Shown: positions 1-27,498 of the stretch, in pieces
Layout of the letters: the number at the start of each line of letters is the position of its first letter
How positions within the stretch are numbered: position 1 is the first letter of the stretch
IMG/VR virus record: IMGVR_UViG_3300007538_000135
Span: 1-27,498 of that record
Origin: a virus
Lineage: Duplodnaviria > Caudoviricetes
Strand: one strand, 5' to 3'
DNA length: 27,498 bases
The notes under the pieces: generated by a model
Told to the model about the DNA's origin: nothing
The model's input: only the letters and a program-made list of their open reading frames with translations
Database searches by the model: none
Translations under genes and position numbers: made by a program

Positions 1-114
1 CCTCCAGAAGGGGTAACAGTTACTGTTACTAAGAAAATTGGACAAGTTTGGAACTTATCTGGGAATGTAGATAATAACACTAATTTAACCATTAAGCAGT
101 TTCTAACAAGGTAA
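1..114 (+). CDS. 3' end of an upstream gene (partial), probably a large baseplate/structural protein
   Basis: Frame 1 is open from base 1 to TAA at 112-114 (PPEGVTVTVTKKIGQVWNLSGNVDNNTNLTIKQFLTR*); function inferred only from the structural-gene context. Confidence 0.6.
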   Translation, partial: PPEGVTVTVTKKIGQVWNLSGNVDNNTNLTIKQFLTR

Positions 115-126
115 CTGAAGATGCGA

Positions 127-133
127 ATAAATA
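127..133 (+). promoter_or_regulatory. T4-like late promoter (ATAAATA)
   Basis: gaATAAATAc in the intergenic gap; same motif recurs upstream of five other genes; resembles the T4 gp55 consensus TATAAATA. Confidence 0.65.
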
Positions 134-197
134 CAATATGTCTAAAAAATTTGGAAATTAAAATGAAACAGCAACACAACTTAGGAGGATCTAACTA

Positions 198-788
198 GTG
201 AAGAGCGATCTTAAAGCACTTGTTAAAGGACACATTAAAATATTTGATCCTGAAACAGATGAAATTTTTATTGATAAAGATAACAGCATACATTACGAAA
301 ATATGAGTATTGCATTAGCTGAAAGTTTGAGTAATGCAGGACAAGGATACATTTATGAAATGAGTTTTGGAAACGGTGGCACTTCGGTAGATCCTACAGG
401 AATTATTACATATTTAACTCCAAATTCTACAGGAACAAATGCAAGTTTGTATAACCAAACATATACAAAAGTAGTAGATGATCGATCTATTAATAATACA
501 GATCCTGCAAGAAATAATATAGAAGTTAGACACGCAAGTGGTACTAATTACACAGACATTTTAGTTAAGTGCTTGTTAGATTTTGGAGAGCCAGACGGGC
601 AACAAGCATTTGATACTGCATCGAGCTATACTGATGCTTATGTTTTTGACGAGTTAGGTCTTAGAAGTTACAACGCATCGGGAACAGGTCGATTAATAAC
701 TCATGTTATATTTCATCCTGTACAAAAAGCATTAAATCGTTTGATTGCAATTGACTACACTGTACGTGTTCAAAGTTTAGCGGGGTAA
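198..788 (+). CDS. Conserved phage structural (baseplate-region) hypothetical protein, 196 aa
   Basis: GTG start with AGGAGG Shine-Dalgarno at 183-188; downstream of a late promoter; 3 nt from the next gene; motifs GHIKIFDP, HYENMSIAL, FDELGL, THVIFHPVQK. Confidence 0.75.
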   Translation: MKSDLKALVKGHIKIFDPETDEIFIDKDNSIHYENMSIALAESLSNAGQGYIYEMSFGNGGTSVDPTGIITYLTPNSTGTNASLYNQTYTKVVDDRSINNTDPARNNIEVRHASGTNYTDILVKCLLDFGEPDGQQAFDTASSYTDAYVFDELGLRSYNASGTGRLITHVIFHPVQKALNRLIAIDYTVRVQSLAG

Positions 789-791
789 CTT

Positions 792-2840
792 ATGTCATAC
801 TCTATTAATTATACAGATTCTACAAATAAAGGAGAGATAGTAGTTGAAGATAATACAATTAATAATGAAACAACTATTGCATTTCCAGGTAGATACACTT
901 CGTCGTACGGGCAAGTTATATCAGAAAATTTTCTACATTTATTGGAAAATTTTGCAAATGATACTTCTCCAACTCGACCTGTTGAAGGGCAACTTTGGTA
1001 TGATACGTCTATCGGTGTAGATCAATTAAAAGTATACGATGGTACTACATGGACATCTGCAGGTGGATTGAAAAAATCAAAATTACAGCCAGAAGTATCA
1101 AATAGTGCAGCAGGTGATTTATGGGTTAATACAGACCGTCAGCAGTTGTACATGTTTACTGGTAGTTCTTGGATTTTAATCGGTCCTTCGTATTCAGATG
1201 GACTATTATCCGGCTTAGAAGCAGAAACTGTAGTAAGTATTGAAAACATTTCTTATGTAATATTATCGTTAAAGGTTGAAAATGTACCTCTAATAATTAT
1301 TAGTCCAGATGCATTTGTTCCAAAAGTCACAATTAATGGATTTAGATCAGGAATTAAAGCAGGAGTTAATTTAAGTACATTAACAATTAACAACCAATCG
1401 TTAAAATATAATGGTATTGCAGAAAAAGCTGAAAACTTAATTGTAGGATCGGATGTAGTGCCTTCTGGCAACTTTTTAAGAAGCGATAAAATTTCAACTA
1501 CTAATTACGAATTAAGAATTAAAAATAATAATGGCATTTATGTAGGCAATAATAATCAGTTATCAACTAGCATTGATGGAGAGATTGGTGTAATACAACA
1601 TAATACCAGTGGGTCTAAGATAGATTTTAGGTTACGATCAGCAGGTATTATAAAAACAATATTAACAGTTGATTCTAACCAAAGAGTTGGAATTAATAAT
1701 CCTGCACCTAATGAAAGTTTAGATGTATACGGTAATGTTATTATTTCTCCTAAAAATGACGAACCTGGATCTGGAATTTTAGAAGTTTTTAGTACGGCTG
1801 ATAGTAATGATATTTCTTCAGGGTCAATAATCACTAGTGGAGGGTTAGCAGTTGCGTTGAATACTACGCTTGGTGGAAACTTAAATGTATTAGGGTCTAC
1901 TGTAACAACTAATATCCAACCTGATTTAGCAGCAGAACGAATTATTGGCAGTTCTGAAAACAAATTTGCTCAAGTACATGCAACAACTTTTTTTGGAAAC
2001 TTACAGGGAAATGTTACAGGATCTGTTAGCGGCAGAGCAGGATCTGCTGACAAATTAACTAGTGTAACTACATTTTCAATTGCAGGTGATGTGTCACCAT
2101 CAAGTTTTGAGTTCGATGGACAAACTGGAGGTAGCAATAAATCGTTTAATATTAAAATTGCAAACAGTTTTATATCAAATAAAGATTCAATTAGTAATGC
2201 AGACGACTCTGATGAGATTATATTAAATGCAATTACTGGAGAAACAGGTGTTTATAAAATTTCTAAACGAAACTTTTTAAAATCTCTTCGATTAACACCT
2301 GCAGGGGTAATATTACCGTATGGTGGCTCAACACCGCCGGAAGGGTGGCTATTTTGTAATGGTGCAGAAATTAGTAAAACTGAATACAACATTCTATGGG
2401 CAACAATTGGTCATACTTTTAAAGACCCTTCGCTAATTTCCGATTTTGGAGTTAATTTATTTGCACTACCTGATATGAGAGGTAGATTTCCACTAGGATT
2501 AGACAACTTAGGTAATACTAGTGCAAATAGAATTACAGACTTTCAAGCAAACACATTAGGCGGAGCAGCAGGGGCTAATTCAAAAACAATACAAACTTCA
2601 AATTTACCAGAGCATACTCATAGTTTAGAAGATATTACAGGATCGCAATATTATGCAGTAAAGGTAGGTGCAGGAGAACCTGTCGATGATGAAGTACTTC
2701 AATTACCGTTCGAGTCCGGTGCAGGAGGTAGTCACGGGTTAACTACTAGCGGAAAAGTAAAAGCAGATGTAGTCGGACAACCGGTTGATATAATGAACCC
2801 GTATTTAGCATTGAGCTACATTATTTACACAGGATTATAA
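792..2840 (+). CDS. Tail fibre/baseplate protein with C-terminal phage tail-collar domain, 682 aa
   Basis: C-terminal PAGVILPYGGSTPPEGWLFCNG...FALPDMRGRFPLG...NLPEHTH...MNPYLALSYII is the tail-collar signature; N-terminal ENFLHLLENFAN..P..GQLWYD module is shared with the next two genes. Confidence 0.85.
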   Translation: MSYSINYTDSTNKGEIVVEDNTINNETTIAFPGRYTSSYGQVISENFLHLLENFANDTSPTRPVEGQLWYDTSIGVDQLKVYDGTTWTSAGGLKKSKLQPEVSNSAAGDLWVNTDRQQLYMFTGSSWILIGPSYSDGLLSGLEAETVVSIENISYVILSLKVENVPLIIISPDAFVPKVTINGFRSGIKAGVNLSTLTINNQSLKYNGIAEKAENLIVGSDVVPSGNFLRSDKISTTNYELRIKNNNGIYVGNNNQLSTSIDGEIGVIQHNTSGSKIDFRLRSAGIIKTILTVDSNQRVGINNPAPNESLDVYGNVIISPKNDEPGSGILEVFSTADSNDISSGSIITSGGLAVALNTTLGGNLNVLGSTVTTNIQPDLAAERIIGSSENKFAQVHATTFFGNLQGNVTGSVSGRAGSADKLTSVTTFSIAGDVSPSSFEFDGQTGGSNKSFNIKIANSFISNKDSISNADDSDEIILNAITGETGVYKISKRNFLKSLRLTPAGVILPYGGSTPPEGWLFCNGAEISKTEYNILWATIGHTFKDPSLISDFGVNLFALPDMRGRFPLGLDNLGNTSANRITDFQANTLGGAAGANSKTIQTSNLPEHTHSLEDITGSQYYAVKVGAGEPVDDEVLQLPFESGAGGSHGLTTSGKVKADVVGQPVDIMNPYLALSYIIYTGL

Positions 2841-2843
2841 AAC

Positions 2844-4700
2844 ATGAGTTATCAATTAAACAAAACTGATGGAAGTTTGTTAACAGAATTAGTAGACGGA
2901 CAAGTTGATAAAGACAGTACAAATTTAGTATTAGTAGGTAAGAATTACACTGGATATGGTGAATTTATAAATGAGAATTTCATTAAATTGTTGGAAAATT
3001 TCGCTAATACTGCAGCCCCATCAAATCCAGTTACTGGTCAAATTTGGTGGGATACTAGGGAAAATAGATTAAAGATTTTTAATGGTACTAATTGGAAGTC
3101 GTCCGGTGGATCTTATGTTCAAGGTTCAGTTCCAGATATGGTTGCAGGTGATTTTTGGATTGACAATAGAAATAATCAACTTTATGCGTTTGATGGGTCA
3201 GATTTAATTTTAATAGGACCGCAGTATACTGCCGGGCAAGGTAAAACAGGATTTGAAGTTGCTACTATCATTGATTATCAAGGAGCATCCAAAACTATAT
3301 TAAAATTATTTATTAACAACGAAGTAGTTGCTGTGATTAGTAACGTAGAATTTACTCCAAGGCCTGACTTGCGGATCCCTTCACTTATTACTGAACAAAA
3401 TCCAGATGCTATTATATATAAAGGAATTAATGTAGTAGATAAACAAACATTTACTATTTTAGGTTATGCAGAATCTGCATATTCATTATCAACTGAAAAT
3501 GGCGGCATTAGGACTCCTGATCAGTTTTTACCATCAGACTCAGACGGATATACTACTGGAAAATTGTTTATACAAAATTCTGGTGGTTTAAGTATTGGTC
3601 TAGTTAGTAATAATGTACAAAAAATAGTTAACGATAGATTCTATATTGAAAATCAAATCAACGATCAAGATCTAAGTATTCGAGTACGATCATCTGCGTA
3701 TGGTTCATTAATAAAAGATGCAATTTATGTTAAATCAAACACCGCATCTATTGGAATTTTTGAATCTAATCCCTTATATACGTTAGACATAAATGGCGAT
3801 ATTAGGGTTAAAGGTAACATGATTGTAGAGGGAGATACTGTAAATGTCGATGTTTCCACGCTGTCGGTTGAAGATAAAAATATAGAATTAGCAAATTCAA
3901 GTTCAGGTCCTGTCGGTGACAATTTAATGGTCGACGATGGGGGTATTATTTTACGGTCAACTAGCGGTGATAAGTCGTTTACTTGGAAAAACTCAACTAA
4001 TTCATGGACGTCAACTGTTAATATAGACTTATCAAATACTGCAACTTCTATTAAAATTGGCGGAGTAGATAAACTTACTAATACTAGTTTATCAAACATT
4101 TTGTATGCAAACGATTTAATTACAATAGGAACATTGCAATATTTAAATGTTGATGCTATTAATATTGATAATAATGCTATTGTAAGTTCAGTTCAGTTAT
4201 CTCTGCAAGGTTTAAGTGGTATAAATTTAATTCCACAAGGCGATATTGAAATCGTAGGAAACCACAAGATTACTGGGTTAAGTGATCCAATAAACGATCA
4301 AGATGCTACTAATAAACGATATGTCGAAACTAGAGTATTGCAAGAACCGATTGTGTTTAGTATGGATATTACTGGGTTAGGAGTAGGTGCAGAGTTAATT
4401 GATACGGTTGTAGGGTACTTAAATGATTTATATCCTGCATCTGATACAGTATCTGGAAAAATAGCTAGAATACATACAACATCATATACTAATGTAGAAT
4501 TTTCAGGAATTGACATTGATTCTGCTAAAGATGTTAGTTATATTGCAGTAGATTCAAACGGAACATTAAATGAGTCAGTAGTTCAAGATATTTCATTTTC
4601 ATTAGCAGGTGGTGTTATTAATATGCTATTAAATAGAGCATTAATGGTATTTCAATCAGATGGCATTGGATGGAATTATGTATCAACGACAAACTACTAA
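2844..4700 (+). CDS. Baseplate/tail-fibre-like structural protein, 618 aa (paralog of the flanking genes)
   Basis: Same N-terminal module (GKNYTGYGEFINENFIKLLENFAN..P..GQIWWD); fibre-type motifs VEDKNIEL and ITGLSDPINDQDATNKRYV. Confidence 0.8.
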   Translation: MSYQLNKTDGSLLTELVDGQVDKDSTNLVLVGKNYTGYGEFINENFIKLLENFANTAAPSNPVTGQIWWDTRENRLKIFNGTNWKSSGGSYVQGSVPDMVAGDFWIDNRNNQLYAFDGSDLILIGPQYTAGQGKTGFEVATIIDYQGASKTILKLFINNEVVAVISNVEFTPRPDLRIPSLITEQNPDAIIYKGINVVDKQTFTILGYAESAYSLSTENGGIRTPDQFLPSDSDGYTTGKLFIQNSGGLSIGLVSNNVQKIVNDRFYIENQINDQDLSIRVRSSAYGSLIKDAIYVKSNTASIGIFESNPLYTLDINGDIRVKGNMIVEGDTVNVDVSTLSVEDKNIELANSSSGPVGDNLMVDDGGIILRSTSGDKSFTWKNSTNSWTSTVNIDLSNTATSIKIGGVDKLTNTSLSNILYANDLITIGTLQYLNVDAINIDNNAIVSSVQLSLQGLSGINLIPQGDIEIVGNHKITGLSDPINDQDATNKRYVETRVLQEPIVFSMDITGLGVGAELIDTVVGYLNDLYPASDTVSGKIARIHTTSYTNVEFSGIDIDSAKDVSYIAVDSNGTLNESVVQDISFSLAGGVINMLLNRALMVFQSDGIGWNYVSTTNY

Positions 4701-4725
4701 GTGCAGTTTTAAATCGCGCATTTCG

Positions 4726-4733
4726 GATAAATA
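4726..4733 (+). promoter_or_regulatory. T4-like late promoter (GATAAATA)
   Basis: Intergenic GATAAATA 26 nt upstream of the ATG at 4760. Confidence 0.7.
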
Positions 4734-4759
4734 AAATATAATACTAGGGGTTTTGTCAC

Positions 4760-6241
4760 ATGGCTTATCAAATTAATCGATATAATAACACATTACTAAC
4801 TACTGTCGAAGATGGACAAGTAGACCAGTCAACTGATTTAATTTTTATTGGTAAAAATTATTCAGGATATGGTGAAATACAAAATGAGAATTTTTTATTT
4901 TTATTGGAAAACTTTTCAGGATCGCAAGAGCCACCTAGGCCATTAAGCGGTCAGCTTTGGTTTGACAGCTCAAACAGTAAATTAAAATTTTACGATGGGT
5001 ATAAATGGAGAACAACTGGTGGGGCAGAAGTTGGTACTGACGAGCCTTCAGGTTTAGTTACAGGTGATTTTTGGTGGGATGATGCTAATAATCAACTTTA
5101 TGTTTATAATGGATCTACTTTTATATTAATCGGACCTCAAAGCACAGGCGAAGGCATTACTCAAATGCAAAGTAGAGAAGTAATCGATACTGCGGGAAAT
5201 ACCCGAAGTATTATTACTGCAGTAATTAATGACGAAGTTATATACATTATTAGTGCTAACGAATTTGATTTAAGTGATGTAAATCCAATACCTGGTTTTG
5301 ATAGAATTAAAAAAGGTCTAACATTAATTAACACTAAGTTAGCAACAAATGGAGTTACTACTCCGCCAGACTGGTGGTTTTGGGGAACTGCATCAAATGC
5401 AGCAAAATTAGGAGGTATTGATGCGGATCAGTATATTACACAAGTAGATCCTACTTTTAATTCTGCAGTAAATTTTCCAGATGCAGGTATAACGATAGGA
5501 GATTCGTTAGATTTACGAATTTATATCGAACAAGGCAATATGGGTGTAATTGAAAATATCATTGGTGTAAATAATGAAATTAGATTTAAAGCAACTGATA
5601 GCACAGGAACTTCAAATAGAATTGCCACAATTTCAAATATAGGATTAGTGCCTGCTATTAACAGTACAGGTAGCAACGGATTTAATTTAGGGTCTACTTC
5701 GTTAAAGTGGAATGAAGTGCATGCTGTAAGTTTAAAAGGTGTTGCAGATTCAGCAATTGCATTGCGAGTAGGCTCTGTTAACATGCCGGCATCTACGTCT
5801 GCTACGCCAGAAACAGTAGCAGTTAGAGATAGTAATGGAGATATTTCTGCAGTATTGTTCAAAGGAACAGCAACACAAGCACGATATGCTGACTTAGCAG
5901 AAAAATATACAACTGAAGTTGAATACGCAGTAGGAACAGCGATGGCAATTTGTGAGCATTCTGTACATGAAGCATGTCCTGCAGATTGCACATCGATTGT
6001 AATAGGTGTTATATCAGAAAATCCTGCGTACTTAATGAATGCTGATATAACTGGACAAGCTATTGCATTAAAAGGTCGAGTACCTGTTCGAGTAATAGGT
6101 CCTGTGACAAAAGGTCAAAAAATTAGTGTTGCACGTGATGGAGTTTGCGAAGTTAACGGTGAAGGACCGTTAGTTGGTGTAGCATTGGAAACAAATTTAA
6201 ATGACGAAGAAAAGTTAGTCGAATGCGTACTTAAAGTATAA
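4760..6241 (+). CDS. Tail fibre-like protein with C-terminal YADLAE (peptidase G2-like intramolecular chaperone) domain, 493 aa
   Basis: Shared N-terminal module; C-terminal ATQARYADLAEKY...IGVISENPAYLMN...IALKGRVPVRVIG resembles auto-cleaving chaperone domains of phage fibres. Confidence 0.75.
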   Translation: MAYQINRYNNTLLTTVEDGQVDQSTDLIFIGKNYSGYGEIQNENFLFLLENFSGSQEPPRPLSGQLWFDSSNSKLKFYDGYKWRTTGGAEVGTDEPSGLVTGDFWWDDANNQLYVYNGSTFILIGPQSTGEGITQMQSREVIDTAGNTRSIITAVINDEVIYIISANEFDLSDVNPIPGFDRIKKGLTLINTKLATNGVTTPPDWWFWGTASNAAKLGGIDADQYITQVDPTFNSAVNFPDAGITIGDSLDLRIYIEQGNMGVIENIIGVNNEIRFKATDSTGTSNRIATISNIGLVPAINSTGSNGFNLGSTSLKWNEVHAVSLKGVADSAIALRVGSVNMPASTSATPETVAVRDSNGDISAVLFKGTATQARYADLAEKYTTEVEYAVGTAMAICEHSVHEACPADCTSIVIGVISENPAYLMNADITGQAIALKGRVPVRVIGPVTKGQKISVARDGVCEVNGEGPLVGVALETNLNDEEKLVECVLKV

Positions 6242-9200
6242 TGGATGAAATTACTGCTGCTAAAATAAACGAGCTTCAAACAAATATTGATTTAATTTTA
6301 GGAATTGGAGCAGGTGACAAAGGCTACGGACAACAAGTCCGTAGCTTTCAAGTTAACCGAAGTGATAATACTAACAACACTATACTTGCATCTCATCTTA
6401 ATCAAATGTACGACGATTTGAAAGTTATTCGAACTCATCAAATTGGTGTATCAGAAATACTTATAGATAAAGTTACTTCTAACTTAAACTTAGTAGGAAA
6501 AGATGACAGTAATTTTATTACAGATGGCGGTGATCTTGAAATTGATCCAGACAGTGAAACTAAAGGAATACTTGATTACGAAACTTTAATTAATTTAGTA
6601 GTTTCTGACAGATTTTTAATTCACGAAACACAAGGATCATTGGAAAACGGAATAACAAGTACCCGGTATCGTTCGTGGAACGGAACTATATATCACGAAG
6701 TATCTGCAACATTTACAAATAGCAATCATAGACGACATTTTTTCAATTCGGGTGGAGATATTCGGTTTGATGCTAACATTACTGGAGCATCATCTGCTAA
6801 AGGAATTAGATGGGCTCAATTGTGTAATGATAGTAAAACTATAATCTTTAATCATGGATTTACTACGTCAGAAGGTTCTCAGGAAGGAATACCGACTGAT
6901 ATTGGTTTTTTTGATTTAACTACTACTTATCAACTTATTTTTTCTAATACAATCACTACTGGTAACTATGTTAATAACAAATATGCAATATATGCAAAAT
7001 TATACGATACTAATTCTGTATATTTTAAGATAGAATTTAGTGATGTTGTTGAAGAAGAATTTGATGCAAATGTTGACGGGGTTATAACTAGCACTGTTCG
7101 ACAATATAGAGCTACAGGAGAAGTTACTGTGCCTTCACCGGCATATAGAAATGTAGCATCGTTAGATTCGTTCGAAGAGCCGCAAACATATAAGTTAATT
7201 CCAAGCTCAACTAGAGTGCGTGAAGGGCAAACATTTACTATAGTATTAAGAACATCCGGTGTTCCAAATTTAACACCGATACCTTATACAATTACAGGGA
7301 TTTCAACAAGTGATATTCAATCACCGTTGAGTGGATCGTTTGTCATTGAACAAGAATATGATTCGATTGATATAAAAGTTTCTAATGACTTAGAAGTTGA
7401 AGATGATGAAACTTTAACCCTAACTTTAACCAACAACAAAGCATCGGTAAGCGTTGTATTAGAAAATACAACAGAACCACCTACTTATAACATTTCTCCT
7501 GACAAAACAGCAATAAGTGAAGGTGATACTGTTACTTTTACTATTACTACTACTAATATTGTAAACAATACAGTTTTATATTGGACTGATATCGGTACAT
7601 CAGAAGCAGCAGATTTTGATGATGGTGTAATTTCTGGCACAGTTGTTATTGTTAATAACACTGGATCAGTAAGTCGAAAAGTTAAAAACGACTTAACTAC
7701 TGATGGATCTGAAACTTGCATACTTGAGTTGAGAAGTGGTTCGTTTTCTGGAGAAGTTCTTGCAGTATCTCCGGACGTAGTAATTAACGATACAAGCTTA
7801 ACTATCCCTCCACCTGAAATTAATGTTAGTTGGAGTACTACTGTAGGAGTAGTAGGAACTGCTGTTACTCTTTCATGGGATACAAACGAGTCAACTACTG
7901 TTGTTCGATATGCTATTACTAACTCAGCATCGAATCCTACATCTTGGACTCGTGCAAATACCGTAAACGGCAGTACGCTGTGGACTCCTCCAGAATCAGG
8001 AAGATGGTACGGTCATGCTATTGCATATAATAGTAAAGATGAAACACAACAAAGATATGCAACTATAAATATTCAAAATCAAGCTGCAGGATTACCAACT
8101 ATAGCTGTTTATTGGACAGACGGTGCTGTAGAAGTAGGTGATGCAGCAATTTTTAATTGGTCTACTACTAATGCAGTTTCTGTTAGATATGGATTTGTAT
8201 TTAACACATCTTCTGAACCTACTTCTTGGACCCCTACAACAGTAGTTAACGGTAGTGCATCATACAATACAACTACAGAAGGAACTATATGGGGATGGGC
8301 CGAAGCAACAAATGCAGACGGTGTAACAATTAAAGCAAATTCAGGCATTTATGCTTCTGAAGAGCCAGTTATAATTACTCCTCCTCCTTCTCCTCCTCCT
8401 TCTCCCTCACCACCCCCTCCTGATGTTATAAATTGGTATGTTAGAGCATCAAGAGATACTATATCACAAGGAGGATCTTATACTGTTCGATGGGGTGTTG
8501 AAAATCACACTAGTAGAAATACTTCAGTATCTAACCGTTTTTTCAGGTTTGTTGCAGCTACAAACGATGCAGTATACATTAGTGATTATACTACAGATCC
8601 ATCTATGGAAAATGGCAATTATTTAGATCAGTCAATTGATACTGACTCTTCTGGTAATGGGTACATTGATGTTGAAGTATCTGTATCGTCCACTGCGGAA
8701 ATTGGTAAAACAATAGGATTTTCGTGTGTGGATCAAACCGGCCCTATTACTGACGATCTTGATACTACAGAAATTGTCGGTTCTGGAAATCCCCCTCCGC
8801 CAGCTAATCCATATTATGAGTTATCTGTTGGAACTAACAAATATTTCAACGAAGGAAACACTATAACCTTTTCAGCAACACACCGAAATAATCCGCACGC
8901 AAACTTATATTTGTTAATCGAAGCAAATAGTTCTAATCATGCTTACCCGTCAAAGTATCCTATTGCTACTCATCAATCATCTGAATGGCCATCTAAAATG
9001 CAAACTTTAGGTATATGGCAAAATGGAAAATCTACAACACCTGTTGAGGGATTTGCATCGCAAACATTTACATGGTGGTATTATGGTGACGTTAGTACTA
9101 CAGGACGACTATACGGTGCAGTTGACAATGCTACACGAGTATATGTTAACAATACAGAGGTTGCAGCATTTGGTGATTTTACAGCTTGGAATGATCTTGG

Positions 9201-9585
9201 TTCGGTTGTTTTACCAGCAGGGTGGAATTATGTTAAAGTAGTTGCAGGAAATTTACCAGTTAACGGAGATAATGGAGCTGTTTCTAGTTCTAATCCTGCA
9301 GCAGTAGGTTTAGAATTTATACATAGTGGAAGTGTTGCTTGGACAACTCGAAGCGATCGCAATTTATTATACCCACATATTTTTAGCGAAGCAACATTTG
9401 AAAAAACCTTCCCGCAATCAGAAGTAAAAGTAAATCAATCAACATCTGCAGTTGCAACAACTACATTAACCGCAAGATCTGACGAAGTGCCTGAAGGCAG
9501 GATAACATTAACAGCATATTTAGTAACCATTGAGGGCGATAAAAATTCACAAGTAGCTACAGAAACATTTTATATAACTGGATAG
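6241..9585 (+). CDS. Large virion fibre/adhesin with Ig-like (Calx-beta-like) repeats, poly-Pro linker and probable carbohydrate-binding jelly roll, 1114 aa
   Basis: TAATG overlap with the previous stop; repeats of the type S..V.EG.T.T..L.T..V......Y.ITG and ND..(T/V)EG.ET..L.L; N-terminal region paralogous to 9668..14707 (RRHFFNSGG.IRF). Confidence 0.75.
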   Translation: MDEITAAKINELQTNIDLILGIGAGDKGYGQQVRSFQVNRSDNTNNTILASHLNQMYDDLKVIRTHQIGVSEILIDKVTSNLNLVGKDDSNFITDGGDLEIDPDSETKGILDYETLINLVVSDRFLIHETQGSLENGITSTRYRSWNGTIYHEVSATFTNSNHRRHFFNSGGDIRFDANITGASSAKGIRWAQLCNDSKTIIFNHGFTTSEGSQEGIPTDIGFFDLTTTYQLIFSNTITTGNYVNNKYAIYAKLYDTNSVYFKIEFSDVVEEEFDANVDGVITSTVRQYRATGEVTVPSPAYRNVASLDSFEEPQTYKLIPSSTRVREGQTFTIVLRTSGVPNLTPIPYTITGISTSDIQSPLSGSFVIEQEYDSIDIKVSNDLEVEDDETLTLTLTNNKASVSVVLENTTEPPTYNISPDKTAISEGDTVTFTITTTNIVNNTVLYWTDIGTSEAADFDDGVISGTVVIVNNTGSVSRKVKNDLTTDGSETCILELRSGSFSGEVLAVSPDVVINDTSLTIPPPEINVSWSTTVGVVGTAVTLSWDTNESTTVVRYAITNSASNPTSWTRANTVNGSTLWTPPESGRWYGHAIAYNSKDETQQRYATINIQNQAAGLPTIAVYWTDGAVEVGDAAIFNWSTTNAVSVRYGFVFNTSSEPTSWTPTTVVNGSASYNTTTEGTIWGWAEATNADGVTIKANSGIYASEEPVIITPPPSPPPSPSPPPPDVINWYVRASRDTISQGGSYTVRWGVENHTSRNTSVSNRFFRFVAATNDAVYISDYTTDPSMENGNYLDQSIDTDSSGNGYIDVEVSVSSTAEIGKTIGFSCVDQTGPITDDLDTTEIVGSGNPPPPANPYYELSVGTNKYFNEGNTITFSATHRNNPHANLYLLIEANSSNHAYPSKYPIATHQSSEWPSKMQTLGIWQNGKSTTPVEGFASQTFTWWYYGDVSTTGRLYGAVDNATRVYVNNTEVAAFGDFTAWNDLGSVVLPAGWNYVKVVAGNLPVNGDNGAVSSSNPAAVGLEFIHSGSVAWTTRSDRNLLYPHIFSEATFEKTFPQSEVKVNQSTSAVATTTLTARSDEVPEGRITLTAYLVTIEGDKNSQVATETFYITG
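8380..8421 (+). repeat. Low-complexity CCT/TCT repeat encoding PPPSPPPSPSPPPP
   Basis: cctcctccttctcctcctccttctccctcaccaccccctcct read directly; C-rich patch in an AT-rich genome. Confidence 0.9.
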
Positions 9586-9633
9586 TTTGTAAAATACATT
9601 ATCTTAATATACTTCTAAATTACAAGTTGTTCT

Positions 9634-9641
9634 GATAAATA
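9634..9641 (+). promoter_or_regulatory. T4-like late promoter (GATAAATA)
   Basis: ctGATAAATAc 26 nt upstream of the ATG at 9668; AAGGA RBS follows. Confidence 0.7.
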
Positions 9642-9667
9642 CTGATAATATATTATAAGGATTTAAC

Positions 9668-12600
9668 ATGGCTAATATAACCGCAAACCGAATTAATGAA
9701 TTGCAGACACGAATTGCAAATATTCTAGGAACAGGATCAGGTCAATCAGGGTACGGTCAAACACTTGCTAGTTCGCAAGTAAGTACTACTGATATCGTAG
9801 ATGCTGACCACTTAAACAATATGTATGCGGATTTAATTAGGATGCGGATTCATCAAGTTGGAACATTTTCAAATTTAACTAATGTTGATGAAAATTTAAA
9901 TGTTATTGCCGAAGAAACTAGTTATTTTGTGAACAATTCCGGGCAACAATCAGCAGATCCAGAAGGTACATATAACGGTATATTAGACTATGAAAGATTA
10001 ATGTCATCAATTGAAGCGGATAAATTCTTAATAGATACGACTCAAGCAAAAATTGAAGATGTGTTATCAAGTGCAAGATCAGTTTCATGGAATGATTCTA
10101 TATATCATGAATTTTCAGTAACATTTCAAGATGAAAATCATAGAAGGCATTTTTTCAACTCAGGTGGTCAAATTAGATTTAGTGCTACAAATACAGGAAC
10201 ATCGTTATCTGATAAAGGTACTAGTTGGAAGACATTATGCGAACAAGTAGGAATAGTTAAATTTAATTATAATTCAACAGCATCGTTATCAGGTAACGGG
10301 CAAGGTTCAAATATTGGCAATTATGGATTAACAACTACATACCAAACTATTTATACTTACACAACAGGTACTGGAACATATGCTGGTAATTTTTATAAAA
10401 TTTCTGCATACTCGAACGGCACTAACAAAATTTATTTTAAAGTTGAATTTAACGACTTTGCATCTGGCGATTTTGATGTGAATGTTGATGGAACATTAAC
10501 TAGTAAAATACAACATTATATATCAACTGATCGGGTTATAATTGCAGCTCCAGAATATACAACTGAAAAAGGTTTAAATGAATTTGCCGAGTCGCAAAGT
10601 TTTAGGCTATCTGCTGATAAAACTGTTGTAAATGAAGGTGGCAGTGTTGCAGTTACATTAAGAACTACTGGGGTTTCACAAAATACTACAGTTCCATATA
10701 CTATTACCGGAGTTACAACCGATGATATTGGAATATCATTAACTGGAAATTTTACAATTGGTAGCACAGGTGAAGGGAATATTACTATACCAATTAGTAC
10801 AGATTCTGTTTCAGATGAAAATGAGACATTGTTATTATCATTAGATAATAACGAAGATTCAATATCTATTTCTATTTCTGATTTAGTTCAGACTTATACT
10901 GTAACAACAAATAAAACGGAAGTAGTTGAAGGAGAATCAATTGAGATAACCTTGACAACTACTAATGTACAAAACGGAACTATTATATACTGGAAAGATT
11001 TTACCGGTACGTCTATATCACCTGAAGCAGACGATTACAGTGATAATGCAAATAGCGGATCATTTAGTATCAACAATAACATTTACGTATTATCTCGGAC
11101 ATTAGTATTAGATACAGTTACTGAGAATGAATCTTTAAACATTGAATTTTTTACTGATAGTGCGTATACTAACAAAGTAGCAAGTACTGGTCTTATACCT
11201 ATAATTGATATAGAATGGACAGTAGCTGCTGATCAATCTACTGTTGATGAAGACACAGATAGCGGTTTTAGTGTTCTTGTAAGTCCACCTGCTGCAAGAA
11301 ATTTTTGGTACACATGGGGAACTGTTGAAGGATCAGGTAGTACATCTAGTGCAGGAGCAACAGGACTTACTGTAAAATCTCCGTTAGTTACTACAGATTC
11401 TACTATTCCAATGATTATATACAATGATGCTAATCGAACAGTTGAAGTAGATAGAGTAAATGTAACTGTAAATAATGTAGAGGTTCAATGGACATTATCT
11501 CCCGATACAATAACTGTTTACGAATTTGAATCAGCCTTATTTACAGTTACCGGCTCTCCGAATACAACATTTTATAGTAAAACAAGTGATTCTGAAACAT
11601 TAACTGATTTTACAAATGGCACAGAGCAGACTACTCAAGCCGACGGTACTAAAGAATTTACTATATCTAGTACTGATGGAGAAACTACTCGGTATGTCCA
11701 TATATTTGCCGATGCTTCGTCCACTACTTCATACGATGTATCTACACTTAATATTACAAATGTGCCGTGGACTATTAACATTGCAGAATCGTCAGTAATT
11801 GCAGGAAGTTTTATAAATGCAACAGTAACCGGACCAAAAGGACAGAAATATTATTTAAGGTGGACAACATCGACGTCTAAAACAGCATCTGGAACATTGT
11901 TAACTACTGAACTTACAATGCCTAACGACAGGACACAAACTACATCTATTCAAGTTCCTAACACTACTGGTACAATTTATATTCATGTAAGTGTATCTGC
12001 TAGTGAATCACGTGTAGAAGGAACTACAGTAATTTATGATACATTAACTGTAACATCAGCAGTTTCATGGGGAGCATCAGTTAGTCCGTCAAGTGTAACT
12101 CAGAATAATTCAGCAACATTTACAATCACCGGTCAAAGTGGTAGTCAGTACTATTATAAAATTGCAACAAGTACCTCTGCTTCTGCATTGTATTCGGGAT
12201 CAGGAACTATGCCTTCTAATAATACAACTTCCTTTTCTAAAGGAATGACAACTGTTGGAACATACTACTTATATGTATACACCGATGCCGGATATAGTAC
12301 ATTAGTAGCATCGTCGAGCGGAGTAACAGTTACAGTACAAGCAATAACACCGTCGATAACATCAATAGGATGGAATAATTCTACAATATACACTAATGCA
12401 TCTCCTTCATCGTCTACATTATCGTGGACAACCTCAAATGCATCATCTGTGCAATATGCGTTAACATCTTCCGCAACAACACCGACGACAGGTTGGATCA
12501 ATGGAAATATTAATGGATCTGCTTCATATAGTGCAAGCTCAGCAGGAACTATCTACGGGCATGTTAAAGCTATTAGTTCAACTGGGCAAACAGCAACAAC

Positions 12601-14707
12601 TTATCGCACATTAGCTATTACTACACAAGTAATTACATATTCGTGGTCAGTAAGTAAATCGTCACCGTCTACAGTATATGGTGGAACATCGACAACATTT
12701 TCTGTGTCGGTATCTCCTGCTGCTTCAAGAAGTTTTACATATTCATGGAGTACAAAATCAGGATCAGGCACTACTAATACTTCAGGAACAGCTAGTTTCT
12801 CAGTATCTGCACCGACGGTTACATCGTCTGGTAATGTTACATTATATATCTATGAAAACAATGTTCAAAAAGCATCAGTTAATGTGTATATAACGTATGT
12901 TGCTCCGGTGTCGTGGTCAATTTCAGGCTCAAGCTCGGTAAATAGTGGAGAGTCGTCGACTTATACTGTCACTGGACCAAATAGCACAACGGCATATTGG
13001 AGATTAGGTAGTACTTTATCGAGCTCAACTTACAAAGGATCTCTTACAACGAATAGCTCTGGATCAGCTTCAATTAGTGTTAGTTTTCCATCAGTGACTA
13101 GCACGCAAACTACTTATATTTGGATTGTTAATTCGTCAACAACTACATCATCAAGTTTAACTTCAAAATCAGTTACTATTAATTATGTTGCATCGTGGAG
13201 TGTGTACGGTCCGGGGGTAAATAGTCCGTATTCTGCGTATGAAGCTACTTCGGGAACATTTTATATTTCAGGACCACCTAGCACTACAGTGTATTATAGA
13301 ATAGGTACAACATTAAGTTCATCGACTTATAAAGGGTATACTGCTACAAATACAGCAGGTAGTGCTACTGCTACAGTTGCAGCTTTTCCATTAGTTTCTT
13401 CTAATTCTACGAATTATATTTACTTAACAACATCAACAACTACTACATCTTCGTCTCTTGCGTCGTCGTCGTTTACTATATTAAATGTTCCTTGGACAGT
13501 ATCTGGAACATCTAGTGGACAAACTGGTTCTAGTGCATCATGGACTGTTTCAGGGCCGTCGGGCCAATATTTTAGCGTAAGGTTACGTACTTCTGCAACA
13601 GCAACTTCGGTATTAAATGATACTGGTACTACAGGTACTGCAAATATAAACGGTGTTGGATCAGATACAGTTTCCGGCACGTTGCCTTCTACTACAGGGT
13701 CGTATACCTTGTATGTATATGATATTCTTGGAACAACAGTAGCTACTTATTCGGTAACAGTTAATGCATCGTGGTCAATATCTGGATCAAATTCGGTGCC
13801 TAGCGGAGGATCAGCAACATATACTATCACTGGAACAGCAAGCACTACTGTTAAAGTTTATCGTGATAGTGTTTATGCTGCTGCAGTTACATTAAATTCT
13901 AGTGGATCAAAAACGGTCACTCTTACATTTCCAACCGTAACTCAAACAACTGACAGTCTTATAACAGTAACTAATTTTAATTCAATAACAACAATTTACG
14001 CAGTGAAAACTGTATCAGTAACATATACTGCTCCATCGTACGATATTCGAATAGTTAGCTCAAGCTCAGTAAATGATCTAACTTTTCTTTCTGTTACAGC
14101 AAGTGCAAATGATGCAGTTGTATACGCTGGAGCATCTGACGAAACTACTATAAAAATTCCTACATACTTTGCTGGTGATGCTGGACAAGACGGTACTGCT
14201 GGGTCAACAGGTGTTTGTTGGGGGATAGCATATAGGGCGTTAACAAGTTCTATTACATCGATATCAGGACTTGCTAGTTCAGGAGTATCTCATGCTGCGG
14301 TTGTAGTACGTGATGCAAATTTAGTATCTGGAGGAGGGCAGTTTGGTTTTGGCACTGGAATTATATCAACTGCTTCGGATACATTTGGAAGTGGAACTAT
14401 TACTGGCCTATCGACAAGCAAGACATACCTTATTGTAATAACAATTGCAATAGATGATTGTAGCACTACTAGTGCAACATTAGGTAGCGGATTTACTAGA
14501 AATATTATACGGTCAAAGACTAATAGCACAACAACAACATTTGATGATGAAAATTCAAACAGAACAGTAATTATAGGTTCAAAAAAGGTATCAGGAGTAA
14601 GTTCAGTTTATTTTTCTGGAGTTACAATACCTAATGCAAAAACTGCTGCATACTCCACATCAGTTTCGTATGCAGTAGGAGGATTCTATATAGAGCAAAA
14701 ATCATAG
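9668..14707 (+). CDS. Very large Ser/Thr-rich virion fibre/adhesin with tandem ~95-aa Ig-like repeats, 1679 aa
   Basis: N-terminal ~500 aa paralogous to 6241..9585; then repeats beginning W(S/T)(I/V)S..S..V..G.S..(Y/F)T(V/I)TGP; own late promoter and RBS. Confidence 0.78.
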   Translation: MANITANRINELQTRIANILGTGSGQSGYGQTLASSQVSTTDIVDADHLNNMYADLIRMRIHQVGTFSNLTNVDENLNVIAEETSYFVNNSGQQSADPEGTYNGILDYERLMSSIEADKFLIDTTQAKIEDVLSSARSVSWNDSIYHEFSVTFQDENHRRHFFNSGGQIRFSATNTGTSLSDKGTSWKTLCEQVGIVKFNYNSTASLSGNGQGSNIGNYGLTTTYQTIYTYTTGTGTYAGNFYKISAYSNGTNKIYFKVEFNDFASGDFDVNVDGTLTSKIQHYISTDRVIIAAPEYTTEKGLNEFAESQSFRLSADKTVVNEGGSVAVTLRTTGVSQNTTVPYTITGVTTDDIGISLTGNFTIGSTGEGNITIPISTDSVSDENETLLLSLDNNEDSISISISDLVQTYTVTTNKTEVVEGESIEITLTTTNVQNGTIIYWKDFTGTSISPEADDYSDNANSGSFSINNNIYVLSRTLVLDTVTENESLNIEFFTDSAYTNKVASTGLIPIIDIEWTVAADQSTVDEDTDSGFSVLVSPPAARNFWYTWGTVEGSGSTSSAGATGLTVKSPLVTTDSTIPMIIYNDANRTVEVDRVNVTVNNVEVQWTLSPDTITVYEFESALFTVTGSPNTTFYSKTSDSETLTDFTNGTEQTTQADGTKEFTISSTDGETTRYVHIFADASSTTSYDVSTLNITNVPWTINIAESSVIAGSFINATVTGPKGQKYYLRWTTSTSKTASGTLLTTELTMPNDRTQTTSIQVPNTTGTIYIHVSVSASESRVEGTTVIYDTLTVTSAVSWGASVSPSSVTQNNSATFTITGQSGSQYYYKIATSTSASALYSGSGTMPSNNTTSFSKGMTTVGTYYLYVYTDAGYSTLVASSSGVTVTVQAITPSITSIGWNNSTIYTNASPSSSTLSWTTSNASSVQYALTSSATTPTTGWINGNINGSASYSASSAGTIYGHVKAISSTGQTATTYRTLAITTQVITYSWSVSKSSPSTVYGGTSTTFSVSVSPAASRSFTYSWSTKSGSGTTNTSGTASFSVSAPTVTSSGNVTLYIYENNVQKASVNVYITYVAPVSWSISGSSSVNSGESSTYTVTGPNSTTAYWRLGSTLSSSTYKGSLTTNSSGSASISVSFPSVTSTQTTYIWIVNSSTTTSSSLTSKSVTINYVASWSVYGPGVNSPYSAYEATSGTFYISGPPSTTVYYRIGTTLSSSTYKGYTATNTAGSATATVAAFPLVSSNSTNYIYLTTSTTTTSSSLASSSFTILNVPWTVSGTSSGQTGSSASWTVSGPSGQYFSVRLRTSATATSVLNDTGTTGTANINGVGSDTVSGTLPSTTGSYTLYVYDILGTTVATYSVTVNASWSISGSNSVPSGGSATYTITGTASTTVKVYRDSVYAAAVTLNSSGSKTVTLTFPTVTQTTDSLITVTNFNSITTIYAVKTVSVTYTAPSYDIRIVSSSSVNDLTFLSVTASANDAVVYAGASDETTIKIPTYFAGDAGQDGTAGSTGVCWGIAYRALTSSITSISGLASSGVSHAAVVVRDANLVSGGGQFGFGTGIISTASDTFGSGTITGLSTSKTYLIVITIAIDDCSTTSATLGSGFTRNIIRSKTNSTTTTFDDENSNRTVIIGSKKVSGVSSVYFSGVTIPNAKTAAYSTSVSYAVGGFYIEQKS

Positions 14708-14720
14708 TATAAGTAGATAA

Positions 14721-14756
14721 ACGTTCTTAGGTGATTAAATAATCACCTAAGAACGT
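14721..14756. terminator. 17-bp perfect inverted repeat between convergent transcription units (probable bidirectional terminator)
   Basis: acgttcttaggtgatta-aa-taatcacctaagaacgt lies between the stop at 14707 (+) and the stop at 14774 (-); no clear U-tract on either side. Confidence 0.7.
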
Positions 14757-14773
14757 AATTAATATGTTTAATG

Positions 14774-16030
14774 TTAAGCACCACCGCCTGACAAAATACC
14801 ATTAACAGTACCGTTAATAGTCAAATCATTAGCAACAATATTTCCAGTAGTGGAATCAATAATAGCAGTTGAATCTTCACCGATAACGTCAGATGTTATT
14901 CCTAATGAGTAGTTTAATGTACCGGTGATAGTTAAATTGTTAAATACTGCATCACCTGACATAACATCTATAATAATTGAAGAATCATCACCTATTACAT
15001 TGCCTTTTATATCACCTAAAATTAAGCCATCTGATATTAAATTTGAGTTTACAATTAATTGATTAAATGTACCAATATTATTGTAATGGTCAATCATTAA
15101 GTTGTCTTGAAGATCATAAATAGCTACTTTAAATCCAGAATTAAAATTTTGAATTTCATTGGAAAATAATAATTCTCCAGTAATTGTAGCATTAGACACA
15201 TTAATATTTTTATTAATATAATCAACTATAATGTTATCTAAGTCGTCAACAATATTTCCTTTAACTGTTGAAATTATATTTTGCGATGAAATTTCATCTG
15301 CAATTAATGATGTGCAACTGATAATATTCGAAGTTAACGAGGATAGTGATGCTGTAGTAGCACTAATTTCGTTCGAAGTTAAATTTTCCGAAATTAATGA
15401 TAGTGTAGTACAATCTGATGTATTAATAGAGTCAGTAGATATTTGCGTAGAATTTATATTAGTTGTTGTTACACTATTAGAATTGACACTTTCTACAATT
15501 ACAGCCGATTCTGCAACATCGAGCAATACAGTATTTGCACTATTTACTATAGCATTTTGTACTTTTATTACATCTGACAACACTGATATGCTATTTATAT
15601 TCTTAATAAAACCTACTCCCCACTGTAATGTATCAGAACCTAGTGAATATATTTCCGAAGCTTGTGGGGTTAAATTAGAAGCTATTTCACCTTCTAATTG
15701 TATGATGCTATTTACGGGCATAATTAAATGATTTATATTACATGTGCTAACTGTAGTATTGTTAGACACAGATAAATCTCCATCAATAGTAATATTACCG
15801 GTAATATCAATGTTACCAGAACCTCCAATAGTCTGGTTATTAAGATCCATATCTGATGCTAGAGTTGGAGAAGTATCTCCTATTAACGAAGCAGACATTG
15901 TTACACCGCCTGCTGTGTACCCGTCTCCTACATGTAATCTCTTTGTATCTGTTGTATAAATCAATTCACCTTCTAACGGTGTAATTAATTGTCGTTCTGT
16001 ATCTGTTCCTCGTCTTAGACGTAACGCCAT
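14774..16030 (-). CDS. Tail fibre-like protein with Mtd_N/hyaluronidase-type N-terminal domain, 418 aa
   Basis: N-terminus MALRLRRGT..R..ITPLEGELIYTTDTKRLHVGDG.TAGG is the major-tropism-determinant N-terminal motif; repeated (K)G(N/D)(V/I)..DS..IID units; late promoter and AGGAG RBS upstream. Confidence 0.8.
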   Translation of the reverse strand: MALRLRRGTDTERQLITPLEGELIYTTDTKRLHVGDGYTAGGVTMSASLIGDTSPTLASDMDLNNQTIGGSGNIDITGNITIDGDLSVSNNTTVSTCNINHLIMPVNSIIQLEGEIASNLTPQASEIYSLGSDTLQWGVGFIKNINSISVLSDVIKVQNAIVNSANTVLLDVAESAVIVESVNSNSVTTTNINSTQISTDSINTSDCTTLSLISENLTSNEISATTASLSSLTSNIISCTSLIADEISSQNIISTVKGNIVDDLDNIIVDYINKNINVSNATITGELLFSNEIQNFNSGFKVAIYDLQDNLMIDHYNNIGTFNQLIVNSNLISDGLILGDIKGNVIGDDSSIIIDVMSGDAVFNNLTITGTLNYSLGITSDVIGEDSTAIIDSTTGNIVANDLTINGTVNGILSGGGA

Positions 16031-16062
16031 AATAGTAACTCCTGGAATATCTTATATTATAA

Positions 16063-16070
16063 TATTTATC
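16063..16070 (-). promoter_or_regulatory. T4-like late promoter (GATAAATA)
   Basis: TATTTATC on the + strand, 32 nt upstream of the ATG at 16030. Confidence 0.7.
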
Positions 16071-16105
16071 AGAATTTCAAATAAACTAGAAACAGATACA
16101 AAAGA

Positions 16106-16432
16106 TCATTTTCTTTTCTTAAAGAATTTATGAGTCCTTACTTTAACATCTTTGATTACTTTTGTAGTATTAATATCAAATTCTACATTAGTAATATAGT
16201 CGCTGTAATTATAAAAAAACTCTTCGATAGCATCTTCTACAGTTTCATCTTCATCAAAGTTTTCAGGTTTAGTTAAATCGATTGTCCATTGTTCGCCATT
16301 TTCAAAAGATACGTGGAGTACATCCACGTATTTTATAGGAATAGCTCGAATTTCAATATCCTTAAAAATTTCAGGCCATTGATCGATAATTTCTTTAGGG
16401 AGTTTTCCTTCTTGATTAAGTGCTCTGCTCAT
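16106..16432 (-). CDS. Hypothetical phage protein (likely start MSRALNQEG at 16432 rather than 16492)
   Basis: ORF track 16106..16492; the internal ATG reduces overlap with the upstream gene to 17 nt; acidic core and basic C-terminus. Confidence 0.65.
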   Translation of the reverse strand: MSRALNQEGKLPKEIIDQWPEIFKDIEIRAIPIKYVDVLHVSFENGEQWTIDLTKPENFDEDETVEDAIEEFFYNYSDYITNVEFDINTTKVIKDVKVRTHKFFKKRK

Positions 16433-17099
16433 TTTTCTTAGTTCTTGCTCTAGTTGTTTTGGGTTTAGGAGCAGAATTTTGTTTTTTTGCAACTACTTTA
16501 GGTTTTACTAAAGTAGGACTTAATTCATCAGCTTGTTTAGTAAGAGACTCTGCTTCTTTTAATAAAGATTCTGCTTGTGCTCTTAATCTAGTTGCAATTT
16601 GTTCATCAGATAATACATCAGGCATTGATTCTGCTATTACAGTATTTGCAACAGGTTCTTCTTTTGGGAAGTTCATCGGTGGTAAAGATCTTGGCTTTTC
16701 TTTTTTACCAGAAGGATCAGAAAGTGCTAAGTCTGCAACACTTACCCCTTTTTTAGCAGCAATCAGCTGATTTAACTCACTTAATAAAATTGTCGAAGTA
16801 GTAGTTGGAGTCATTTCTACATCGGACGATTTTACTTTAACCATTTTACCAGTACTATGAAATCTTGCAAGCATATTAGACCCATCAGGCAACGGTGTTC
16901 TAGACATTGCTATAGCTAAATCTTGCACTTGTTGTCCTGCAGGCGATTCTACTAATTTCATTAAGCTGTCGTGTTCATCAGCCATTAAGTTTTCAGTAGT
17001 TATAACAATCGATGACGTTGGTTCGTTGGGTACTACATGATACGCAACTACTACCCTGCGTTTATTTTTCACCATACGACCTACATGTTTTAATAACAT
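16416..17099 (-). CDS. Hypothetical phage protein with Lys-rich C-terminal tail, 227 aa
   Basis: GAGGA RBS upstream; globular N-terminus (LKHVGR...HDSLMKLVES..GQ), predicted coiled coil, basic tail. Confidence 0.75.
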   Translation of the reverse strand: MLLKHVGRMVKNKRRVVVAYHVVPNEPTSSIVITTENLMADEHDSLMKLVESPAGQQVQDLAIAMSRTPLPDGSNMLARFHSTGKMVKVKSSDVEMTPTTTSTILLSELNQLIAAKKGVSVADLALSDPSGKKEKPRSLPPMNFPKEEPVANTVIAESMPDVLSDEQIATRLRAQAESLLKEAESLTKQADELSPTLVKPKVVAKKQNSAPKPKTTRARTKKNEQST

Positions 17100-17112
17100 A
17101 AATCAAATCCTC

Positions 17113-17361
17113 TTATTGTTGTTTATTTTGTTGTTGTTGCTCAATTACTGCTGTTAAAAAATTATCCAATTTAACATAAGTTTGTCCAACTGACACCATT
17201 TCAGTCGGTTTAAATGCACCTCTCTGGCTTGCTACATCAATAATAGCTTTTAACGACTGCAAGTCTTGGATAGTTATGTCTGATCCTTGATTAGTTGCAG
17301 TAGCGTTTTGGTTAGATTCTTGTGCAGAACTAGTAGTTTCTTTTGTTTCTTGTGTTGTCAT
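17113..17361 (-). CDS. Small conserved phage protein, 82 aa
   Basis: AAGGAG RBS and ATAAATA upstream; core ITIQDL..LK.IIDVASQRGAFK..EM..VG..Y.KL..FL. Confidence 0.75.
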   Translation of the reverse strand: MTTQETKETTSSAQESNQNATATNQGSDITIQDLQSLKAIIDVASQRGAFKPTEMVSVGQTYVKLDNFLTAVIEQQQQNKQQ

Positions 17362-17375
17362 TAAAATCTCCTTTG

Positions 17376-17382
17376 TATTTAT
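17376..17382 (-). promoter_or_regulatory. Possible T4-like late promoter (ATAAATA)
   Basis: TATTTAT on the + strand, 14 nt upstream of the ATG at 17361; spacing is tight against the RBS. Confidence 0.5.
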
Positions 17383-17436
17383 TGTTTAGGTTTGTTATGT
17401 ATTTCAATAACTATTATATTACTATTTTGCATGATA

Positions 17437-17697
17437 TCAATGATTACTACTACAATATTTTAATACAAATAAAGAAAGTTCTCGGTTATCTTCGAATGCA
17501 ATTTTAAGATGCACTTTAGACTTCCCATCTATCATTGATACAGCTTTTCCAATATAATATCTATTCTTTAAGTTATTTAAAATCCAACTGTCAACAGACA
17601 TACTATGCGATATATTTATGTCAATACTATGAAAGTGTATTGGTAAAAACATAACTCGTCTAGCATTAAAACATTGAATTGGATTTACTTTCATCAT
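17437..17697 (-). CDS. Hypothetical protein, 86 aa
   Basis: Fills the gap in a tightly packed - strand operon; WI..NLK.RYY and (I)AFED..ELS.F.L pattern. Confidence 0.65.
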   Translation of the reverse strand: MMKVNPIQCFNARRVMFLPIHFHSIDINISHSMSVDSWILNNLKNRYYIGKAVSMIDGKSKVHLKIAFEDNRELSLFVLKYCSSNH

Positions 17698-17702
17698 AAA
17701 AA

Positions 17703-18083
17703 TTAAGCTTTCAACGACATAGCCTTAACAATTCCATATCGTTGCAAGTTGTTTGCAAATAACGCAATTTCAACAGTTTTTCTTTCATTAGTTAAAACAA
17801 TAGATTTTTTTGTTAAAAAATACGGACAATCTATAAGTTTATCTAAAAATACTAGTATTTGAGGAGTTATCGGTATATCTTTTGGATATGGTAACTCATA
17901 TGTTTTTATATCTAGTTTTTTTATAACTGAAAGACCGTTGTCGGTTAATCGTAACCCTACATTTCCTCTATTGCGAATGTTATACCACCATTCGTAAGTA
18001 TACTGTTTAATAGAGTCGTCTGTAGTAGGCAATCCTAATTGTTCTAAAAATAATTTAGTATAAATTCTTTTCCAATTAACCAT
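17703..18083 (-). CDS. Hypothetical phage protein, 126 aa
   Basis: Operon packing; motif WWYN.R...GLRLT..G and LD..IDCPY(F/Y). Confidence 0.7.
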   Translation of the reverse strand: MVNWKRIYTKLFLEQLGLPTTDDSIKQYTYEWWYNIRNRGNVGLRLTDNGLSVIKKLDIKTYELPYPKDIPITPQILVFLDKLIDCPYFLTKKSIVLTNERKTVEIALFANNLQRYGIVKAMSLKA

Positions 18084-18102
18084 ACACTTCTCACTAAATA
18101 AG

Positions 18103-18109
18103 TATTTAT
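18103..18109 (-). promoter_or_regulatory. Possible T4-like late promoter (ATAAATA) overlapping the upstream stop codon
   Basis: TATTTAT on the + strand, 19 nt upstream of the ATG at 18083. Confidence 0.5.
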
Positions 18110-18351
18110 TTCCAATCGCTCCCCCGATCTAATCTAATTTCAAACACTTCATCTGAAGATTTAGATGAAGATGCAACTAATGTTTCTAAAGAACCTTCTA
18201 ATCTACTCATTACTATACCTAGTGTATATGCTAAACTCTTAGCAGCATTGATATCTAAATTAACATCTCTTGCACGACTTAAATCAGCAGTTTTTACTTT
18301 TTGTATAAACTGCTGAATAGGAATAGTATTTAATGGTTCACACTCTTGCAC
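18106..18351 (-). CDS. Hypothetical protein, 81 aa
   Basis: GTG start with AGGAG RBS (ctcct at 18359-18363); operon packing. Confidence 0.65.
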   Translation of the reverse strand: MQECEPLNTIPIQQFIQKVKTADLSRARDVNLDINAAKSLAYTLGIVMSRLEGSLETLVASSSKSSDEVFEIRLDRGSDWK

Positions 18352-18370
18352 TTGCTATCTCCTAGTAAGC

Positions 18371-19354
18371 TTATTTAATATATTTTGCGTTTAAACTTTC
18401 AGAAATTGTTTGAGCTTGATCTGAAAGTTTTTGCAAGTCCCATTTAGCACAAAATTTCATAAAGCGAATACCTACTTGTGAAATTGCTTTAGGCTCTACA
18501 GTAGAAATACTATTATTGATAATTTCTTTAATATTATCAGGCTGTGCAGATAAATCACATAATATAACATTTCGGTTATAATCGTCTAATACCCTATGTT
18601 CAGTTCCATTATGATCTACCCATTTTTGCAACATTAAATTATTCCATGTAAACCCTTTATTTTTTCTATCATCAAATGCGTCTAACAGACCTACTTTTGT
18701 CTTTGTTCCTTTTTTTCGGACTCCAGGATAAGCAGAAAAAACATTGTCAGATGTGTCACCGCGTATACATTTTTCAAATAATGACCATTCAGGATCAGGT
18801 GCTTCTTTTGCTTGATTAGTTTTCTTGTCAATTACAGCATTACCAAGTTCGTCAAAATATCCTTCGTGTGTAATTGTAGTATTATTAACGCCATTATATT
18901 GTTTTACATTAGGTGCAATTAATTGAATAAAATCGCCGTCTGTACTAATTATAACATGGTTATCATTGGGATGATGTTGTATCCATCCTGCAATTAAGTC
19001 ATCTGCTTCGAGATTTGGATGCTGAAGAACTGTGCAATTTGATTGATCATTCATAAACGACGTAAACTCGTTATAAATTTCCCAAAATATCTTATCTTCT
19101 TCAGCTTCTTGGGCAGTCATTGCATCACGAGTTTCTTGTCTATTACGTTTATATGGTTCGTAAAAATCCTTCCTCCACGAACGCCCTTCTAAACATATAA
19201 CTAAATGACTTCCTTTAAATTCTTTCCATGCTTTAATAATGCTAGAGAATGTAATATGAAGAGCCATTCCCACTTTAGTGTCAATATCACCTCGAACAAC
19301 ATGCCGAGCTCTAAAAAATAAATTACTAGTATCCAATAAAATGTATGTATTCAT
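18371..19354 (-). CDS. rnh: T4 RNase H-like 5'-3' exonuclease (FEN1/PIN-like fold), 327 aa
   Basis: Catalytic acidic motifs ILLDTSNLFFR, EGRSWRKDFY.PYK.NR, LEADDLIA, ISTDGDFIQL, GDTSDNV. Confidence 0.9.
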   Translation of the reverse strand: MNTYILLDTSNLFFRARHVVRGDIDTKVGMALHITFSSIIKAWKEFKGSHLVICLEGRSWRKDFYEPYKRNRQETRDAMTAQEAEEDKIFWEIYNEFTSFMNDQSNCTVLQHPNLEADDLIAGWIQHHPNDNHVIISTDGDFIQLIAPNVKQYNGVNNTTITHEGYFDELGNAVIDKKTNQAKEAPDPEWSLFEKCIRGDTSDNVFSAYPGVRKKGTKTKVGLLDAFDDRKNKGFTWNNLMLQKWVDHNGTEHRVLDDYNRNVILCDLSAQPDNIKEIINNSISTVEPKAISQVGIRFMKFCAKWDLQKLSDQAQTISESLNAKYIK

Positions 19355-19367
19355 TATGTTTGTTTAA

Positions 19368-19730
19368 TTATAAAATTGACGATATATTAAGTGAGCCTAT
19401 ATTACGATCTGAACTTTGATTTGTTTCTTCTAATATTTGTAAGATAATATCTTTAAACCACTTTTCAACAATCTGTTCATTTGTTTCGCCAGTATAACCA
19501 GCATCTATCAAAACTTCAATAAATTCATTATTCCAATCTAATTCAAAAAACCCATTTTTAATGTTATCTTCGTTTATATGAGTGTCTAATACTGCAACCC
19601 AAGGTTGTTTATTTTTTGTAGCAATCTCTTTTTCTTTGCTAAATGCTTCTTTTTTATCGAGTTCTGTTTCAATTCGATCTTTACAAGTATTAGTTTTTTT
19701 AGGTTTAAAAAGTTTATTTAATAAATTCAT
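19368..19730 (-). CDS. Hypothetical phage protein, 120 aa
   Basis: Operon packing between queE and rnh; motif PWV.VL....NGFFELDWN..F...L..AGY.G. Confidence 0.72.
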   Translation of the reverse strand: MNLLNKLFKPKKTNTCKDRIETELDKKEAFSKEKEIATKNKQPWVAVLDTHINEDNIKNGFFELDWNNEFIEVLIDAGYTGETNEQIVEKWFKDIILQILEETNQSSDRNIGSLNISSIL

Positions 19731-19745
19731 ATTATTCTCATTAAA

Positions 19746-20624
19746 TTAAGTGTTCCACGCATTTCCAAATAAATCAATATGTAATCTTGGAGAATATCGC
19801 CAACCATTTTGCAAAGCAATGTTAGCAACTGTAGTAGAATTAAAAGAATATTCTTCTGATCTACCTCCAACTGGCATAACATACACTGGGCAATTAATAT
19901 TTACACTACGATAGTCTTCAATTGCTGAAATAACTTCGTTAACATCGTTGCTATCCATAATAACAAATTTAAAATACATGTTACTGTTATTAACACTATA
20001 ATATTCAAAAGCAACATCGTTCCTAATAGCATCAGTTCTACATTCACCGGAAACTGATAGTTTTGGAGAGCAACTCCAAGTGATTTTAATTTTCGTTTGA
20101 TCATTAAGGTAATCCTTAAATTCTTGATGTAATCGTTGTGTTGTATTAGTTTCAAATGTTACATTTTTTAAATTTTTCATTTTTGGATGATTAAACAAGC
20201 TAATGTAGATTTTTTGCCATCCTAATAACGGTTCACCACCTGTAATTATTAAGTGTATGTCTTGCCCGTCGTTTGTTACCCAATCGTTATTTGGAGTTAA
20301 CGATATTAACTTGTCTACTAATTCATCTACTGTACTATCGGTTGCGTACTTTTTAAATTCAGGATATACACTAGCATAAGTATCGCAACCTGTTTTTATA
20401 ATTGGCAACTCTTCAAAGGTATTTATGTTTGACAATATATTATTATCAAGGAGTGATTTAACTTCTGCATTATATTTTTGTTTTTTAGTATCTCGAGGTA
20501 ATCCAAAACCTTGACATCTAAAGTTGCACCCGAATGTACGTAAAAATACACTAGGTACACCGGCATGCAGACCTTCACCTTGAATTGAATAAAAGCACTC
20601 TGTATAACGAAGTTTTTGTGTCAT
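19746..20624 (-). CDS. queE: 7-carboxy-7-deazaguanine synthase QueE-like radical SAM enzyme (likely start MTQKLRY at 20624)
   Basis: E.FYSIQGEG...GVPSVFLRTFGC, CDT, IITGGEPLL, FETN.T, SPKL, FKFV, YVMP, SPRLH.DLFGN motifs; AAGGA RBS precedes the ATG at 20624, whereas the track start (20660) lies inside the promoter. Confidence 0.88.
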   Translation of the reverse strand: MTQKLRYTECFYSIQGEGLHAGVPSVFLRTFGCNFRCQGFGLPRDTKKQKYNAEVKSLLDNNILSNINTFEELPIIKTGCDTYASVYPEFKKYATDSTVDELVDKLISLTPNNDWVTNDGQDIHLIITGGEPLLGWQKIYISLFNHPKMKNLKNVTFETNTTQRLHQEFKDYLNDQTKIKITWSCSPKLSVSGECRTDAIRNDVAFEYYSVNNSNMYFKFVIMDSNDVNEVISAIEDYRSVNINCPVYVMPVGGRSEEYSFNSTTVANIALQNGWRYSPRLHIDLFGNAWNT

Positions 20625-20634
20625 GAATAGATCC

Positions 20635-20676
20635 TTAATAGTGTTACAAATATGTAACATATTGTAACACTATTAA
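20635..20676. repeat. 42-bp near-perfect palindrome (candidate operator or hairpin)
   Basis: ttaatagtgttacaa-a-tatgt-a-acata-ttgtaacactattaa: 15-bp perfect outer arms plus a 5-bp inner palindrome. Confidence 0.85.
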
Positions 20677-20689
20677 TAGTAGAAGTCAA
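20661..20689 (-). promoter_or_regulatory. sigma70-type (early/middle) promoter for the queE-rnh operon
   Basis: Minus strand TTGACT (20689-20684), 17-nt spacer, TACAAT (20666-20661) with an extended -10 TG. Confidence 0.75.
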
Positions 20690-20696
20690 AGGTTTA

Positions 20697-23153
20697 TTAA
20701 GGTAATGGTTGATCGTTTTGTTTAATTTTCTTTTGCATTGCTAAGGTTAATTTGTGATACAATTTAGGATTAGTTTGAACTAACTCTAGTGCGGTACTTT
20801 CATCAATTGCATTATTAACGTCTTGGTTATTGATTAAACTAGGCTCTTTAATTACTGCATAGTTAGCTAATTCTGCATAATACGGTTGTGTAGACAGTAC
20901 TGTGTTTATATGCCTAGGATTCTTCTTAATCTTATCAAAGTCTATTTTATATTGATTAAGTGACACCGAACGATTATGCCTGTTAATAATAATATTGGGA
21001 ATAGTACGTTCAATTAACTCAAAGATTTCATTGCTAACAGGACGAGTTAAAAGGTCTAAAAATTTATTAACAGGATCATTGTAAATAATTTTAGTTCCAG
21101 AATATATTTGTTGCCATGCAGGAGTACTATACATACTTAAAAGTGACTGTGTCGCAAGCATTTGTAACTCGTTAGATTGGGGGAATAATGCTATGTTTCC
21201 ATACCACTTTTTCACTAACGCAACTTGAATGTTTTTTGTTATGTATGGTTTAATTGATGCATAATGAGGCGACCCTCCATTTTCAATATATTTAATCAGC
21301 AAGTCTTCTGTAACATACTCTTTAGGAATTGCTGATACGTCGCGAGTTACTTGCAGATACATACTTGCATTAGTTTTGTTCCATGAATTTTGATTCTTAG
21401 CTAATACTGAAAAACTTGAGCCGAAACGACCATTCTTTAGTAAAGAATAGAATATTGCTTGACAAACAAATTTAGTTCGATGTTTTTCAGAAAGATTGTC
21501 ATATAATACTTGAGAATTAAAAGACCCAAGAACTGAATGGTAATAATGTACTAGCACATCCATTATTAATTCGTTAAGTTCTTTATCTGAAATATCATCG
21601 TTAAGATGTTTTACACATGATGGATCTTTTTTTATCGCATATGCTGCTAATGCCATGTACCTAGGAGTGTCGTGCGGAATTATTGATAAATTATGTGCAT
21701 TTCGTTTTAATGAATTTTTAACAGTAATATAATTAAAATACTTTTCATCCAGATCAGATAATAGTATAATACCTTTTGACACTGCAAATGCGATTATTTT
21801 ATTTTGCTGGTTTTTTGGTAGTGTATCTAACGGAACTTCAGATAATGATCCCGAATGGCTTAAATACTCTTTTATAGTATCAACATTAGTTTTTTGATCG
21901 TCTGGGAGATATATATAAAAATAGTATTTAAATGCGTTAATAACAGGCTGTAGTTTTTTTATATTTTCACTAGAAGGTAATAAATCTGTTTTAATAACAT
22001 ACAAAATACTAGAATACTCGTCAAAACTTGCAAGTGAATCGGCTAATTTGATTACTAAACTTGAAAGCAGTTTATCAGGTAGTTCAGAAAACAACTTAAC
22101 AAGCATATTAGGATTGTTATATACTACTGAAGTTAAGTAATCTTCGTTTAACTCTGCCGAAGGGACATTTCTCCATTTTGAGCCATATCTATCAAAAGTA
22201 GTTGCTGCCGAACCTAGTCGTTTAATTGTAGAGTTAAATTCATTATGATTATATACGTTTTTGCTTAGGTAAAAAACACCATCTAGTTTTCTTGATTCGT
22301 TAACTGAATTAACCCAATTTACAACGATATCTACAAACTCTTCTGGATAAGAACCATGTTTTGAATAAACTCTATCATGAGCACCGAATGCAATAGTATA
22401 GTCATCTTCATTAATGAACGGTTTAATTGCTATACGTGCATGTGGATCATCGAGGGCTATATCATCATTATCGATTAAATATGCTACTATAACACCTTCT
22501 GCAATATCAGTTGGAATATACTTAGCATTTGATCCTGTGTCCAAATTAAGACATGATTCCCATTTTTTCCCTGTAGACATTTCTGCAACATCATATTTAT
22601 TTCTTGATATAACAACAAGTTGTTTAGCCTGACTTTTATTTTTAACTAATGGATCTGTTTCAAATTTACGCAGTAACGACTGATCTTTAATTACATTTTT
22701 TAAAATACTACCTATCTTTACAACACGAGGGTTTGATAGTTTTTTAACAATTCCTTTTTGATAATCCACTAATTCAAAGTTCATCTTATTGATTTTTAAT
22801 ATTACAGAAGGATCTGGTATTAGATTTTTGTTAGTTCTAGCAGGATCGTCATGATACAACTTTAGAGTTTTTTTATCCTTATTAAGAACTTTTTCTAATG
22901 ACATCTTAATATCTTTAGCTGATTCAACTGCTAAACCTTTTTGATAGTCTGTAATAAAATACCCTGCATCCTGCAAAGCATGTACAACATCGTCATTTGG
23001 TTGATACGGTGATATAGGAATATAGATTCGATCTTCGTTACCAAATATATCATCCCATTGTGAAGGACTGTAATTTAGTTCTGATAATTGTTCATCTATC
23101 CATTTTTTATTTTCAAGATCTAATGCTTCTATAATAAGCTCTGCTATTCTCAT
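20697..23153 (-). CDS. Large hypothetical protein, probable capsid-internal protein with DUF4116-like helical repeats (start 23153 or 23159)
   Basis: N-terminus MRIAELIIE-A resembles T4 capsid-targeting/prohead protease leaders; conserved-looking domain ISR..YDVAEMSTGKKWESC; C-terminal repeats of the type (I/V)P....T......A(V/I)..(N/D)P..(I/L). Confidence 0.7.
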   Translation of the reverse strand: MRIAELIIEALDLENKKWIDEQLSELNYSPSQWDDIFGNEDRIYIPISPYQPNDDVVHALQDAGYFITDYQKGLAVESAKDIKMSLEKVLNKDKKTLKLYHDDPARTNKNLIPDPSVILKINKMNFELVDYQKGIVKKLSNPRVVKIGSILKNVIKDQSLLRKFETDPLVKNKSQAKQLVVISRNKYDVAEMSTGKKWESCLNLDTGSNAKYIPTDIAEGVIVAYLIDNDDIALDDPHARIAIKPFINEDDYTIAFGAHDRVYSKHGSYPEEFVDIVVNWVNSVNESRKLDGVFYLSKNVYNHNEFNSTIKRLGSAATTFDRYGSKWRNVPSAELNEDYLTSVVYNNPNMLVKLFSELPDKLLSSLVIKLADSLASFDEYSSILYVIKTDLLPSSENIKKLQPVINAFKYYFYIYLPDDQKTNVDTIKEYLSHSGSLSEVPLDTLPKNQQNKIIAFAVSKGIILLSDLDEKYFNYITVKNSLKRNAHNLSIIPHDTPRYMALAAYAIKKDPSCVKHLNDDISDKELNELIMDVLVHYYHSVLGSFNSQVLYDNLSEKHRTKFVCQAIFYSLLKNGRFGSSFSVLAKNQNSWNKTNASMYLQVTRDVSAIPKEYVTEDLLIKYIENGGSPHYASIKPYITKNIQVALVKKWYGNIALFPQSNELQMLATQSLLSMYSTPAWQQIYSGTKIIYNDPVNKFLDLLTRPVSNEIFELIERTIPNIIINRHNRSVSLNQYKIDFDKIKKNPRHINTVLSTQPYYAELANYAVIKEPSLINNQDVNNAIDESTALELVQTNPKLYHKLTLAMQKKIKQNDQPLP

Positions 23154-23272
23154 TTCCATTCCATCGCTAAATAAAAATTATAAACAAACCGACAAGAGCC
23201 GACAATTTGATTTAATTGTTGTTCTTGTGTTTTATTAGGAAATAATCTATACTTATATTTCAATCGTTGCAT
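23150..23272 (-). pseudogene. tnpB: Truncated tnpB (IS200/IS605 OrfB N-terminal fragment), 40 aa
   Basis: Own translation: MQRLKYKYRLFPNKTQEQQLNQIVGSCRFVYNFYLAMEWK*, matching the TnpB N-terminal pattern YKYR.YP...Q...L....G..RFVYN..L; no RuvC or Zn finger follows. Confidence 0.88.
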
Positions 23273-23277
23273 AAGGA

Positions 23278-23285
23278 TATTTATC
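23278..23285 (-). promoter_or_regulatory. T4-like late promoter (GATAAATA) within the IS remnant
   Basis: TATTTATC on the + strand, 5 nt upstream of the tnpB-fragment ATG; same octamer as at 4726, 9634 and 16063. Confidence 0.6.
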
Positions 23286-23348
23286 AATTCGCTCTTATCC
23301 CCGACCTGAAGTTCGGGGTTTTACGCTCAACTGGATAAATTAATATAG

Positions 23349-23381
23349 AAAAATACGCTTTTATTGTAAAAGCGTATTTTT
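23349..23381. terminator. Rho-independent terminator (bidirectional form) downstream of the 1346-aa gene
   Basis: aaaaatacgctttta-ttg-taaaagcgtattttt: 15-bp perfect inverted repeat with A/T tracts on both flanks, 33 nt past the stop at 23415. Confidence 0.8.
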
Positions 23382-23414
23382 TAATTAAGTATCTAATATA
23401 GATGTACAGTTTTT

Positions 23415-26400
23415 CTAATTCCAATTATTATTAGCTCGATATTTAATAATGTATGCCGGTCTAAGCATCCACATATTATTTTGTCGCATATTTACATTAC
23501 TAATATCAACCCATTGATTATTAATTTTAACTTTTGGTTTTGATTGATAATAGTTACTTCCAAATAACTCAACTACTGGTAAACTCATAATTTTTGCCTC
23601 CTCATAAAATGCTCTGACTCTAGGAAATGAATAATACTCGGGTTCTGTATAGTTAGATTTTGGTGTAATTGCCCATTGATCAGTTCGACCGTATTGTTGA
23701 GGACTTTTCCAATTTAAAAATACGCATTCGTCTGATTTTGGATGATCTTTCACCAAATTAATCCACCATTCAATCGCTTCGGAGTAAATATGGTAAATTG
23801 TGTTTACACCGTCTTCCTCCCATAACAATCTCATTATATTATAAAGCAATGTGGCCGAAGGGCCTGGACATCCTAAACCACCTTCATACATAGTAAACGA
23901 TGGAATGATAACATCACCGTCTGTGTCTAACCCAAAAACATTTTCTCCAGTTTCTTCATTTACAACTTTGTAAATTTCATAATAATGATTATCTTCATAT
24001 GTTAGTTTAGTATGTAATCCTTCCCACGCATAATGTACTACTTCATTTAACGTCCAAGGATATAATGCTGGAGCTGCTAACTTTTCTAAGTCTAATACTT
24101 CTTTTTCTAAAAAGTCCGAATAATATCCGTTTTCTGTAATAGCATCATATGGAATCCCTAAAATGTTTTTTGTAAAATATTTTGCATATCGCCATACAGT
24201 AATTGTAGTGTATCTCCCAAACGTCCCTAAACACCGTATCAATCTACGTTTTTGTTGTTTAGGATCGTCCCATGAGCGATACGGTTGTAATAACCCATTA
24301 GAACCTGCAAATACAGAATCGAAAATATCAAATACATATTGGGAGTATTTTGCATATCCTAATAACGAAGCAGTATATGTAGGATTACCTGAAGTTTGCT
24401 CGTATTCAGGAAGTACTGATATTAAATTCTCATCTTGACCATATATACTTAAAAATTGCCCAGTTGCTAATGCACCGTTCCACGGTTCGTTACCACATTC
24501 TAAATATAACCGTAAGCTTGGATCTAAGTTATCTCTAAACATTGTAGCAATATGAATATAATATTCAGGAGGTGAAGCTACAGGCACATTTAACCAACAG
24601 TCTTGTTTAAGACGATTACATATTTCAATCATAATTTCGTGAGGTACGTTTACACCTTGATTAACATATGATGCGTGACTTAACTTACCCATCATTGAGA
24701 TATCACCTGCACAAAAGTGGTACACGTTAGCCCACGAATAGTCTAAAAATCTCTGACACTTAAACATTTCCTGTCTTTCTAAAAATTCAGGATAAAATTT
24801 TTCACCAGAGTCGTATAGCTCTAAGTATCTTTCTTCGACTAATTCAACATTTCTAATATGATTTGCTGGATTTGTAGATAACCATGTGATTAAAAAACCT
24901 GCTTGGGTTAAATGCCATAAAATTTCCGGTTCTTCTTGAGTATCAATGCCGTATTCCATATATACATCTTTGCCATCTGCTGTTCTACCAGAACAATCGA
25001 TATAATATGTAATGCTGTTTGATGTTCTTGAGATTTCTGTAACTGGATGCGACGACGCTGATAATCCTATAGTGTTTTCCATAGTAATATCCCCTTCCCC
25101 TTCCCATCGTAACACATATCTTCCAGATTGATGAAATGGAGGGATCATCATACTAGCACCGATATTACGCCAAGGTGATGAATTTCTAGCAGCCATCATA
25201 GAATACTTATATCCTGTTGGTATAATTCTAGGATATCCGTCGTCGTCCATATTTAAGTCATCTGTATGGTCAATTCTAAACTTTTTAATATACCAATATT
25301 TGCGACGCTTACTATCTAAATCAATGCTATTTGCTGTAAAGGGAGTGTCAACAGTTGCAACAACTGTAGATGGAGTCTCAACTGCTGATACAAATTTAGT
25401 ACCTTCAGCAACACCTTCACCGAGCATACGTTTATCGTATAGCACATCATTTAACAATTTATACCAGTCACCACCGTTATCTTTATCAATAATAAATGTA
25501 GTTTCGCCTGCATTAAATGTAATTTTACGAAAGATTAAGCGTGTCCCAAATGTTGAAAATGAATTATCTACACCATTACCATCTACAGATTTATCACGGT
25601 ATAACCAACCGTAATATTTAGTAGTTTGTGGGAAATAATAGCCATAGTCTACAGCATCTCTTGCAATACCTCCAGAAGCATGCTTAACAATGTTAAGAAA
25701 TATATTGTTAGTACCGTACCAGCTATTTCCTGTTTGATTTTGCCCGTGTTTATGTTTTGGGGTTCTATTCCAACTTTTAATATATGGAACTTTAATTTCA
25801 ATATCACCTATATAGTCTATCTTAGGATAAAATGCTTTAGCATTGCTTGCAATAAAACTAAAAGGATAAGATAACGGTTCAGGTTCATCTGGTACATAAG
25901 CATCAGCTGTAGCACCTTCGTTAATCATTAGTCCATATACATACGAAGACGCATACAACGGCGTCCACGGTAAGTATGCTGGATCAGGATTACCTTCTAT
26001 TAACGGTTGACTAGGTTGATTTAAAATAATTCTAAGAGGAATTGGTTTATATGAAAATCGTAACGGATCTGCAGTTCCAGGAGCCCATTGATAAAATAAT
26101 CGATTACCTTGAGATCGTGTTGTTGTAAATGTTAATTCTGCTCGATTCCATGTGCTAGTGTTAGTTGATACATAGTTTGATTGGTGTGTTGTTTGATCAA
26201 ACAATCGTAATGCACCGTAAAACTCAAGTTTTCCTTTTACAAATATTCCAACACCTACCGGCATTGTTTCATCGATTGTAACTGAACTAACATTTCCTTG
26301 ACTATCTGCTACATTAACCGAACCTACTGGAGGAGTAAAGCTATAAGATACTACAGACCATACATGTTGCAATGGATTAAATTGTTTAAAAATTTTAATA

Positions 26401-27498
26401 TGTTTTCTTCCAGTAGTATCATAAAATAAAATCCCCCAACCTTTTAAATCATGGTTCTCACTAGTCATTGTGTCATCATACGCCCATTCTGTAACACCAT
26501 AACCGTTAATTCTAGTATATTCACTTGCAATTTTACCCCAAAAATCAACACCAAACCGAGATGGAAGTATGCTGCGATCATGTTCTTGATATAAAAACGT
26601 GCAATTTTTAACTAGTAGTTCAACTTCTGATAAGTCAACATCATCAAGTAATGATACATCTCTAGATATTTGTGTACTTGCAGTAGCATCGTATGTAAAA
26701 ATCTCAGATGAAAAGTTAGCTGACGTAAATTGTAATGCTGCACCAACTCGCTCGTATAATTTTTTATCAGATGGAATAACTGCAGGTGATGATCGTTCTT
26801 CATTTACACTAGGAGTAATGATTATCTCTCCTTCAGATAATTCATTTTCAGTTATTTGAAACGATCCATTTTCAGTTTTCCATGAAATATGAGAAAATTC
26901 ATTGTTTGCTGCTTGATCTTCAAATCCTGTAAACCAGTTTCCAGATGTTCCTACTTGTAATGTTGCAACAGAATTTAAGTACTTAGTTTTAATCCATGTT
27001 GACACTGTGTACACTGTGCCTTCGACTAAGTCTGTTATCGACTTCCATTCAGCAGTCATACCAGATGCCGTTTCGATACTAACACCTTCAATTAAATCAG
27101 CAATATTGCCAATACCAAACTCGTTAAGTACTGGATCTACAGGTGACTCGACTAAGTTTGGATAAACTTTATTAACATTAGTATAGGAATATAGATATTC
27201 TAACCCGTCATCCGACAACCGATCAAATGTATTTCCATAAGGAACTGCATTTTTGCCTAATCTACTATATTGAGCATATCTAGTAACATCAAATAATGTA
27301 GTTATAGGGTCGCCATTACCATCTAATTCGTCAATTGACGGTGGAAATACATCCAATATTGACGGTGCATACGACATCGAATATGAATTATTTACTTGAT
27401 CTTGGTATACTATTGGAGAACTGCCTACTACTAATTGTGCTCCCCAAAGAGCCACGTCGGAAGTTGATGATATATCGATGTAATACTTGCAATTTGAA
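23415..27498 (-). CDS. Very large virion-associated protein (5' partial) with CBM-like modules and a clan GH-A-like glycoside hydrolase domain
   Basis: Frame stays open beyond 27455 to the window edge; LWGAQL..G and YTVSTWIK/TWNRAELTFTT CBM-like motifs; C-terminal FYPEFL..RFLD..VPHEIMIEICN...WLNVP...LYLECGNEPWN and YEGG motifs. Confidence 0.72.
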   Translation of the reverse strand, partial: SNCKYYIDISSTSDVALWGAQLVVGSSPIVYQDQVNNSYSMSYAPSILDVFPPSIDELDGNGDPITTLFDVTRYAQYSRLGKNAVPYGNTFDRLSDDGLEYLYSYTNVNKVYPNLVESPVDPVLNEFGIGNIADLIEGVSIETASGMTAEWKSITDLVEGTVYTVSTWIKTKYLNSVATLQVGTSGNWFTGFEDQAANNEFSHISWKTENGSFQITENELSEGEIIITPSVNEERSSPAVIPSDKKLYERVGAALQFTSANFSSEIFTYDATASTQISRDVSLLDDVDLSEVELLVKNCTFLYQEHDRSILPSRFGVDFWGKIASEYTRINGYGVTEWAYDDTMTSENHDLKGWGILFYDTTGRKHIKIFKQFNPLQHVWSVVSYSFTPPVGSVNVADSQGNVSSVTIDETMPVGVGIFVKGKLEFYGALRLFDQTTHQSNYVSTNTSTWNRAELTFTTTRSQGNRLFYQWAPGTADPLRFSYKPIPLRIILNQPSQPLIEGNPDPAYLPWTPLYASSYVYGLMINEGATADAYVPDEPEPLSYPFSFIASNAKAFYPKIDYIGDIEIKVPYIKSWNRTPKHKHGQNQTGNSWYGTNNIFLNIVKHASGGIARDAVDYGYYFPQTTKYYGWLYRDKSVDGNGVDNSFSTFGTRLIFRKITFNAGETTFIIDKDNGGDWYKLLNDVLYDKRMLGEGVAEGTKFVSAVETPSTVVATVDTPFTANSIDLDSKRRKYWYIKKFRIDHTDDLNMDDDGYPRIIPTGYKYSMMAARNSSPWRNIGASMMIPPFHQSGRYVLRWEGEGDITMENTIGLSASSHPVTEISRTSNSITYYIDCSGRTADGKDVYMEYGIDTQEEPEILWHLTQAGFLITWLSTNPANHIRNVELVEERYLELYDSGEKFYPEFLERQEMFKCQRFLDYSWANVYHFCAGDISMMGKLSHASYVNQGVNVPHEIMIEICNRLKQDCWLNVPVASPPEYYIHIATMFRDNLDPSLRLYLECGNEPWNGALATGQFLSIYGQDENLISVLPEYEQTSGNPTYTASLLGYAKYSQYVFDIFDSVFAGSNGLLQPYRSWDDPKQQKRRLIRCLGTFGRYTTITVWRYAKYFTKNILGIPYDAITENGYYSDFLEKEVLDLEKLAAPALYPWTLNEVVHYAWEGLHTKLTYEDNHYYEIYKVVNEETGENVFGLDTDGDVIIPSFTMYEGGLGCPGPSATLLYNIMRLLWEEDGVNTIYHIYSEAIEWWINLVKDHPKSDECVFLNWKSPQQYGRTDQWAITPKSNYTEPEYYSFPRVRAFYEEAKIMSLPVVELFGSNYYQSKPKVKINNQWVDISNVNMRQNNMWMLRPAYIIKYRANNNWN

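Follow-up and report, generated by a model that had tools for sequence, protein, structure and literature searches.

Remnant of a tnpB-only IS605-family element with a predicted late-promoter motif beside an 818-aa gene in a freshwater jumbo phage

In phage T4, promoters of downstream genes are located inside homing endonuclease genes, an arrangement that favors retention of the endonuclease (PMC2988022), and the principle that a mobile element supplies the promoter of its neighbor is already known. The locus described here resembles the free-standing homing endonucleases of T4 (segG and gene 32) described in the same source in that a mobile nuclease gene likewise holds a downstream promoter. 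However, the T4 promoters lie inside an intact endonuclease open reading frame (ORF), whereas here the motif resides in a dead transposon of an RNA-guided nuclease. The T4 late promoter is an 8-bp TATA box without a -35 element, whose first base is numbered -13 (PMC2988020), and for phages CBB and GAP32 the late promoter motif has been predicted to be ATAAATA (PMC5259590). The core motif at our locus is the same, and it likewise precedes structural genes; different from those systems, it is preceded by a G, and its promoter role is predicted from sequence.

The features of the IS200/IS605 family are those given in PMC13565253. With the enterobacterial elements of the IS1341 group, our locus shares the TTAT 5' of the left end, the subterminal hairpin, and a tnpB located directly downstream. 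In contrast to them, it is cut after codon 35 and lacks RuvC, the zinc ribbon, and the right-end terminus, and ATAAATA takes the place of the TAAAAT found before tnpB in the enterobacterial copies. The reading that we prefer, to which we assign a probability of roughly 0.55, is that a tnpB-only element of the IS605 family, inserted after TTAT in a jumbo phage and then truncated, carries an internal late motif that likely drives the adjacent 818-aa gene. While a remnant of an insertion sequence is in itself ordinary, the noteworthy part is the late box before tnpB, which a virion gene has likely captured.

Identity and extent of the element remnant

The stretch of DNA analyzed (the window) is a 27.5-kb virus record, in which genes for tail fibers, virion proteins, and an exonuclease are accompanied by one that is QueE-like. 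The same virus was also seen as a 68.7-kb contig (G001), estimated to be 20% complete, so that the genome should be roughly 340 kb, and it is also present in freshwater metagenome runs; the virus carrying the remnant (the stump, from here on) is a freshwater jumbo phage. A large ORF without a family match ends at 23415 on the minus strand, upstream of the stump, and is followed, in this order, by a 15-bp hairpin, TTAT, a GC-rich hairpin, the 40-codon ORF, and the 818-aa gene (Table 1).

Table 1. Features of the locus (positions in the window)
Feature	Position	Strand	Remarks
Terminator-like hairpin in phage DNA, after the upstream large ORF	23349..23381		15-bp perfect stem, 3-nt loop, U5 inside the 3' arm; termination predicted
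TTAT target tetranucleotide, outside the element	23335..23338	-	Boundary common to annotated IS200/IS605 elements and the X12 contig
IS605-family left end	23286..23334	-	Its subterminal hairpin, CCCCGA/TCGGGG, spans 23318-23299
GATAAATA, predicted phage late promoter inside the element	23278..23285	-	5 nt before the tnpB ATG; putative activity
tnpB codons 1-35 (HTH_OrfB_IS605)	23168..23272	-	ATG without Shine-Dalgarno (SD) sequence
14-nt junction linker, not tnpB	23154..23167	-	Contains the weak GGA SD and CGATGG
ATGA overlap	23150..23153	-	TGA ends the 40-codon ORF, ATG starts the 818-aa gene
818-aa gene, large jumbo-phage protein family	20697..23153	-	Likely virion packaged, therefore late

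The first-pass annotation had recognized the N terminus of TnpB in the short ORF and had attributed it to the IS200/IS605 family, and both assignments held. The 40-aa product, encoded at 23272-23150 (minus strand) and beginning MQRLKYKYRLFPNKTQ, matches the HTH_OrfB_IS605 profile (PF12323) with an E value of 5.8e-15 and 55 bits, the cutoff being 21 bits. The CCCCGA/TCGGGG hairpin was also found where it had been described. On its own it folds modestly better than shuffled sequences (z of -1.8 to -2.1), and its support is one of homology, since it is common to annotated IS200/IS605 elements, with which the window shares TTAT followed by CC...CGTAAAACCCCG..CTTCAGG.CGGGGAT. All six stem pairs are kept in five out of five aligned elements, with covariation that is not significant (53/500). 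Moreover, a search of a plasmid collection returned 892 records that match the query over its first 50 bases, and in two annotated ones the match precedes a tnpB gene or a tnpA-tnpB pair, identity beginning at TTAT.

The same left end (23338-23278) occurs in a contig of run X12 in a different flanking context. Since identity begins at TTAT and the X12 copy has a different flank, the left boundary, which had been placed at this tetranucleotide, is secure; TTAT emerged unprompted in three comparisons and was part of the query pattern in one further search. The locus thus combines a left end with a subterminal hairpin, no terminal inverted repeats, a fixed short target, and tnpB, the last represented by its 35 N-terminal codons only, and we assign 23334-23168 (minus strand) to an IS200/IS605 element of the tnpB-only type, of which this segment comprises the left end and the first 35 tnpB codons. 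No other copies of the left end, the hairpin, or pieces of tnpB were found in the 68.7-kb contig, and an Rfam search returned chance miRNA-type matches only.

Three further observations concern this left end and its target. In record 5 of run X12, a single 151-nt contig of depth 2, another genome shows nearly the same left end (23278-23338) up to the end of the ATAAATA position, beyond which the sequence is different and unlike this tnpB start, possibly representing a second stump. Related elements at locus L016 (1770-1805) and in the window (23381-23335) are both inserted at TTAT directly after a terminator-like hairpin. Furthermore, TTAT is contained in the reverse complement of ATAAATA, which makes late boxes possible insertion targets for the opposite strand.

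A search for longer relatives of the peptide returned two proteins, namely P0005, an intact 404-aa TnpB on a JGI metagenome contig of 1583 bp, and P0004, a 125-aa form with an internal deletion and hence another deletion derivative. The window and P0005 are identical in 34 of the first 35 residues and then diverge; P0005 is full length, and the stump is cut short. It follows that the fragment of 40 tnpB codons originally described is indeed an ORF of that length, but only codons 1 to 35 derive from tnpB, 14 nt separating the last of them from the next gene. The loss of the RuvC region and of the right-end terminus, also proposed at first, is supported. The locus has neither the RuvC and zinc-ribbon domains nor the right-end omega RNA of an active TnpB/OMEGA nuclease, and the stump is a remnant rather than a complete element. 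No C-terminal TnpB match was found in the window or in the 68.7-kb contig, which at about 20% of the genome leaves room for copies elsewhere.

The right ends of the related subfamily terminate in a full hairpin plus TAGTTCAC (L055-L059 and L026). The 14-nt linker contains neither TAGTTCAC nor TCAA, and what it retains is no more than a 6-nt arm. This CGATGG, which immediately follows the breakpoint, agrees with the right-end arm expected from the C-terminal codons of the parent (chance of about 0.008) and may be one arm of the right-end hairpin. The parent DNA was not found among viral contigs or in species genomes, where the best segment reached 49% over a short stretch. Such elements commonly decay: of 14 further left-end loci, 3 are broken or devoid of tnpB. 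In one enterobacterial-type element (L020), the start of tnpB runs into unrelated sequence as a 154-aa ORF, which is an independent truncation. Because the stump is close to its parent, its intact ORF indicates youth as easily as selection. A functional 40-aa peptide was considered and rejected, the peptide appearing to be a cut piece of the TnpB N terminus.

The late-promoter motif of the stump and of its subfamily

The octamer GATAAATA, overlooked in the first-pass annotation, contains ATAAATA and so matches the predicted late-promoter motif of this phage. On the coding strand from 23500 to 23150, the stump holds the only exact copy of ATAAATA, copies with one mismatch occurring at 23495, 23446, 23381, and 23256; consequently, it is also the only exact late motif between the terminator-like hairpin and the 818-aa gene. 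In G001, ATAAATA is found within 60 nt upstream of 9 of the 56 ORFs (1 of 56 for the opposite strand), and in the related genome G003 it is found upstream of 16 of 129 (6 for the opposite strand). The three other GATAAATA sites of the window are all located 26 to 32 nt before genes of the tail cluster, whereas 8-mers of the same composition fall in such zones in 9 of 568 cases; the leading G was chosen after the data had been seen, and the octamer is not overrepresented across the window (4 found versus 3.5 expected). As expected of a late promoter, the (T)ATAAATA box is enriched upstream of structural genes.

With the T4 numbering, position +1 would fall on the A of the tnpB ATG, so that the mRNA would be leaderless, which fits the absence of an SD sequence before tnpB. 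A search for a gp55-like sigma factor, conducted with PF04542 (sigma region 2), gave no match in three partial genomes that are 20 to 45% complete. Two sigma70-like sites with 10 of 12 matching positions (23370-23342 and 23205-23177) represent alternatives, in a total count that is near chance (6 found versus 3.5 +/- 1.8 expected).

The motif belongs to the element subfamily. We found 17 loci with the subfamily alignment, 10 of which are 46 to 56% identical to P0005, and 8 of these 10 include the 5' end. In seven of the eight, representing two distinct elements, (A/C)TAAATA lies 4 nt before the tnpB ATG, the exception being L071; the motif-bearing loci L055-L058, L062, and L070 are in large-phage contigs. 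TAAATA is only weakly enriched in G004, host of the CTAAATA element. Among other elements with this left end, none of five carries the motif, and four of the five (the enterobacterial copies L003, L017, L018, and L020) have TAAAAT 6 nt before the ATG. This hexamer probably represents a sigma70 -10 box, at a distance that would likewise make the mRNA leaderless. The phage-borne elements and the enterobacterial ones, which are IS609-like and have a TTAT target, would both fit a leaderless tnpB mRNA with a swapped promoter type. No report of a late-box swap in phage-borne tnpB elements was found in the open-access literature, a scope outside which most subscription papers fall, and the accessible parts of PMC7824862 and bioRxiv 10.64898/2026.09.24.754181 contain nothing on late boxes in tnpB elements.

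It is possible to hypothesize, although we hold this broader reading only tentatively, that one subfamily of IS605 TnpB elements became adapted to jumbo phages, the phage late box replacing the host sigma70 -10 box before tnpB and making it a leaderless late gene, and that at our locus a virion gene depends on the box and the 40-codon leader of the dead element as its only promoter and translation start, so that the stump cannot be lost. If this were true, TnpB transposons would be tied into the lytic program of large phages in the manner of T4 homing endonucleases; the nuclease would be made late in infection, at a time when genomes of co-infecting phages are there; and remnants of TnpB elements could provide late promoters to phage genes and in this way change their control. 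It would also mean that ORFs below the annotation threshold can indicate where such regulatory grafts lie in phage genomes.

The 818-aa gene and its possible modes of expression

The gene downstream of the stump had been given a length of 820 aa. The likely start at 23153 yields 818 aa, in agreement with close homologs that begin MKLRELFxEAL, and the start at 23159 was discarded since the homologs align from 23153. Residues 1 to 351 have 2137 relatives at an E value of <=0.001; among phage records, 41 contain relatives, and the best match is that of Agrobacterium phage Atu_ph07, whose homolog is gp394 (E value of 4e-32). This protein was detected in the Atu_ph07 virion by mass spectrometry, with 18 peptides and 41% coverage (PMC6102473, Table S5), so that the 818-aa product is likely part of the virion and would have to be expressed late. 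Neither Pfam nor PHROG gave a match for it. The structure model of residues 1 to 351 is confident (pLDDT of 91.8) and shows a repeated beta-hairpin module; it gave no PDB match at an E value of <=0.001, only weak matches of the GNAT-fold and PcfJ-like type. The N-terminal domain belongs to a widespread, uncharacterized jumbo-phage virion family.

The gene for gp394 (L093) has ATAAATA 32 nt upstream. Considering the family as a whole, 74 loci of relatives were fetched; after removal of 9 duplicates and of 5 loci whose start could not be used, 60 remained, including that of the window. ATAAATA lies within 70 nt upstream in 14 of these 60 (5 for the opposite strand), four times at a distance of 4 to 5 nt. 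The remaining 46, which include the closest homolog (L083), whose gene follows another gene and has an AGGA SD sequence, lack the motif within that distance, and for this reason a native promoter at our locus is not proven.

In the reading that we prefer, an element of a subfamily that lives in large phages, with a late box 4 to 5 nt before tnpB and an mRNA start at or next to the AUG (leaderless), would have inserted here; a deletion from codon 36 would then have removed RuvC, the right end, and probably the promoter of the 818-aa gene itself. The late RNA polymerase would start at the box of the stump, read the 119 nt of stump and linker, and continue into the 818-aa gene. The weakest step is the one that follows, in which ribosomes would translate the 40-codon leader, stop on AUGA, and reinitiate with the help of the weak GGA, direct initiation at GGA being a possible alternative. 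The 40-aa peptide would probably be a by-product, and retention of the stump would be forced rather than adaptive: it would be kept because losing it would mean losing the promoter.

A neutral young scar is the main, though less likely, alternative. In this case the mRNA of the 818-aa gene would come from the upstream operon, by read-through, or from a sigma70-like site, its GGA would suffice for translation, and the stump would be a mere passenger with a late box left over from the element. Such a scar would agree with the single amino-acid change from the parent, the other decayed copies of such elements, the closest homolog without a promoter of its own within 70 nt, and the weak SD sequence of the 818-aa gene. 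The same can be said of the ATGA overlap, which arises in about 19% of trials with random junctions, and of the ATGA start itself, shared by 27 of the 56 ORFs of the phage. Against this, a perfect 15-bp hairpin separates the gene from the upstream ORF, with an RNA folding energy of -14.7 kcal/mol for the folded stretch and a z of -5.6, and the box of the stump is exact and spaced as in native genes, so that it is expected to fire. The hairpin is AU rich and was not listed by a terminator scan; since the upstream ORF appears in an operon with an ATAAATA of its own, read-through of the hairpin could supply mRNA.

The first-pass annotation had suggested that the remnant was kept as an expression cassette, a leader ORF coupled by its translation to a downstream gene with no obvious SD sequence. 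In this form, with the 40-codon ORF selected and its translation opening the start region of the 818-aa gene and setting its level, the proposal appears improbable. The ATGA is present, the TGA of the 40-codon ORF overlapping a conserved start as in coupled gene pairs, and the leader, without an SD sequence, fits leaderless initiation. Moreover, partial pairing is predicted around the start of the 818-aa gene, with an accessibility of 0.42, and only 12 of 56 ORFs have a lower value. However, the lack of an SD sequence was overstated, as GGA is found 6 nt before the start (-3.3 kcal/mol; 33 of 56 phage ORFs have a stronger one), and the argument for coupling is weak because the overlap is near chance (about 0.19) and the gene has this weak SD sequence of its own. 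What survives of the cassette is its transcriptional side: it is plausible because the stump has the only exact late motif between the terminator-like hairpin and the virion-family gene. A still-mobilizable miniature element with both ends, moved by TnpA in trans, is very improbable. The left end is intact and CGATGG fits a right-end arm, but the full hairpin and TAGTTCAC of the subfamily are absent and the element is single copy in 68.7 kb.

Persistence of the stump and its surroundings

Contigs over all or part of the stump, from runs X6 (2017), X9 (2023), and X12 (2025) of three studies, none of them marked as the source, are identical to the window, which shows presence of the stump over years, not fixation. 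The X9 contigs span the whole stump and both junctions without differences, beside a diverged allele of the 818-aa gene. An empty site was sought in several ways, and none was found. Searches with the 818-aa protein found only this virus, with one locus each, 99.99% identical to the window; one of four QueE-related loci was inspected and is not syntenic, and neither is the locus of the closest homolog. No joint across the stump was present in the contigs of eight runs, contigs being prone to drop rare variants, and X8, X11, X13, X14, and X15 are uninformative in this respect because they have little or no cover at the stump.

The X9 allele diverges at window positions 21131-22990, with about 2 to 7% differences, while the contigs of the stump and of the upstream ORF are identical, a pattern that suggests allele exchange by recombination or mixed strains. 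It carries 18 synonymous and 10 nonsynonymous codon differences, as fits a working gene.

Two minor observations concern the neighboring genes. At 20600-20690 (minus strand) we could notice a near-consensus sigma70-type site, TTGACT-17-TACAAT, ending at the first listed ATG of the QueE-like gene, whose true start is therefore probably a later ATG. Finally, 38 nt of the upstream ORF (23939-23976) are about 89% identical to another sequence, in four runs.
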